A DNA stretch of 64,000 bases, taken from positions 5,988 to 69,987 of the forward strand of contig DATCFY010000058.1 in assembly GCA_036509255.1 (NCBI GenBank), written 5' to 3'. Each line of letters starts with the position of its first letter. Within the stretch, counting starts at the first letter, position 1. Under the pieces are notes generated by a model. The model did no database searches. It was not told the DNA's origin and saw nothing but the letters and a program-made list of their open reading frames with translations. Below, piece after piece: positions 1-64,000 of the stretch. Source of the stretch: Streptosporangiaceae bacterium. GTDB taxonomy: Bacteria; Actinomycetota; Actinomycetes; Streptosporangiales; Streptosporangiaceae. Position numbers and translations under genes: made by a program.

Positions 1-881
1 AGCATGAGCGGGAAGTCGTTGCCCAGGATGGTGAGGGCCGGGCCCGCCGCGTTGCGCAGCGCGTGCCGGACCAGGATGCGGCGGTAGGGCAGGCCGCGCA
101 CCCGGGCCCCGACGATGTAGTTCTGCTCGAGCACCTCGACCAGGGAGGTCCGCAGCTGCCGGGCGATGTCCGCGGATACCGCCAGGCTGAGCGCCAGGCT
201 GGGCAGGATGATGTGCGCCAGCCACTGCGCGATGCTGGTGCTCGGCCCGACGTAGCCGTTGGCGGGCAGCAGGTGCGCCGTGACCGCGAACAGCACCACG
301 AGGATGATGCCGACCACGAACGCCGGGAGGGTCGACGCCGCCGAGCACACCACGGTGACCCCGCGGTCGAACCAGCCGCCGCGGCGGATGGCCGCGATCG
401 TCCCGGCGCTGCCGCCGATGACGGCGGCCAGGATCACGGCCAGCACCGCGATCGACAAGTCGACCGGGAGCCGCTGCGCGATGCTCTGCGCCACCGGGAT
501 CTGGGTGAAGTAGGACCGGCCGAGGTTGCCGTGGACGGCCTGGGTCAGCCAGTTCCAGTACTGCACGATGAGCGGGTGGTTCAGGCCCAGGGTGCGGTTC
601 AGCCGGGCGACCGCGGCCGGGGTGGCCGCGTCCTGGCCGAGGATCGTGGCCGCCGGGTCGCTGTTGGACAGCGCGCCCAGGCTGTAGGTGATGAACGAGC
701 TGATGAGCACGATCGGCACCAGCACGGCGAGGCCGCCGCCGAGCCGGGCCGCGACGATCCGGCTGCGGCGCCGCCGGGGCGGGGTTCCCGGGCGGCCGGC
801 CCGGCCGGGCGCGATCCGCCCGGCCGGGGTCCGGCGGGGCGGGGTGGCCCCGGCGGACGGCGGGATGCTGACGACACTCAT
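1..881 (-). CDS. ABC transporter permease (DppB/OppB-type), C-terminal end outside the window
   Basis: Absent from the ORF track because no stop codon lies in the window. Own translation of the minus strand from ATG at 881 gives MSVVSIPPSAG...RIVAARLGGGLAVLVPIVLISSFITYSLGALSNSDPAATILGQD...HIILPSLALSLAVSADIARQLRTSLVEVLEQNYIVGARVRGL. It has hydrophobic segments and high GC3, and starts 4 nt after the stop of the upstream SBP gene. Confidence 0.8.
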   Translation of the reverse strand, partial: MSVVSIPPSAGATPPRRTPAGRIAPGRAGRPGTPPRRRRSRIVAARLGGGLAVLVPIVLISSFITYSLGALSNSDPAATILGQDAATPAAVARLNRTLGLNHPLIVQYWNWLTQAVHGNLGRSYFTQIPVAQSIAQRLPVDLSIAVLAVILAAVIGGSAGTIAAIRRGGWFDRGVTVVCSAASTLPAFVVGIILVVLFAVTAHLLPANGYVGPSTSIAQWLAHIILPSLALSLAVSADIARQLRTSLVEVLEQNYIVGARVRGLPYRRILVRHALRNAAGPALTILGNDFPLM

Positions 882-885
882 CGGC

Positions 886-2598
886 TCAGCCCGCCACCCG
901 GACGCCTTCCCAGCGCTGCTGGACCAGGTCGTACGGGATGCCGGTCACCTTCGGGCTGTAGGCGAAGATGCGCGGGTTGGTGTAGAGCCAGATGTGGATG
1001 GGGTCGTTCGTCACCGCGGTGCTGACCGCCTTCTGCAGGGTGCTCGGGTAGCTGCCCGAGCCGAGCGGCACGGTGAGGGCCTGGTTGAGCGCCTGCGTGA
1101 CGGTGGTCGACGTGGTCGAGGTCTTGCCGTTCACGTTCATCAGGCCCTGCTGGCTGTACAGCACGTCCAGCATCTCGACCGGGGAGTTGCGGCCCGCGGT
1201 GCCGTCGATGGCCAGCGGGATCGTCTTGTCCAGGTAGAGGTACTGGGTCTCGGTGGCCGCCGGGATGTCCTTGATGGTGACCGAGATGCCGACCTGCTTG
1301 AGCTGGCTCTGCAGCTGCTCGGCCAGCGAGTCACTCGTGCTGACCGTGCTCAGCGTGATCTTCACGCCGTTCGGGTAGCCGGCCTGGGCCAGCAACTGCT
1401 TCGCCTTGGCCGGGTTGTAGGGGTAGAGGCTGGCCAGCGCCGGGTTGTAACCCACGAAGCCCTTGGGGAACGGCTGGTAGGAGACCGCGCCGTAGCCGGA
1501 GGCCTGGACCTGGAGGATGGCCTGGCGGTTGATGGCGTAGTTGATGGCCTTGACCACGTCCGGCTTGTTGAACGGGGCGGTCGTGGTCTGGATGTCCAGC
1601 TCGTTGACCACCTCGGACGGGATCACGGCGATCTTGAACCCGGCGGCCTTGGCCGACGCGACCTGGTTACCGGCGATGTAGGCCACGTTGACCTGGCCGG
1701 ATTGCAGCGCGGCCAGGATCTGCTCCGGCTGGGTGATGGACTGCACCGTGAAGTTGGCCAGGTGGATCTGGCTGGCGTCCCAGTAGCCGGGGTTGCGGAC
1801 CAGGTCCGCGTGGGAGTCCGGGACGTAGCTGGTCAGCTTGAACGGCCCCGCGCCGACCGGGTGGGTGGGCAGGCTGCCCGGGTTCTTGGTGAAGGCCGCC
1901 GGGCTCACCATCATCCCGTCCTTGCCGGCCAGCAGGTCAGGTATCTGGTAGTCGACCCCGGCCAGGTCGAGCGTGAAGCTCGTCGGGCTGTTCACCACGA
2001 CCTTGGAGATGACCGCGAGCTCCGAGGCGATGTTGGAGTTCGACTGCTTCTGGCCCCGCTCGATGTTCTCCTTGACCGCCTGCGCGTTGAGCGGCGTGCC
2101 GTCGGTGAACTTGAGGCCCGGGCGCAGCGTGAACGTGACGCTCTTGCCGTTCGCGGCGTACTTCCAGGACGTGGCGAGACCGGGCTCGACGGTGCCGTGC
2201 GGGTCGAGCATGGTGAGCGAGGCGTAGACGAGGCCGAGCGCATGCACGTCCCACCCGGCGCTCGAGGTGACCGGATCCCAGGAGGTGGGAAGTTCCCACT
2301 CCCAGTTGACGGTGCCGGTCGCCCCGGCCGTGGCGGACGAGGCGGAGCCTGCCGTCGAGCCGGCACTGCTGCCGCAGGCGGCCGCGGCCAGCGAGAGAGC
2401 GAGGACGGCGGCGCCCGCGAGGGCACTGCGGCGGACCGTGGCGTGCCTGGGGGCACTGCGGCGGACCGAAGTGCCTGCGAGGGGAGCCGCGGTGTCTGCG
2501 AAGGGAGCCGCAGTGTCCCGGAGGGCACTGCGGCGGACCGCGCGCCGGGGGAATGGCATCGAGTACTCCTGTGGGGGGGTGACGGGGGGCCCAGCCAC
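886..2598 (-). CDS. ABC transporter substrate-binding lipoprotein, family 5 (peptide/nickel type)
   Basis: 570-aa ORF with a lipobox (LSLAAAACGSS) and the length and sequence character of DppA/OppA-like SBPs (WEWELPTSWDP, LVRNPGYWD). It sits directly upstream of the permease. The true start may be the internal MPFPRR at about 2559. Confidence 0.85.
   Translation of the reverse strand: MAGPPVTPPQEYSMPFPRRAVRRSALRDTAAPFADTAAPLAGTSVRRSAPRHATVRRSALAGAAVLALSLAAAACGSSAGSTAGSASSATAGATGTVNWEWELPTSWDPVTSSAGWDVHALGLVYASLTMLDPHGTVEPGLATSWKYAANGKSVTFTLRPGLKFTDGTPLNAQAVKENIERGQKQSNSNIASELAVISKVVVNSPTSFTLDLAGVDYQIPDLLAGKDGMMVSPAAFTKNPGSLPTHPVGAGPFKLTSYVPDSHADLVRNPGYWDASQIHLANFTVQSITQPEQILAALQSGQVNVAYIAGNQVASAKAAGFKIAVIPSEVVNELDIQTTTAPFNKPDVVKAINYAINRQAILQVQASGYGAVSYQPFPKGFVGYNPALASLYPYNPAKAKQLLAQAGYPNGVKITLSTVSTSDSLAEQLQSQLKQVGISVTIKDIPAATETQYLYLDKTIPLAIDGTAGRNSPVEMLDVLYSQQGLMNVNGKTSTTSTTVTQALNQALTVPLGSGSYPSTLQKAVSTAVTNDPIHIWLYTNPRIFAYSPKVTGIPYDLVQQRWEGVRVAG
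2421..2540. repeat. Three copies of the 18-mer GGGCACTGCGGCGGACCG plus a 21-nt tandem duplication inside the SBP 5' coding region
   Basis: Copies read directly at 2421-2438, 2451-2468 and 2523-2540. They encode a reiterated RRSAL/RRSAP n-region ahead of the signal peptide. Confidence 0.7.
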
Positions 2599-2645
2599 GC
2601 CCTCGTGGCTCGGTGCATCCAGCGGCGTAACTGTAAATCAGATAA

Positions 2646-2666
2646 AATCGATTGGTCAAGTAGGAT
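2646..2666 (+). promoter_or_regulatory. AATCGAT-N7-GTAGGAT element (ATCGAT palindrome plus -10-like TAGGAT) upstream of the rhodanese gene
   Basis: Lies in an AT-rich divergent intergenic region. The same AATCGAT-N7-GTAGG arrangement recurs at 6166-6184. Confidence 0.35.
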
Positions 2667-2702
2667 ATTCACGGAAACACCCGCCAGGTAGGGGTATCGC
2701 GC

Positions 2703-4325
2703 ATGGTCAGACCACCTGAGCAGGCACCGGGCCCCGGTGTGACCCCGGGCGCAGCGGTGCGCCGCGCGCTCCGGGCGCGGACCGAGATCGGGCTGCTCGA
2801 CGTGCGCCCGGAGGGGCCCTTCGCCGAGGGGCATCCCCTGTTCGCGGCCTCATTCCCGGCCGGCCGCCTGGAAGCCGAGGTGCTCGACCGGCTGCCCCGC
2901 CGCTCGGTGCCCCTGGTGGTCTACGGGGACGGCGAGCCGGACGCCGCGGCCGCGGCGGGACGCCTCCGGAGCCTGGGCTACCGCGACGTGTCACTGCTGG
3001 AGGGCGGGCTGGCCGGCTGGGTGGCCGGCGGCGGCGAGCTGTTCCGGGACGTCAACGCCCCCAGCAAGGCGTTCGGGGAACTGGTCGAGGCCACCGCGGG
3101 CACCCCGGCCGTGGCGGCCGCGGAACTGCGCGCCCTGCTCAGCAGCGGCGCGGACGTGGTCGTCGTGGACGCCCGGCGGTTCGAGGAATACCACACGATG
3201 AGCATCCCCACCGCGACCAGCGTGCCCGGCGCCGAGCTTGTGCTGCGGGCCGGCGAGCTCGCGCCCGACCCGGCCACCCTGGTCGTGGTCAACTGCGCGG
3301 GGCGCACCCGGAGCATCATCGGGACGCAGTCACTGATCAACGCCGGGCTGCCCAACCGGGTGGTGGCCCTGCGCAACGGAACCATCGGCTGGACCCTGGC
3401 CGGGCTGGCGCTGGACCACGGCCAGGACCGCCGCGCCCCGGAGGTGCCGCCCGAGGCCGCCCGGCGGGCGGACACCGCGGCCTGGACCGTGGCCCGGAAG
3501 GCCGGGGCGGGCCGGGTCACCGCCGCCACGCTCCAGTCGGTGCTGGACCGCGGGGACCGCACCGTCTACCGGTTCGACGTCCGGTCCCCCGCCGAGTACG
3601 CGGGAGGTCACCTGGCCGGGTTCAGGTCTGCTCCTGGCGGCCAGCTGGTGCAGGAGACCGACCGGTTCGCCCCGGTCCGGGGGGCGCCGCTGGTGCTCGC
3701 CGACGACCGGGGCGGCCGCGCCGCGATGACCGCGTCGTGGCTGGCCCAGATGGGCTGGGACGTCGCGGTCCTGGAGCCGGGCGGCAGCCCGTCCGGCCGC
3801 ACAGCGGCGGCCCCGGCCCAGACCGGGCCGTGGGCGCCGTCCTGGCCGCCCCTGCCGGAGCTGCCCCTGGCCGGCCCGGCCGAGGTGGACGGCTGGCTGC
3901 GGGACGGCGAGGCCGCGGTGGTCGACGTCGACTCCAGCCCCCGGTTCCTGGCCGGGCACGTGCCGGGCGCGGCCTGGGCGCTGCGCACCGACCTGTCCCG
4001 GGCCGGCTGGCCTGGCCGGGCGGGCCGGCTGGTCGTGACCAGCGCGGACGGGATGCTGGCCCGCTTCGCCGCCGCCGGCCTGCCCGCACGTCCGGGGACC
4101 CGGGTGCTGGTGCTGGACGGCGGGACCGCCGGGTGGGCCCGGTCGGGGCGCCCGCTGGACTCCGGCCCCGGTGAGATGCTGTCCCCGCCGATCGATGTCT
4201 ACCGCCGGCCTTACGAGGGCACCGGCGTTGATCCCGCAGCCATGCAGGCCTACCTGGACTGGGAGTACGGCCTCGTAGCCCAGCTGGAGCGCGACGGCAC
4301 CCACGGCTTCACCGTGCTCACGTGA
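2703..4325 (+). CDS. Multi-domain rhodanese-like sulfurtransferase
   Basis: 540 aa with repeated rhodanese-like modules (LLDVRPEGPFAEGH, VVVDARRFEEYH, YRFDVRSPAEYAGGH). Active-site loop is VVNCAGRTRS (Cys-X-G-X-X-R-S). Confidence 0.8.
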   Translation: MVRPPEQAPGPGVTPGAAVRRALRARTEIGLLDVRPEGPFAEGHPLFAASFPAGRLEAEVLDRLPRRSVPLVVYGDGEPDAAAAAGRLRSLGYRDVSLLEGGLAGWVAGGGELFRDVNAPSKAFGELVEATAGTPAVAAAELRALLSSGADVVVVDARRFEEYHTMSIPTATSVPGAELVLRAGELAPDPATLVVVNCAGRTRSIIGTQSLINAGLPNRVVALRNGTIGWTLAGLALDHGQDRRAPEVPPEAARRADTAAWTVARKAGAGRVTAATLQSVLDRGDRTVYRFDVRSPAEYAGGHLAGFRSAPGGQLVQETDRFAPVRGAPLVLADDRGGRAAMTASWLAQMGWDVAVLEPGGSPSGRTAAAPAQTGPWAPSWPPLPELPLAGPAEVDGWLRDGEAAVVDVDSSPRFLAGHVPGAAWALRTDLSRAGWPGRAGRLVVTSADGMLARFAAAGLPARPGTRVLVLDGGTAGWARSGRPLDSGPGEMLSPPIDVYRRPYEGTGVDPAAMQAYLDWEYGLVAQLERDGTHGFTVLT

Positions 4326-4339
4326 CCGGCAGCTAGCCC

Positions 4340-4368
4340 TTGCCCACGCCTGCGGTCACGGCGATACT
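4340..4368 (+). promoter_or_regulatory. Candidate sigma70-type promoter TTGCCC-N17-GATACT
   Basis: Hexamers and 17-nt spacing read directly. A second GATACT lies 22 nt downstream (4385-4390). The element is upstream of the redoxin gene. Confidence 0.3.
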
Positions 4369-4436
4369 CAACTTTACAGATGGGGATACTAGACAATTCT
4401 CCGCCGGGCACGAGACCACGAGAGCAGGCGCCAGCC

Positions 4437-5117
4437 ATGACCGACCGCCCCCCGCCATCCGTCTGCCAGCTACTCGCCGACCTGCACGCCTACCGGCTGC
4501 GGACCATGGCGCCCGCTGACCTCCAGGTGAACATCGACCAGCGGCAGCTCCTGGAGGACACCGCCGACCGCGCCGCGTTCGTGAAGGCGGGCGACGTCGT
4601 GGAGCCGTTTTCCCTGCCGGAAGTACTCGGGGGCACCATCGAGCTGGACCGCCTGCTGGCCGACGGCCCGGTAGTCCTCCTGTTCTTCCGCTACGAGGGC
4701 TGCCCGGCCTGCAACATCGCACTCCGCCATTACCAGCTGGAGCTGTACCCCGCCCTCGCCGAGCTGGGCGCCACGCTGGTCGCCGTCAGCCCGCAGGTGC
4801 CCGGCCGGCTGGCCACGATCAAGAACCGGTACGGCTTCGGGTTCCCCGTGCTGTCCGACACCCGCAACGGGCTCGCCCGCCGGTTCGGTATCACGTTCAC
4901 GTCCAGCCCCGCAGCCCAGGCTCACGCCCGGGCCAACGGCATGGACCTCGGGCAGGTCCTGGGGACCGGCCAGTGGGAACTGCCCATGCCCACCATCGTG
5001 GTGATCGGCCAGGACCGGATGGTCCGGTTCGCGGACGTCCACCCCGACTGGCTGGTGCGGACCGAGGCGGAGGCGGTCCTCGAGGCCGTCCGCCCGCTGG
5101 CCGCCGTGCCGGCCTGA
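4437..5117 (+). CDS. Peroxiredoxin-like / AhpC-TSA (redoxin) family protein
   Basis: Thioredoxin-fold motif VVLLFFRYEGCPACNIALRHY and FPVLSD. The ORF opens at 4380, but its first 19 codons have low GC3, so ATG 4437 is preferred. Confidence 0.7.
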   Translation: MTDRPPPSVCQLLADLHAYRLRTMAPADLQVNIDQRQLLEDTADRAAFVKAGDVVEPFSLPEVLGGTIELDRLLADGPVVLLFFRYEGCPACNIALRHYQLELYPALAELGATLVAVSPQVPGRLATIKNRYGFGFPVLSDTRNGLARRFGITFTSSPAAQAHARANGMDLGQVLGTGQWELPMPTIVVIGQDRMVRFADVHPDWLVRTEAEAVLEAVRPLAAVPA

Positions 5118-5132
5118 ACACCGGAGAACCGC

Positions 5133-6134
5133 GTGCCTGCGCCATTTCGTCTCGGCTTCCTGTCCCACCTGCACGGTCCCCAGGAAGCCAGCCAGCATTA
5201 CCGTGACTACGTCGAGCTCTTCGTCGCCGCCGAGGAGCTGGGCTTCGACTCCGCCTGGGTCGCGCAGCACCACTTCGACGCCTCGGCGGGGCGGCTGCCG
5301 TCCCCCTTCACGTTCCTGGCCGCGGTCGCCGAGCGGACCAGCCGGATCCGCCTGGGGACGGCGGTGGTGACCCTCCCGCTGGAAGACCCGCTCCGGGTGG
5401 CGGAGGACGCGGCGGTGCTCGACGCGCTGAGCGGCGGCCGGGTGGAACTCGGCGTCGGGAGCGGCGCCGACCCGGCCGTGTTCACCGCCTTCGGCAAGGA
5501 TCTCGGCCGCCGCCGGGAGGACAACTCCGCAGGCGTGGCCACCCTCGCCGCCGCGTTCGCGGGTGAGCCGGTCGGAGGCACCGAGTTCCGCCTGCATCCG
5601 GCCGCACCGGGCCTGGCCGGGCGGCTCTGGCAGGCGGCGTTCAGCCAGGACGGCGCCCGGTACGTCGGGGCAGCGGGCTCCCGGCTGCTGCTGAACCGGG
5701 CGACCTTCGGCAGCGAGGGACGGACCGACGAGGTCCAGGCCCCCTGGGCCGAGGCCTACCTGGACGCCTACCCCGGGCCCGCCGACGAGGTGCGGATCGG
5801 CCTGTCCCGGGGGGTCTACCCGGCGGCTAGCCGCCGGGCGGCGAAAGCCGCGATCGAGGCGCCGGTGCTGGCCATGGCGGAGCGGATGATCCGGGCGGGC
5901 CGGTTCCCGGCCGGCCTCGCCGCCGAGGAGTACTTCGAGCGGATGCACATCTCCTACGGCTCCCCGGACCAGGTCGCCGAGCGCCTGGCCACGGACCGGG
6001 TCCTGCCGCTGGCGACCGAGCTGATCGTCCAGTTCAGCCCGGCCGCGCCGGCCCTGGACGAGGCGATCGCCGCACTGGAGCTGCTGGCGACCCAGGTGGC
6101 CCCGGCCCTCGGCTGGAAGCCCGAGACCCGTTGA
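5133..6134 (+). CDS. LLM-class (luciferase-like) flavin-dependent monooxygenase
   Basis: N-terminus FRLGFLSHL...ELGFDSAWVAQHHF is typical of the bacterial luciferase family. 333 aa. Confidence 0.85.
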   Translation: MPAPFRLGFLSHLHGPQEASQHYRDYVELFVAAEELGFDSAWVAQHHFDASAGRLPSPFTFLAAVAERTSRIRLGTAVVTLPLEDPLRVAEDAAVLDALSGGRVELGVGSGADPAVFTAFGKDLGRRREDNSAGVATLAAAFAGEPVGGTEFRLHPAAPGLAGRLWQAAFSQDGARYVGAAGSRLLLNRATFGSEGRTDEVQAPWAEAYLDAYPGPADEVRIGLSRGVYPAASRRAAKAAIEAPVLAMAERMIRAGRFPAGLAAEEYFERMHISYGSPDQVAERLATDRVLPLATELIVQFSPAAPALDEAIAALELLATQVAPALGWKPETR

Positions 6135-6165
6135 CATCCGCGCCACCCCCGTTCATTTTATAGTT

Positions 6166-6186
6166 AATCGATCGTTTTTGTAGGTT
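6166..6186 (+). promoter_or_regulatory. AATCGAT-N7-GTAGGTT element upstream of the TauD-like gene
   Basis: Second copy of the motif seen at 2646-2666, with identical spacing, in an AT-rich intergenic stretch. Confidence 0.35.
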
Positions 6187-6232
6187 TTGGGTGATGCGCC
6201 ACCACCGGCGCTCGCCCGGGAAGGACCCCGGC

Positions 6233-7108
6233 ATGTCCGCAGTCATCGACTCCGACCTCCAGCACGGCGCCCTCGCGATCCGCCCGCTCAAGCCCACGAT
6301 CGGCGCCGAGATCGAGGGCGTCGATCTCCGGTACCCGCTCAGCGACGCCACCCGGGACCAGATCAAGGCCGCCATCCTGGAGTACAAGGTCGTCTTCTTC
6401 CGCGACCAGGACACCGATCGTGACCAGCACGCCGCGTTCGCGCGGCAGTTCGGCCCGCTGTACACGCACCCAAGCGTGAACAAGCCCGACGCGGGCAAGG
6501 CACCGGCGGTGCACCGGATCTCCGCCGCCGACGCCAAGGCGCACGAGAAGACCGTCAAGCCGGACGACCAGGCCGGGGCCGAGAACTGGGATCCCTATCA
6601 CAGCGACACCAGCTGGCGGCTGGTCCCGACCTGGGGCGCCGTGCTGCGCGCGGTCACGCTGCCCGAGGTGGGCGGCGACACGATATGGGTCGACGCCGGG
6701 CTGGCCTACGACGCGCTCCCCGATGACGCGAAGCAGCGCCTCGACGGCCGCTACGTGACCCATGACTACCGGGCGGCGCTGGCGAGCTCCGGTCATGACT
6801 ATCCGATCGTGGCTCACCCGGTCGTCCGCACCCACCGCGAGACGGGCCGGAAGATCCTCTGGGTGAACTTCTCCCAGCACCCCTGGATCGTCGGCCTGGA
6901 CGGGGCCGAGAGCCGGGAACTCCTGTCCATCGTGCACGATCAGTACCGCAAGCCTGAGTTCCAGGTGCGTTTCAGCTGGCGGCCTGGCTCCATCGCGTTC
7001 TGGGACAACCGGGCCGCCGTGCACTACGCCGTGCGCAACTACGGCGACTTCCCGCGCCTGCTGGAGCGGATCCTGATCGCCGACGAACCCCAGTACGCCG
7101 ACCTGTAG
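6233..7108 (+). CDS. TauD/TfdA-family Fe(II)/2-oxoglutarate dioxygenase (taurine dioxygenase-like)
   Basis: IRPLKPTIGAEIEGVDL, HSDTSW (His-X-Asp facial triad), GGDTIWVD and WDNRAAVHYA. GAAGGA RBS lies before ATG 6233. The ORF opens at 6191 and 6194 is an alternative start. Confidence 0.85.
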   Translation: MSAVIDSDLQHGALAIRPLKPTIGAEIEGVDLRYPLSDATRDQIKAAILEYKVVFFRDQDTDRDQHAAFARQFGPLYTHPSVNKPDAGKAPAVHRISAADAKAHEKTVKPDDQAGAENWDPYHSDTSWRLVPTWGAVLRAVTLPEVGGDTIWVDAGLAYDALPDDAKQRLDGRYVTHDYRAALASSGHDYPIVAHPVVRTHRETGRKILWVNFSQHPWIVGLDGAESRELLSIVHDQYRKPEFQVRFSWRPGSIAFWDNRAAVHYAVRNYGDFPRLLERILIADEPQYADL

Positions 7109-7143
7109 CCACAGCGGTACGCCCGCACCCGGAAAGGACCAGC

Positions 7144-7944
7144 ATGGACCTGCAGCTGGCTGGCAAGCGCGCCGTCGTCACCGGCGGCAGCCGTGGCATC
7201 GGCTACGCAATCGCCAGCGCGCTCGGCGCCGAAGGGGCCGACCTCGCCCTGCTGGCCCGTGACGCCGCCCGGCTCGATGCGGCGGCCAAGGAACTCGCCG
7301 CGGAGCACGGCTGCCGGGTCCTGGCCCTGCCCGCCGACACCACCGACGACGCGGCGGTCCGCGCCGCCATCGACCGTGCCGCCGCCGAACTGGGCGGGAT
7401 CGACATCCTGGTCAACAACGCCGCCGAGCCGCCCGCCCCGGGCTCGGCCCGGGCCCTGGCCGACCTGGTCGACGCCGATCTCCTCGCGGCGATCGACACC
7501 AAGGTGGTCGGCTACGTGCGCTGCGCCCGCGCCGCCGCGCCCTACATGATCGCCCAGGGCTGGGGCCGGATCATCAACATCAGCGGCCTGGCCGCCCGCA
7601 GCGTGGGCACGCCCTCCGGCTCGATCCGCAACGTCGGCGTCGCGGCGCTGACCAAGACCCTCGCGGACGAGCTGGGACCGGCCGGCATCAACGTCACGGT
7701 GGTGCATCCGGGCCTGACCGCGACCGAGCGCACCCCGGCTATGATCGCCGGCTACGCCGTCGCCCGGGGCATCACCGAGGCCGAGGCCGCGGCGAGCCTG
7801 GCCGCGGGCAACAGCATCCGCCGCATCATCACCGCGGCGGAGGTGGCGGATGTCGTCGCGTTCCTGGCCTCGCCGCGCAGCGTGGCCATCAACGGCGACG
7901 CCATCGTGGCCGGGGGCGGCGCGCCGGGCGCCATCCACTACTGA
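7144..7944 (+). CDS. SDR-family oxidoreductase
   Basis: GKRAVVTGGSRGIG Rossmann motif and NNAA. 266 aa. Confidence 0.85.
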   Translation: MDLQLAGKRAVVTGGSRGIGYAIASALGAEGADLALLARDAARLDAAAKELAAEHGCRVLALPADTTDDAAVRAAIDRAAAELGGIDILVNNAAEPPAPGSARALADLVDADLLAAIDTKVVGYVRCARAAAPYMIAQGWGRIINISGLAARSVGTPSGSIRNVGVAALTKTLADELGPAGINVTVVHPGLTATERTPAMIAGYAVARGITEAEAAASLAAGNSIRRIITAAEVADVVAFLASPRSVAINGDAIVAGGGAPGAIHY

Positions 7945-8038
7945 TCCCGGGTCGCGGGTCCGGCGATAATAGGCAGCACGGCGTCACCGCGGCCGGCGGT
8001 GGCGGGCGGCCTGGTCGGGGGGAACCGGCCGCGGCGGC

Positions 8039-8407
8039 ATGAAGGGTGGCGGCGGCAGCATGAGCACGCTGTACCGGGATCGCTGGATTGAGTGCACCGA
8101 CGACGCCGTGCTCATCCACGGCTACTACTTCCCCTGGGGCACCAAGCGGGTGCCCTTCGCCGCGATCCGGACGGTCCGCCGGGTGCCGCTCGGCTCGGGG
8201 AGCCGGGGACGGATCTGGGGCAGCACGACGCTGCGCTACTGGGCCAGCCTGGACCCGCGCCGGCCGGGCAAGACCACCGCGCTGATCCTGGACACCGGCG
8301 CGGCGATCCTGCCTTTCATCACGCCGGACGACCCCGCCGCGGTCGAGGCCGTGATCCTCGGTCACTCCAGTGCCGGATCGGTGACCGGTCCCCCGGTCAT
8401 CGCCTGA
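8039..8407 (+). CDS. Hypothetical protein (possibly a bacterial PH-like domain)
   Basis: 122-aa ORF with high GC3. I recognise no motif. Alternative start at ATG 8060. Confidence 0.55.
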   Translation: MKGGGGSMSTLYRDRWIECTDDAVLIHGYYFPWGTKRVPFAAIRTVRRVPLGSGSRGRIWGSTTLRYWASLDPRRPGKTTALILDTGAAILPFITPDDPAAVEAVILGHSSAGSVTGPPVIA

Positions 8408-8518
8408 CCGCTCGCCCTCCTCGCCCGCTGGCCCCGCTCGCCCCGCTCGCCGCCCTCTTCGCTCCTAACGGCCGGTCCGGCTCTTGTCATACTCCAATGG
8501 CCGGTATATAACGGGGAC

Positions 8519-8851
8519 ATGAGCCAGCGTCCGCTGCAGGAGCCCACGTTCCTGATCCTCACCGCCCTCGCGGCCGGCGCCCAGCACGGCTACGGGATCA
8601 TGACCGACGTCACGGACATCTCCGCTGGCCGGGTCAAACTGCGGGCCGGGACGCTGTACGCCGCGCTGGACCGGCTGGCCGATGAGGGCCTGATCGAGGT
8701 GGACCGGGAGGAGATCGTGGACACCCGGCTGCGCCGCTACTACCGGCTCACCCCGCCGGGCGCGCAGCGGCTGGCCGCCGAGGTCGAGCGGATGCGTGCG
8801 CACACCACCGTCGCGGCCCGCCGGCTCGGCCTGCTCGGGGGGCTGGCATGA
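8519..8851 (+). CDS. PadR-family transcriptional regulator
   Basis: FLILTALAAGAQHGYGIM...GTLYAALDRLADEGLIE winged-helix signature. Confidence 0.85.
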   Translation: MSQRPLQEPTFLILTALAAGAQHGYGIMTDVTDISAGRVKLRAGTLYAALDRLADEGLIEVDREEIVDTRLRRYYRLTPPGAQRLAAEVERMRAHTTVAARRLGLLGGLA

Positions 8852-9801
8852 ACGCCACCCTGGAGGCCCGTTACCGGCGGCTGCTGGTCATGTATCCGGC
8901 GGAGCACCGGCGCAAGCACCAGGACGAGATGCTCGGCGTGCTGATGACCGGGGCGCGCGCCGGGCAGCTCCGGCCGGGAGTAAGGGACACCGCCAACCTC
9001 ATCTGGGGCGCTCTGCTGATCAGGCTCCGCCCGGCCCGCCGCGATACCGCGTGGCCGCTCTGGCGAGACGCCCTGGCCGTGGTGAGCGTCCTGCTGCCGC
9101 TGATCGTGGCGGCCTACTCCGCGCTGCCGAGCCTCGCCGCCCTGGCCTCGCACGCGGAAGGCACGAGCCTCGTCGTGTTCGCGGTCGTTAACGCCCAGAC
9201 CCTCGGCGGCTGGCTGATCCTGGCCGTCCTGACCCTGCTGCGCCTGCGCCGCACCGCCATGCTCACGGCGGCGGCCCTGCTCATCTGGCTGGCTTATATG
9301 GCCTCGTTCCAGATCTACTGGGGATACCTCGGCGCCACATCGATGGTCACCCTGGCCGCCGCCGGGCTGGAGCTCGCGGCCCTCGTGGCCTCAGCCGGCC
9401 CGGCCCGGGCGATGCAGATCCTGGGCTGGCAGCATTACGCGGCCGCCCTGGCGATCCCGCTGGGCCTGGCGGCCGCCGTTCACTGGCTCTGGCCCGATCA
9501 CCTCGCCGTCTCGGCCGCGATCGTGATCACTGTCTGTGCCATGCCCCTGGCCGGCCTGACGCTGGCGTCCCCCCTGGGCAAGCGCGTGGCCACTCTCCTG
9601 GCCCTCCCGGCCTATTACCTGATCGTGTACATCCTCACGCCGCCGCCGATGATCGGCGGCCCCTACGTGTCCACCCCAGGGTCGGCAGGACCGCTGCGGA
9701 TCACGCTGAGCCTTCTGCCGCTCGCAGTGCTGCTATGCGTGGCTTTCCGGGCAGCCCTGCGGGCCGTCCGGCACATCCCGGCCAGCGGCCAGCAATCCTA
9801 G
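8848..9801 (+). CDS. Integral membrane protein co-transcribed with PadR
   Basis: 4-nt overlap with padR. Multiple hydrophobic helices. N-terminus LEARYRRLLVMYPAEHRRKHQDEMLGVL is typical of PadR-associated membrane partners. Confidence 0.7.
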   Translation: MNATLEARYRRLLVMYPAEHRRKHQDEMLGVLMTGARAGQLRPGVRDTANLIWGALLIRLRPARRDTAWPLWRDALAVVSVLLPLIVAAYSALPSLAALASHAEGTSLVVFAVVNAQTLGGWLILAVLTLLRLRRTAMLTAAALLIWLAYMASFQIYWGYLGATSMVTLAAAGLELAALVASAGPARAMQILGWQHYAAALAIPLGLAAAVHWLWPDHLAVSAAIVITVCAMPLAGLTLASPLGKRVATLLALPAYYLIVYILTPPPMIGGPYVSTPGSAGPLRITLSLLPLAVLLCVAFRAALRAVRHIPASGQQS

Positions 9802-9827
9802 GCTTAACCCAATTCCGGGCCTGTGCC

Positions 9828-9968
9828 TCAGCCCTTGGCGAGATGCTGGAAAAAGGACAAGATGCCGGAAACCCAAGAATGCACGTCATTACCGGACCCG
9901 GCGGGCGTGGATACAATCCAGACGACAATCAGTATGCCCACGACCCAGCCCAATACCTTAGCCAGCAC
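9828..9968 (-). CDS. Small (46 aa) hydrophobic protein, GTG start
   Basis: Not in the ORF track. Own translation gives MLAKVLGWVVGILIVVWIVSTPAGSGNDVHSWVSGILSFFQHLAKG. GAGGGGA RBS lies 5 nt upstream. It has a predicted TM helix plus an amphipathic tail. Confidence 0.35.
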   Translation of the reverse strand: MLAKVLGWVVGILIVVWIVSTPAGSGNDVHSWVSGILSFFQHLAKG

Positions 9969-10475
9969 GCGTTTCCCCTCCGCTCAACGCAGGTGCCTGG
10001 ACGCGCCGCCCTTAGAGCGGGATGCGCAGCGGTAGCGACCGCGATTTCCCGCAACCTAGCAGGTCAGCGCCCCGTGCCAGGTTCCAAGTTGATCACGCAC
10101 AGTAACGCAGCGCAAGGATAATGCAGGTAAAATCACCGGGGAGTTTGATCGCATTCGGTGCACATTAACTAATACCCGGCCAGCTTATGCTGCGGCGGCG
10201 GTCAAAGCCGGGCCACTTCCAGACCTCAGGCCCCCGCAGGCGCCTTTACGTAAAGCGTCATGCCGACAGGAACCAAAACGTCCCGCGGGATCGTAAGCAG
10301 GCATCCGGCGGCGGCAATTCTCGCGTCTGGCGGGCGGCAATCGCGCGCCTATCCCGGATCGCCGCGGAAGGGCCCGGCCACTCAGCGCCCCGGTCCCGGT
10401 CTTCATGTTTCGCCCCCTCAGCTGAGGTAGGGTTTCGTGAAGTAGGGCTGACGCACCGTCGGCAGGGAGGTCGCG

Positions 10476-10532
10476 ATGGCGGCACGGGTCTGCGCGCTGT
10501 GGGGCATCGTCGTCGAGGTGAGCCGGCTCTGA
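10476..10532 (+). CDS. Candidate 18-codon upstream ORF coupled to the XRE-ImmA gene
   Basis: Translates as MAARVCALWGIVVEVSRL. Strong GGGAGG RBS 5 nt upstream and high GC3. Its TGA overlaps the downstream ATG (TGATG). Confidence 0.3.
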   Translation: MAARVCALWGIVVEVSRL

Positions 10533-11647
10533 TGCCGCGCGGACAGGCGGCGGTCCTGACCCCGTCCCGGCTGGTGATCGCCCGGAAGCGGCGCGGCCTC
10601 ACCCTGACCCAGCTGGCCGGGCTGACCGGCCTGAGCACGCGCAGCATTTCCCTGTACGAGAACGGCCACCAGGAGCCGTCCGCGGACACGCTGCGGGAGC
10701 TGGCCGGAGCGCTCGACGTGTCCCCCGCCTTCCTGGGCGCACCCGACGTCGGCGAGATCCAGCCGGCCGCGGTGAGCTTCCGGGCGCTGAGCAAGATGAC
10801 CGCCCGGCAGCGGGACCGGGCGCTGAGCGCGGGCCGGGTCGCGTTGCTGATCAACGACTGGATCGACACCAGGTTCCGGCTCCCGGAGACCGACATCCCG
10901 GGCCTCACCGGCGACGATCCCGAGGCGGCCGCCGAGGTGGTCCGGGCCCGCTGGGGCCTGGGTGAGCGCCCGGTCAGCAACGTGCTCCACCTGCTGGAGT
11001 CCCGGGGGGCCCGGATCTTCTCGCTGACCCCGGAGAACACCGAGCTCGACGCCTACTCGCTGTACTGGCAGGGACAGCCGTTCATCTTCCTCGCCACCGG
11101 CAAGAGTGGCGAGCGGGGCCGCTTTGACGCCGCCCACGAGCTCGGCCACCTCGTCCTGCACGGCGAGCACCAGACGCCCGGCCGCCCGGCCGCCGAGGTT
11201 GAGGCCAACCGCTTCGCTGCCGCGTTCCTGATGCCCCGGGCCAGCGTGCTGGCCGAGGGCCTGCGCGACGCCACCCCGGCCCGGATCCTGGGCGCCAAGC
11301 GGACCTGGAAAGTGTCGGCCATGGCGCTCACCCACCGGCTGCACGAGCTGGACCTGCTGACCGACTGGGGCTACCGGACCGCGTGCGCGCAGCTCTCCCG
11401 GCTCGGCTACCGCTACAGCGAGCCGCAGGGCATCGAGCGCGAATCCTCGCAGCTGCTGGCCAAGGTGTTCCGGGCCGTCCGGGACGGCGGGGAGACTCCC
11501 GCCACGATCGCTGCCTCGATCGGGATCAGCACGAACGAGCTTCAGTCGCACGTGTTCGGCCTCACGCTGACCGCGGTGCCGGGCGACGGCCAGGCCGTGG
11601 GGACCCCGGCCCGGCACGGTCTGCGCCTGGTCCCGCCCCCCGGCTGA
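10532..11647 (+). CDS. XRE-family HTH fused to an ImmA/IrrE (M78, DUF955) metallopeptidase domain
   Basis: N-terminal HTH (RRGLTLTQLAGLTGLSTRSISLYENG) and HEXXH (AAHELGHLVLH) with downstream EANRFAAAFLMP. The ORF opens at 10187, but ATG 10532 begins the HTH. Confidence 0.8.
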   Translation: MPRGQAAVLTPSRLVIARKRRGLTLTQLAGLTGLSTRSISLYENGHQEPSADTLRELAGALDVSPAFLGAPDVGEIQPAAVSFRALSKMTARQRDRALSAGRVALLINDWIDTRFRLPETDIPGLTGDDPEAAAEVVRARWGLGERPVSNVLHLLESRGARIFSLTPENTELDAYSLYWQGQPFIFLATGKSGERGRFDAAHELGHLVLHGEHQTPGRPAAEVEANRFAAAFLMPRASVLAEGLRDATPARILGAKRTWKVSAMALTHRLHELDLLTDWGYRTACAQLSRLGYRYSEPQGIERESSQLLAKVFRAVRDGGETPATIAASIGISTNELQSHVFGLTLTAVPGDGQAVGTPARHGLRLVPPPG

Positions 11648-11718
11648 AACCCCGTCCGCGGGCTGAAATCCCGTCCCCGGGCTGAAATCCCGTCCCCGGG
11701 CTGAACCCGCGTGCCCCG
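11642..11718. repeat. Four tandem copies of a 19-20 nt unit GGCTGAAAYCCCGTCCSCG
   Basis: Read directly at 11642-11660, 11661-11679, 11680-11698 and 11699-11718 (last copy degenerate). The first unit contains the XRE-ImmA stop codon. Confidence 0.8.
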
Positions 11719-11737
11719 GCCGGCCCGCGGGCCGGCC
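11718..11737 (+). terminator. GC-rich hairpin GGCCGGCCC-GC-GGGCCGGCC
   Basis: Perfect 9-bp inverted repeat immediately after the tandem repeats. No U-tract follows. Confidence 0.35.
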
Positions 11738-12117
11738 GTAAATCAGTCGCCGCCCGGCCTGGCCCGGGGAATGATGCCCGCCATGGACGGAGACGGCTCC
11801 GCAGACTCACGCTACGCCCGGATGCGGTGGAACACCCCGCTGCCCGAATCGCACGCTCGCCTGGCCTGAGCGGCGGCGCGGAGGCGACTCCCCGGTGATC
11901 GTCCCCGGCGCTATCCCTGGCTGACGTCGCGGCGGGGCCAGCACGCCAATGCTGATCGCCAAGTCAGGGCAGAGGAGCGTGACCAGCCTGGCACGGTAAC
12001 CCGGACTCTCCGCCGAGGCCCCCCCTCACCCCCCTAGAAGGTGCTCGGTCACGCAGGCATGATCCCAGGTTCACCAGGTCATCTGACTTGCGTATGGTTT
12101 AGTCAGAGCTTACAGTC

Positions 12118-12141
12118 CTGGCTAATACCTCATTTAGCCAG
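12118..12141. promoter_or_regulatory. Perfect inverted repeat CTGGCTAA-N8-TTAGCCAG (candidate operator)
   Basis: Lies 22 nt upstream of the SDR start. A third half-site, TTAGTCAG, is at 12099-12106. Confidence 0.4.
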
Positions 12142-12162
12142 CCTTATCCTCCTGGAGCCGTC

Positions 12163-12861
12163 ATGGACATCTCAGCCAGCACCGCCCTCGTCACCGGGGC
12201 CAACCGCGGATTCGGCCGGGCGCTGGCCGCGGAACTGATCAGCCGCGGCGCGCGCGTGTACGCCGGCGCCCGCGACCCGGCCGCGGTCAGCCTGCCCGGC
12301 GCCATCCCCGTGGCGCTGGACATCACCGACCCGGCGTCGGTCGCCGCCGCCGCGGCAGCCGCGGGCGACGTCACGTTGCTGGTCAACAACGCGGGGGTCG
12401 GCACCGGGGCATCGCTGCTGGACGGCGACCTGGAGCAGCTCCGGCTGGAGATGGATACTCACTTCTTCGGCACGCTCGCGGTGACCCGGGCCTTCGCGCC
12501 GAAGATCGCCGCGAACGGCGGCGGGTCCATCCTGAACATCCTGTCCGCGCTGTCCTGGATCAGCTTCCCGCGCATCGGCGGGTACTGCGCGGCCAAGTCC
12601 GCCGAGTGGTCGCTGACCAACGCGCTGCGCCAGGAACTCGCGCCGCAGGGCATCCGGGTCAGCGGGCTGCACGTGGGCTACATGGACACCGACCTGGCCG
12701 CCCGGGTCGACGCGGCCAAGCTGGACCCCCGGGATGTCGCCGTGACCGCAGTGGACGGCGTCGCCGCGGGCGCCTACGAGATCCTGGCCGACGAGCTCAG
12801 CCAGAAGCTCCAGGCGGGCCTGGCCGGCGGGGTCAGCGCCCTGTACCCGGATCTTCCCTGA
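12163..12861 (+). CDS. SDR-family oxidoreductase
   Basis: ALVTGANRGFGRALA, NNAG and YCAAK (Tyr-X3-Lys) motifs. Confidence 0.85.
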   Translation: MDISASTALVTGANRGFGRALAAELISRGARVYAGARDPAAVSLPGAIPVALDITDPASVAAAAAAAGDVTLLVNNAGVGTGASLLDGDLEQLRLEMDTHFFGTLAVTRAFAPKIAANGGGSILNILSALSWISFPRIGGYCAAKSAEWSLTNALRQELAPQGIRVSGLHVGYMDTDLAARVDAAKLDPRDVAVTAVDGVAAGAYEILADELSQKLQAGLAGGVSALYPDLP

Positions 12862-12899
12862 ACTGTGCCGCGCTGAATTAGGCAAGCACAAGTCAGGCG

Positions 12900-13400
12900 A
12901 TGGTGGACGCATACAGTGGGCACATGGTGTCTGCGACTGTCCGGCTGACCGGCCCGCTCGACTCGCGGGAGAACTTCGACAACGCCGCCTGCCCGATCGC
13001 GGGGGCCATCGACGTGGTCGGCGCCCGGTCCGCGTTCCTGCTGCTGCGCGAGGCCTTCTACGGGACCTCCCGGTTCGACGACTTCGCGGAGCGGGTGGGA
13101 ATCAGCCAGCCGGTCGCGGCGGCCCGGCTCCGGGAACTGGTCGCAGACGGGCTGCTGGCGCGTGAGCCGTATCAGGAGCCAGGCCAGCGGACCCGGATGC
13201 AGTACCGGCTGACCGAGAAGGGCACGGAGTTCTTCCCGGTGCTGGCCGCGCTGATGGAGTGGGGCAACCGCTGGGTCCGGCCTGCCCCGCTGGAGTTCCG
13301 GCACCGGGACTGCGGCGAGCCGGTGCACACCGAACTGCGCTGCGCCCGGGATCACCACGTCGCGGCCAGCGACCTCGACCTGGTCCTGACCAAGGGATAG
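12900..13400 (+). CDS. HxlR-family winged-helix transcriptional regulator
   Basis: CPIAGAIDVVGARSAFLLLREAFYGTSRFDDFAERVGISQPVAAARLRELV is a typical HxlR core. Alternative start at 12924. Confidence 0.8.
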   Translation: MVDAYSGHMVSATVRLTGPLDSRENFDNAACPIAGAIDVVGARSAFLLLREAFYGTSRFDDFAERVGISQPVAAARLRELVADGLLAREPYQEPGQRTRMQYRLTEKGTEFFPVLAALMEWGNRWVRPAPLEFRHRDCGEPVHTELRCARDHHVAASDLDLVLTKG

Positions 13401-13436
13401 CAGACCCGGCCCCCGCGCCCTGGGCAGGCGGCGCGG

Positions 13437-14888
13437 TCAGCGAGTCCCCGCGCAGTCCTCCTCGTCACAAGGCCGCACGATGGGGCCGACCCCCGCGATC
13501 GCCCGCGCCTGGGCCCGGGCCAGCAGGACCGCGGCCGCCTGCACCGCGTTCTCCCCCGTGCGGGACATCCGGCTGGCGATCAGCCCGGTCACGATCGGGG
13601 TCGAGAACGACGTGCCGCTGCACCGGGCCATCCCGTGGAAATGGCGTTGCCCGTGCCCATCCGGCGGGACGTAGCAGTGGTAGGTCCCGGTGGCCCAGGC
13701 GTTGACCAGTCCGCGGCCGCGCGCGTACACGTCCACCCAGCTGCCGTAGTTGCTGAAGCTGGCCCGGGTGCGCCCGTCCGCCGCCAGCGCCCCCACCGCG
13801 ATCATGCCGTCGAACGCCGCGGGCCAGAATCGGCGGCGGGAGCTGTTGTTCCCGGCGGCCACCACGCACGCGACACCCTTGTGCTGGCGGAGCCGACGCC
13901 GCCACGCGTCGAACGCCGTAAGCGGGAGGAGCTTGCGCGTCGGGGACGCGATGGTCAGGTTGAACAGGTCGTATCCCTGGTCCAGGGCCGAGTCCAGCTT
14001 GGGCACCGCGTCCGCCTCCAGCGCGCTGCCCGCGATGTTGAACACGTTCGCGCAGTAGAGCTCGACCGCGGGCGCCATGCACCGGAGCACCCCGGCGACG
14101 AACGTGCCGTGCCCGACGTACGGGACGATCACCTCCGGGTCGCTTCCGGGCGGCACGAGGCCCGGGTCCGGGTCCGGGTCGCCCTGCACGCCGGCCAGCC
14201 AGGCGTGCGCGTCGGCCGCGCCGGCCACCAGCCCGGTGTCGGCCACGAAGACCCGGACTCCCCCGCCGTGATTTCCCGGGCAGGGCCCGGGCTCCGGCTC
14301 GGTGCCGTAGGGGACCTCCTCCGGCTCCGTGGCCATGCAGGGCACGACCGGGGACACGGTCACGACGTGATTCGGGGTCGCGACGCCGGCGCCCAGCTGC
14401 CGGTCGATCTCGCCCAGGGCCAGGAGCACGCCGGACGGGGCTTGCTCGTCCCCGGGCTCGGTGTCATCGTCCCGGCGGTCGTCGTCCTGGTAACGGCTGC
14501 CGGCCAGCGCGAGCGCCACCACCCCCTGGGTGACGCGCCGCAGTTGCGGGAGCCAGGGGGGCGGTTCCCCGGATTCCCCGGCTCCCTCCGGCTCAGGTCC
14601 GGGCGCGGCGTCCGGCCCGGCTTCCGGCACGGGGCGCTCCGGCGGGAACCGGCCTTCCGGGTACACCGGGGGCAGGATTTCCGCCCTCGGCCGCGCCACG
14701 ATCACCAGCACCCGGTCCAGATCCTCGTCCCGGACGAGGAGGACGCCTTTCTGGTACATGAACGCGATTCCGCCATCCAGGTCGGGTTCCGTTTTCACGT
14801 GTATTCCGGCCCGGCGGAACGCATGTTTTATCACACTGGCCTCGGCTATCGCGGTGGGATCGAGCCTGGGCCTGCCTGCGTCGGCCAT
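13437..14888 (-). CDS. Cytoplasmic S8-family (subtilisin-like) serine peptidase with an N-terminal region of about 190 aa of unknown function
   Basis: Catalytic triad motifs VFVADTG (Asp), HGTFVAG (His) and CSGTSFSTP (Ser). No signal peptide. ATG 14888 is preceded by AGGAGG. The ORF track extends to 14975. Confidence 0.85.
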   Translation of the reverse strand: MADAGRPRLDPTAIAEASVIKHAFRRAGIHVKTEPDLDGGIAFMYQKGVLLVRDEDLDRVLVIVARPRAEILPPVYPEGRFPPERPVPEAGPDAAPGPEPEGAGESGEPPPWLPQLRRVTQGVVALALAGSRYQDDDRRDDDTEPGDEQAPSGVLLALGEIDRQLGAGVATPNHVVTVSPVVPCMATEPEEVPYGTEPEPGPCPGNHGGGVRVFVADTGLVAGAADAHAWLAGVQGDPDPDPGLVPPGSDPEVIVPYVGHGTFVAGVLRCMAPAVELYCANVFNIAGSALEADAVPKLDSALDQGYDLFNLTIASPTRKLLPLTAFDAWRRRLRQHKGVACVVAAGNNSSRRRFWPAAFDGMIAVGALAADGRTRASFSNYGSWVDVYARGRGLVNAWATGTYHCYVPPDGHGQRHFHGMARCSGTSFSTPIVTGLIASRMSRTGENAVQAAAVLLARAQARAIAGVGPIVRPCDEEDCAGTR

Positions 14889-14952
14889 GGTGTGCCTCCT
14901 ATGCTCCGTAAAGCCATAGACGTCGGAATGGCACCGATCTAGCATCGGCGCT

Positions 14953-17628
14953 GTGGGGGGCAAAAGCCAGGTCATTACCCCGGCTGCGGCCGGCGTGCCG
15001 GAATTGCTGACCTTCGCCGCGTCCCGGCCACGGGAAGGGCTGGCCCGGGCCCGCGCGATACTCGCGGGCCGGCCGACGCCGCTGGAGGCGTCCGTCGCGC
15101 ACCACGCCGCCGGGTTCGTGCTGCGTGAGTTCGGCGACCTCGGCGCGGCCCTCCGCGAACTGCGGGCCGCGCTGCGCGCGGCACGGCAGGCCGGGTCCCC
15201 TTCCCGCGAGGCGGATGTGCTGGCCTCGCTCGGCGTCGCGCTGGTCTACGCGGGCCGGACCAGTGCCGGGCTGGCCGCGCTCGACCAGGCGGGACGGCAG
15301 GCCAGTGGTAACCAGGCGGCCCGCATCCTGCATCGCCGGGCCATCGTGCTGTGGACCCTGGGCCGCTACCCCGAGGCGCTCGGCGACCTGCACCGGGCGG
15401 TGGCCACGCTGCGCCGGGACGGGGACATCATCTGGGCCGGGCGCGCGCTCACCGCCCGGGCGCTGGTCTACCTGGCCCAGGGGCGCACCCGGCAGGCGGC
15501 GCGGGATCTGGCTGCGGCCGAGCGGCTGTTCGCCGGGACCGGCCAGGAGCTCGAATCCGCCTACCTGGTGCACAACCGGGGCATCGTCGCGTTCCGCACC
15601 GGGGACCTCCCGATGGCGCTGAGCTGCCTGGATGAGGCGGCCCGGCGGTATTCGTCGCTGGACGTGCCGCCGCCGGACCTCAGCCTCGACCGGTGCGCGG
15701 TGCTGCTCGCGGCGGGCCTGCCCGGCGACGCGCTGACCCGGGCGGAACAGGCCATCGGCGAGTTCGAGCGGATCCGCGGCCAGTCCACCAAGAAGGCGGA
15801 GCTGCTGCTGGCCGCGGCCAGCGCCGCGCTCGCGGCGGACCAGCCGCCGGTGGCCCTGGCCCGCGCCCAGGCGGCCCGGCGCCTGTTCCGGGCCCAGCAC
15901 CGGGACCGGTGGGCGGCGCACGCCGGGTTCCTGGTGCTCAGCGCCCGCTTCGCCCAGGGCGAGGGTTCCGCGCCGCTGCTCCGGGCGGCGGGCCAGCTGG
16001 CCGGCGACCTCGACCGGCTGGGCTCGGCAGAGGCACCGCAGGCGCACCTGCTGGCCGGGCGGATCGCACTGCGGCTCGGCCGGCCGGACGAGTCCCGCCG
16101 TCATCTCGCGGCGGCCGCCCGCAGCCGCTTCCGCGGGCCGGCCTACTCCCGGGCGGCCGGCTGGCTGGCCGAGGCCCTGCTGGCGGAGGTGGCCGCCAAT
16201 CCGCGCCGCCTGCTGCACGCCTGCCGCCGCGGGCTGGACGTGCTGGACGGGCACCGGCTCACGCTGGGCGCCTCTGAGCTGCGGGCCCAGGCCACGGCAG
16301 CTGGCGCCGAGCTGGCGGAGCTGGCGCTGCGCCAGGCGCTCCGCTCGGGCCGACCCCGGCCCCTGCTGTGCTGGAGCGAGCGATGGCGGGCCACTGCGCT
16401 GGCCGTGCCCACGGTGCGGCCCGGCGACGACCGGGAACTGGCCGCCGATCTGTCCGCCGCCCGGGATGCCGCCAGCCGCGTGGCCCAGGCCGAGGCCCGC
16501 GGCCGCCCCGTGGCCGCACTGCGCCAGCAGCAGCGGGCGCTGGAAGACGCGGTCCGGGCTCGGGTGATGCGCGCCCCGGGGTCCGCCGGCACCGGCGGCG
16601 GCCGGGAGCTCGATCCCGGCGTCCTGCTGGCCGCGCTGGACGGAACGCAGCTGGTGCAGATCGTCAGCATCGGCGCCGAGCTGCACGTCCTGGTCTGCGG
16701 CGGAGGCCGGGTCCGGCACGTCGCGGCAGGCCAGGCGGATCAGGCCATCCGGGCGACCGAGCTGGCCCGGTTCGGCCTGCGCCGGCTGGCCCATAGCCGG
16801 CCGGCCCGCGACCCGCCCGGGAGCCCGCGGGAGGGCCCGCCGGACAGCACCGGCAGCGCGTTCGCGCTCCTGGATGTGACGGGACGCCAGCTGGAGCGGA
16901 CGCTGCTCGGCGACGCGGTCCGCCACCTCGGCGACGGGCCCGTGGTCATCGTCCCGCCGGGCCGGTTCCACGCGATTCCCTGGGCCCTGCTGCCGTCGCT
17001 GCGGGACCGGGTGGTCAGCGTGGCCCCGTCGGCCCGGGCCTGGCTGCGGGCCCGGGCGGCCACGCCGCCGGCCCGGCGGCACGCGGTCCTGGCCCGCGGC
17101 CCGGGCCTGGGCACCGGGGGCGCCGAGGTCCCGGCCCTGGCGCCGCTGTACGACGACGTCACCGTCCTGGGTGACGGGGCCGCCACGAGCGGGCGCCTGC
17201 TGGAGGCCATCGACGGCGCCTGGCTGGCGCACATCGCGGCGCACGGCACGTTCCGGGCCGACAGCCCGCTGTTCTCCTCGCTGCGGATGGCCGACGGCCC
17301 GCTCACGGTCTACGACTTCGAGCGGCTGCGCCGCGCGCCGCACCTCGTGATCCTGCCCTGCTGCGACTCGGGCCGGCTCGCCCCGGCCGGCGCGGACGAA
17401 CTCCTCGGCCTGGTCAGCAGCCTCCTGCCGCTGGGCACGGCCGGGGTGGTCGCCAGTGTCGCGCCGCTCAATGACCAAGCGGCGGTCCCGCTGATGCTGG
17501 CGCTGCATCAGCGGCTGCGCTCCGGCCAGACGCTCGCCGGGAGCCTGTGCGCGATCAGGCGTCAGGTCAGGAATGATCCGGTCCTCCTCGGCGCGGCCTG
17601 GTCCTTGGTGGCGCTCGGCGCGGGCTAG
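14953..17628 (+). CDS. TPR-repeat / CHAT-domain (caspase-like) protease
   Basis: About 600 aa of TPR-like helical repeats, then a CHAT core with HIAAHG (His codon 17242-17244) and LVILPCCDSG (Cys codons 17359-17364). No signal peptide. Confidence 0.85.
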   Translation: MGGKSQVITPAAAGVPELLTFAASRPREGLARARAILAGRPTPLEASVAHHAAGFVLREFGDLGAALRELRAALRAARQAGSPSREADVLASLGVALVYAGRTSAGLAALDQAGRQASGNQAARILHRRAIVLWTLGRYPEALGDLHRAVATLRRDGDIIWAGRALTARALVYLAQGRTRQAARDLAAAERLFAGTGQELESAYLVHNRGIVAFRTGDLPMALSCLDEAARRYSSLDVPPPDLSLDRCAVLLAAGLPGDALTRAEQAIGEFERIRGQSTKKAELLLAAASAALAADQPPVALARAQAARRLFRAQHRDRWAAHAGFLVLSARFAQGEGSAPLLRAAGQLAGDLDRLGSAEAPQAHLLAGRIALRLGRPDESRRHLAAAARSRFRGPAYSRAAGWLAEALLAEVAANPRRLLHACRRGLDVLDGHRLTLGASELRAQATAAGAELAELALRQALRSGRPRPLLCWSERWRATALAVPTVRPGDDRELAADLSAARDAASRVAQAEARGRPVAALRQQQRALEDAVRARVMRAPGSAGTGGGRELDPGVLLAALDGTQLVQIVSIGAELHVLVCGGGRVRHVAAGQADQAIRATELARFGLRRLAHSRPARDPPGSPREGPPDSTGSAFALLDVTGRQLERTLLGDAVRHLGDGPVVIVPPGRFHAIPWALLPSLRDRVVSVAPSARAWLRARAATPPARRHAVLARGPGLGTGGAEVPALAPLYDDVTVLGDGAATSGRLLEAIDGAWLAHIAAHGTFRADSPLFSSLRMADGPLTVYDFERLRRAPHLVILPCCDSGRLAPAGADELLGLVSSLLPLGTAGVVASVAPLNDQAAVPLMLALHQRLRSGQTLAGSLCAIRRQVRNDPVLLGAAWSLVALGAG

Positions 17629-18027
17629 CAGGGTGCGGGCCTTGCCGGCCCGGGCCGGCTGCGCCGTCTCGGCGAGCACAGCCGGCCGGGGCCGTCCCCC
17701 GCTCCCGCTTCCCCTGGCCCGGTTGGCGGGCTTCCTGACTGGACGGAGCGTCCCGGGGCCCGCCTGATACGGCTGCAGCGGAACCGGTCCCGGAAAACTT
17801 GCGCCGCGCGGGTGGTATCACGCCCGGCCTGGCGGCCTCCGTCTCAGCGAAGCGTGCAGTCGAGCCAGGCGGGCGGAGCGTGGCGGCGGTCTCCGGCCGC
17901 CGCGCCGCCAGAGGGTCAGGTGCCGATGGGGATAGCGTCCGGACCGGGCCGTACCCGTACAATGCAGGGCATTCACGGGCCTCCCGCGGCGCTGCGGCGG
18001 CCCGCGCGGCGAGAGGACGGGCCCGCG

Positions 18028-18645
18028 ATGCGCGATGACTCGCCGGTCGCCGTGCTGGTGGCCCGGGCCCGGGACGGTGACAAGCAGGCCTGGGACGCGA
18101 TCGTGGACCGGTACGCGCCGCTGATCTGGTCGATCTGCCGCCGGTACCGGCTGGACCGGGCCGACGCGGACGACGTGGGGCAGAGCGTCTGGCTCCGGCT
18201 GGTGGACCAGTTAGCGCTGATCCGCGAGCCTGCGGCGCTGCCGGGCTGGCTGGCCACGACCACCCGCCGGGAGTGCGGCCGGGTGCTCAGCGCGGCCCGC
18301 CGGCAGGAGGCGCTGGGCGATGCGGTGGACGCCGCGGACGTCCCGGACGGTGAGCCGGCGGCGGCGGAACGCGAGGTGCTCGCCGCCGAACGGCACGCGG
18401 CGCTCCGGGAGGCCTTCACCCACCTGCCGCCGCGCTGCCAGGAGCTGGTCGGCCTGCTCCTGGAGGATCCGCCCGTCCCCTACGCTGACATCAGTGCCAA
18501 GCTGGGCATCCCGGTCGGCAGCATCGGCCCGAGCCGGGCCCGCTGCCTGGACCGTCTCCGCCGGTATCCGGCGGTCGCCGCCCTGATCAGCAACGAAATC
18601 CCGGCCGGAGGTGACCCCAGTGACGAGCCAGCAGTGGGCCGATGA
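18028..18645 (+). CDS. ECF-type sigma-70 family RNA polymerase sigma factor
   Basis: Region 2 (DAIVDRYAPLIWSICRRY...DADDVGQSVWLRL) and region 4 (LPPRCQELVGLLLEDPPVPYADISAKLGIPVGSIGPSRARCLDRLR). The ORF opens at 17812, and ATG 18028 is preferred. Confidence 0.8.
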   Translation: MRDDSPVAVLVARARDGDKQAWDAIVDRYAPLIWSICRRYRLDRADADDVGQSVWLRLVDQLALIREPAALPGWLATTTRRECGRVLSAARRQEALGDAVDAADVPDGEPAAAEREVLAAERHAALREAFTHLPPRCQELVGLLLEDPPVPYADISAKLGIPVGSIGPSRARCLDRLRRYPAVAALISNEIPAGGDPSDEPAVGR

Positions 18646-19081
18646 TCGCCTGATGGCGGAGCTGGGTGAGGCTGTCCGCGCCGCGCGGGCCGTTCCGCCC
18701 GAGTTCACCGAGACGGGCAAGGCCGCGTATACCTGGCGCAACGTCGACGCTGAACTGGCTGCCCTGACGTTCGACTCAGCCGCCCAGGCGGCGGCCGTGC
18801 CGGCCGTCCGGGCGGAGGAAGCCAGCCCGCGGTTCCTGACGTTCGCGGGGTCGGAGCTCACGATCGAGCTGGAGATCGGCCCGGACTCGATCGTGGGCCA
18901 GATCGTCCCGCCGGCGCCCGGGCACGTGGACGCCTGCCCGGCCACCGGGGCGGCCGCGACCGCGGAGATCGACGAGATCGGCTGCTTCATCATCCGGCCG
19001 CTGCCGTCCTCGCCCTTCCGGCTGCACTGCCACACCACGGCCGGCGTCAGCGTCCTGACCACCTGGATCACATTGCAGTAG
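18620..19081 (+). CDS. Hypothetical protein overlapping the sigma gene's 3' end (candidate sigma partner or anti-sigma-like)
   Basis: GGAGG lies 8 nt before GTG 18620 (alternative GTG at 18611). It overlaps the sigma stop by 26 nt. No ZAS HxxxCxxC motif and no TM helix. High GC3. Confidence 0.55.
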   Translation: MTSQQWADDRLMAELGEAVRAARAVPPEFTETGKAAYTWRNVDAELAALTFDSAAQAAAVPAVRAEEASPRFLTFAGSELTIELEIGPDSIVGQIVPPAPGHVDACPATGAAATAEIDEIGCFIIRPLPSSPFRLHCHTTAGVSVLTTWITLQ

Positions 19082-19092
19082 CGGCGACTCCC

Positions 19093-19124
19093 CCGGCCCC
19101 GGCCGCAGTTCCGGCCGGGGCCGG
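19093..19124 (+). terminator. Hairpin CCGGCCCCGGCC-N8-GGCCGGGGCCGG after the sigma operon
   Basis: Perfect 12-bp stem 12 nt after the stop at 19081. Confidence 0.45.
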
Positions 19125-19153
19125 CCCATAACAATCCGCCGCAACGAAAACCG

Positions 19154-19184
19154 AGGCCCCGGGCGTGCCTACCACCCGGGGCCT
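19154..19184 (-). terminator. Hairpin AGGCCCCGGG-N11-CCCGGGGCCT downstream of the minus-strand small gene
   Basis: Perfect 10-bp stem 23 nt beyond the stop at 19207. Confidence 0.45.
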
Positions 19185-19206
19185 GGCTAGCGCTGAAGCG
19201 CAGTGC

Positions 19207-19635
19207 TCACAGCAGGATGAAGGGATCGCTCTGCTTGATCGAGACGATCTGGCCGTTGCCGGTGAAGAGCGCCGCCGTGTACTGGCACACGTGGCCTTTG
19301 ACGCCAGCGGGCGGTGTCACCGTCTCCGAATGGTTGAATGTGTTGTACAGCGGCGACGGCGACTTCCAGTTGGCCGCGCTGCCGAACGTGTCGGTGCTCG
19401 CGTTGAGCACGCCGCCGGGCTTGAGCGACGCCGGGGCGGGCCCGCTAGCCGTCACGTCGGTGCAGGTGGTGTGCAGGGTGTAGGCACCGGTCAGCCCGGC
19501 ACCGGCCACCATCTCAAGAGTGACGTCGAACGCCCCCCCACCGGGAGCGTTCGGCGCGTCATCCGCGATGTCAGAGACCGCGCCCGCGGCGTTCACGTAG
19601 AGGCTGGTGATCTTGGCGTCGTTGAAGTTTGGCAT
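19207..19635 (-). CDS. Hypothetical 142-aa protein, beta-rich, no signal peptide
   Basis: The internal ATG of the 254-aa ORF gives MPNFNDAKITSLYVNAAG...SIKQSDPFILL. High GC3 begins only from this ATG. Hairpins flank it on both sides. Confidence 0.6.
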   Translation of the reverse strand: MPNFNDAKITSLYVNAAGAVSDIADDAPNAPGGGAFDVTLEMVAGAGLTGAYTLHTTCTDVTASGPAPASLKPGGVLNASTDTFGSAANWKSPSPLYNTFNHSETVTPPAGVKGHVCQYTAALFTGNGQIVSIKQSDPFILL

Positions 19636-19665
19636 GGTGCAATTCGCCCCCTGGCAGAAATGCAG

Positions 19666-19702
19666 GGCCGCCGGTCGCGGCGGCCGGGAGGCCTTTCCTC
19701 CC
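19666..19702 (-). terminator. Two adjacent hairpins after the DMFase-like gene
   Basis: GGCCGCCG-N4-CGGCGGCC (19666-19685) and GGGAGG-N5-CCTCCC (19686-19702). Confidence 0.4.
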
Positions 19703-19757
19703 ACCCGTGCAGAGCGCGGCGGGGCCGGTGAGATACAGCTCTGACCGGGCCACGTGC

Positions 19758-21380
19758 TTACAGCACCACTGGCGGCCAGAGGTTGTGCTGGGCGGCGATC
19801 GGATCGCCCGGCCATTCGTGCATCGAGTCGAGGTTGTCGTGCGCGGGGAATTTCGCCGCGGCCGGGCCCTCGGCGAACCCGCGCAGCAGGTTGGTGGTCA
19901 CCTGCCGGGTGAACTCGCCCGCGTGCTTGTTCAGGCCGAACAGGCGCAGCCCGTTGCTGGCCGCCACCCACCGCATGGTGCCGGCGTTGAACACTCCCGC
20001 CCCGCCGCGGTGCGTGCAGTAGGCGGAGTCCGAGTAGCTGTTCACGCCGCGGCAGTTCAGCGGCGAGTGCGAGAGCACCTCCATCGGCCGCTCGACCGGG
20101 TAGACCGGGTTCACCCGGTCGTACTCGATGCCGACCAGCCCGGTGAACTTGGCGCCCTTGCGGACCCCAGTGTGCGCGTAGATCCAGCTGTCCGGCGAGG
20201 CGACGACGTAGTCGGCGGTCACCGGGTTCGACTCGTACAGCGTCCCGGTCAGCGACGACTCCGGGTCCGGGCTGGGCGGCTCCCGCCAGTCGCTGGTCAC
20301 CAGGGCGTTGTTCTTGCCGTACATCGGGTCCTGCAGGTAGCTCGTCTTGTAGCAGATGACCAGCCGCCCGGCCCCCAGCCGCGTACTGGCCATCCGGGTC
20401 CGCCGGAACAGCGTGTTCGCGCCCATGAAGGCGATGTTCATCCCCGCGTTCCGGGCCGCGGTGACGTGCGCGCGTTCCTGCGGGGTCCAGTACTCGTCGT
20501 GGCCCGGGGTGAACAGCGCATGGGCCCCATCCAGCAGGTGCGGGTCGCCGTCGATGTCCATGCTGGTCACGTAGGCCAGCGGCAGGCCGGTCCGCTCAGC
20601 CAGCTCGATGGTCTTCCGCTCGTGGTACAGGAACATGTAGGCGCCGTTAGCGTCGTACGGCCGGTCCAGGCTTACCGCGAGGGACCGGTTGGCGTAATCC
20701 CCGACACCGTTAGGACCGTTATAGAGGTCGTAGCCACCCCAGGTGTTGTAGGCCTGCCAGGTTTCCACGCCGTTCTTGATCACGATCTTGCCGGAGGTGC
20801 TGGCCGACCGGACGGTGACGGGCACGAACCGCTGGGCGCCGTTCTCCGCGTCCAGCCGGAACAGGTACGAGCCCTCCGGCCAGTCGTGCGTCGGCACGGT
20901 CAGGGATGGTTCCCACCTGGCTTCCACCGTGTTGGTCGGCCTGATCAGGTCCGGCTGGCGCTGCCGGTGCCCCTTCACCGTGGCCGACTTCCACAGCCGC
21001 CGCGCCTCGTCCCCGTGGTACCAGCCCATCCGGAACGCGCTGACCCGGAAGGAGCGGGCCGTGGTGGATACGTACAAGGTGATCGGCTCGCCGGGCAGCA
21101 CGCTGGCCTGGCCCGCGTAGCCCACGATGGCGTCCGGGGCGCCGAGATGCCGGATGTTCCAGTGCGGGTCGCCCGGGAGATCGTTCTCGCTGACCGGGCC
21201 CCGTGCCTTCGCGCGCACAGCCTGCTCGTGGGCCTGGCCGGTGCTCCCGCTGCGGCCCACGGACCGGGCCGCCGCGCTGCACGCGGCGGCGCCCGCGGCG
21301 GTGGCCGCGGCCGCGATCCCGAAGAACGCCCGGCGCGAATAGCGCGCGTAGTGAGAGGGCCATCCCATGCGGTCCATCAT
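19758..21380 (-). CDS. Tat-secreted protein resembling the N,N-dimethylformamidase large-subunit-like family
   Basis: Twin-arginine signal (YSRRAFFGIAAAATAAGAAAC). Motifs ETWQAYNTWGGYDLY and TPGHDEYWT are recalled from that family. Only the 3' 541 codons of the 1161-aa ORF are coding. Start is ATG 21380. Confidence 0.65.
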   Translation of the reverse strand: MMDRMGWPSHYARYSRRAFFGIAAAATAAGAAACSAAARSVGRSGSTGQAHEQAVRAKARGPVSENDLPGDPHWNIRHLGAPDAIVGYAGQASVLPGEPITLYVSTTARSFRVSAFRMGWYHGDEARRLWKSATVKGHRQRQPDLIRPTNTVEARWEPSLTVPTHDWPEGSYLFRLDAENGAQRFVPVTVRSASTSGKIVIKNGVETWQAYNTWGGYDLYNGPNGVGDYANRSLAVSLDRPYDANGAYMFLYHERKTIELAERTGLPLAYVTSMDIDGDPHLLDGAHALFTPGHDEYWTPQERAHVTAARNAGMNIAFMGANTLFRRTRMASTRLGAGRLVICYKTSYLQDPMYGKNNALVTSDWREPPSPDPESSLTGTLYESNPVTADYVVASPDSWIYAHTGVRKGAKFTGLVGIEYDRVNPVYPVERPMEVLSHSPLNCRGVNSYSDSAYCTHRGGAGVFNAGTMRWVAASNGLRLFGLNKHAGEFTRQVTTNLLRGFAEGPAAAKFPAHDNLDSMHEWPGDPIAAQHNLWPPVVL

Positions 21381-21539
21381 GAACCCGCGGCCGGAGTGAT
21401 ACCGGCAGCCGGGCCGACACGCACGAGCCGGATGACTTTTCTTGACCATTCCGATACCGGGCTGGCCACGGCACCCCGGCCCGCGCCGGGTGCCGTGAAT
21501 CGGTACTGACCACACGTCCGGGGATGCCACAATCCGGAC

Positions 21540-23201
21540 ATGCTTCCAGGCGCTACCGACTCGGCTGACGATCCCCTCGAACAGGATGCTCCGGACCATC
21601 CGGTCGACGACCCGGCCATCGCGGCGTGGTTCCTGGGCGATGGCGACCGGGCTAACCCCGCGACTGACCTGCGGACCTTCACGATCGGGAACCTGGTCCA
21701 GCCGCTCGTGGACGGGCGCAGCTACTTCGCCCGGCTGAACGCTGAACTGAACGCCACTGAGCCAGGTGACCAGGTCTACTTCCTGGACTTCCGCGGCGAC
21801 CTGGATGAACTGCTCGATGGTCCCGGCTCGGCGGTCGGCGACGTGCTCGGCCGTGCCGCCCGCCGCGGGGTCAAGGTCTTCGGCCTGCTCTGGCGCTCCC
21901 AGCCCAAAGCGCTGCGCCAGTCCGAGGAGGCCAACGCGGAGTTCGTCCGCCAGATTGACGACGACGGCGGCCAGGTCCTGCTCGACGCGCGGACCCGCCG
22001 GGGCGGCAGCCATCACCAGAAGCTGGTGGTGATCCGCCACCCGGGCGCCCCCGGCCGCGACGTCGCGTTCGTGGGCGGGATCGACCTGGGGCACGGCCGC
22101 AACGACGACTCCCGGCACGAGGGCGACGCGCAGGTGATGGATTTCCCGGCCAGCTACGGGCCGCGGCCACCCTGGCATGACATCCAGGCCGAGGTGCGCG
22201 GGGCCGCCGTGCATGACCTGGAGCACACCTTCCGGGAACGCTGGTACGGCAGCAGTGTCCTGGACGTGCCCAGCCCGGTCCGCCAGCTCTACGACCGGGC
22301 GTACCACATGGGCGCGACGACCAGCCGCCCGCTGCCCGAGCCGGTACCGGACGAGAGCATGCCGCGCGGCACGCACGCGGTGCAGGTGCTGCGCACCTAC
22401 CCGGCCCGGCTCCGCCGTTACCCGTTCGCGCCGCTCGGCGAGCGGAGCATCGCGCACGCGTACCGGAAGGCGTTCGAGCGGGCCCGCTGCCTGGTCTACC
22501 TGGAGGACCAGTACTTCTGGTCGCGGCCGGTGGCCAACCTCATCGCGTCGGCCCTGCGCACCCATCCTGGCCTGCACGTCCTCGCGGTCGTGCCGCGATA
22601 CCCGGACAACGACGGCCCGGTCACCCGGATGCCCGGCCTGCTCGCCCGGCACGATGTCGTCCGCGCCTGCACCGCCGCGGGAGGTGACCGGTTCGCGATC
22701 TACGACCTGGAGAACCACCAGGGCAACCCGGTCTACGTGCACGCCAAGATCGTGGTCGTGGACGACGTCTGGGCGATGGTCGGGTCGGACAACCTGAACC
22801 GGCGGTCCTGGAGCCACGACAGCGAGCTGTCCATCGGCGTGCTGGACGCGGAACCGGATCCCCGGGAGCCCCGTGACCCGGCCGGGCTGGGCGACGGGGC
22901 CCGGGTGTTCGCCCGCGACCTGCGTCTCCGGCTCTGCGGCGAGCACCTGGACCGGGATCCCGATGATGTGGCCGACCTGCTGAGCCCGGTGGACATGTTC
23001 GCGGCGTTCCGCAGGCAGGCCGGGCAGCTGGCGGCCTGGCACGACGGGGGCGGCACAGGAGAGCGCCCGCCCGGGCGGGTACTGCCGCACCGGCCCTACC
23101 GGCCGACGGTCACCCAGCGGTGGTGGGCCGCTCCGCTGTACCGCCTGGTGTACGACCCGGACGGCCGGCCGCTGCGCGACCGGCTGCGCGGGCGCCTGTG
23201 A
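21540..23201 (+). CDS. Phospholipase D-family protein (two HKD motifs)
   Basis: HHQKLVVI...GGIDL and VHAKIVVVDDVWAMVGSDNLNRRS. No signal peptide. Confidence 0.85.
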   Translation: MLPGATDSADDPLEQDAPDHPVDDPAIAAWFLGDGDRANPATDLRTFTIGNLVQPLVDGRSYFARLNAELNATEPGDQVYFLDFRGDLDELLDGPGSAVGDVLGRAARRGVKVFGLLWRSQPKALRQSEEANAEFVRQIDDDGGQVLLDARTRRGGSHHQKLVVIRHPGAPGRDVAFVGGIDLGHGRNDDSRHEGDAQVMDFPASYGPRPPWHDIQAEVRGAAVHDLEHTFRERWYGSSVLDVPSPVRQLYDRAYHMGATTSRPLPEPVPDESMPRGTHAVQVLRTYPARLRRYPFAPLGERSIAHAYRKAFERARCLVYLEDQYFWSRPVANLIASALRTHPGLHVLAVVPRYPDNDGPVTRMPGLLARHDVVRACTAAGGDRFAIYDLENHQGNPVYVHAKIVVVDDVWAMVGSDNLNRRSWSHDSELSIGVLDAEPDPREPRDPAGLGDGARVFARDLRLRLCGEHLDRDPDDVADLLSPVDMFAAFRRQAGQLAAWHDGGGTGERPPGRVLPHRPYRPTVTQRWWAAPLYRLVYDPDGRPLRDRLRGRL

Positions 23202-23332
23202 CCCGCCCCGCCCGGCCGCGCCGAATTCTGCGCTGCGCGTCACAGAGCATCAGACAACCTCTGGCCGCGCTCAGGCGTCTGCAGAGGTACCAGCGCCGGG
23301 TGCTGGCCCGTGCAGCAGATGGATGGTGGCAG

Positions 23333-24319
23333 ATGAGATGGTTCCGATCCCCGCGACAGGGCCGCGTCAGCCTGGCCGCCGCGGCGGCCGTGCTCTGCGC
23401 CGGGGTCACCGGGGCCGTGGTCACCGGGACCGGCGCTCCGGCGCTGGCGGGTTCGTCGGGCGGCCAGCGCGCTGCGGCGGGCTCGATCGCGGTGAGCTGC
23501 CTCTCACCCGCCCACCCGAAGCTGGCGGCCCGGATCTCCCGCGGCATTCATGCGGCGCTGAGCGGACGTTCGTCCACGGTGGGGCTGCGCGTGTACGACA
23601 AGAGCGAGGACCTGAACTGCTGGCTCAACACCACGATGCACTTCGACTCGGCCAGCGTGGTCAAGGTGATCATTCTGGGCACCCTGCTGCGTGAGGCTGA
23701 GACCCAGCACCGGCAGCTGACTGCATCCGAGTCGCGCCTGGCCCGGCTCATGATCACCCAGTCCAGCAACAATGCCGCCTCAGCGTTGTGGGCCCATGTG
23801 GGCCGCGGCCGGCTGCAGTACTTCCTCAGCCGCGCCGGGATGAAGCAGACCCATCTCGGGCCGGGCGGCTACTGGGGACTGACCCAGATCACCGCGCACG
23901 ACGAACTGCTCCTGATGAACCTGCTCATGTACCCGAACACGGTGCTCAACCCGGGCTCCCGCGACATCGCGCTCAACCTGATGGCCCAGGTCATCCCCTC
24001 CCAGCGGTGGGGGGTGCCGGCCGGCGCACCCGCCAGCCTGACCGTGCACGTGAAGAACGGCTGGCTGCCGCTGGCCACCCACGGCTGGCGTATTAACAGC
24101 ATCGGCTGCTTCACCGGCCACCACCGCGGCTACAGCATCGTCGTCCTCACCGAGGACAACCCGACCATGGCGTACGGGATCACGACGATCCAGGGAGCCG
24201 CGGAGGTCATCCACCGTCAGCTCAATCCCAACGCCACCGTGTTCAGCCCCGTACCGGCCCCGGCTCCGTCGTGGGGCACGCCGGACGAGCAGATCCCGCC
24301 CTCGCTCGGCGGCCGGTAG
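23333..24319 (+). CDS. Secreted serine hydrolase, class A beta-lactamase-like
   Basis: Signal peptide (RVSLAAAAAVLCAGVTGAVVTG...ALA) and an S-x-x-K motif (SVVK). The ORF opens at 23120, and ATG 23333 begins the signal peptide. Confidence 0.7.
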   Translation: MRWFRSPRQGRVSLAAAAAVLCAGVTGAVVTGTGAPALAGSSGGQRAAAGSIAVSCLSPAHPKLAARISRGIHAALSGRSSTVGLRVYDKSEDLNCWLNTTMHFDSASVVKVIILGTLLREAETQHRQLTASESRLARLMITQSSNNAASALWAHVGRGRLQYFLSRAGMKQTHLGPGGYWGLTQITAHDELLLMNLLMYPNTVLNPGSRDIALNLMAQVIPSQRWGVPAGAPASLTVHVKNGWLPLATHGWRINSIGCFTGHHRGYSIVVLTEDNPTMAYGITTIQGAAEVIHRQLNPNATVFSPVPAPAPSWGTPDEQIPPSLGGR

Positions 24320-24575
24320 GCCGCCATGACGGCGCGGACCCGCGCCCGATGACGGCTCCAGCGCCGGCCGGAAATTTTTCGCGGAACCGGGGAACCGCCA
24401 CGGCCATCCCGCACGTCTAAGGGATGCCTCTTCCCACCTGGGGCGCATGGTGAATGGTCGCCCGTACGACCCGGCGAGCAGCGCACAGCAGCCGGGCCGT
24501 GCGGGCGACGCCGTTCCGGGCCGCCCGTGGCGCCGATGGCGCCGATGGCGAAGCGTGAGGGCCAGGCGAGTCAGG

Positions 24576-25139
24576 TCACTCTGGCGTGCCAGGGCCCGAG
24601 GGGGGTGCGGCGGGCCGGTCCAGCCGGCGCAGGCCGGTGCGGTGACGCTCAGCCAGGTCCAGGTAGGTCTGCACCGCGTATTTGATCCATGACTGCTGGC
24701 GCAGGCCGGCGTCGGCGCGGATGGACGCGGGCACGCCGATGGCGAGGGCACCCGCCGGGACGGTCATGTCCTCGAGGACCAGCGCTGCCGCCGCGACCAC
24801 TGCGCCTGCGGCCACCCTGGCCCGGTTGAGGACCATTGACCCCGAGCCGATCAGGCAGCCGTCCTCCACCACGCATCCCTCCAGGTGCGCGCGGTGCCCG
24901 ACGACGCAGTCCGCGCCGATCAGCGTGGGATGTTCCTCGGTCGTGTGCACAATCGTGCCGTCCTGGACCGACGTCCGCTCCCCCACCTTGATCAGGCCGT
25001 GATCCCCCCGCAGCACTGCTCCCGGCCACACCGAGGACCCGGCGGCGAGTTCCACCGCGCCGATCACCACGGCGTCCGGGTGAACGTAAGCCTGAGGGTC
25101 GATGGCGGGTGCGGCCTGGTCCAGTGCATAGATCGGCAC
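24576..25139 (-). CDS. Gamma-class carbonic anhydrase / hexapeptide-repeat family protein
   Basis: PIYALDQAAPAIDPQAYVHPDAVVIG...VWPGAVLRGD...IGERTSVQDGTIVH signature. GTG 25139 is the likely start. Confidence 0.85.
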   Translation of the reverse strand: MPIYALDQAAPAIDPQAYVHPDAVVIGAVELAAGSSVWPGAVLRGDHGLIKVGERTSVQDGTIVHTTEEHPTLIGADCVVGHRAHLEGCVVEDGCLIGSGSMVLNRARVAAGAVVAAAALVLEDMTVPAGALAIGVPASIRADAGLRQQSWIKYAVQTYLDLAERHRTGLRRLDRPAAPPSGPGTPE

Positions 25140-25572
25140 AGCATCACTTCCCCGGAGTGTGTCTGTGGCGCGCAGCAGTGCGGCCACACGTCCCCCATCA
25201 CGCATGGTCCCCGGACCAGCATTACATGGGCCTCACGGATCGGTACGGGCTCTCACTGGAGAAGTTGATCAAGTCACCCGTGGTAATCAGGCCGCATCCG
25301 GCCACCACGTGCGCCGCGCAACGGCGGCGAGTCCAGAGCCTGAGGGCATTGCAGCGCGGGCCGTACGTCCGTACCGCGCCGGACGTCTGTCACCACTTTC
25401 GCGCCGCAACCGATTGTCCCCTTCTCCAGAGTTTTCGCGGAGGTTACGCGGTGATACGAAGGAGAAGACCACGCGGCGATTACGGGAAGAAACCGATCTT
25501 GCCAACCGCGGATCGCGAGAGACATCAGTGTCACCGGAAAGCCGACTGATCATTCAGCCTCCGTCCGCCTGC

Positions 25573-25866
25573 ATGGATACTGGACTGGACCGGACCGGCC
25601 TCAAGCTCGACGAGATCGACGTGTTCGAGGTGAACGAGGCCTTCGCGGCGCAGGCGCTGGCCGTGGTCCGCGAGCTCGGGCTGCCGCCCGAGCGGACCAA
25701 CCCGAACGGCAGCGGCATCTCGCTGGGCCACCCGATCGGCGCAACTGGTGCGATCCTGGTAGTCAAGGCCCTGCACGAGCTGCACCGGACCGGAGGCCGG
25801 TACGCCCTCACCACGATGTGCATCGGCGGCGGCCAGGGTATCGTCGCGATCTTCGAACGGGCCTAG
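25573..25866 (+). pseudogene. Acetyl-CoA acetyltransferase (thiolase) C-terminal remnant, about 95 of about 400 aa
   Basis: LDEIDVFEVNEAFAAQALAV...NPNGSGISLGHPIGATGA...TMCIGGGQGIVAIFERA is the thiolase C-terminal catalytic region. Nothing thiolase-like lies upstream. Confidence 0.7.
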
Positions 25867-25913
25867 CCCCCGAGTGGCCTGGTCCGGGTTTGTCCATCTC
25901 CAGGAGGTGCCCA

Positions 25914-27623
25914 GTGTCCGACATCGACATCGCGTTGCAGGCGGCGCAAGACGCAGCCCAGGCTCTCGCGCCCGAGGCCGATCTCGTCGCCGATCTCGAC
26001 ATGGCGGGGTTCGGGGGCTCGCTGCTTGCGGTGCTCAACCGGGCCATGGAGCACCCCGTCACCCTGGCCGGGGCCAGCCTCCGGCTGACAGCCAACCTGG
26101 CCCGGGCCACCCAGTTTGCGACGGCCAGGGCAATGGGACTGGCGGTCGCCCCGCCTATCGAGCCGGACCGCGACAAGCGGTTCGCCGACGCTACCTGGGA
26201 GGACAACCCGGCCTACGCCGCGTTGCGCCAGTTTTACCTGGCGTCCAGGCAGTTCACCGGCGAGGTGCTCGACACTGGCCGGGGCGACCCGGTCAGCGAC
26301 GGCAAGGCCCAGCTAGCCACCGGGTTCCTGCTGGACGCGCTCAGCCCGACCAACTTCCTGATGACCAACCCGGCCGCGCTGAAGCGGGCGTTCGAGACCG
26401 GGGGCGGCAGCCTGGTGGCCGGTACGCGGAACTTCCTCGACGACCTGGCGCACAACAAGGGCAAGCCCAAGCAGGTCGACACGAGCTCGTTTCACCTGGG
26501 CCAGAACATGGCCGCCACGCCGGGCCGGGTCGTGTACTCCAGCGAGCTGATGGAACTCATCCAGTACGCCCCGCAGACCCCGCAGGTCCGGTCCATCCCG
26601 ATGCTGGCCAGCCCGCCCTGGATCAACAAGTACTACATCATGGACCTGGCCCCGGGCCGCAGCTTCATCGAGTGGGCCGTGCAGCACGGGCACACGGTCT
26701 TCGCCATCTCCTACCGGAACCCTAGTGCGGAGATGAGCGGGATCACCCTGGACGACTACCTCATCGATGGACCGAAGACGGCGCTGGACGTGATCTCGGA
26801 CATCACCGGGTCACCCAAGATCAACATTACCGGGCTCTGCCTCGGCGGTGCGCTGACCGCCATGCTGGCCTCTTACCTGATCCGCACCGGAGACGACCGG
26901 ATCAACTCCATTGCGCTGCTGAACACGATGCTCGACTACAGCGAGCCGGGCGTGCTCGGCGTGTTCACCGACCAGTCAACGATAGCCCGGCTGGAACGGA
27001 AGATGGAGACTGAGGGCGTGCTGGAGGGGTCAGACATGGCGGGCACCTTCGACATGCTCCGGGCCAACGACCTGATCTTCAACTATGTGGTGTCCAACTG
27101 GCTGATGGGCAAGCAGCCGCCGGCGTTCGACATCCTGGCCTGGAACGGGGACAGCACCCGGATGCCGGCCGCGATGCACTCCTTCTACCTTCGCTCGCTC
27201 TACGTCCGCAACGAGCTGGCCACGGGAGAGCTAGAACTGGCCGGGCAGCGGTTGTCGCTGGCCGATGTGAAGACCGACGCCTACGTGGTAGGCGCGGTGA
27301 ACGACCACATCGTGCCCTGGACGACGTCGTACAAGGCGACCCGGCTGCTCGGCGGCCACGTGCGCTATGTCCTGACCAGCGGCGGCCACGTGGCCGGGAT
27401 CGTCAACCCGCCCGGCCCGAAGGCCTGGCATATCGCCGGGGAGGACTACCCGCCCAGCGCGGAGGCGTGGCGGGCCACTGCGGAGCGCAAGGACGGCTCC
27501 TGGTGGGAGGACTGGTCTGGCTGGGTCGAGTCACGGGCTGGTGAGCTGGTCAAGCCACCCCGGATGGGCAGCCGCCGCTACCCCCCGCTAGGCGACGCAC
27601 CCGGCCAGTACGTCCTCGGCTAA
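25914..27623 (+). CDS. phaC: Poly(3-hydroxyalkanoate) synthase, class I-like
   Basis: Lipase box ITGLCLGG, WINKYYIMDL and FNYVVSNWLMGK. AGGAGG lies 6 nt before GTG 25914. Confidence 0.9.
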   Translation: MSDIDIALQAAQDAAQALAPEADLVADLDMAGFGGSLLAVLNRAMEHPVTLAGASLRLTANLARATQFATARAMGLAVAPPIEPDRDKRFADATWEDNPAYAALRQFYLASRQFTGEVLDTGRGDPVSDGKAQLATGFLLDALSPTNFLMTNPAALKRAFETGGGSLVAGTRNFLDDLAHNKGKPKQVDTSSFHLGQNMAATPGRVVYSSELMELIQYAPQTPQVRSIPMLASPPWINKYYIMDLAPGRSFIEWAVQHGHTVFAISYRNPSAEMSGITLDDYLIDGPKTALDVISDITGSPKINITGLCLGGALTAMLASYLIRTGDDRINSIALLNTMLDYSEPGVLGVFTDQSTIARLERKMETEGVLEGSDMAGTFDMLRANDLIFNYVVSNWLMGKQPPAFDILAWNGDSTRMPAAMHSFYLRSLYVRNELATGELELAGQRLSLADVKTDAYVVGAVNDHIVPWTTSYKATRLLGGHVRYVLTSGGHVAGIVNPPGPKAWHIAGEDYPPSAEAWRATAERKDGSWWEDWSGWVESRAGELVKPPRMGSRRYPPLGDAPGQYVLG

Positions 27624-27728
27624 CGGCCGGGCCAGAGCCACGGAACTGAGCCGGCGGACTCAGGGGCGAGCGGTGAGGTGTGAGCCAGCAGACACCCGTC
27701 TCGCTTGGTAAACCGCGCAGCGTGCATG

Positions 27729-27740
27729 GTATAGTAAGCA
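27729..27740. promoter_or_regulatory. 12-mer GTATAGTAAGCA (includes an extended -10-like TGGTATAGT)
   Basis: Lies 68 nt upstream of the phasin-like ATG. TTGGTA sits 19 nt upstream. The reverse complement recurs at 28190-28201. Confidence 0.4.
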
Positions 27741-27807
27741 CATAGCGGCAGACCTCGGAGAGGTCCACCACAGCGAACTTCCGAGCACCAGACTCTAGGA
27801 GAGCATC

Positions 27808-28131
27808 ATGGCCGAAACCCGTACCACCAGCCAGGAAGTCCAGGCCGAGATCCTGGACGCCGTCCGCAAGAGCCAGGATGTCGTGGTGGACACGGTCAAG
27901 CGCTGGGCCGACACGGTCCAGTCGATCACCCCGTCCATTCCGGTTCCCAGCCTCCCCTACGCCGACAAGCTGCCCAGGCCCGAGGAGCTCGTGGCAAGCG
28001 CCTACGACTTCGCCGAGCAGATGCTGGCCAGCCAGCGCACCTTCGCGGAGAACGTGCTCCAGGCGGCCAAGCCGCTGCCGGCGGGCAAGAACGGCACGAC
28101 GGCCCCCAAGGCCGGTACCAGCACCAAGTGA
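27808..28131 (+). CDS. Small helical protein, possibly phasin-like (PHA granule-associated)
   Basis: 107 aa, predicted helical, with a Lys/Thr-rich tail. It sits immediately downstream of phaC. The function is inferred from context only. Confidence 0.5.
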   Translation: MAETRTTSQEVQAEILDAVRKSQDVVVDTVKRWADTVQSITPSIPVPSLPYADKLPRPEELVASAYDFAEQMLASQRTFAENVLQAAKPLPAGKNGTTAPKAGTSTK

Positions 28132-28150
28132 CCTGAGCTGGCCCCATCCC

Positions 28151-28182
28151 GCGCGGCGTCCCGGATATCCGGGACGCCGCGC
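28151..28182 (+). terminator. Hairpin GCGCGGCGTCCCGG-ATAT-CCGGGACGCCGCGC
   Basis: Perfect 14-bp stem 20 nt after the stop at 28131. Confidence 0.55.
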
Positions 28183-28189
28183 GGACTTA

Positions 28190-28201
28190 TGCTTACTATA
28201 C
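28190..28201. promoter_or_regulatory. Inverted copy (TGCTTACTATAC) of the 12-mer at 27729-27740
   Basis: Lies 66 nt upstream of the XRE regulator ATG and contains TATACT. Confidence 0.4.
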
Positions 28202-28266
28202 TTAGCGAATGTCAGCGCCCTGGCCAGGCCGGCCCGGCTGCACCCGTCTCGGGACTGGAGGTCCTC

Positions 28267-28656
28267 ATGCCAGAACCCTGGGACACCCAGCGGGAAGCCC
28301 TCGGCGCCTTCATCCGCACCCAGCGGAAGCTGGCCAATCTGTCCTTGCGCCAGCTCGCGGAGATGACCAGCCTCTCCAACCCTTACCTGAGCCAGGTGGA
28401 GCGCGGGCTGCACCAGCCGTCGGTGCGGGTGCTCAAGCTCATTTCCGATGCGCTGAACGTGTCCGCGGAAACCCTGCTCACCCAGGCCGGGCTGCTGGAT
28501 GGCGAGCGTCCCGGCGCCGGGACCGGGCCGGGCCAGGCCGGCCGCGACCCCGCGACCGCAGCCGGCGCCGAAGCGGCTATCCTCGCTGATCAGCGCCTCA
28601 CCGATGAGCAGAAGAGCGCACTGATCACCGTGTACCGGAGTATGCTTCGTTCTTGA
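28267..28656 (+). CDS. XRE-family helix-turn-helix transcriptional regulator
   Basis: LSLRQLAEMTSLSNPYLSQVERGLHQPSVRVLKLISDAL. GGAGG lies 6 nt before ATG 28267. Confidence 0.8.
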   Translation: MPEPWDTQREALGAFIRTQRKLANLSLRQLAEMTSLSNPYLSQVERGLHQPSVRVLKLISDALNVSAETLLTQAGLLDGERPGAGTGPGQAGRDPATAAGAEAAILADQRLTDEQKSALITVYRSMLRS

Positions 28657-28797
28657 ATAGGAACTTTGGCGCGGTCCGCCACGAGTGACATCGAATCCAG
28701 CGCATCGTTGCTTTTACGGCCCTCAGTGTAACCAAGAAGTTACCTACATCTTGCCCTCCGGCCAGCAGGGGGAGCTACTCATGTCTATAATTCCTAT

Positions 28798-29718
28798 ATG
28801 GTAATAGGGGAATCTCGTTTGCCTATGCTGCTGCCGCGCCCGGAAGAGTCAGAGCTTGCCATCGCGCCTCCGGTGGCCGAGCCCGGGTACTGGGCCGGCG
28901 CACCCAGCGCGTTCGTCGGGGACGACGCGATCTACCTGGCCTACCGGATGCGGCGCCCTGTCGGCCGCGGCCGCGGTTACGGCGTCAGCGTGGCCCGGTC
29001 CGAGGACGGCGTGCATTTCGAGCCGCTGATGAACATCGGGCGCGAACTGGTCGGCACCGAGTCGCTCGAGCGGCCTTCGCTGGTGCGCTCCGAGACCGGT
29101 ACCTGGCGGCTGTACCTGAGCTGTGCCACACCGGGGACCAAGCACTGGCGGGTGGAACTGGTCGAGGCCGCCCACCCCAGCGAGTTCGACGCGCTGGACA
29201 GCCAGGTCGTCCTGCCGGGAGACGTCAAGACCGGGGTCAAGGACCCGGTGATCACCTTCCGGGACGGGCTCTGGCAGCTGTGGGCGTCATGCCATCCGCT
29301 GGCCGATCCCGCCGAGGCCGACCAGATGGTCACCGACTACGCCACGAGCGTGGACGGCAGGGAGTGGACCTGGCATGGGACGGCGCTGAACGGCCGCCCG
29401 GGCCACTGGGACTCCCGGGGCGCCCGGGTGACCGCGGTGATGTACACCGGCGGCGGCATCGTCGCCTACTACGACGGCCGGGCCAGCGCCGCCGAGAACT
29501 ACGAAGAGCGCACCGGTATCGCCACCGGGACCGAGCCCGCCGCACTCACCCCCGTCGGGGATGCGCCGTCAGCCGAGTCGCCCTACGGCGGCGGGGGCCT
29601 GCGCTACCTGGACATCCTGCCGCTCGGCGACGGCAGCTACCGGCTGTACTACGAGATGAGCCGGCCGGACGGCTCACACGAGCTGCGCACCGAGTTCCGG
29701 GCCGCGGTGGACGCCTAG
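28798..29718 (+). CDS. Hypothetical protein, probably beta-propeller glycosidase-like (GH32/43/130-type fold)
   Basis: Repeated blade-like segments (DGVHFEPL, GTWRLYLSC, DGLWQLWASC, GIVAYYDG, SYRLYYEM). The family assignment is tentative. Alternative start at ATG 28825. Confidence 0.55.
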   Translation: MVIGESRLPMLLPRPEESELAIAPPVAEPGYWAGAPSAFVGDDAIYLAYRMRRPVGRGRGYGVSVARSEDGVHFEPLMNIGRELVGTESLERPSLVRSETGTWRLYLSCATPGTKHWRVELVEAAHPSEFDALDSQVVLPGDVKTGVKDPVITFRDGLWQLWASCHPLADPAEADQMVTDYATSVDGREWTWHGTALNGRPGHWDSRGARVTAVMYTGGGIVAYYDGRASAAENYEERTGIATGTEPAALTPVGDAPSAESPYGGGGLRYLDILPLGDGSYRLYYEMSRPDGSHELRTEFRAAVDA

Positions 29719-29776
29719 CCCGGCGATCCGCCGCGCCTGGCGGCCCGCGGCCCCAGGCGGACTAGCCTGCAGTGGC

Positions 29777-30787
29777 CTAGCCCATGCCGGGCTCGCTGTC
29801 ACGGCGCTGGCCGTTGCGAGCCTGCCGCTGCCCGACCGGGCGGTCGCCGACCAGCCCGCCGGACCTCTCCCGGGGCTGCAGCCAGTCGCTGAAGTCCGAC
29901 TCGGTGACCTTCTCCAGCAGCCGGATATCGGACTCGAAGTACGGCAGCACCGCCTGCCGCTGCTCCCAGGTCAGGGGCTGGCGGGGCCGGGCCCCGCGCT
30001 GGAGCATCCGCTCCAGCGGGCTGGTGAGCGCTGTCCCGGTCGTCCCGGGCAGGTGCCGGCTGGCTGCCGCGGCCGCCCGGATCACCGAGGACACGGCCCG
30101 GTGCCCCAGCGATTCGTCCGGGTGCGCGGTCACGTTCTCTTTCGGCACCGCGGTGACGAGCCCCTGCTCGACCCCCAGGAACCCGCAGATCTGATCCAGC
30201 GTCTGCACCGGCGCGTCGACCAGGTCCCGGTAGCGAAGCCACAGCACCTGCTCCTTCGGGAACACCTGGTACAGGTGCTCGAGTTGCTCCCCGTACCGGC
30301 CCAGCCGCGTGTAGTGCCAGAACTGCGCCCACCCGGCGGCCACCCGGCGGTCCTCGTCCGCGCAGGCCTTGACGAAATCCCCGATCGGGTCGAGGCCCGC
30401 CGACCACAGGTGCGTCCAGTTGGAGTGGGCCCGCTCCACCGGGTCACGCAGCATCGCGATCACCTTGACGTCCGGGATCAGCTCCCGGATCCGGGCCTGC
30501 GCCGCCGTGTCGTACAGGTAGAACGGGGTCGATTCGGCGCGCAGCTGGCCTGCCGGCGCCGCGGCGAAGAGGCCTTCATAGTCTTCCCGGCGCCAGACGT
30601 GCTCCCGCCAGGTCGGGACGTCCCCGGGACCGCCGCCCCGGGTGGGCGGCGGCTGCCCGTCGGTCAGGAAGAACTTGGGTTCCTTGACCGGCGACATGTA
30701 GAGCAAGGGATGCGTGGCCAGGGCCGCGTGCAGCGCCGTGGTGCCAGCCTTCGGGGCACCGATGATCAGGAAGTCCGGCAGAGGCAT
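29777..30787 (-). CDS. Sulfotransferase-family protein
   Basis: 5'-PSB motif FLIIGAPKAGTTAL and 3'-PB-like RDPVERAHSNW. AAGGAGG RBS. Confidence 0.85.
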   Translation of the reverse strand: MPLPDFLIIGAPKAGTTALHAALATHPLLYMSPVKEPKFFLTDGQPPPTRGGGPGDVPTWREHVWRREDYEGLFAAAPAGQLRAESTPFYLYDTAAQARIRELIPDVKVIAMLRDPVERAHSNWTHLWSAGLDPIGDFVKACADEDRRVAAGWAQFWHYTRLGRYGEQLEHLYQVFPKEQVLWLRYRDLVDAPVQTLDQICGFLGVEQGLVTAVPKENVTAHPDESLGHRAVSSVIRAAAAASRHLPGTTGTALTSPLERMLQRGARPRQPLTWEQRQAVLPYFESDIRLLEKVTESDFSDWLQPRERSGGLVGDRPVGQRQARNGQRRDSEPGMG

Positions 30788-30890
30788 GGTGGCCTCCTTT
30801 ACGTGAATGTGCTCCTGCGTGCGTCCTCGGGCCGCATAGAGCAGGGGGGAATTATCCCGATCAATTTAGTAGACTATGGGACGCACGGTT

Positions 30891-30920
30891 GCCGGTCAAT
30901 GCCGGTCAATGCCGGCCAAC
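30891..30920. repeat. Tandem 10-mer GCCGGTCAAT x2 plus a degenerate third copy
   Basis: Read directly, about 105-130 nt upstream of the sulfotransferase start. Confidence 0.6.
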
Positions 30921-31298
30921 CGACGCTACCTGGTCCCAGGCTTTACCCGGGCCCGTCCATCTGGACAGACGCTCCCCGGCCTCGTTGCGCGGGGAGCGCA
31001 CGGGCACCAGCCTGCCCGCCCCGCAGCGGCTCACACCTCCTCCCCGCGCCTATGTGCTGCGCACCGCAATAGCGAACCCAGCGGTCTCTTTGCGCACCAG
31101 GCATTCAGGCGCCGCAGGGCGGACGCCGGAATTCGCTTCCGGCTATGCACCGAAACCCGGGGCCCGGCGGGTTATCTGCGGGAATTGCGCGGGCTTTCCC
31201 GGCGGGGAGGAGAGCACATAAATGCCCGGGACCCAATCACCTGAACGGAAATGGGACCATCCTGCGCGTCATCCGGGAGCCAGCCGGCCGCCTGCCGG

Positions 31299-31883
31299 TC
31301 AGGCCCGGGCGCGGTCCTCAGCGCCGCTGAGGGCCGCGGCGTCCTCGCGGCGCAGCAGCGCGGGCTCACCGTCGCGGCGCAGCAGCGCGGCGACCTCCGC
31401 CGCGGAGACGCCGTGGAAGTGCAGGTGGTAGCCGCCCATCGAGAGCTGCGCGGCGGCCGGCGCGTCGAGCGCCGGGACCTGCCCGATCCCCAGGCCGCTG
31501 GCCGACCCGGGCTCGATGGCCAGCGCGGGGTGGTCGTGGACCGCCCGGGCCTGCCGGGCCCCGGCGATCCGGGCGTGCTGCGCTGTCCCCGGGCGCGCGA
31601 TGGCCGGCCGCGGACGTGCGATCGCTGGCGTGGCCACCAGGGCCTGCCGGGCCCGTCGCGGGGGCTGTTTGTGCACCAGGACGACGTAACGGCGCAGATA
31701 ACGGACCACGGCCAGGGTGGCCACCGGCAAGGCGACGGCCGCCAGGGCCAGCAACAGCAGGTGCGCGGCCAGGAACGCGACGACCCCGCCGACGGCCACC
31801 GCGCCCGCGATCACGATCGCCGCGCCACCGCCAAGGTCACTGGCCGTGCTTCCGCAGCCGCAGGCCGATCCGGTTGCGCACAT
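31299..31883 (-). CDS. Hypothetical membrane protein with a Cys-rich N-terminus (MCATGSACGCGS)
   Basis: High GC3 in this frame. AAGGAGA RBS. Two hydrophobic helices followed by a soluble tail. Confidence 0.55.
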   Translation of the reverse strand: MCATGSACGCGSTASDLGGGAAIVIAGAVAVGGVVAFLAAHLLLLALAAVALPVATLAVVRYLRRYVVLVHKQPPRRARQALVATPAIARPRPAIARPGTAQHARIAGARQARAVHDHPALAIEPGSASGLGIGQVPALDAPAAAQLSMGGYHLHFHGVSAAEVAALLRRDGEPALLRREDAAALSGAEDRARA

Positions 31884-32049
31884 AGACGTCTCCTTGGGTG
31901 GAAGGCAGGAGGCTGCGCGGCCCGGGCCGAGGCTGGGGTGTCGTCGCTGACCAGCCCGCGCAGCAGGGTGCTACTCCCCACTCGACGCCGGGCCAGGAGC
32001 CGTTGTCTGCTGTCCGGAAGGGAATTGTCCCGTTTTCTGGCCATTGCTT

Positions 32050-33660
32050 TCAGTGACCACTCTCCCGGCTGATGGCCGGGGATTCCGCGTCGTACTCTCC
32101 CGCCGGGTGGCCGCCGGGGAGCCGGTGCTTGGCGACCCGCGCGGTGGGGGTGCGGGGCAGCTCGTCGATGAGCTGCCAGTAACGGGGCACCTTGAAGGCG
32201 GCCAGCCGGGTAGCCGTGTGCGCGCGCAGGGCGTCGAAGTCGGGCCGGCGGCCCGGCGCGGGCACCACGAACGCCTTCACCTCGTCCTCGGACAGCTCCG
32301 ACGCCACCCCGACCACGGCACACTCCAGCACGTCGGGGTGGTCTTCGACGACCTCCTCGACCTCGGCTGGGGACAGGTTCTCGCCGCGGCGGCGGAGCAC
32401 CTCCTTCTTCCGCGCCACGAACGTGTACGTGCCCCCGGGGTCGGCCGTGACCAGGTCGCCGGTGCGCAGCCAGCCGTCGCCGGTGAACGCCCGCGCCGTC
32501 TCAGCGGGCATGCCGTAGTAGCCGCGGGTCAGCACCGGGTTGCGGAGCAGTAGTTCCCCCGGGCGGCCCGGGCCGGCTTCCTGGCCCGCGTCGTCCACCA
32601 CCCGGGCGTGGTTGATCACGCCAAGCACCGGGTGCTGGCGGACGGCACCCAGGGTGCCGAACGGGCGGGTCCCATGCGGCCAGATCAGCCCGTAGGGGCT
32701 CTCCGACAGGGCGTACCCCACCACGATGCGCAGGCCGAGCCGCCGCTCGATGCCTTCCTGCCGTTCCCGGGCCGGCGCCGGCCCGGTGTAGCAGAGCCGC
32801 AGTAGCGTGTCCGCGTCACCTGGATGGGGCGGCTGGCGCATGAGGATCTCGAGCATCGCCCCGATCGCGTTGAACTCGGTCGCGCCGTGCCGCCGCGCGG
32901 CGTCCAGGAAGCCGCTCGCGGAAAACCTGGGCAGCAGGATCAGGCCCGCCCCGCAGGCCAGCGAGCCCATCACCGAGTAGGCCGGGGCGTTGATGTGGAA
33001 CAGCGGCAGCGAGGTCATCAGCCGGTCCCGGGCGGTGAGCTCCATCCAGTACGGGAAGCCCTCCCCGGCCAGGACGTAGGCCCGGTGGGTCTGCATGACC
33101 AGCTTGGACCGGCCCGTGGTGCCGGACGTGGGGATCAGCACGGCCAGGTCGTCGGGGGTGAGCGCGGCGGGGGGCAGCGGACGGGCTGGCCCGCTGCTGG
33201 CGTGGGCCCAGTCACCGGCTAGCTCCGTGGCGTCGAGTACACCCAGCGGCAGGCCGGCCAGCCTGGCCTGGCTGACCAGCCCGGCCAGGCCCTGGTCGGT
33301 GATCAGCGCACGCGGCTGGGTCTGCTGGGCCAGGCCGGCCAGCTCGGCCGGGGCGCTGCGCGGGTTGACCGAGACCACGACCGCACCCAGCGCGGTCAGG
33401 GCCAGCCAGCAGATCAGGTACTCCGGCGTGGTCCGCGCGGTGACCATGACCAGGTCCCCGTGCCCGACCCCGGCGTCGCGCAGGCAGCGGGCCGCCGCCG
33501 CGACCTGGCCCAGCGCGCCGGCGAAGCTCAGCGTCCCCTCGTCGCTGCGGACCCACACGCCGTCCGGGTCGCGGGCCGCGGCGTCGGCCAGGACCTGCGG
33601 GATGGTCCGGCTCGGCGCCGGGTCCGCCCGCGACGCACCGGCCTGGGCTGTCCCGGGCAC
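32050..33660 (-). CDS. AMP-dependent synthetase/ligase (acyl-CoA synthetase-like)
   Basis: AMP-binding motif LIPTSGTTGRSKLV, and YGLSE-like and GDL motifs. Confidence 0.85.
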   Translation of the reverse strand: MPGTAQAGASRADPAPSRTIPQVLADAAARDPDGVWVRSDEGTLSFAGALGQVAAAARCLRDAGVGHGDLVMVTARTTPEYLICWLALTALGAVVVSVNPRSAPAELAGLAQQTQPRALITDQGLAGLVSQARLAGLPLGVLDATELAGDWAHASSGPARPLPPAALTPDDLAVLIPTSGTTGRSKLVMQTHRAYVLAGEGFPYWMELTARDRLMTSLPLFHINAPAYSVMGSLACGAGLILLPRFSASGFLDAARRHGATEFNAIGAMLEILMRQPPHPGDADTLLRLCYTGPAPARERQEGIERRLGLRIVVGYALSESPYGLIWPHGTRPFGTLGAVRQHPVLGVINHARVVDDAGQEAGPGRPGELLLRNPVLTRGYYGMPAETARAFTGDGWLRTGDLVTADPGGTYTFVARKKEVLRRRGENLSPAEVEEVVEDHPDVLECAVVGVASELSEDEVKAFVVPAPGRRPDFDALRAHTATRLAAFKVPRYWQLIDELPRTPTARVAKHRLPGGHPAGEYDAESPAISRESGH

Positions 33661-33662
33661 GA

Positions 33663-34514
33663 TCAGGATGACCGCGGGGCCACGTGATCGCGCCAGGAGT
33701 GCTGCGGCGTGAAGCCCAGCGCCGAGCGGGCCTGGTCGATGGCCAGCAGCGTGCCGAACTCCCCCACCTCGCGGTTCAGCGTGACGCCCGGGAAGACCTC
33801 GGCCAGCAACTGCGCGGAGGGCCGGTCCATCACGGTGTCCGCGGCCGCGATGATGTAGCTGACGCTGCCCTTGGCCGGTGCCTCCAGGGCCAGCCGGCAG
33901 GCCATGGCCGCGTCACGCTCGTCGATGTAGCCCCACAGGTTCCACCGGCGCGCGGCCGGGTCCGGCCAGTACTCGGGAAAGTGCTGGTAATCCGCGGGGC
34001 CGAGGATGTTGGAGAAACGCAGCCCGATGAACGGGATCTGGGACCACTCGGCGATGTGCGCGGCCACGGTCTCGCTGGCCACTTTGGACAGCGCGTACGT
34101 GCTCGTCGGGACGGGGTAGTGGTCCTCGTCCACCGGCGCGTACCGGGGTGGCACGTCGAACGGGAGGCCCAGCGTGGTCTCGCTGGATGCCCACACCACC
34201 CGCTCCAGCTTGGCCTGGGCCGCCGCGGTGAACACGTTGAAGTTCATGGTCATGTTCTGGTTGAACGTGGTCGCCGGGGTATGGATCTCCGGAGCCGGGA
34301 TGTTGGCCAGGTGCACCACGGCGTCCACCCCCTGGAGCACCTCGGTGGCCTGGCCGTAGTCGGTCAGGTCGGCCAGCAGCGGCCGGACCCCCAGGTCCTC
34401 GGCGGGCATGACCCGGTCGGTGGCCACCACCCGGTAGCCGTGCGCCAGCAGTTCCCGGACGGCGACCCTCCCGGCCCGGCCGCTCGCGCCGGTGACGCAG
34501 ATTCGTTTCGTCAT
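33663..34514 (-). CDS. NAD-dependent epimerase/dehydratase-family protein
   Basis: ICVTGASGRAGRVAVRELLAHGYRVVATDR Rossmann motif and YALSK (Tyr-X3-Lys). Confidence 0.85.
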   Translation of the reverse strand: MTKRICVTGASGRAGRVAVRELLAHGYRVVATDRVMPAEDLGVRPLLADLTDYGQATEVLQGVDAVVHLANIPAPEIHTPATTFNQNMTMNFNVFTAAAQAKLERVVWASSETTLGLPFDVPPRYAPVDEDHYPVPTSTYALSKVASETVAAHIAEWSQIPFIGLRFSNILGPADYQHFPEYWPDPAARRWNLWGYIDERDAAMACRLALEAPAKGSVSYIIAAADTVMDRPSAQLLAEVFPGVTLNREVGEFGTLLAIDQARSALGFTPQHSWRDHVAPRSS

Positions 34515-34610
34515 GGGGCCAGGATTTCACGCGGCCCACGCCCCCCGGCAAACCCTGCGCCGTGCCCCCGCCCGGGCAGGTGCGCCCGGGCGTGAGGCCG
34601 CCGGCGGGGC

Positions 34611-35657
34611 TCAGGGGGTGGGCGTGACGAGTGTGGTGGACCTGACCGCGCCGCTGCTCCCCGTGCTGGGGGTCGGCGACGGCACCGTCGAGGGTGAGGA
34701 CGCCGTGCCGGAGGTACCCGGGCTCGGCGTCCCCGAGCTTGGCGTCGGCGTCCCCGAGGACGCCGAGGACGCCGAGGACGTCGGGCTGGCCGTCGCGGAC
34801 CCGGTTGGCGCGGCCGACGGCGTGCTGGACGGGGGCGCGGTGTGCCGCTGCCGCGAGGTGTGGCCGCCGGACGGGGAGCTCAGCGGCGGCCTGCCCACGG
34901 CGAGCTGGAACACGATGATGGCCGCCACGACGACGACGAAGAACAGCGCGGCGGTACCGCCGTAGGTCAGCCACTGCCGGCGGGTCAGGCCGGCGAAGAA
35001 GCTGGTGACCGCACCCCAGAGGCCGCCGGCCCCCGCGTCGTCACCGGCCGGGCCTTCGTCGGTGAGCTGCCCGTGCGCGTGAGAGCTGGCCGTGTCACCG
35101 GGGCGGTCCCCGCCGTTCGCGGCGCTGCCGCCAGCGGTGGTGCGGCCGTAGGGCGACCCGCCATTCGTGCTGCCGCCGCTGGCTGACCAGTCGTTAGGTA
35201 CGCCCCACTCGGTGGCGACGCCGGGGATCAGCTCCGTTTCGTGGGGATCCCGGGGGGTGCCGTACTGCCGCCGGTCCCAGACGGCCGTGTCGTGTTCCGC
35301 CTCACCCCCGGCCGCCGGGCGGGAGGCCGAGCCCGCGGACGCGGCGTGCCGCCCGCCGACGGTGGTTCCCGGCGTGGTGCCGCTCGCCGTGGTGCCGCTC
35401 ACCGTGGTCCCGGTCCCGGTCCCGGCGCCGGGGTGATGGAGCACCACCTGCCCCGCCGTCCGCAACCGCTCCTGGGAACGCTGCAGATAGTGCTTGTAGA
35501 TCTCGGTACCCATGGTGCTGGAGATGCTGCCCACGGCCGCACCGACAAGGGTGCCGCCCACTCCCAGGTAGGAAGCAGCGATCGCGCCAGTCAAGGTAGC
35601 CAGCACACTGGCGATGACTTGAGTGCCGCTCAGGTTGAGTCCGCGCGGCCCGCTCAT
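34611..35657 (-). CDS. Hypothetical membrane protein with Thr/Ser/Pro/Gly-rich low-complexity regions
   Basis: N-terminal and central TM helices. High GC3. No recognisable domain. Confidence 0.5.
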   Translation of the reverse strand: MSGPRGLNLSGTQVIASVLATLTGAIAASYLGVGGTLVGAAVGSISSTMGTEIYKHYLQRSQERLRTAGQVVLHHPGAGTGTGTTVSGTTASGTTPGTTVGGRHAASAGSASRPAAGGEAEHDTAVWDRRQYGTPRDPHETELIPGVATEWGVPNDWSASGGSTNGGSPYGRTTAGGSAANGGDRPGDTASSHAHGQLTDEGPAGDDAGAGGLWGAVTSFFAGLTRRQWLTYGGTAALFFVVVVAAIIVFQLAVGRPPLSSPSGGHTSRQRHTAPPSSTPSAAPTGSATASPTSSASSASSGTPTPSSGTPSPGTSGTASSPSTVPSPTPSTGSSGAVRSTTLVTPTP

Positions 35658-36126
35658 GAACTGTCCCCCTTTGCACGTGAGTCCCCCGCTCAGCCAGCGC
35701 GGAACTCACGGCACGGGGGGATGCAGACGGTTCCTGACCTACCGAGCTTATGCGCGGCACCCCGGTGCCGCACGTCCGCTTGCCGCAGGTCAGCCCAGAT
35801 CCGGAGGTCGTCCGCGTCCCCCGCGCGGCGCGGCCGGGCCGATCCGGCTCGGCGCCCCGCGGCCGGGCGGCCCGATTACCCGCCCCCGGCAGCCGTACCT
35901 GACCTGGGGGCTTTACCGGGGCGTGGCAGTCGGCCGCCGGCCGCACCGGAGGCCGGGCTCCGGGGCCGCCCGGGGACCAGACGATCCGGCCACACTTTTC
36001 TCGCGGTGTCTCGCTCACTGAGATGGGCCGTGCTCTGCTACCGGGACGGGGCAGGACGGTCACGATCCGCCCAGGCCGGGGGCCGGCCCCCGGCCTCCAC
36101 TCCAGCCGGGCGCTACCGTCGGGGGG

Positions 36127-37125
36127 ATGACAGATCACGCGGTTGAAGTGCTGGTGATCGGGGCGGGCGTCGCCGGGCTGACGACCGCGGTGTGCCTGGC
36201 GGAAGCCGGGCTGGCCGTGATGATCCAGGCCGGACGGCTGCCGCAGCAGACCACGTCGGCCGTGGCCGGCGCGATCTGGGGACGGCACCTGGTCGAGGAC
36301 ACCGGCCGGGTGACGCGCTGGTGCACCGAGTCCCTGGACGTGCTCACTGCGCTGGCTGCCGACTCCGGCACCGGGATCCGGCTGCTCGGCGGGATCGACG
36401 CCGCGCGGGCCGCGTACCCCCGCCCGCACTGGGCCGCGCCCCTGCCCGACCTCAGGCCGTGCGACCCGGCGGACCTGCCGGCCGGGTTCGCGTCGGGCTG
36501 GCGGTACACCGCGCCGGTCGTGTCCATGCCCGCCTACCTGGACTACCTGGCCGGGCGGCTGCGCCGGGCGGGCGGTCAGCTCACGGCCGCACCGCTGGAG
36601 TCGCTGGCCCAGGCCGTCCGGCAGAGCGCCGCGCCGGTGATCGTGAACTGCACCGGGCCCGGGGCCCGCGATTTCGTGCCCGACCCGTCGGTGAGCGCGG
36701 TCCGCGGCCAGGTCGTCATCACCGAGAACCCGGGCCTGACCGAGTTCTTCATCGGCGGCGACGACGAGGCGCACGAGCTCACCTACATGTTCCCGCACGC
36801 CGGCCGGGTGGTGCTGGGCGGCACCGAGATCGCCGGCGACTGGTCACTGGACCCCCGGCCCGCGACCGCGCAGCGGATCCTGGCTGACTGCGCGGCCATC
36901 GACCCGCGGCTGCGCACGGCCCGGATCCTGGAGCACCGGGTGGGCCTGCGCCCGGTCCGGCCCCAGGTCCGGCTGGAGGCCGAGACCGCCAGCCCGGGTG
37001 AGGCCGCCGGCCGGCTGGTGGTGCACAACTACGGGCACGGAGGCGGCGGCGTGACCCTGTCCTGGGGGTGCGCCCGCGAAGCCGCGCGGCTCGTCACGTC
37101 GTTCCGCTGGCCGCGGCCCGGCTAA
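36127..37125 (+). CDS. FAD-dependent D-amino-acid oxidase-like oxidoreductase
   Basis: VLVIGAGVAGLTTAVCL dinucleotide fold and C-terminal HNYGHGGGGVTLSWGCA signature. Confidence 0.8.
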   Translation: MTDHAVEVLVIGAGVAGLTTAVCLAEAGLAVMIQAGRLPQQTTSAVAGAIWGRHLVEDTGRVTRWCTESLDVLTALAADSGTGIRLLGGIDAARAAYPRPHWAAPLPDLRPCDPADLPAGFASGWRYTAPVVSMPAYLDYLAGRLRRAGGQLTAAPLESLAQAVRQSAAPVIVNCTGPGARDFVPDPSVSAVRGQVVITENPGLTEFFIGGDDEAHELTYMFPHAGRVVLGGTEIAGDWSLDPRPATAQRILADCAAIDPRLRTARILEHRVGLRPVRPQVRLEAETASPGEAAGRLVVHNYGHGGGGVTLSWGCAREAARLVTSFRWPRPG

Positions 37126-37985
37126 CCGGGCGGGGCCAGGCTGTCCAGGATCGCCTGCTGCACCGGGGGCGGGGTCTCTCCCGGCGCGGCCCGCAGGGCG
37201 TACTGCCCGTGCAGCGCCACCGCGGGCTGGGCGATCATCCGCGGGAACCGGCCCCGGTGCGGCCAGGACGCGGCGTGGACCAGGAAGGGGTGGCACAGGA
37301 ACACGTCACCGGCCCGGCCGGTGGCCAGCGCGGTGGGCCGGTGCGCGCTGGCCCGGGCGGCCTGCTGGGCGGCGGGCAGCCATTCCATGCCGCTATCTCC
37401 CGCGGCGGCCAGGATCCGCGGGACGTCCCGGTGCGAGCCCGGCCGCAGCCGGGTCGGTGCGCCGTCCGGCTCCACGTCGGTGAGCAGGTAGAGCGCGAGG
37501 AGACCGCGGGCCCGTGAGCCCGCGCTGACCCGCCGCTGGCCGGCCTCCTCGTAGCTGGCCTCGATGTGCCAGCCCGCGTCCCCCGGGTCGGCCTCGCTGG
37601 GGAACCGCACCGGGATGGTGCCGCCCACGCCGTCCCGGCGCCACCAGCGGCCGGGGCCGATCAGCTGGTCACAGGCGTCCCGCAGCACCGACAGGGTGGC
37701 CGCCGCCGCGAACGGGCCGCCCTCGGGGCACGGGATCCGGACCACCGGGGCGGTCCACGTGGCCGGGTCGTCGCGCCGGGCCCCGTGGCCCTCCAGCTCA
37801 GCCCAGATCATGTCCTGGCACGCCGCGATGACCGGGCCGGGGATCGCGCCGCGGACGGCGACGTACCCGTCGGCCAGGAACCCCGCGATCTGGTCCCCGC
37901 TGAGCACGGCTTCAGGCTGCCACGCCCTCCGCCGCACCCGCCACTTCATATAACGGATTGACCGTGGCTCACCACATGGGTACAT
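37122..37985 (-). CDS. Phytanoyl-CoA dioxygenase (PhyH)-family protein
   Basis: FLADGYVAVRGAI and WHIEAS... are typical of the PhyH family. Alternative start at 37949. Confidence 0.7.
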   Translation of the reverse strand: MYPCGEPRSIRYMKWRVRRRAWQPEAVLSGDQIAGFLADGYVAVRGAIPGPVIAACQDMIWAELEGHGARRDDPATWTAPVVRIPCPEGGPFAAAATLSVLRDACDQLIGPGRWWRRDGVGGTIPVRFPSEADPGDAGWHIEASYEEAGQRRVSAGSRARGLLALYLLTDVEPDGAPTRLRPGSHRDVPRILAAAGDSGMEWLPAAQQAARASAHRPTALATGRAGDVFLCHPFLVHAASWPHRGRFPRMIAQPAVALHGQYALRAAPGETPPPVQQAILDSLAPPG

Positions 37986-38067
37986 TACTCAAGTAATGAA
38001 CCACTGAACCGAGCCACTAGCCAGCCACTACCCAGCCACCACCCAGCCAGCTCAACCAGGAGGTGCG

Positions 38068-38451
38068 GTGCCGGCTCTGGACGACGGGACGCCGCTGTTC
38101 GTGCAGATCGCCGAGCAGCTGGCCGACGACGTCGTCGACGGCGTGCTGCCCGAGGGTGCCCGGGTGCCGTCCACCAATGAGCTGGCCGCCTTCTACCGCA
38201 TCAACCCGGCCACTGCGGCGAAGGGGATCAACCTGCTGGTGGACGACGCGGTGCTGGAGAAGCGCCGCGGCATCGGGATGTTCGTCGCCGACGGCGCGCG
38301 GGAGCAGCTGCGGGCCAGCCGCCGCAAACGGTTCGCCGAGCAGTACCTCGACCCGATGCTCGCCGAGGCCGCCCGGCTGGGCATCGACACCGACACGCTG
38401 GTGTCCCTGATCCGGGACCCTAGCTGGCACAACGGAGGCAGCAGGCCATGA
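38068..38451 (+). CDS. GntR-family (YtrA-type) transcriptional regulator
   Basis: PLFVQIAEQLADDVVDGVLPEGARVPSTNELAAFYRINPATAAKGINLL. AGGAGG RBS before the GTG. Confidence 0.85.
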   Translation: MPALDDGTPLFVQIAEQLADDVVDGVLPEGARVPSTNELAAFYRINPATAAKGINLLVDDAVLEKRRGIGMFVADGAREQLRASRRKRFAEQYLDPMLAEAARLGIDTDTLVSLIRDPSWHNGGSRP

Positions 38452-39335
38452 TCCCGACGATCTCCGCGACGGCGCTGAGCCGCCGCTACCGCGATCAGAT
38501 CGCGCTCGACGATGTCTCGCTCACGGTCGAACCGGGCACCGTGACCGGCCTGCTGGGCCGCAACGGCGCGGGCAAGACCACGCTGATGCGCATTATCACC
38601 GGCCAGGAGTTCCCCAGCTCCGGTGACATCCGGGTGCTCGGGCAGGCCCCGGCGGAGAACGACGACGTGCTGCGCCGCATGGTGTTCGTGCGCGAGGAAC
38701 AGGCCTATCCGGACCTCCGGGTGGAGCACGCGATCCGGGTGGCCTCGTGGTTCTACCCCAACTGGAGCGAGGACCTGGCCCAGCAGCTGCTGTCGGACTT
38801 CACCCTCCCGCTGAAACGGCGCATCAAGCGGCTGTCGCGCGGGATGCGGTCCGCGGTCGGGATCGTCATCGGGCTGGCGGCCCGGGCCGAGCTGACCCTG
38901 TTCGACGAGCCCTACGCCGGCCTGGACGCGGTTGCGCGCCAGCTGTTCTACGACCGGCTGCTGGCCGAGTTCGCCGAGCACCCGCGGACCATCGTGCTGT
39001 CCACCCACCTCATCGACGAGGTGGCAGACCTGCTCGAGCACGTGGTCCTGCTCGACCGCGGGCGGGTGGTGCTGGACGCTCCCGCCGACGACGTCCGCGG
39101 CACCGGCATGACCGTGAGCGGGCCGGCCACAGCCGTGCAGGAATTCGTGGCCGGACGCACGGTCTGGCACCAGCAGCGGCTCGGCTCACGGGCCTCGGTC
39201 ACGATCGCCGACCCGCTCGACTTCGCCGCCCAGGCCCGCGCCCGCGCGCTGCACCTGAGCCTGGAACCCCTGTCCCTGCAGCAACTGCTGGTCCACGCGG
39301 CCGGCGCTTCCGCCGACGAGAAGGTGAGCGCATGA
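38448..39335 (+). CDS. ABC transporter ATP-binding protein
   Basis: Walker A GRNGAGKTTL, signature LSRGMRS and Walker B LTLFDEP. It overlaps the GntR stop. Confidence 0.9.
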   Translation: MIPTISATALSRRYRDQIALDDVSLTVEPGTVTGLLGRNGAGKTTLMRIITGQEFPSSGDIRVLGQAPAENDDVLRRMVFVREEQAYPDLRVEHAIRVASWFYPNWSEDLAQQLLSDFTLPLKRRIKRLSRGMRSAVGIVIGLAARAELTLFDEPYAGLDAVARQLFYDRLLAEFAEHPRTIVLSTHLIDEVADLLEHVVLLDRGRVVLDAPADDVRGTGMTVSGPATAVQEFVAGRTVWHQQRLGSRASVTIADPLDFAAQARARALHLSLEPLSLQQLLVHAAGASADEKVSA

Positions 39336-40021
39336 ACACGCTGGTGAAAGTGGCCCGCTACCACCTGGTCGACCGGATGACCTTCGTGGCCCTGCCGTGG
39401 GGCATCCTGGCGTTCAGCTTCCTGGTCAACGTGGTCGTCTCCCTGTCCGTGCCCACTGGGCCGCACGGGATCTACACCGGCGGGCTGGCGACGATCTACG
39501 TGTTCCTGCTCATCTCCGGGGCCATGATGATGACCAGGTCACTGCCGTTCGGACTGATGCTGGGGGTCAGCCGCCGCAGCTACTACGGCGGCACCGGCCT
39601 CCTCGTGGTGGTCCTGAGCGTGGTGTACGGCCTGGGGCTGACCCTGCTGCAGGCGGTCGAGCGCGCCACGAACGGGTGGGGAGTCTCGCTGCACTTCTTC
39701 CGGATCCCGTGGATCATGGATGGTCCGTGGTACCAGACCTGGCTGACCTCGTTCGTGCTGCTGGCCCTGTTCTTCCTGTACGGCATCTGGTCCGGGCTGG
39801 TGTTCCGGCGCTGGAACGTGACCGGCCTGGTCGCGTTCATCGCCGCTCAGATGCTCGTGGCGCTGCTGGCCGTGGTCGCCGTGTCGTCGGCCCACCAGTG
39901 GCACGCGGTCGGGCATTTCTTCACCACGGTGACCGCGCTGGCGCTGACCGGCGCGCTGGCCGTGCTGGCCGCAGCCATGGGACTAGGCGGGCTCAGCACC
40001 ATCCGCCGGGTTACCGTCTGA
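39332..40021 (+). CDS. ABC-2-type membrane component
   Basis: ATGA overlap with the ATPase gene. Six hydrophobic segments. It uses an internal start of the 424-aa ORF. Confidence 0.7.
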   Translation: MNTLVKVARYHLVDRMTFVALPWGILAFSFLVNVVVSLSVPTGPHGIYTGGLATIYVFLLISGAMMMTRSLPFGLMLGVSRRSYYGGTGLLVVVLSVVYGLGLTLLQAVERATNGWGVSLHFFRIPWIMDGPWYQTWLTSFVLLALFFLYGIWSGLVFRRWNVTGLVAFIAAQMLVALLAVVAVSSAHQWHAVGHFFTTVTALALTGALAVLAAAMGLGGLSTIRRVTV

Positions 40022-40052
40022 CCCGGCGACCCGGCGCCCCGGCGGCCGGGAA

Positions 40053-40844
40053 CTAGAAGCCGGGGAACACCGCGCGCAGCCGGTCCAGCTCGATCCCCTC
40101 GGCCGAGTAGTCCGGCGTGTGCTCCGGGTCGAGCCGGCCGTAGAACAGCCGCAGCAGCGCCTCCGCCGGCAGCCGGATCTCCCCGTCCGCTGCTGAGTCG
40201 CTGGAAGCCGGGCTGTCCTCCCACGGCGACAAGGTCACCGACTCGCCCACGTCGAGCAGGTAGTCACCCTCGGGATCAGTGGTGCGCAGCCGGACCCGGA
40301 AGGAGTCGCCAGCCGGCTTCGCGACGAACTGGAACAGCTGGGTGACCTGCTCCATGACCGGCAGGATCGCGTCCTGGGCCACGGTCGCGCCCGGGTCGAT
40401 GCTCACCGCCACATCCCAGACGTGCATGGCGTGCTCGCTGAGGCGCAGCCGGACCAGCCCGGCCGCGTCCAGCTGGCGGCCGAAGAAGTCGAGCCGGATG
40501 GAGGACAGCTCGTCGTCGCTGAGCGCCTCGAGCCGGCTGACGTGCTCGGCGTCCCAGGTCAGGGCGTCGGCGGCCTGCATCTCCAGGCTGCGGTTGTTCC
40601 ACGTGTCCCAGATCGCCGGGAACGCGCTCTGGTCCAGCTGCCCGCGGCCGCCTAGCGCGGCGGCCAGGCTGAGGGTCGCGATCTCGGCGCCGCTGCCGAG
40701 GTGGGAGAGAACCTGGGCGATGGTCCAGTCCGTGTCGTAGGACTGGGCGCGCAGGTGGTCCGGGGCCAGCGGCCGCACCAGCCCGTCCAGCCGGTCGTGC
40801 GAATTGCGCAGCACGCCGATGAGCGCGCGGGGGTCGGAGGTCAT
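40053..40844 (-). CDS. Mycothiol-dependent maleylpyruvate isomerase N-terminal domain (DinB-like) family protein
   Basis: SHDRLDGLVRPL...WTIAQVLSHLGSGAEI signature. Confidence 0.75.
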   Translation of the reverse strand: MTSDPRALIGVLRNSHDRLDGLVRPLAPDHLRAQSYDTDWTIAQVLSHLGSGAEIATLSLAAALGGRGQLDQSAFPAIWDTWNNRSLEMQAADALTWDAEHVSRLEALSDDELSSIRLDFFGRQLDAAGLVRLRLSEHAMHVWDVAVSIDPGATVAQDAILPVMEQVTQLFQFVAKPAGDSFRVRLRTTDPEGDYLLDVGESVTLSPWEDSPASSDSAADGEIRLPAEALLRLFYGRLDPEHTPDYSAEGIELDRLRAVFPGF

Positions 40845-40963
40845 TGGCTAGCTCCCCTGCAGGATGGGCCCTACCGGACGGGACAGCTTACCGAGCGCCC
40901 CGCGGGCCGGCCGGACCGGGCCACGGGCTCCCCGCCGCAGCCCGCGATGTCTAGGCTGGCGGA

Positions 40964-41899
40964 ATGAAGATAGGTTTCGGTGCCCCGGTGTCGGGGGTCT
41001 GGGCGACCCCGGAGAATCTCGCCTCGTTCGCGGCCAGCGCGGAAGCCGCCGGCTACGCCTCACTCTGGACGTTCCAGCGGCTGATGGTGCCCGAAGGCTC
41101 GGCCATGGACCCCGTGTACCACAGCGTGCTCGACCCGATGGTGGCGCTCGGCTACCTGGCCGCGGTGACCCAGCGGATCCGGCTCGGCGTCGCGGTGGTG
41201 AACATGCCCTACCTCGCCCCGGGGTACCTGGCCAAGATGGCCGCCTCCGCGGACGTGCTCTCCCGCGGCCGGCTTGAGCTGGGCCTGGGCATCGGCTGGC
41301 TGCCGGAGGAGTTCACCGTGGCGGGCGCCGTCATGGCCCGCCGGGGGGTGCGCACCGGCGAGTACATCGAGGTCATGCGCCGGATCTGGGCCGAGGGCCC
41401 GGCCGAGTTCCACGGCCGGGACTACGACGTGCCCGCGGGCTGGTTCGCGCCCAGGCCGGTGCAGCGGCCCGGGCCGCCGATCCTGCTCGGCGGGATCGCG
41501 CGGGCGGCGCTGGAGCGGGCCGGGCGGCTGGCGGACGGCTGGGTCACGTCCAGCCGGACCGACCTGTCCCGGATCAGCGAGGGGATCAGCGTGGTCCGGT
41601 CGGCGGCCGAGGAAGCCGGCCGTGACCCGGACTCGATCCGGATCGTCTGCCGCGGCGTGCTCCGCGCGGGCCAGCCGCAGACCGTGCCCGAAGGCGGCGG
41701 CCGGGTGCTGCTGACCGGCAGCTACGCCGACATCCGCGGCGACGTGGCGTGGCTCGCCGAACGCGGGGTGACTGAGGTCTTCTACGACCTGAACTGGGAT
41801 CCGCTGATCGGGGCGCCTGACGCGGACCCGGTGGGCGCGGTGGCCCGGGCCGAGGAGATCCTCACCGAGCTCGCCCCCGGCGGCCAGCCGGAGGCGTGA
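40964..41899 (+). CDS. LLM-class, probably F420-dependent, oxidoreductase
   Basis: KIGFGAPVSG...AEAAGYASLWTFQRL...GRLELGLGIGW are typical of the family. Confidence 0.8.
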   Translation: MKIGFGAPVSGVWATPENLASFAASAEAAGYASLWTFQRLMVPEGSAMDPVYHSVLDPMVALGYLAAVTQRIRLGVAVVNMPYLAPGYLAKMAASADVLSRGRLELGLGIGWLPEEFTVAGAVMARRGVRTGEYIEVMRRIWAEGPAEFHGRDYDVPAGWFAPRPVQRPGPPILLGGIARAALERAGRLADGWVTSSRTDLSRISEGISVVRSAAEEAGRDPDSIRIVCRGVLRAGQPQTVPEGGGRVLLTGSYADIRGDVAWLAERGVTEVFYDLNWDPLIGAPDADPVGAVARAEEILTELAPGGQPEA

Positions 41900-41909
41900 C
41901 GGCCTACCA

Positions 41910-41973
41910 GCCACTCTGGGCCGCGGTCCGGCTAGCGGTCGGCCACTCTGGGCCGCGTTCCGGCTAGCGGTCG
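41910..41973. repeat. 32-bp tandem duplication (1 mismatch) spanning the LuxR stop codon
   Basis: GCCACTCTGGGCCGCGGTCCGGCTAGCGGTCG at 41910-41941 repeats at 41942-41973. Confidence 0.8.
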
Positions 41974-44900
41974 GCCGGGGCCAGCCCGGCGGCCGCGGCC
42001 ATGGCCGCGGCCTCGCCCCGGCTGGACGCGCCCAGCTTGCCGAGGATGTTGGACACGTGCACGCTGGCTGTCTTGGGCGCGATGAACAGCGCGGCGGCGA
42101 TCTCCCGGTTGCTGCGCCCGGCCACCAGCAGCCGCAGCACCTCGCGTTCCCGGCCGGTCAGCCCGGCCAGGACGTCGGCCGGACCGCCGCCCGCTCCCGT
42201 TTCGCGCTGACCGCTCCCCGGCTGGCCAGTCCCGCCCGCGCCGTTGCTGGCTGGCCGGGCGAGCCGGGCCCGCCGCCCGAGATCGCGGAGCGCGGACGCC
42301 AGCGGTGCCGCGCCCAGCTGGTCCGCCACGGCCATCGCGAGCGACCACTCCCGCTCTGCCTCGGGCCGCCGTCCTGCCCCGGCCAGCGCCTCCGCGAGCC
42401 GCCAGCGGGACCGGGCCGTCTCGTAGCTGAACGCCGGGCCGAACTCGGTGACCACCGCCTCCCAGGCCTGCGGTTCGTTACGGCCCTGGACGCGGGCCCA
42501 TTCCGCCTCTGCCCGGGCCAGCCAGCCGCGGCCGTCCACGCCCAGCACGAACTTAGGCCTGCGCGGGAAGGCCGCGCCTTCCCGCGCAGCATCGATGAGC
42601 ACCCGGGCCGCCGCTTCCTCGGCCTCGGCGGCCTCGTTGTCCCCGGCGGCCCTGGCCTGCCGGGCCTGCTCGCCGCGGGCGGCCAGGCCCACGGCCGCCA
42701 CCCGGATCGCGGGTGGCCCGTAACTGCCGTCCACATCCAGCTCAGCCAGGGTGGCGGCCACCTCGGCCAGGGTGGTCGCCGTGTCGCCGCGCCACAGGGC
42801 GTGCTCGGCCAGCAGGCCGCGGGCAATGTAGGCGCCGAAGCTGTCGCCCGGCCAGAACGGTTCCAGCCAGGCCCGGCGCTCCGCGACCTTCGGGCTGCCC
42901 CGGGCCACGTCCAGGAACAGGGCCATCGCCGAGAGCCGGGCCTCGGCCACCGTGGTCACCCGGACTCCGAAGCTGTCCGCCAGCTCCTGCGCGTGCTCCC
43001 AGCAGCCGTCCGCGTAGTGCGCCAGGTAGTGCAGGTACTGCAGGTCGAGCCCGTAGGGGGCCAGGCCCAGACCGGCCGCCTCCGCCCGGCCCTGGCCCTG
43101 GTGCGCGGTTTCGGCCGCCCCGGCCAGGTCACCGCTCTCCAGCTGGGACCGGGCCATCTGGAAAGCCGCCCGGAGCTCGATCCCGAGCATGGAATGAGCC
43201 TGGGCTTCCCGGTAGGCCTGGGTGAACAGGTCGAGGGCCGTCGCGGGCTCGCCCTGGCGCTCGGCCAGCAGGCCCAGGGTCACCAGCGCGTCCGCCTCCA
43301 CCCAGGGGGCGGCCGCGGCCCGGGCCGCCGTCCGGGCCTGCTGCGCCCGGCGTTCGGCCGCCTCCTCGTCGCCGGTGTACATCAGCGTCTGGGCGTGGGT
43401 GGCCAGGGCCCGGGCACGTTCCGGGCGCGGCGGGTCGGCCGGGAGCAGCTGCACCGCCGCCCGCCCGGCCGCCTCCGCGTCGCCGGCCGCTTCGAGTTCG
43501 AGCAGGTAGTAGGCGAGGCGTTCGTGCACCCGGCTGGCCAGTACCGGGTCGGTATCCTCACGCAGGAAACCCCGGATGCGGCGCAGCTGCTGCACGGCGC
43601 GGGCGATTTCGCCGCTGGACGCGGCACAGTTCGCGGAGCAGAAGCCCAGGTGATTGCGGTCCTGCCCGGCCAGCCGCTCCGGCTCGCTGACCCGCTCCCA
43701 CAGTGCGAGCGCGGCGTCGTAGTGCCGGTGCGCCTCGGCCGGGGCGGCCAGCCGCTCGGACTCCCGCCCGGCCTGCACCGACGCGGCGAAGGCTCCCGCG
43801 ATGTCGTGGCTGGCCAGGCAGTGGTGGGCCAGCTCCGCGGCGGACCCCGGCACGGCGGCGAGCCGGCCCGGGTCGGCCAGCAGCTCGGCGAACCGGGCGT
43901 GCAGCCGGGTCCGCTCCCCCGGAAGCAGGTCGGTGTAGAGCGCCTCCCGGATCAGGGCGTGCCGGAACATGTAGCCATCCGCGCCGCCCGGGACCAGCAG
44001 CTGCTGGGCCACGCACTCCCGGATCGCGTCCTCATACTCCGGCTCGGCCAGCCCGGACGCGGCCCGGACGATGTCGTCCTCGACCCGGCGGCCGCCAACC
44101 GCGGCGGCCCGGAGCACCTGCTGGGCCGGGCCGGGCAGCCGCTCCACCCGGGCCAGCAGCAGCGCGGCCAGCCCGCTGGGCAGCACGTCCCCGCCCAGGG
44201 CTCCCCCGCCGCCCGCTGGCCCGCCGCCGCGGGGCCGCCCCGGCACCACGGCGGCCAGCAGTTCCTCCGCGTAGTAGGGGTTGCCCTCGGCCCGGGCCAC
44301 CATCCGGTGCAGGATGGCCGGATCCAGCGGGCCCTCGGCCAGCGCGGTCAGGTGATCGGCCATGTCCGCGTAGTCCAGCGGCCCCAGCTCGATCGAGGCC
44401 ACGCTGGGCAGCCGCAGCAGCTCCGCCACCACCGGCCGGAGCGGGTGACGGCGGTGCAGGTCGTCGGTGCGGTAGGTGGCCACCACGGCGACCCGCTCCC
44501 GGTGCAGCACCCGGCTCAGGAAGGTGATCAGGTCGCGGGTGGACCGGTCGGCCCAGTGGAGGTCCTCGAGAATCAGCAGCACCGGATGCCCGTCGGCCAG
44601 CTCGGCGAGCAGCCCGAGGACCGCACCGAACAGCTGCTGCTGGGCGAGGACCGAGACCTCCCCGCCCGGCGGCGCCACCACGTCCCGGTCCGGCAGCAGA
44701 CGGCCCAGGACCGGGCGGGCGGCGAGTGCGGCCGCGAGCGGTTCCGTTGCGGCGCCTGCAGTAGTCGTGCCTTCCCGCAGCGCGTCGGCGAGCGGCAGGT
44801 AAGGAATGCTGTCGCCCAGTTCCGCGCACCGCCCGGACAGAACCAGGAAGCCGCGGCCCGCGGCCCGGGTCGCGAGCTCGGCGACCAGCCGGGTCTTCCC

Positions 44901-45026
44901 TACGCCCGCATCGCCGCTGATCAGCGCGTGCGACGGGCGGCCGTCGCTGGCGTCGTCGAGCAGGCCGAGCAGGCGATTCAGCTCACCGTCCCTGCCGACC
45001 AGCCGTCCGCTCGACGCCTTCAGCAT
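41964..45026 (-). CDS. LAL-type (large ATP-binding) LuxR-family transcriptional regulator
   Basis: N-terminal Walker A GDAGVGKTRL, a central TPR-like region, and a C-terminal LuxR HTH (LTGREREVLRLLVAGRSNREIAAALFIAPKTASVHVSNILGKLG). Confidence 0.9.
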   Translation of the reverse strand: MLKASSGRLVGRDGELNRLLGLLDDASDGRPSHALISGDAGVGKTRLVAELATRAAGRGFLVLSGRCAELGDSIPYLPLADALREGTTTAGAATEPLAAALAARPVLGRLLPDRDVVAPPGGEVSVLAQQQLFGAVLGLLAELADGHPVLLILEDLHWADRSTRDLITFLSRVLHRERVAVVATYRTDDLHRRHPLRPVVAELLRLPSVASIELGPLDYADMADHLTALAEGPLDPAILHRMVARAEGNPYYAEELLAAVVPGRPRGGGPAGGGGALGGDVLPSGLAALLLARVERLPGPAQQVLRAAAVGGRRVEDDIVRAASGLAEPEYEDAIRECVAQQLLVPGGADGYMFRHALIREALYTDLLPGERTRLHARFAELLADPGRLAAVPGSAAELAHHCLASHDIAGAFAASVQAGRESERLAAPAEAHRHYDAALALWERVSEPERLAGQDRNHLGFCSANCAASSGEIARAVQQLRRIRGFLREDTDPVLASRVHERLAYYLLELEAAGDAEAAGRAAVQLLPADPPRPERARALATHAQTLMYTGDEEAAERRAQQARTAARAAAAPWVEADALVTLGLLAERQGEPATALDLFTQAYREAQAHSMLGIELRAAFQMARSQLESGDLAGAAETAHQGQGRAEAAGLGLAPYGLDLQYLHYLAHYADGCWEHAQELADSFGVRVTTVAEARLSAMALFLDVARGSPKVAERRAWLEPFWPGDSFGAYIARGLLAEHALWRGDTATTLAEVAATLAELDVDGSYGPPAIRVAAVGLAARGEQARQARAAGDNEAAEAEEAAARVLIDAAREGAAFPRRPKFVLGVDGRGWLARAEAEWARVQGRNEPQAWEAVVTEFGPAFSYETARSRWRLAEALAGAGRRPEAEREWSLAMAVADQLGAAPLASALRDLGRRARLARPASNGAGGTGQPGSGQRETGAGGGPADVLAGLTGREREVLRLLVAGRSNREIAAALFIAPKTASVHVSNILGKLGASSRGEAAAMAAAAGLAPADR

Positions 45027-45061
45027 TCCCTAAGTATCCCAGTAACCGCCGGCTTCATCGC

Positions 45062-45106
45062 GGACCGAGCAGCAGTTGCTGCCGTTTTGTGGTTTTTGCT
45101 CGGTCC
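45062..45106 (+). other. Mutually exclusive hairpins with a U-rich tract (terminator/attenuator-like)
   Basis: Outer stem GGACCGAGCA / TGCTCGGTCC (10 bp). Inner stem GCAGCA-GT-TGCTGC overlaps the outer arm and is followed by CGTTTTGTGGTTTTT. Confidence 0.35.
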
Positions 45107-45444
45107 CGGGTGCGCCACGCGAACGCGGGCCGGCCGGTCGCTCCGCCGGCCGCCCGGGCCCCGGGACGACGCCGGGCGGGGGCCGCGAGTCACCCCTGTT
45201 TGCGCAGGTCCAGGTCGGATCGCTGGCGGCAGCTATACTCGCGCCTGGTGAATCGCTGAGTGTCCGCTGACCCACGACCCGCGGGGCCGCCCGCGCCGAC
45301 TGGATCACCCCGCGCCCCCCTGATTCTTTCGCGGTCCCCCTCGCCCGGCTGCAGAGCTACCACGGCGCCACGTACCGCCCGGCCCTGACCCGCGGGCCGA
45401 AACCTCATCGCGGTCACGCCGCGGCATGCGCTACCCTGGCCGCC

Positions 45445-48058
45445 ATGAGTACCGATTCCCGCCCCGCTGCCGCCGAGCTGCGGCAGGCCAGCCCGATGCC
45501 GCTCAAGCCGTCGCTTGAGGGCATCGAGGAGAAGTGGTCACGCCGGTGGGAAGAGGCGGGAGTAGTACAAGTTTGACGCTTCCGCCCCTCGTGAGGCGGT
45601 CTTCTCCATTGACACTCCCCCGCTGACCGTCAGCGGGGCGCTGCACATCGGGCATGTCTGCTCGTTTACCCACACCGACACGATCGCGCGGTTCCAGCGG
45701 ATGCGCGGCAAGGCGGTCTTCTACCCGATCGGCTGGGATGACAACGGCCTGCCGACCGAGCGCCGGGTGCAGAACTACTTCCACGTGCGGTGTGATCCTG
45801 CGCTCCGCTACGACCCGTCGTTCGTGCCGCCGGACCGTCCGGCGGGCGAGCCGGTGCCTGTCTCGCGGCGCAACTTCGTGGCCCTCTGCGAGCGGCTGAC
45901 CAGCCTGGACGAGCAGGCCTTCGAACAGGTCTGGCGGCGGCTGGGCCTGTCGGTGGACTGGTCCACCCAGTACCAGACCATTGGTGAGAGCGCCCGGGCC
46001 ATCTCCCAGCGCGCGTTCCTGCGGAACCTGGCCCGGGGGCAGGCGTATCTCGCCGAGGGCCCGACCCTGTGGGACGTGAGCTTCCAGACCGCGGTGGCCC
46101 AGGCCGAGCTGGAAGACCGGGAGGTGGCCGGCAGCTTCGTGCGCCTGGGATTCCGCCGCCCGGACGGCGCCGTGGTGACCGTGGCCACCACCCGCCCCGA
46201 GCTGCTGCCCGCCTGCGTGGCGCTGGTCGCGCACCCGGACGACGAGCGGTATGCGGCGCTGGCCGGCACGACGGTCACCACCCCGCTGTTCGGGGTGGAG
46301 GTGCCGGTGCGGACGCACCCGCTGGCCGACCCGGCCAAGGGCACCGGCATCGCCATGGTCTGCACGTTCGGCGACACGGCCGACGTGACCTGGTGGCGCG
46401 AGCTCGACCTGGACACCCGGCCGCTGCTCGGGCCGGACGGCCGCCTGCTGGCCACCCCGCCGGCCGGGATCGCCAGCCAGGCCGGGCGCTTGGCGTACCG
46501 GCAGCTCGCCGGGGCCACCCTGGCCGAGGCGCGGACCCGGGTCACCGCCCTGGCCCGCGCCGCCGGTGACCTGCTCGGCGAGCCGGAGCCGGTGGTGCAC
46601 CCGGTGAAGTTCTATGAGAAGGGCGACACGCCCCTGGAGATCATCACCACCCGGCAGTGGTACGTGCGCAGCGGGGGCCGCGACCCGGAGCTCCGGGACG
46701 CGCTGCTGGCCCGGGGCCGGGAGATCACCTGGCACCCGGCGTACATGCGGGCCCGGTACGAGAACTGGGTGAACGGCCTGGCCGGCGACTGGCCGGTCAG
46801 CCGGCAGCGGTTCTCGGGCGTGCCGATCCCGGTGTGGTACCCGCTGGACCCCGGCGGCGTGCCGCGTTACGACTCGCCGCTCACGCCGGATGAGGCGCGG
46901 CTGCCGGCCGACCCGGCCGCCGAGCCGCCGCCCGGGTACGCCGAGGAACAGCGCGGGCGGCCGGGCGGGTTCGCGGCCGACCCGGACGTGCTGGATACCT
47001 GGGCCACGTCCTCGCTCACCCCGCAGATCGCGGCGGGCGCCGCCAGCGGCCCGGACCTGGACCGGATCTTCCCGATGGACATGCGGCCGCAGGCCCACGA
47101 GATCATCCGGACCTGGCTGTTCTACACGGTGCTCCGCGCGCACGACGAGTACGGCGTGGCGCCGTGGCGGCATGCGGCGATCTCCGGCTGGATCCTGGAC
47201 CCGGACCGGAAGAAGATGTCCAAGTCCCGGGGGAACGTGGTGACCCCGATGGATTCGCTGCGCCAGCACGGCTCGGACGCGGCGCGGTACTGGGCGGCCA
47301 GCGGCCGCCTCGGCACCGACATGGTCTTCGATCCGGCCCAGCTGCGGGTGGGGCGGCGGCTGGCCATCAAGCTCCTCAACGCCGCCCGGTTCGTGCTGTC
47401 CTTCGCCCCAGGTGCTGGCGGGCGGGACGACGGCGGCGCGGCCGGTGGTGTGCGGAATGGAGAGGTCAGCGAGCCGCTGGACCAGGCCATGCTGGGCCGG
47501 CTGGCGGACGTGGTGACCGAGTGCACCGCGGCGTTCGAGTCCTACGACCACACGCGGGCCCTGCACGAGACCGAGTCGTTCTTCTGGTTCTTCTGCGACG
47601 ACTACCTCGAGCTGGTCAAGTCCCGGGCCTACGGCGAGCATGGGCCGCAGCCCGCCGCCTCGGCGACCGCCGCCCTCCGCGCCGCCCTGTCCGTACTGCT
47701 GCGCCTGTTCGCGCCAGTCCTCCCGTTCGTGACCGAGGAAGCCTGGTCGTGGTGGCAGGAAGGCTCCGTCCACCGGGCCAGCTGGCCCGACCCGGCCGGG
47801 CTGCGGGCCGTGGCCGGGGCGGTGGACCTCCGGCTGCTCGACGCGGCCTCGGGCGCGATCGGGGCGGTGCGCGGGGCCAAGTCGGCGGCCCGGCTGTCCA
47901 TGCGGGCCCCCGCCCGGCAGCTTGTGGTGTCGGCCGGGGAGGACGACCTGGTCCGGATCCGGGCGGTGCTCAGTGACGTGCAGGCGGCCGGCAAGGTGGA
48001 TCAGGTGGTGGTCCGCCCGTCAGCCTGCCCGGAGCCAGTGCATCACGTCACGCTCTGA
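45445..48058 (+). pseudogene. valS: Valine--tRNA ligase, interrupted by a +1 frameshift near 45565
   Basis: Frame A (45445-45576) reads MSTDSRPAAAELRQASPMPLKPSLEGIEEKWSRRWEEAGVVQV*. Frame B continues YKFDASAPREAVFSIDTPPLTVSGALHIGHV (HIGH motif)...KMSKS. One extra base lies in GTA-G-TAC. The total length is not a multiple of 3. Confidence 0.8.
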
Positions 48059-48108
48059 TGTCCGGGGGGGCGACCCGCTCCCCGGGCATCCGCAGCGGCG
48101 GCGACCCG

Positions 48109-48666
48109 TTAAGCCAGGCGGGCGGCCTGGTCGCGGCCCGCGATGCGCAGCTCGTGGAAGGACACGCTGAACCCGGATCCCTCGGGGGCCGCGCACATCA
48201 CGCCGGCCAGCAGCTCGTTGTCCGGGGGCAGGTAGACCAGGGCCGCGAGGTCGGGCGGGCCGTCGCCGGTGCTGTACCGGATCTCGACCGCGTCACCGCG
48301 GCGCGACAGCCGCAGCGCCACGTCGTCGGCGTCGTCCGGCAGGTTCGCCACGGACCAGCTGGACATGCCCAGCGTGAGCACGGTGCTGAGCCGGGGGCGG
48401 CCCTCGAAGAACTCGATCCCGGTCTTCAGCCAGGTCCGGTCGTCCGCCCGGAGCATGACGCCCGCCTGGTCGTACTGGGCCGACCAGTTCCCGCGGATCC
48501 GCACGGCCACGTCCAGGTCGCCCGCCAGCACCTCGCCGTACACGTGGCCGCTGTCCCGGATGTAGCCGTAACCGGTGACCCGCCAGAAGTCGGTGCCCGG
48601 GTCGACGTTCACCTGCAGTACGTCGTCGGTCCGCTGCCAGCTTGCCGGCTCATTCAGCCACTCCAT
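48109..48666 (-). CDS. DUF1349-family (concanavalin-like) protein
   Basis: MEWLNEPASWQ...TDFWRVTGYGYIRDSGH...YDQAGVMLRAD..WLKTGIEF pattern. Confidence 0.75.
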   Translation of the reverse strand: MEWLNEPASWQRTDDVLQVNVDPGTDFWRVTGYGYIRDSGHVYGEVLAGDLDVAVRIRGNWSAQYDQAGVMLRADDRTWLKTGIEFFEGRPRLSTVLTLGMSSWSVANLPDDADDVALRLSRRGDAVEIRYSTGDGPPDLAALVYLPPDNELLAGVMCAAPEGSGFSVSFHELRIAGRDQAARLA

Positions 48667-48733
48667 GAGTCAACGCCTCCGTGATCTAGCCGAGTCGAGG
48701 GTAGCGGTATGGAGGCCGGGTAGTCTCACGGGC

Positions 48734-49138
48734 ATGGACGAGGTGCGCCGAACAGAGACCGAATGGCGGGAAGTGCTCAGCCCGGAGGAGTACCGGGTCC
48801 TCCGCCAGGCGGGCACCGAAGCGCCGTTCACCGGAGAATACACCGACACCAAGACCGAGGGTGTCTACCGCTGCCGCGCGTGCGGGGCGGAGCTGTTCCG
48901 GTCCGACACAAAATTTGAGTCGCACTGCGGCTGGCCCAGCTTCTACCAGCCGACCGAGGACGACGCGGTGATCCTCATCGAGGACAACTCGCTCGGCGTG
49001 CGGCGGGTCGAGGCCCGCTGCGCCAACTGCGAGTCCCACCTTGGTCACGTGTTCGAGGGCGAGGGCTACGAGGTACCCACGGACCAGCGCTGGTGCATCA
49101 ATTCCGTGTCGCTGACTCTGGAGCCCACCGAAGGCTGA
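48734..49138 (+). CDS. msrB: Peptide-methionine (R)-S-oxide reductase
   Basis: Two CxxC pairs (CRACG, CANCE), GWPSF, HLGHVF and RWCINS. Confidence 0.9.
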   Translation: MDEVRRTETEWREVLSPEEYRVLRQAGTEAPFTGEYTDTKTEGVYRCRACGAELFRSDTKFESHCGWPSFYQPTEDDAVILIEDNSLGVRRVEARCANCESHLGHVFEGEGYEVPTDQRWCINSVSLTLEPTEG

Positions 49139-49176
49139 CCCCGCCGCCCGCCGCTGTCGTCGCCCGGCACCCGGTC

Positions 49177-49307
49177 CCACGAGTCACACTGGCCCCTCCA
49201 GCCCACATTTCACTCGCATTATGCGCCGAAGCGGACAAAACACCCCGGAAAAGTGCACGTTCCGCGTGAAATGCCGGCGGCCGTCCCATGATCAATGTGA
49301 CTCGTGG
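49177..49307. other. Nested inverted repeats (12-bp outer, 8-bp inner) in the msrB-MMPL intergenic region
   Basis: CCACGAGTCACA (49177-49188) pairs with TGTGACTCGTGG (49296-49307). CATTTCAC (49206-49213) pairs with GTGAAATG (49266-49273). Confidence 0.5.
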
Positions 49308-49537
49308 TGCTGGTGGTACGGGGGTGGGCACGTACAGGCAGGACGCGGTGATGAACCTCAGCGCGGTCCGGGCCACGCAACTGCTCACCTGAAACTCAAG
49401 AATCCTGATTCACGCAGGTTTCGTTCATGTCGGGATGAGCGGCATGGATGGGACGACTTCCTGACATTAGGCAATGCCCTGGGTGGGTACTGTCCCCGGT
49501 GACGCGTAGGTGCGGATGCCGTCCGGGGGGGCGCATT

Positions 49538-51829
49538 ATGGGTAATTTCATGGCCGGGCTGGCCCGGTTCGCCATCCGGTTCCGCTACGCGATCATCGCT
49601 TTCTGGATCGTCGCGGGTGCCTTGTGCATCGCCTTGTTCCCCACGCTGTCCAGCGCGGTTAACACTGACAACAGCTCGTTCCTCCCGCCCAGCTCGCCGA
49701 GCGTGCACGCGATGAATCTGGCGGCGCCCTTCCAGCCCACCAACGACACCACCGGCACCCTGGTCGCGGCGGGCAAGTCCTCGCTGAGCTCGAGCGATCA
49801 GCAGTCCATCACCAAGCTCGAGGACAAGATCGCCAAGGACGACCACGTCGTCTCGGTGTCTGACCAGGGCCTGTCCAAGGACGGCAAGGTCAGCAAGGCC
49901 CAGCTGGTCATCAACGTGCTGACCTCGAGCACCAAGGCGTCCCCCACCGTCGCGGCCATCCGCTCCACGATGAGCAGCTTCGCGCTGCCGGCCGGCCTGT
50001 CCGCGTATCTGACCGGGCAGCTGCCCAGCGCGGTGGACAACCAGAATTCCCAGGCCCACGCCCAGAAGCTCACCGAGGACCTGTCGGTCCTGGTCATCCT
50101 GGTCATGCTGATCATCGTGTTCCGGGCGGTGGGCGCGCCGCTGGTCACCCTGCTGCCCGCGATCTGGGTGCTGCTGATGTCCGGCGCCATCATCGCCGAG
50201 GCGTCCAAGGCCGGGCTGCAGGTGTCCACCATCACCGAGACCATGCTCACCGTGCTGCTGCTCGGCGCGGGCACCGACTACGGCCTGTTCTTCATCATGC
50301 GGGTGCGCGAGGAGATCGCCGCGGGCGCGACGCCGCACCAGGCCATCGAGCGCGCGGGCCGGTACGTGGGCGAGTCGATCACGTTCTCGGCCGGCACGGT
50401 CATCGTCGCCCTGCTCTGCCTGCTGCTGGCCTCGTTCGGCCTCTACTCCGGACTCGGCCCGGCGCTGGCGCTGGGCGTGTTCCTCATGCTGCTCGCCGCG
50501 CTGACCCTGCTGCCCGCGCTGCTAGGGGTGTTCGGCCGGGCGGTGTTCTGGCCGCGACCGGTCCGGGCCGCCAAGCAGGAAGGCCTCTACGCCCGGCTCG
50601 CCGACCATGTCATCGCGCACCCGGTCGTCACCCTGGTCTGCGGCGTGGTGTTCCTGGGCGTGCTGGGCGTGTTCGCGGCCGCGTACACCTCGAGCGGTTT
50701 CGGCGGCACGACCACCGGCCCGCCCGGGAGCCAGTCCGCCAACGGCACCAACGTGATCAACAACCACTACCCGGCCGCCGTGGCGAACCCGACCCAGGTG
50801 CTGATGGTCTATCCGAAGTCGGTGTGGAAGGACCTCACCCCGGCCAGCCAGGCCGAGACCGACCTGACCAAGAAGTCCGTGTTCGCCTCGGTCGCCGGCC
50901 CGTTCGATCCGAACGGCACCAAGCTGACCACCAGCCAGCTGAACAGCCTCTACCAGGAGCTGGGGCCGCCCGGGAAGCTGCCGGCCACCGAGCCGGCCGG
51001 CACCCCGGTCCCCGCCCAGCAGTACGACCTGTACCGCTCGCTGACCCAGTTCATCAGCAGCAACGGCAAGACGGTGCAGTACTACACGTCGCTGACCGCC
51101 GGATCACCGTCGAGCACCGCGGCGCTGAATGCGACGCCCGCCGTGCGCAGCGCCACCACCAGCGTGCAGCACGCCACCGGCGCCACGGACAGCGGCGTAG
51201 CGGGGCTGGCGCCCTCCTCCTACGACGTGAGCACCGTGTCGCAGAGCGACCTGAAGGAAATCGTGCCGGTGGTGATCGTCCTGCTGGCGCTGCTGCTCGG
51301 CCTGCTGCTGCGCAGCGTGGTGGCCCCGCTCTACCTGGTCGCGACCGTGCTGCTCAGCTACTTCGCGGCGCTGGGCATCGCGGTGCTCATCTTCCAGATC
51401 GGGGTGGGTGACTCCGGGCTGAACTTCGTGCTGCCGTTCCTGCTGTTCATCTTCCTGATGGCGCTGGGCGAGGACTACAACATCCTGGTCATGTCCCGGA
51501 TCCGGGAAGAAGCGCATCATGCGCCGCTGACGGCCGCGGTCCGCACCGCCGCGCACCACACCGGGACCACGGTGACGTCGGCCGGCCTGATCCTGGCCGC
51601 GACGTTCGGCGCGGCAGGCATCACGGGCGCCACCAGCCAGATCAAGCAGCTCGGCGCGGCCATCGCGCTCGGCGTGCTGATCGACACGTTCCTGGTCCGC
51701 ACGCTGATGGTGCCGGCCATCGTGGTGCTGTGCCGGCGCTACAACTGGTGGCCGTCGCACCTGGCGCGGCGCAACGCCCAGCTGACCGTGGATACGCGGC
51801 GGGAGCAGGCGGCCACGGTCGAGAGCTGA
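49538..51829 (+). CDS. MMPL-family (RND superfamily) membrane transporter
   Basis: FAIRFRYAIIAFWIV, GAGTDYGLFFIMRVREE and a second ALGEDYNILVMSRIREE repeat. About 12 TM helices. Confidence 0.85.
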   Translation: MGNFMAGLARFAIRFRYAIIAFWIVAGALCIALFPTLSSAVNTDNSSFLPPSSPSVHAMNLAAPFQPTNDTTGTLVAAGKSSLSSSDQQSITKLEDKIAKDDHVVSVSDQGLSKDGKVSKAQLVINVLTSSTKASPTVAAIRSTMSSFALPAGLSAYLTGQLPSAVDNQNSQAHAQKLTEDLSVLVILVMLIIVFRAVGAPLVTLLPAIWVLLMSGAIIAEASKAGLQVSTITETMLTVLLLGAGTDYGLFFIMRVREEIAAGATPHQAIERAGRYVGESITFSAGTVIVALLCLLLASFGLYSGLGPALALGVFLMLLAALTLLPALLGVFGRAVFWPRPVRAAKQEGLYARLADHVIAHPVVTLVCGVVFLGVLGVFAAAYTSSGFGGTTTGPPGSQSANGTNVINNHYPAAVANPTQVLMVYPKSVWKDLTPASQAETDLTKKSVFASVAGPFDPNGTKLTTSQLNSLYQELGPPGKLPATEPAGTPVPAQQYDLYRSLTQFISSNGKTVQYYTSLTAGSPSSTAALNATPAVRSATTSVQHATGATDSGVAGLAPSSYDVSTVSQSDLKEIVPVVIVLLALLLGLLLRSVVAPLYLVATVLLSYFAALGIAVLIFQIGVGDSGLNFVLPFLLFIFLMALGEDYNILVMSRIREEAHHAPLTAAVRTAAHHTGTTVTSAGLILAATFGAAGITGATSQIKQLGAAIALGVLIDTFLVRTLMVPAIVVLCRRYNWWPSHLARRNAQLTVDTRREQAATVES

Positions 51830-51844
51830 GCTCCCCGGCGGGCG

Positions 51845-52666
51845 TTAGGGAAGCGCCGCGACCAGCTCGTGCACAGGCTTGCGGCGGCCGGTGTAGAACG
51901 GGATCTCGACCCGGGTGTGCAGCCGGGCCCGCGCCCCGCGCAGGTGGCGCATCAGGTCCACGATCCGGTGCAGCTCGTCCGCTTCGAACGCGAGCATCCA
52001 CTCGTAGTCGTTGAGGGAGAAACAGGCCACCGTGTTGGCCCGGACGTCCGGGTACTCGCGGGCCATCTTCCCGTGCTCGGCGAGCAGCTCGCGCCGCTGC
52101 CCCGGATCCATCAGGTACCACTCATAGGACCGGACGAACGGGTACACCGAGACGTAGGCACGGGGTTCTTCGTCGGCCAGGAACGCGGGCACGTGGCTCT
52201 TGTTGAACTCCGCGGGCCGGTGCAGCGCCATCGCCGACCAGACCGGCTCGCTGGCCCGGCCCAGCGCGGTCCGCCGGAAGCGGGCGTACATCTCCTGCAG
52301 GTCATCGGCGGTCGGCGCGTGCCACCAGAACATGTAGTCGGCGTCGGCCCGCAGGCCCTGCAGGTCGTAGCAGCCGCGGGTAACCACGTCCTTGCCCGCC
52401 GCCTGCCGGGTCAGCTCGGCCACCTCGTCGGCCAGCCCGTCCCGGCCAACTCCCGCGAGCGACCCGGCCGCCTCCAGGGCGCCGGAGCCGGCAATCCGGA
52501 ACACGGACCACATCGTGTAGCGGATGAGCTCGTTCAGGTCCCGGGCGCGCAGCCGCTGTGCCTGCGGTTCCGGAGCTGGGTCAGCCGGGAGCACGGCGGC
52601 ACCCGCCCCCCCGGCGATGTTCTCCTCAGGGAGGCCTTCTGCCGCCACGCCTTCAGTCGTTCCCAT
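51845..52666 (-). CDS. hemQ: Coproheme decarboxylase / chlorite-dismutase-family heme synthase
   Basis: [18 protein letters not shown] and [14 protein letters not shown] signatures. It sits directly downstream of hemY. Confidence 0.85.
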
Positions 52667-52671
52667 AGCTC

Positions 52672-54225
52672 CTATTCTCCGCCTTGCGCTGGTGTGCCGC
52701 TGACCGGCGTGCCGCTGACCGGTGTGCTGCCGATCCGGAGCCTGACCATCACCTGATCTGCCGCGGCCTGCGCGGTGCCGATGACCGCGGGAATGCCGAC
52801 CCCGGCGTAGGCGGCGCCGCAGGCCGCCAGGCTGGGCTGGGCCGCGAGGCTGGCCTGGATCCGGGCGACGCGGTCCAGGTGCCCGACCGTGTACTGGGGC
52901 AGCGCGCCGCCCCAGCGGGTGACCAGCGCATCGGCCGGTGCGCCCCGGACCCCGGTCGCGGCGGCCAGGTCGGCGGCGGCCAGCGCGGCGAGATCCTCGT
53001 CGTCGCGTTGCAGGATGGCCTCTTCCGAGATCCGGCCGACCGAGCAGCGCACGAACACCAGCCCGGGTGCGCGGTCACGCAGGTGCGGCCACTTGACCGA
53101 GGAGAACGTGACCGCCTTCACGGGTCGTCCGTCCACCGCCGGAACGAGGTACCCGCTTCCGTCCGGCAGCTGGGGGAAGGCCGTATCGGGATAGGCCAGG
53201 GTGACGATGGCCATACTCGCGTAGCTGATCTCGCCGAGTGCCGTCGCTGCCCCAGCCGCACCCGGCACCCCGCCGAGCAGCCTGCTGGCTGGCCGGCCGG
53301 GCAGGGCCAGGATGACCGCGTCGGCCTCCAGGTACTCCGGGGCGTGCGCTGAGCCGATGGTGAGCCGCCAGCCCCGCGGCCCGCGGACCAGGCCGCGGAC
53401 CATGGCCCCGGTCCGTACTTCGGCGCCCGAGGCGGCCGCCAGGACCGGCGGCAGCGTGCCCAGGCCGCCGCGCAGGGTGGTGAACACGGCGGGCCGCGCG
53501 GCGGGCGGGCCGGATGGTGGCGGGCTGGGAGGCGGGGACGGCAGCAGCGAGGCGGCCGCGCCGGCCAGTGAGGCGTGCGTGCGGGACGCCTGGGCCAGGC
53601 CGGGCAGCGTGGCCTCGAACGACAGTTCCTCCGACCGCCCGGCGTATACCCCGCCGAGCAGCGGGTCGACCAGCCGGTCCACGATCTCCGGGCCGAACCG
53701 CGCCGCCACGAAGCTGGCCACCGGCACGTCACCGTCCCGGTGCGTCGCGGGCAGCTCCGGCTCCCGGCTGGCCCGGGCCAGCCCTTCCGCCGAGAGCAGC
53801 CCGGTCTGGCCCAGCTCCCCGATATCCGCGGGCACGCCCATGAACTGCCGGGCGGGCAGCCGGTGCATCCCGCCGCGGCTCCAGATCCGGGCCGTGGTGG
53901 TCCCCGGCGAGACCAGCTCGCCGCCGAGGCCGGCCGCCTGGATCAGCCCCGTGCCCTCGGGCCTGCGGGCCAGCAGGGCCTCGGCTCCCACGTCCACGCC
54001 GGACCCCGCGACCTCGGCCACAGACAGCTTGCCGCCCAGCTGGGGCGATCCTTCCAGGACGACGACCCGCACCGGTGCATCACGGAGGAAGAACGCCGCG
54101 GACAGCCCGGCGATCCCGGCCCCGATAATCGCGACTACCGGCTGGCCTGCTCCAGACTGGCCTGCTCCAGACTGGCCGACCCCGGACTGCCCTGCCGCAG
54201 GGTGCCTTGCGTCAGACTCCTTCAC
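52672..54225 (-). CDS. hemY: Protoporphyrinogen/coproporphyrinogen III oxidase (FAD)
   Basis: [17 protein letters not shown] dinucleotide fold, and family-typical length and C-terminal region. Pentapeptide repeats occur at both termini. Confidence 0.85.
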
Positions 54226-54310
54226 CCGTTCACCCTAAGGGTGCCGCCTGGCCACCTAGGTAGATGATCACCCAGGGAAGGCGGCTAGATGCTCATGGGG
54301 GGCGGATCAG

Positions 54311-55525
54311 GTGACGATCCAGTACGGCGGGCTGCTCGTGGTGGCGGTGGCCGCTTTCCTGGCGCCGCTGGCGGCACGGCTGGTACCGCGGCGGCTCGTG
54401 CCGTCCGTGGTGCTCGAAGTGCTGGCCGGGATCGTGATCGGCCCGCAGGTCCTGGGCCTGGTCCGGGCTCAGGGCGCGGCCGAGGTTCTGTACCTGCTGG
54501 GGCTGGGCTTCCTGCTCTTCCTGGCCGGGCAGGACGTGCGGCCGGAGCGCTTCCGGGGCCCAACGTTCCGGCTGGCCGGGACCGCCTTCCTGGTGTCCGC
54601 GGTGCTGGCCGTCCCGGTTGCCTTCGGGCTGCACGCGATCGCGCCCGGCGCGGACGTGCGGCTGCTGGCTCTCTGCCTGGTGGCCAGCACGCTCGGGGTG
54701 CTCGTCCCGGTCCTGCGCGACGCTGAGGAGATCACCACCGAGTTCGGCCAGCTCCTCGTGATAGCTGGCTCGGTCGGCGAGTTCGGCTCGCTTCTCCTGC
54801 TGACCATCCTGTTCTCCGCCCAGCCCGAGTCCACCCTGGTCCAGGTGATCTACGTGCTGGCGATGGGGGCCGCCGCGCTGCTGCTCGCCCTGGTGCTGAA
54901 GAGGCTGTGGCGGACCCCGCTGATGGCCCGGGTCTTCGCCGACACTGACGAGGACACCAGCCAGCTGCGGGTCCGCGGCGCGTTCGTGACCCTGCTGCTG
55001 TTCACCGCGCTGGCCCACCAGTTCGGCGTGGACGCGCTGCTCGGCGCCTTCATCGCCGGCATGGTGGTGGGCATCTCCGACGGGGACGAGCGGCCCAACC
55101 AGGAACGGTACTGGGCCAAGCTCCGGGCGATCGGCTACGGGTTCCTGGTGCCGGTGTTCTTCGTGATGACCGGGGTTCAGTTCAACGTGCGGGCACTCGT
55201 GGCGCACACCTCGTCGCTGGCGCTGGTCCCGCTGCTGGTGCTGGCGATCGCGGTGGTGCGCGGCGGCCCGGCCCTGCTGTACCGGCGCAAGCTGGGCACC
55301 GCGCCCGCGGCCGCAGCCGGCCTGCTCCAGGCCACCACGCTGACCTTCCCGGTGGTGGTGGCAGACCTGGGCAGCGAGCTCGGCCTGCTCAGCCCGGCCA
55401 GCGCGGCCGCCCTGATCGGCGCCTCACTGCTGTCTGTGCTGCTGTTCCCGGCCGCCGCGCTCGCGCTCCGGCCATGGACCAGGACGCCGGCCCCGGAACG
55501 CGACGAGGACGTTGCGAAGCTGTGA
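54311..55525 (+). CDS. Cation:proton antiporter (CPA-type Na+/H+ exchanger family)
   Basis: 404 aa, about 11-12 TM helices, with LEVLAGIVIGPQVLG and FLLFLAG motifs. Confidence 0.8.
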   Translation: MTIQYGGLLVVAVAAFLAPLAARLVPRRLVPSVVLEVLAGIVIGPQVLGLVRAQGAAEVLYLLGLGFLLFLAGQDVRPERFRGPTFRLAGTAFLVSAVLAVPVAFGLHAIAPGADVRLLALCLVASTLGVLVPVLRDAEEITTEFGQLLVIAGSVGEFGSLLLLTILFSAQPESTLVQVIYVLAMGAAALLLALVLKRLWRTPLMARVFADTDEDTSQLRVRGAFVTLLLFTALAHQFGVDALLGAFIAGMVVGISDGDERPNQERYWAKLRAIGYGFLVPVFFVMTGVQFNVRALVAHTSSLALVPLLVLAIAVVRGGPALLYRRKLGTAPAAAAGLLQATTLTFPVVVADLGSELGLLSPASAAALIGASLLSVLLFPAAALALRPWTRTPAPERDEDVAKL

Positions 55526-55570
55526 CCCCGGTGCCGGAACCAGGATGGCTGCCCAGCGCGTCCGAGCCGC

Positions 55571-56521
55571 ATGACATCGTCTTTGCTGTTCCGGGCCGCC
55601 GCGTCGAGCGCGCTGCTCGCCGGGGCCTGCCTGATCGCCGCCGGATGCTCGTCCGGGGGCTCCGGGTCATCGTCGTCCGCGATGCCCGCACCCGCGGCCG
55701 TCGCCGCGGGCGGCGCGCACGGCTCGGCTCCCCAGGGATCGGCCGTTCAGGGATCGGCCGCCCAGGGGGGCATCTCCCTGACGTCGCGGCCCGCCCCCAC
55801 GTCGATCATCTACTCGGCCAGCCTGACCGTGCGGACCGCCGACCTCACCCGGGCCGCGGCCCAGGCGACGCAGCTGGCCCGCGCCGCGGGCGGGTACGTG
55901 TCCAGTGAGAACACCGCGCTCAACCGGGCGCACCCGGACCGGTCCACGGTCAGCCTCCAGCTGAAGATCCCGGTCAGCGCATACCCGGCCACCCTCGCCG
56001 CGCTGTCCACCCAGCTTGGCGTCAGGCTGGCGATGTCGCAGCAGGCCCAGGACGTCACCCAGACCGTCGCCGACGTGAACAGCCGGGTGACCTCAGCGCA
56101 GGCCGCGATCAGCCAGCTGCGCAGGCTGCTGAGCCACGCGGGCTCGGTCAGCGGCCTGCTCACCGTGCAGAACCAGATCAACAACGAGGAGTCCGGCCTG
56201 GAATCGCTGCTTGCCCGCCAGCGCGCCCTGGCTCACGAGACGTCCTTCGGGACCGTGAACGTGCTCCTGGTCGCCCCCTCCGCCCACGCGCGGCACCACG
56301 CCCGGCATCATTCGGCCGGTTTCGTGGGCGGCCTGACAGCGGGCTGGCACGGCCTGGTGCGGGTGGTCTCCCTGGTGCTCACCGGGGCCGGGGCCGCGCT
56401 CCCGTTCGCCGTGATCCTGGCCGTGCTCGGCTACCTCGCCTATTGCACCCGCCGCTGGTTCGGCCGCCGCCGCAGTACGCCCGCCGGCCAGGGGCCGCCC
56501 GACCCCGCGGGCCAGACCTGA
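55571..56521 (+). CDS. DUF4349-family lipoprotein
   Basis: Lipobox LIAAGCSS. YSASLTVRTADLTRAAAQATQLARAAGGYVSSEN, a coiled-coil middle region and a C-terminal TM helix. Confidence 0.7.
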   Translation: MTSSLLFRAAASSALLAGACLIAAGCSSGGSGSSSSAMPAPAAVAAGGAHGSAPQGSAVQGSAAQGGISLTSRPAPTSIIYSASLTVRTADLTRAAAQATQLARAAGGYVSSENTALNRAHPDRSTVSLQLKIPVSAYPATLAALSTQLGVRLAMSQQAQDVTQTVADVNSRVTSAQAAISQLRRLLSHAGSVSGLLTVQNQINNEESGLESLLARQRALAHETSFGTVNVLLVAPSAHARHHARHHSAGFVGGLTAGWHGLVRVVSLVLTGAGAALPFAVILAVLGYLAYCTRRWFGRRRSTPAGQGPPDPAGQT

Positions 56522-56541
56522 ACGGCCGCCGTCCGCGTGCC

Positions 56542-57603
56542 CTACGGGCCGGCTGGTTCCCGCACGGACGCCTCGTGGACGAGGTCGGTCAGCCGGGCCA
56601 GGACGTCGGGGTTGGTCGCCGGCAGCACGCCATGTCCCAGGTTGAAGATGTGGCCCTCCGCGGTCCGGCCCCGGCCGATGACGTCTTTGGCCCGCCGCTC
56701 GATCACGTCCCACGGGGCGAGCAGGATCGCCGGGTCCAGGTTGCCCTGCAGCGCCTTGCCGGGTTCCACCCGGCGGACGGCCTCGTCCAGCGGGACCCGC
56801 CAGTCCACCCCGACTACATCGGCGCCCGCCTCGCCCATCATGCCGAGCAGTTCGCCGGTGGCCACGCCGAAGTGGATCCGCGGCACGCCGGTGTCAGCGA
56901 GAGCCTCCAGGATCCGCTTGCTGTGCGGCAGCACGCCGGTCCGGTAGTCCTCCGGGCTGACCGCACCGGCCCACGAGTCGAACAACTGGATCGCGGACGC
57001 GCCCGCTGCGACCTGGACCCGCAGGAAGCTGATCGTGATGTCGGCCAGCCTGCCGAGCAGCGCGTTCCACAGGCCCGGGTCACCGTACATGAGCGACTTA
57101 GTCAGGTCGTGGCTCTTGGATGGGCCGCCCTCGACCAGGTAGGAGGCCAGCGTGAACGGTCCGCCGGCGAAGCCGATCAGCGGCGTGGGCCCGAGCTCGG
57201 CCACTAGCGCGGTGACCGCCTCGGTGATGAAATCCACATCCCCTGGCTCCAGCGGGCGCAGCCGGGCCAGGTCCCGCTCCCCCCGGATCGGCTCCGCGAT
57301 CACCGGGCCGACGCCCGGCTTGATGTCGATATCCAGGCCGACGGCCCGCAACGGGACCACGATGTCGCTGAACAGGATGGCCGCGTCCACCGGGTACCGG
57401 CTCAGTGGCTGGAGGGTGATCTCGGTAATCACGTCCGGCCGGAAACAGGCCTTGAGCATCGGCATCCCGCCTCGCGCCCGGCGGTATTCCGGCAGTGAGC
57501 GACCGGCCTGGCGCATGTACCAGACGGGCGTGTACGGCACCGGCTGCCGGCGGCAGGCCAGCAGGAACGGAGACTCATCGAGGGGCTTGGGCTGCACGTT
57601 CAC
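56542..57603 (-). CDS. hemE: Uroporphyrinogen decarboxylase
   Basis: [30 protein letters not shown] signature. The ORF extends to 57882, but the family's usual length favours GTG 57603 or 57597. Confidence 0.85.
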
Positions 57604-57791
57604 ATCTGCGATGCTCTCACAGGACGGGGGCTGAGCCGCAGCATCCGCCCAGGTGACATCGGGACACGCCGCCCGAGATCCACCGATCCGCGTGCTGCCC
57701 ATGCCACGATCGACACCTGCCTGGCACCGCAGCCCAAAACCCCCAGATGGGGACGCCTGCGGCGCCACTGGGTGAGGAGGGTCCCGAGACC

Positions 57792-58001
57792 ATGAACGAG
57801 ATCGACGGCCATTGCGCCGAGTGCGCTGAGACTGGAGCGTTCGCTCAGGTACACCCCGATCCGGGAAGCTGCTGCGACGCATTCGAGGGTATTTGCCCGG
57901 AATGGTACTGCATCGCCTGCGGCGCTGCTGTCCTCATCAGCCTCCTCCCCGCCAGCTGGCCGCCCGTCCGCCCGGCGGAGCTGACCGGGCGCGCCGCGTG
58001 A
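57792..58001 (+). CDS. Candidate small Cys-rich (zinc-ribbon-like) protein, 69 aa
   Basis: [15 protein letters not shown]...[19 protein letters not shown] has CxxC...CC...C...CxxC. GAGGAGGG lies 11 nt upstream. The stop is 6 nt before the DUF3000 ATG. Confidence 0.4.
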
Positions 58002-58007
58002 CATCGC

Positions 58008-58694
58008 ATGGCGACGACGTACGCTCAGTTTATGAAGCACGTCAGCGGGCCAGTGGCCGCGGGCGACTCGGCCCGGCTCTCGATGCCGCCTGGTGACGAC
58101 GCGGCAGCCGGCTTCGGTGTCATCGTGGCCGCCCTGCTGGCCCAGCGCGACGAGATCGGCGGGCTGCGCCCGGAACTGTTCTTCGAGGACGTCCCGGCCC
58201 CCCGCACCCTCGCCCCGTACGCGAGCGCGATCGCGGTCACCGTCCAGGTTGAGGACGACGACATCGCCAGCGGCAGGCTGATCCTGCTCTACGACCCTGC
58301 AGGCCAGAAAGGCTGGGCCGGGCCCCTCCGCGTTATCGCCTACATCCGCGCAGACCTGGACCCGGACATCGCCGAGGACCCGCTCATCGGGCAGGTGGGC
58401 TGGACCTGGCTGACCGAGGCGCTGGGCCACCGCACCGCCGGCTACGCGGAGCCCAGCGGAACCGTGACCACAGTCGTCACCGAGGGCTTCGGGGCCAAGG
58501 AGTCCGAGCCCGCGGTCACCGGGTTCGAGCTGCGCGCGTCCTGGTCGCCCGCGGCGCCGGACACGACCCCCGGCCCGGAGATCCTGGATGGGCACCTGAC
58601 CGCGTGGTGCGACGCGCTCTGCGCGGCGGCCGGGCTCCCGCCCCTGGCGGAAGGCGTGACCGCGCTGCCGCCGAGTAGCCGGCGGCTCCGGTAA
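58008..58694 (+). CDS. DUF3000-family protein
   Basis: RPELFFEDVPAPRTLAPYASAIAV...GRLILLYDPAGQKGWAGPLRVIAYIRADLD, in the conserved actinobacterial position between hemE and rnd. Confidence 0.8.
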   Translation: MATTYAQFMKHVSGPVAAGDSARLSMPPGDDAAAGFGVIVAALLAQRDEIGGLRPELFFEDVPAPRTLAPYASAIAVTVQVEDDDIASGRLILLYDPAGQKGWAGPLRVIAYIRADLDPDIAEDPLIGQVGWTWLTEALGHRTAGYAEPSGTVTTVVTEGFGAKESEPAVTGFELRASWSPAAPDTTPGPEILDGHLTAWCDALCAAAGLPPLAEGVTALPPSSRRLR

Positions 58695-60028
58695 TGGCCC
58701 AGGAAGACCAGCCGCCGGCCCCGGGGCCGGCGGACACCAGCGACCCGGCCAGCCCGGACGCGGCGGCCGGCGAGACGGACGCGGCCGCCGCTGCCCAGCC
58801 ACCGGAACGACCACCAGCTGTCCCGCTGCTGGAGCCCCGTGACGGCTTGCCGCCACTGGTGACGTCCGCCGGTGCACTGCACGAAGCCGTCCGCGCGCTG
58901 GGCGCGGGCGAGGGGCCGGTGGCCGTGGACGCCGAGCGGGCGTCCGGTTTCCGGTACGGGCACCGGGCCTTCCTGGTCCAGCTGCGCCGCCGTGGCGCCG
59001 GGACGGTGCTGATCGACCCGGTCGCCTGCCCGGACCTGTCGGAGCTGGACGAGGTCCTGGCCGATACCGAAGCGGTGCTGCACGCTGCGTCCCAGGACCT
59101 GCCGTGCCTGGCGGATCTGGGCTACCGGCCGCGCCAGCTGTTCGACACCGAGCTCGCGGGGCGGCTCCTCGGCTACCCCCGGGTGGGGCTGGGCCCGCTG
59201 GTCGAGAATGTGCTCGGCCTGGCCCTGGAGAAGGGGTACGCGGCCGCGGACTGGTCGACCCGGCCCCTGCCCGAGGACTGGCTGCGGTACGCCGCCCTCG
59301 ACGTCGAGGTCCTGGTGGACCTGCGGGACGCGCTGGCCGAACAGCTGGTGGCCCAGGACAAGGACGAGTGGGGTCGGCAGGAGTTCACGGCCGTGCTCAA
59401 CGCCGGGCCGCCCGCGCCGCGGGCCGAACCCTGGCGCCGCACGTCCGGCATCCATCGTGTGCGTACCCGGCGCGGCCTGGCCATCGTCCGGGAAATGTGG
59501 CTGGAGCGCGACCGGATCGCCCAGCGGCGTGACCTGTCACCGGGCCGGGTACTGCCGGACTCCGCCATCGTGGAGGCGGCACGCGCGGCCCCGGCCACGG
59601 CCGCCGCGCTGGCCGGGGCGCCCGGGTTCAAGGGCCGCGGGGCCAAGCGGCACGCCCAGGAGTGGTTCGCCGCCATCCGCCGCGCGCACGCGGAGGCAGA
59701 CCAGGCTCTTCCGCGGCCCTCCGCCCAGGTGTCGGAAGGACCCCCGCCTGCGCACCGCTGGCACGAGCGCGACCCCGAGGCGGCCCGGCGGCTGGCCGCC
59801 GTGCGGGCGGTCATCGCCGCCCTTTCCGACGAGCACTCGGTGCCGGCCGAGAACCTGCTCCAGCCCGACTCGGTGCGCAGGCTCGCCTGGCAGCCCCCGG
59901 ACCCGGTGACCGCGGAGGCGGTGACGGCCGGCCTGTCGGGCTACGGGGCCCGGCCGTGGCAGGTCCAGCTCACCTCGGCGCCGATCGCGGGCGCCCTGCT
60001 CCGCCTGGCCGAGAAGGGCGACGAGTAA
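58694..60028 (+). CDS. rnd: Ribonuclease D (DEDD 3'-5' exonuclease plus HRDC)
   Basis: VAVDAERASGFRYGHRAFLVQL, HAASQDLPCL and YAALDVEVL exonuclease motifs. Confidence 0.85.
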   Translation: MAQEDQPPAPGPADTSDPASPDAAAGETDAAAAAQPPERPPAVPLLEPRDGLPPLVTSAGALHEAVRALGAGEGPVAVDAERASGFRYGHRAFLVQLRRRGAGTVLIDPVACPDLSELDEVLADTEAVLHAASQDLPCLADLGYRPRQLFDTELAGRLLGYPRVGLGPLVENVLGLALEKGYAAADWSTRPLPEDWLRYAALDVEVLVDLRDALAEQLVAQDKDEWGRQEFTAVLNAGPPAPRAEPWRRTSGIHRVRTRRGLAIVREMWLERDRIAQRRDLSPGRVLPDSAIVEAARAAPATAAALAGAPGFKGRGAKRHAQEWFAAIRRAHAEADQALPRPSAQVSEGPPPAHRWHERDPEAARRLAAVRAVIAALSDEHSVPAENLLQPDSVRRLAWQPPDPVTAEAVTAGLSGYGARPWQVQLTSAPIAGALLRLAEKGDE

Positions 60029-60085
60029 GGCCTCTGGCCGCGAGGACGGCTACCGGATCGGGAGCCCGGAGCGCAGACTGGTGGG

Positions 60086-61201
60086 ATGGGCCAGGACGGC
60101 TTGCCCCGCCGCGAGCTTCCCGCCTGGCGGCCCGGACGCCCCTCGCTCAGGGTGCGGCTCGCCGCCGTGGCCGTGTGCCTGCTGGCCGCCGGCGCGGGGA
60201 TCATCGTCGTAGCGGGCAGCCTGGCCGCCCGAGACCAGCTGACGCGGCAGGCCGGGCAGCTGCTGCGCGGCTACGCGGGCCAGCTGGCCGGCCATCCGTT
60301 CCTGCTCACGCCGCTATCCCGGACCGCACCAGGGCCTGCCGGGCTCAGCCTGGCCGCAGCCGGGGCCGGCGCGCTGAGCATCGCGGTGCGTGACTCCGGT
60401 GGCCAGCTGGTGATGCGGACGGCGCCGGGCATCCCGGCTGGGCAGGCGGGGACGGTGCAGCCCGGCCGCGCCGGCTACCTGGCCATCGCCGAGCCGATCC
60501 ATTACCGGGCGCACCGTATCCCGTACGCCTACTCCGCGGAAGACTTCGTCCTCGACGTCAGCCCGGCCGGACCCGGGTCACCGGGCACCCTCGTGGTGAG
60601 CCTCAGCCTGGCCCGGATCGGCCACGCCACCGGCCACCTGAGGGCCGTCATGCTGGCCGTGAGCGGCCTGGTGGTGCTGGCTGCCGGGGGCCTGGCCGCC
60701 TGGATGATCAGCGCCATGCTCTGGCCGCTTACCTGGCTGGGGCACCGGGCCGAGGCCATCGCCGCCGGCCGGGCACCCACCGCGGGGCCACCGGCCAGCA
60801 GCCTCCCCGGAGGCCCACCGCGGGGCTGCTGGGCCGTAGCCCCCGCGCTGACGGTCCTGCTGACCCAGCTCGAGCGGGCCGGTGACGCGGCCGCCGGGCC
60901 CGGCCCGCCTGGCGACCTGGCCGGCGGGGCCGCCCTGGCCTCCCGCCGGGTCACCGAGCGGCGGCGGCAGGCCATCGTGGACACCAGCCGCGAGCTGCGC
61001 AAGCTGGTCAGCGTCCTGGCTGGTCTGACCGAGTACTACCGGCTTCACGACGAGCCTGGCCCCGGCGGTTCCGACCGGCTGCTGGACCGGGTCGCGGAGG
61101 AGACCGCGCGGATCGACGCGCTCATCCAGACTCTGGAGGGCACCGTCCAGGATGAGCCCGGGTCTCCGGGGCACCGCGAAAATGTCGGCAGGAGTGCGTA
61201 A
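60086..61201 (+). CDS. Membrane protein resembling the sensor, TM and DHp part of a histidine kinase, lacking both the phospho-acceptor His and the ATPase domain
   Basis: Two TM helices flank an extracytoplasmic segment. The H-box-like IVDTSRELRKLV has Arg (codon 60989-60991) where His is expected. The protein ends about 70 aa later with no HATPase_c domain. Confidence 0.6.
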   Translation: MGQDGLPRRELPAWRPGRPSLRVRLAAVAVCLLAAGAGIIVVAGSLAARDQLTRQAGQLLRGYAGQLAGHPFLLTPLSRTAPGPAGLSLAAAGAGALSIAVRDSGGQLVMRTAPGIPAGQAGTVQPGRAGYLAIAEPIHYRAHRIPYAYSAEDFVLDVSPAGPGSPGTLVVSLSLARIGHATGHLRAVMLAVSGLVVLAAGGLAAWMISAMLWPLTWLGHRAEAIAAGRAPTAGPPASSLPGGPPRGCWAVAPALTVLLTQLERAGDAAAGPGPPGDLAGGAALASRRVTERRRQAIVDTSRELRKLVSVLAGLTEYYRLHDEPGPGGSDRLLDRVAEETARIDALIQTLEGTVQDEPGSPGHRENVGRSA

Positions 61202-61275
61202 TCTCAAGGACGCGTGAACGGGCCGGGCACGGCCGGCCCGGCCCCGGGCGGAGCGGGCAGAAGGCGGATGCGACG

Positions 61276-61839
61276 ATGACCGAACTGGCCTGGGCCACGC
61301 TGAGCTCACCGGTCGGGCCGCTCGCGGTGGGCTGCACCCCGGCGGGTGTGGCCCAGCTGTACTTCAGGGCGCCCGGCGGCGCCAGCCGGCGCGAGACGGC
61401 CCAGGCCAGCGCCGGGCAGGGCGGTACTGGCCAGGCCAGCACCGGGCTGCTGAGCGCGGCCCGTGACCAGCTGGCGGAGTACTTTGCCGGGCAGCGCCGG
61501 CACTTCGACCTGCCGCTGGACTGGTCCGGCTGTTCCCGGGCCCAGCACCAGGTGCTGTCGGTGCTCTACGACTCGGTCGGCTACGGGGAGACGGCCACGT
61601 ACGGGGACCTGGCGCAGCGCGCCGTCGCCGGGCCAGACGGGATCTCACTCCCGGCGCGGGCCATCGGGCGGATCATGGGCTCGAACCCGCTGCCGCTGAT
61701 CGTGCCCTGCCACCGGGTGGTCGCGGGCAACGGGCTGGGTGGCTACAGCGGCGGCACCGGCATCGAGATCAAGCGGTGGCTGCTGATCTTCGAAGGGGCT
61801 CTGCCGGCCACCCTGGACTGGAGCCCTGCGGGCGCCTGA
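61276..61839 (+). CDS. ogt: Methylated-DNA--protein-cysteine methyltransferase
   Basis: Active site IVPCHRVV, preceded by TYGDLA. Confidence 0.85.
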   Translation: MTELAWATLSSPVGPLAVGCTPAGVAQLYFRAPGGASRRETAQASAGQGGTGQASTGLLSAARDQLAEYFAGQRRHFDLPLDWSGCSRAQHQVLSVLYDSVGYGETATYGDLAQRAVAGPDGISLPARAIGRIMGSNPLPLIVPCHRVVAGNGLGGYSGGTGIEIKRWLLIFEGALPATLDWSPAGA

Positions 61840-61865
61840 GCTGGGCGGACCGGGTGCCGGCCGCC

Positions 61866-62789
61866 TCAGCTGCCTGTCAGGTGATGCTCCTCCAGGGACG
61901 CCAGCGCGTTCCACCCGACGTGCAGCACCCAGAACCCGCCCAGCGGCAGCGGCTGGCTCTCGCGGGCCTTCGCGCCGAGCACCGCGCAGGCCTCCTCCAG
62001 GATCACGGAGAGGTTTTCCCGGTGCCCGCAGATCACCGCGGGCAGGCCGGCGCCCAGGACCTCGTCCACCCGGCGGCGGGCGTCCGCCGCGCTGCCCAGC
62101 CCCACAGTGAACGCGGCGTCGGTCTGCACGGGCTGCCTGGTCACGTCCGCGTAGGCCTGCACGGTGGCGGCGCAGCGCTCGGCGGCCGAGCTGAGCACCC
62201 GGGCCGTCCCGTAGCACCGGAGCAGCGGTGCCAGCTCCTCTTTCTGCTGGCGGCCCACCGGGTCGAGCGGACGCTTCAGGTCGTCGTCATGATCCGCCGC
62301 CCGCCACTGATCCTTGCTGCCCGCCGATGCGTGGCGAACCAGGATCAAAGGCTGCGTGTCAGGCGGGCCGACCGCGAACTCGTCCAGGACACCGATGTCG
62401 TGCGGGTAGCTCAGCCGGTCCCGGGCCTCCGGTACCGCCAGCCAGCCGACCTCGTCCACTTCATCGTTCGGCACGAACCCGGGCTGCGGCCCGTCCGCGG
62501 CTCTGGCCGCCCAGTAATCCACCGTTTTCGGCCGGTTGCCGTGCTGCTGGTAGTGCGTGGACGGCAGGCGCCGCCCCAGGGTCACCCGGACCCCCGTCTC
62601 CTCGGCCACCTCCCGCACCGCGGTCAGCAGGACATGCTCGCCGGGCAGGGCCTTGCCCTTGGGCAAGCTCCAGTCGTCGTACCGGCTGCGGTGGACCAGC
62701 GCAACCTCAGGCCCAGTGGCTCCGGGCCGCCAGAGCACAGCGCCGGCGGCCCGGATCTCGGTCTCTCCAGACTCCCCGCCCAAGGCCAT
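61866..62789 (-). CDS. NUDIX hydrolase fused to a histidine-phosphatase (SixA-like) domain, MutT1-like
   Basis: NUDIX box GKALPGEHVLLTAVREVAEETGV and C-terminal LILVRHASAGS (RHG motif). ATGA overlap with the ppk stop. The arrangement matches mycobacterial ppk1-mutT1. Confidence 0.8.
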   Translation of the reverse strand: MALGGESGETEIRAAGAVLWRPGATGPEVALVHRSRYDDWSLPKGKALPGEHVLLTAVREVAEETGVRVTLGRRLPSTHYQQHGNRPKTVDYWAARAADGPQPGFVPNDEVDEVGWLAVPEARDRLSYPHDIGVLDEFAVGPPDTQPLILVRHASAGSKDQWRAADHDDDLKRPLDPVGRQQKEELAPLLRCYGTARVLSSAAERCAATVQAYADVTRQPVQTDAAFTVGLGSAADARRRVDEVLGAGLPAVICGHRENLSVILEEACAVLGAKARESQPLPLGGFWVLHVGWNALASLEEHHLTGS

Positions 62790-64000
62790 CAGCCGTCAGT
62801 GGGGTGACCGCGTCGTTCAAGGAGGTACTGCTGCAGGTCTCGCAAGGGCTTCCCTTCGGCGTCGCGGTGGTGCCTGGCCCACGTGCCGTCCCCGGCCAGC
62901 CACCAGGAACTTGTGCCATCGTCCATCGCCAGGTCGATCAGCGCGCGAAGTTCCTGCTGGTGCGCGAGGGTTTTGGCCCGGCACAAGGCCTCCACCCGGC
63001 GGTCCAGGTTGCGGTGCATCAGATCGGCGCTGCCGATCCAGACTTCGCCCTCGTCGTCCTCGGAGGTGCCGAACGCGTAAATCCGCGAGTGCTCCAGGAA
63101 ACGCCCGAGGATACTCCGCACCCGGATGGTCTCGGACAGGCCGGGCAGGCCCGGCCGCAGCGCGCAGATACCGCGGGCCCACAGGTCAATCGGCACGCCC
63201 GCCATGGACGCGCGGTAGAGCGCATCGATCACGGCCTCGTCCACGATCGCGTTGCACTTCAGCTGGATCCGCGCCGGGCGGCCCTCCTGCTGCCAGGTCA
63301 TCTGCCGTTCGATCCGTCCCAGCAGCCCAGCCCGCAGGGCGGTCGGGGCCACCAGGAGACGGTGGTAGTCGGTATTCCGGCTGTACCCGGTGAGCACGTT
63401 GAACAGGTCCGTGGCGTCCCCGCCGACCTCGGGGTCCGACGTGAGCAGGCCGTAGTCCTCGTAGAGCCGCGCGGTGGAGGAGTTGTAGTTGCCCGTGCCG
63501 ATGTGGCAGTAACGCCGCAGCGACCCGTCCGGCTCCTCCCGGACCACGAGCGCCATCTTGCAGTGCGTCTTGAGGTCGACGAACCCGTACACCACGTGGC
63601 AGCCCGCTTCTTCCAGCTTGCGCGCCCAGAGGATGTTCGCGCGCTCGTCGAAGCGGGCCTTGAGCTCGACCACCACCACCACCTGCTTGCCCGCCTCGGC
63701 CGCGTCGATCAGCGCCTCGACGATCGGCGAGGAGTCGCTGGTCCGGTACAGGGTCTGCTTGATGGCCAGGACCCGGGGGTCGGCGGCCGCTTCCACCGTC
63801 AGCCGCTCCACCGTGGCGGTGAACGAGTCGTACGGGTGGTGCACCAGCACGTCCCGCCGGTCCAGGGTGGCGAAGACGTCCGCGTCGTGCGGGAACGCCG
63901 ACTCCGACGGGACGAAGGCTGAGTACTTGAGCCGCCGTATGTCGAGGTCAGCGATGGCGTTCAGGCCGGTGAGGTCGAGCGGCCCGGGCAGGTGGTAGAC
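62789..64000 (-). CDS. ppk: Polyphosphate kinase 1, C-terminal about 400 aa (N-terminus outside the window)
   Basis: [37 protein letters not shown] and GTGNYN. The frame stays open to position 64000 (own translation: [20 protein letters not shown]...). Confidence 0.9.

Follow-up and report, generated by a model that had tools for sequence, protein, structure and literature searches.

What does it mean that two proteases of the cytoplasm, an ECF sigma factor and a small sigma-linked protein are encoded side by side in a Streptosporangiaceae bacterium, with no CRISPR system around them? The window that we analysed, a stretch of 64,000 nucleotides, contains an S8 subtilase gene and a TPR-CHAT protease gene in divergent orientation, with the sigma and partner genes close by (Table 1). 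A preliminary description of this DNA had likened the set to the output arm of type III-E CRISPR and had also considered a stand-alone proteolytic cascade acting on the ECF sigma. We found that the set is a conserved unit, and a stand-alone proteolytic switch on the ECF sigma is our best reading of it; the type III-E assignment was not supported.

Table 1. Features of the protease-sigma module and its surroundings (positions within the window).
Feature	Position	Strand	Remarks	Basis
S8 subtilase	13437-14888	-	483 aa, cytoplasmic	Pfam, alignment, AlphaFold model, RBS and ATG
Divergent S8/CHAT spacer	14889-14952		up to 14994 with the second GTG as CHAT start	sequence
TPR-CHAT caspase-like protease	14953-17628	+	891 aa	Pfam CHAT, TPR_12, dyad conservation
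Second promoter-motif copy	17734-17774	-	antisense into CHAT	PWM 18.6 bits
Predicted promoter of the sigma-partner operon	17811-17851	+		PWM 29 bits
ECF sigma	18028-18645	+	205 aa	Sigma70_r2, TIGR02937, GC3 0.90
Partner protein	18620-19081	+	153 aa	homologues, alignment, AlphaFold model, GC3 0.92
Small gene	19207-19548	-	about 113 aa	translation; motif upstream; homologue in L005
Third, weakest promoter-motif copy	19700-19740	-	upstream of the small minus-strand gene	PWM 16.6 bits

All four genes are real and lie at the positions first proposed for them. The sigma and partner gene models come from homology and frame statistics; the GC content is 67-78%, in line with an actinobacterial host. 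The divergent spacer of 64 bp holds as annotated, and a possible alternative GTG start of the CHAT gene at 14995 would extend its range to 106 bp. The sigma and partner genes do follow CHAT on the same strand; however, about 400 bp with promoter-like motifs separate CHAT from sigma, and thus one shared operon is not required. No segment is hydrophobic enough for a signal peptide or a membrane helix, in agreement with the earlier view that the proteases lack signal peptides. The peak hydrophobicity window of the CHAT protein falls in the CHAT core and is not a transmembrane helix.

The reported absence of a cas gene, a CRISPR array and a gasdermin was upheld. We found no CRISPR-like array (array-like tandem repeat) and no Rfam match in the 64 kb, no cas gene among the scanned flanking genes or in the gene tables of related contigs, and no gasdermin gene among the scanned flanking genes or the Pfam-annotated related contigs. 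The neighbours in the window include SDR, HxlR, DMFA2_C, PLD and beta-lactamase-like proteins, among others (Pfam). PLD and DMFA2_C follow the module in the closest clade only and are treated as synteny. A long ORF at 19629-21509 on the plus strand appears conserved in tblastn, but the real gene lies on the minus strand and the ORF is an antisense artefact (GC3 0.65 versus 0.95); it is therefore not counted as a module member. PADLOC also detected an RmrA-like gene near the module.

The subtilase contains Peptidase_S8 (PF00082; E 1e-18), and a GGAGG ribosome-binding site lies 7 nt upstream of its ATG at 14888. Across 36 homologues, D217 (DTG), H260 (HGT), the oxyanion N347 (AAGN) and S427 (GTS) vary hardly or not at all; the catalytic triad and the oxyanion Asn follow one another as in subtilisins, which places the protein in peptidase family S8. 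Its N-terminal region, previously listed as uncharacterised, is a conserved additional region. It consists of a conserved alpha/beta region (residues ~10-65), a low-complexity P/E/G insert (~65-112), a prodomain-like segment (~115-177) and an invariant PCPATEPxEV junction (~183-192) before the catalytic domain. The AlphaFold model (pTM 0.86) matches subtilisins in Foldseek with E 1e-13. The longest alignments are with the unprocessed pro-forms 3whi, 1r6v and 2zwo, and the best full-length alignment is with unprocessed pro-subtilisins. Judging from the model, the N-terminus of S8 looks like a prodomain.

In the CHAT protein, Pfam finds CHAT (E 2e-24), TPR_12 (E 2e-12) and no further domain. A helical/TPR array (residues ~1-640) precedes the CHAT domain (643-876). 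The His/Cys dyad of CHAT (clan CD caspase-like) proteases is present as H764 (HIAAHG) and C804 (CCDSG), with at least 97% conservation among 47 sequences. Both active sites are thus intact, as had been claimed.

The sigma factor matches Sigma70_r2 (E 6e-11) and TIGR02937 (sigma70-ECF; E 6e-19, residues 93-251 of the long ORF). It has regions 2 and 4 only, as in the ECF type, and the solved structures nearest to it are SigE, SigH and RpoE (about E 1e-8). The ATG at 18028 is the most likely start. Two in-frame ATGs, at 17926 and 17962, lie upstream of this start and downstream of the predicted promoter, and could provide an N-terminal extension of sigma in this sublineage. The extension shows amino-acid conservation in the related locus L001. 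Most family members lack it, and there the promoter motif precedes the MRDD start by only about 100 nt.

The partner gene starts 26 nt before the end of the sigma stop codon in this window, and the same kind of overlap exists in at least 64 of 76 loci. The partner is a real protein family: 1343 homologues stand in the 90% clusters, and clustering at 50% identity leaves 2642 representatives. Its AlphaFold model comprises an N-terminal helical hairpin (residues 2-50) with the motif W-DDD-LL-AL...W..IDAELA.LTYDS, a linker (~50-68) modelled as disordered with pLDDT below 50, and a confidently modelled C-terminal Ig-like beta-sandwich (70-150). The preliminary description had proposed a comparison of the partner with Csx30, Csx31 and anti-sigma domains, among others. 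Foldseek returned only generic sandwiches of the Ig, FN3 or expansin type (best E 0.017); neither Csx30 or Csx31 nor an anti-sigma factor was among the matches. PDB sequence searches with the whole partner and with the hairpin alone gave no significant match, and anti-sigma factors, Csx30 and Csx31 were all absent. No Pfam, NCBIfam or PADLOC model matches the partner, and it has no transmembrane segment. The beta-sandwich of several family members gives weak CarboxypepD_reg matches (E 0.005-0.09). A 350-aa protein, P0379, appeared to be a natural sigma-partner fusion. Its middle section is out of frame and rich in Arg, Pro and Ser, and its contig is only 1.2 kb long, indicating a frameshift artefact rather than a fusion.

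We found the four genes together far more often than expected by chance. In 77 of 79 loci, sigma is the gene immediately before the partner. Among 57 partner-anchored loci with enough flanking sequence, 48 contain both S8 and CHAT and eight contain neither; all three S8-anchored contigs carry the other three genes, amid unrelated housekeeping genes. The check on neighbourhood conservation thus came out in favour of a conserved functional unit. The eight loci with sigma and partner but neither protease nearby suggest that this pair may stand alone or be served in trans. CHAT and S8 always form an adjacent divergent pair, which takes four arrangements relative to sigma-partner. The closest loci belong to Streptosporangiaceae and Actinomycetes MAGs, and also to Kribbella and Nonomuraea. 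Several copies of the module can exist in one genome, tandem duplicates also occur, and the genomic contexts are varied. Divergence is much faster in CHAT (about 60% identity) and S8 (47-60%) than in sigma and partner (82-93%). Sigma and partner co-evolve with a Spearman coefficient of 0.64, compared to 0.14-0.31 with the proteases.

A conserved motif of ECF type, GTATCA-N16/17-CTCYG, recurs in these loci. The copy at the sigma-partner operon reads GGTATCA-N16-CTCCGTCTCAG. From its form and position, we predict that this motif is a promoter. At a PWM threshold of at least 16 bits, there are 129 matches in real DNA versus one in shuffled DNA. The 64-kb window has three matches of at least 8 bits, all within 2 kb of sigma. 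The PWM scan of related loci placed the motif upstream of sigma in 62 loci, upstream of S8 in 27, antisense at the CHAT 3' end in 14 and upstream of CHAT in none. S8 also heads an S8-sigma-partner operon in about 11 loci and in Nonomuraea gerenzanensis. The location of S8 behind the sigma's own motif suggests that it is an output or an amplifier, and the sensor position that the preliminary description gave to S8 is unlikely. In this window, the PWM scan of the S8 side of the divergent spacer found nothing of at least 3 bits, implying that the S8 branch may be wired differently here. The second motif copy sits 106 nt past the CHAT stop codon, and its position and orientation are shared in 14 loci. 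In L011 and L014, the antisense motif is 10-23 nt from the CHAT stop codon. This distance fits an antisense promoter better than a separate gene such as a small RNA or small ORF.

The association of these genes is already published as the gene context of ECF54 and hence is not new. According to PMC8999054 (citing Huang et al. 2015) and PMC7826278 (Casas-Pastor et al. 2021), this group is accompanied by a subtilase, by a CHAT protein and by a protein with a "carboxypeptidase" domain, lacks a recognisable anti-sigma factor and is proposed to be controlled by proteolysis. Its regulator was still given as unknown in the literature of 2021-2022 consulted here. In the literature searched, we found no experimental test of ECF54 proteolytic control and nothing further on CHAT, subtilase and sigma factor together. 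The same neighbourhood exists here: an actinobacterial ECF sigma beside a subtilase and a CHAT protein, a small protein with a carboxypeptidase-regulatory-like beta-sandwich, and no canonical anti-sigma factor nearby (Pfam, NCBIfam, PADLOC, PDB and transmembrane check). We therefore consider the module to be probably of ECF54 type, an assignment by gene context. The ECF54 literature searched holds the association only. New here are the promoter motif, the assignment of S8, though not of CHAT, to the predicted regulon, the motif copy antisense to CHAT, the partner and S8 models and the apparent exchange of the two proteases as a unit.

Three known systems offer partial parallels. In type III-E Craspase, Cas7-11 with Csx29 (TPR-CHAT) cuts Csx30, and an RpoE-like sigma is freed (PMC10028731). 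Both have a TPR-CHAT protease in the cytosol and a soluble partner for the ECF sigma, and release by one cut is the likely common logic. However, the module has no Cas7-11, crRNA or array, it includes a second protease, and its trigger must differ from a target RNA; we read the comparison as one of analogy, not homology. In a type III-B/CBASS hybrid, SAVED-CHAT triggers a protease cascade leading to PCaspase, and in CalpL-CalpT-CalpS a sigma is freed by cutting the soluble anti-sigma CalpT (both bioRxiv 10.1101/2023.06.23.546230). Here too two proteases are found beside a sigma and a small protein, and one protease may activate the other. The sensor would be a TPR array rather than a SAVED domain binding cyclic oligoadenylate, a serine subtilase stands in place of the caspase as second protease, and there is neither a cyclase nor CRISPR. 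DdvA-DdvS of Myxococcus xanthus involves a transmembrane anti-sigma with a periplasmic TPR-CHAT domain (PMC11506125). It likewise links TPR-CHAT to ECF sigma control, with CHAT cleavage as the proposed trigger. DdvA is a single membrane protein in which a zinc-binding anti-sigma domain is fused to a TPR-CHAT with an incomplete active site, whereas the module has a separate cytoplasmic CHAT with an intact dyad and a separate small soluble sigma partner. Neither a DdvA-type zinc-binding anti-sigma domain nor a transmembrane helix was found in the CHAT protein by Pfam and hydrophobicity.

We propose that the module is a self-contained, cytoplasmic, protease-gated switch of ECF54 type for an alternative sigma factor, and we give the whole scheme an even chance of being right. 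The gene models, catalytic residues, four-gene linkage, positions of the promoter motif and domain layouts of partner and S8 are what the analysis shows; the binding partners, cleavage pairs and signal are what we infer. Sigma and partner would be co-produced through translational coupling, and the partner, proposed to be both a soluble, non-canonical anti-sigma factor and a protease substrate, would keep sigma inactive through its hairpin. TPR-CHAT, which appears to be outside the promoter control of sigma, would be the sensor. A ligand or protein bound to the TPR array would activate His764/Cys804; sensing in CHAT and separase-type proteases is usually by TPR arrays (PMC11506125, PMC10028731). 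Active CHAT would then cleave the partner and set sigma free; the most plausible place for the cut is the disordered linker that joins hairpin and sandwich. Free sigma would read the GTATCA-N16/17-CTCYG promoters, with its own operon among them, giving positive feedback. In most relatives sigma may also drive the S8 gene. Between a quarter and a third of the loci with CHAT would have a sigma-driven antisense transcript that runs into the 3' end of CHAT, possibly as a shut-off. S8 may be synthesised as a zymogen that carries a prodomain at its N-terminus. Once matured, it could act as an amplifier or effector, either degrading more partner or attacking other targets.

The proteases might instead target sigma itself, by pro-sigma processing or through its stability, with the partner as an accessory or a target rather than an anti-sigma factor. 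Pro-sigmas are known, such as sigma-BldN of Streptomyces and sigma-E and sigma-K of Bacillus. The in-frame ATGs downstream of the predicted promoter, together with the conservation of the extension in L001, are consistent with such a pro-sequence, and the partner fits no anti-sigma family, just as PMC8999054 and PMC7826278 give no recognisable anti-sigma for ECF54. However, most family members lack the extension, and the nearly universal gene overlap and tight co-evolution of sigma and partner typify a sigma and its cognate binder; we regard this explanation as unlikely. Another arrangement, with S8 as the upstream sensor or initiator and CHAT as the executioner, would account for the additional N-terminal region of S8 and for the missing sigma-type promoter before S8 in this window. 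We consider it quite improbable: the sigma's motif precedes S8 in related loci and never CHAT, S8 can be the first gene of the sigma-partner operon, sensing usually falls to TPR arrays, and the S8 N-terminus resembles a prodomain rather than a sensor.

Descent from the Craspase output arm (Csx29, Csx30/31 and RpoE), by degeneration or detachment from CRISPR, is suggested by the outline of the parts (TPR-CHAT, ECF sigma, small sigma-linked protein) and by Csx29 chains being the best PDB sequence matches of CHAT. The domain order, TPR before CHAT, is also that of Csx29. These matches are non-significant (E 0.22) and cover the active-site region only (residues 742-837). The 153-aa partner has a generic beta-sandwich and no similarity to Csx30 and Csx31, and the solved relatives nearest to sigma are ordinary SigE, SigH and RpoE. 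In addition, the module, with its 2642 partner representatives, occurs widely in Actinomycetota, the gene tables examined contain no cas gene, and type III-E has no S8 member. We consider such a descent highly improbable. A two-protease anti-phage or cell-death effector, in which CHAT activates the S8 zymogen for a toxic output while sigma and an uncut partner are a local switch, is also improbable in our view. The multiple copies per genome, tandem duplicates, varied contexts and faster CHAT/S8 divergence would fit it, as would the RmrA-like gene nearby, a weak PADLOC 'subtilase' match for S8 and the precedent of the SAVED-CHAT to PCaspase cascade (bioRxiv 10.1101/2023.06.23.546230). On the other hand, no PADLOC defence-system model matches CHAT, sigma or partner, the neighbours are housekeeping genes with no recurring toxin or recognisable effector, and exchange between paralogues could equally explain the fast divergence.

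The cases of ECF sigma release by proteolysis in the cytosol that have been demonstrated so far come from CRISPR-linked systems, namely Craspase and CalpL. If the protease-gated switch is correct, the module would be a stand-alone version of this logic with a second, sigma-induced protease, in a group (ECF54) that spans several actinobacterial lineages. We also considered, as a rather improbable extension, that the modules make up a CRISPR-independent, innate-immune-like sensor family, in which exchangeable and fast-diversifying TPR-CHAT/S8 cassettes are combined with their own sigma-partner pairs and one promoter type. Each cassette might then have its own trigger, for instance a protein of phage or stress origin, and the multiple copies in a genome might be a receptor repertoire that shares one transcriptional output, with a subtilase effector induced by sigma and an antisense transcript, driven by sigma, that shuts off the sensor. 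The proposed switch lends itself to direct tests, as its parts and catalytic residues are defined and the promoter motif can be used in reporter constructs. The module is carried by at least two organisms in culture, Nonomuraea gerenzanensis and Kribbella sancticallisti.

The small minus-strand gene downstream of the partner has no Pfam match. The third motif copy, which precedes it, has a counterpart position in L005 and L033. This gene is a candidate member of a local regulon that is kept only in the closest relatives.

The four genes of the preliminary description are real, as indicated by Pfam/TIGRFAM matches for S8, CHAT and sigma and by GC3 values of 0.90–0.93, the codon-position GC supporting all four reading frames in the high-GC actinomycete DNA of the window (67–78% GC). 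The catalytic residues, described as intact, are conserved across both protease families: D217, H260, N347 and S427 of the S8 subtilase in the 36 sequences compared, and H764 and C804 of the CHAT protein in at least 97% of 47 sequences. The proteases had been described as lacking signal peptides, and indeed neither a signal peptide nor a membrane segment was found in any of the four proteins; likewise, no CRISPR-like array or Rfam family was detected within the 64-kb window. The rest of the scanned genes have ordinary metabolic or housekeeping roles. This gene content bears out the reported absence of a gasdermin-like gene and rules out a gasdermin link.

Genes, predicted promoter sites and repeats of the window (PWM, position weight matrix)
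Feature	Position	Strand	Remarks
RmrA-like gene (XRE-HTH and M78 peptidase)	10187-11647	+	PADLOC RmrA model (Rosmer defence system), E 8e-142
19-bp tandem repeat, TCCCGTCCCCGGGCTGAAA	11631-11705		3.9 copies, 89% matches; 3' end of RmrA-like gene
S8 subtilase	13437-14888	-	Pfam Peptidase_S8, E 1e-18; GGAGG ribosome-binding site before ATG
TPR-CHAT	14953-17628	+	Pfam CHAT, E 2e-24; TPR_12, E 2e-12
Motif antisense to CHAT	17734-17774	-	PWM 18.6 bits
Predicted sigma promoter	17811-17851	+	PWM 29 bits
ECF sigma	start most likely 18028	+	Sigma70_r2 and TIGR02937 matches
Partner, 153 aa	18620-19081	+	26-nt overlap with sigma stop codon
Small gene, ~113 aa (MPNFNDAKITSLYVNAAG...)	19207-19548	-	Unannotated; no Pfam match; behind third motif copy
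Motif upstream of small gene	19700-19740	-	PWM 16.6 bits
DMFA2_C-family lipoprotein gene	19758-21380	-	TAT signal; PF20254, E 1e-98
PLD-like gene	21540-23201	+	Divergent from DMFA2_C gene
32-bp repeat	41910-41976		2.1 copies

The partner, proposed as a soluble anti-sigma factor and protease substrate, matches no Pfam, NCBIfam or PADLOC model. Its family is large (1343 matches in 90% clusters and 2642 representatives at 50% identity), and nearly all of them are separate proteins some 150 aa long. We compared 79 partner-anchored genomic loci with 10-kb flanks, mainly from uncultured Streptosporangiaceae/Actinomycetes MAGs, with one from Kribbella sancticallisti. The sigma gene lies directly 5' of the partner gene in 77 of them, and in at least 64 of 76 loci the partner gene begins before the sigma gene has ended, as expected of a sigma factor and its stoichiometric binder. 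In 57 loci the flanks reach at least 5.5 kb on each side; 48 of these carry both CHAT and S8, eight carry neither and one carries a CHAT remnant. CHAT and S8, where found, are invariably divergent neighbours, and this pair takes four differing positions and orientations relative to sigma-partner. All three independent S8-anchored contigs, whose neighbouring genes are unrelated, carry CHAT, sigma and a 153–156-aa Pfam-negative protein. Thus, the four genes clearly co-occur beyond chance, and two sub-units, S8/CHAT and sigma-partner, are kept together across rearrangements. We are highly confident that the four genes form one functional module.

The sigma genes are preceded by a highly conserved ECF-type motif, (T/G)GTATCA-N16/17-CTC(C/T)G, frequently with TCTCAGTGAA or TTAGAAA on its 3' side. 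A PWM built from these sites gave 129 matches of at least 16 bits in 2.77 Mb of real sequence versus one in shuffled sequence. Sixty-two matches are upstream of sigma, 27 upstream of S8 within the CHAT/S8 spacer, 14 just past the CHAT stop codon (antisense into CHAT), none upstream of CHAT and 25 elsewhere. Where the gene order is CHAT(-) S8(+) sigma partner, S8 has the motif in front of it and hence probably forms a single autoregulated operon with sigma and partner. A cultured strain, Nonomuraea gerenzanensis, has this layout (locus L085, NZ_LT559118.1 7901888–7918343); there, S8 is preceded by a motif copy at a distance of 44 nt, and an animal-haem-peroxidase-family gene (L085 1282–3030, minus strand) by another at 42 nt. 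NZ_LT559118.1, an 11.85-Mb chromosome, is deposited as a plasmid and carries almost no annotation. The other motif targets, among them an APH-like kinase operon, a peptidase of family S53 and a GNAT, are lineage-dependent and share no common theme. In one orthologous group of five loci (L038, L046, L053, L062 and L073; at ~3.4–5.2 kb in each), the motif is also 5' of an APH-like kinase/HAD hydrolase/large STAND/TPR regulator operon, which adjoins an imuA-imuB-dnaE2-like mutagenesis cassette.

The window holds only three matches, all within 2 kb of sigma, and the PWM scan of the 64 kb found no site for the window's own S8. The motif at the CHAT 3' end could be a sigma-driven antisense shut-off of the sensor. 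It is also found at L002–L005, L007, L011, L013, L014, L017, L018, L033, L046 and L053, located 10–165 nt past the CHAT stop and in two differing gene arrangements. In L006 a copy persists despite the loss of CHAT and S8.

The sigma and partner share 82–93% identity with their counterparts in the closest loci, versus about 60% for CHAT and 47–60% for S8 at the nearest loci (window 13437–17628 compared with L002–L018), despite the proteases adjoining the conserved sigma and partner genes. Identity to the window is correlated between sigma and partner (Spearman 0.64), and just 0.14–0.18 between S8 and sigma or partner. This discordance suggests that the CHAT/S8 pair evolves much faster or is exchanged as a cassette between paralogous modules. 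Some genomes have several module copies, and L029, L049 and L053 have sigma-partner, or the entire module, duplicated in tandem. Two or three separate copies exist in several genomes (MFD02416.bin.2.242, MFD05841.bin.1.161, SMAG_U15271 and MGr2D2E2F__bin_108). The same promoter motif accompanies all copies, so that one copy could activate another.

In the partner model, a pair of N-terminal helices (2–23 and 27–50) bears the family's most conserved motif (W-DDD-LL-AL...VP..F...W..IDAELA.LTYDS) and is followed by a linker to about residue 68 (pLDDT <50) and a confidently predicted β-sandwich (70–150). Foldseek matched generic Ig, FN3 and expansin-type sandwiches only (best E 0.017), and PDB profile searches returned no anti-sigma, Csx30 or Csx31 relatives. 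In the S8 model (pTM 0.86), a conserved N-terminal α/β region, split by a P/E/G-rich insert, leads through an invariant junction (PCPATEPxEV) to the catalytic domain. The longest Foldseek alignments go to unprocessed pro-subtilisin E, fervidolysin and Pro-Tk-subtilisin, so that the model suggests an I9-like prodomain for the previously uncharacterised N-terminus, and S8 may therefore be a zymogen.

The preliminary description likened this set to the output arm of type III-E CRISPR (Craspase), in which Csx29 cleaves Csx30. The description itself stands, and its general idea of a proteolytic cascade is reasonable. Craspase membership does not hold (CHAT versus Csx29 chains, E 0.22 at best; no Csx30/Csx31 relative), and the likeness is one of analogy. 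Descent of the module from type III-E is most improbable, given no significant homology and no cas context.

Beyond the observed linkage, motif distribution and domain anatomy, we propose the binding, cleavage order, signal and output by analogy with Craspase (PMC10028731), CalpL/CalpT/CalpS and the SAVED-CHAT→PCaspase cascade (bioRxiv 10.1101/2023.06.23.546230), and DdvA/DdvS (PMC11506125). The sigma and partner would be co-translated, the partner hairpin sequestering sigma. CHAT, being outside the sigma regulon, would be present before activation, with its TPR array sensing the signal. S8 had been given the sensor position; that role is probably reversed, and S8 as sensor is very unlikely, since the sigma-type promoter motif precedes S8 in 27 related loci and CHAT in none. 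Active CHAT would then cleave the partner, probably within the disordered linker. That the proteases process or degrade sigma itself instead is an unlikely alternative to this partner cleavage. Free sigma would amplify its own expression and switch on the S8 zymogen; in between a quarter and a third of the loci with CHAT, it would also drive antisense RNA into CHAT. S8 would serve as amplifier or effector; a defence or cell-death protease pair merely regulated by sigma is quite unlikely. We give the whole chain, from sequestration by the partner to S8 output, about an even chance.

Gene context places the sigma, as a putative member, in ECF54, an actinobacterial group without any clear regulator (Casas-Pastor et al., PMC7826278). 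Section 3.3 of a review of non-canonical ECF sigma factors (PMC8999054, citing Huang et al. 2015 and Casas-Pastor et al. 2021) proposes proteolytic control of ECF54 because carboxypeptidase, subtilase and CHAT domain proteins are conserved in its genetic context. The 'carboxypeptidase' protein almost certainly corresponds to the partner; in several members of the partner family, CarboxypepD_reg hits below threshold fall on the C-terminal β-sandwich. The combination is already the known ECF54 context (PMC8999054, PMC7826278), and this locus is a further example of it. Our literature searches found no experimental work on ECF54. What the present analysis contributes is a promoter and a predicted regulon that can be tested, together with domain models and a wiring diagram; at least two cultured hosts, N. 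gerenzanensis and K. sancticallisti, are available. Many S8 homologues (columns 600–648 of their alignment, A2) have a C-terminal Cys/His/Gly-rich tail resembling a metal-binding site; the window's S8 has just PCDEEDCAGTR in its place. This tail may be linked to the '4Fe-4S' protein mentioned for the ECF54 context (PMC7826278).

Among the neighbouring genes, the small gene downstream of the partner is conserved solely in the closest relatives (L005, L007, L017 and L033). An ORF at 19629–21509 (+) was rejected as an antisense artefact (GC3 0.65), the real gene being that of the DMFA2_C lipoprotein. Only the closest clade has the DMFA2_C and PLD-like pair 3' of the module. In L001 and L006, an RmrA-like orthologue adjoins sigma directly, CHAT, S8 and two intervening genes being absent.
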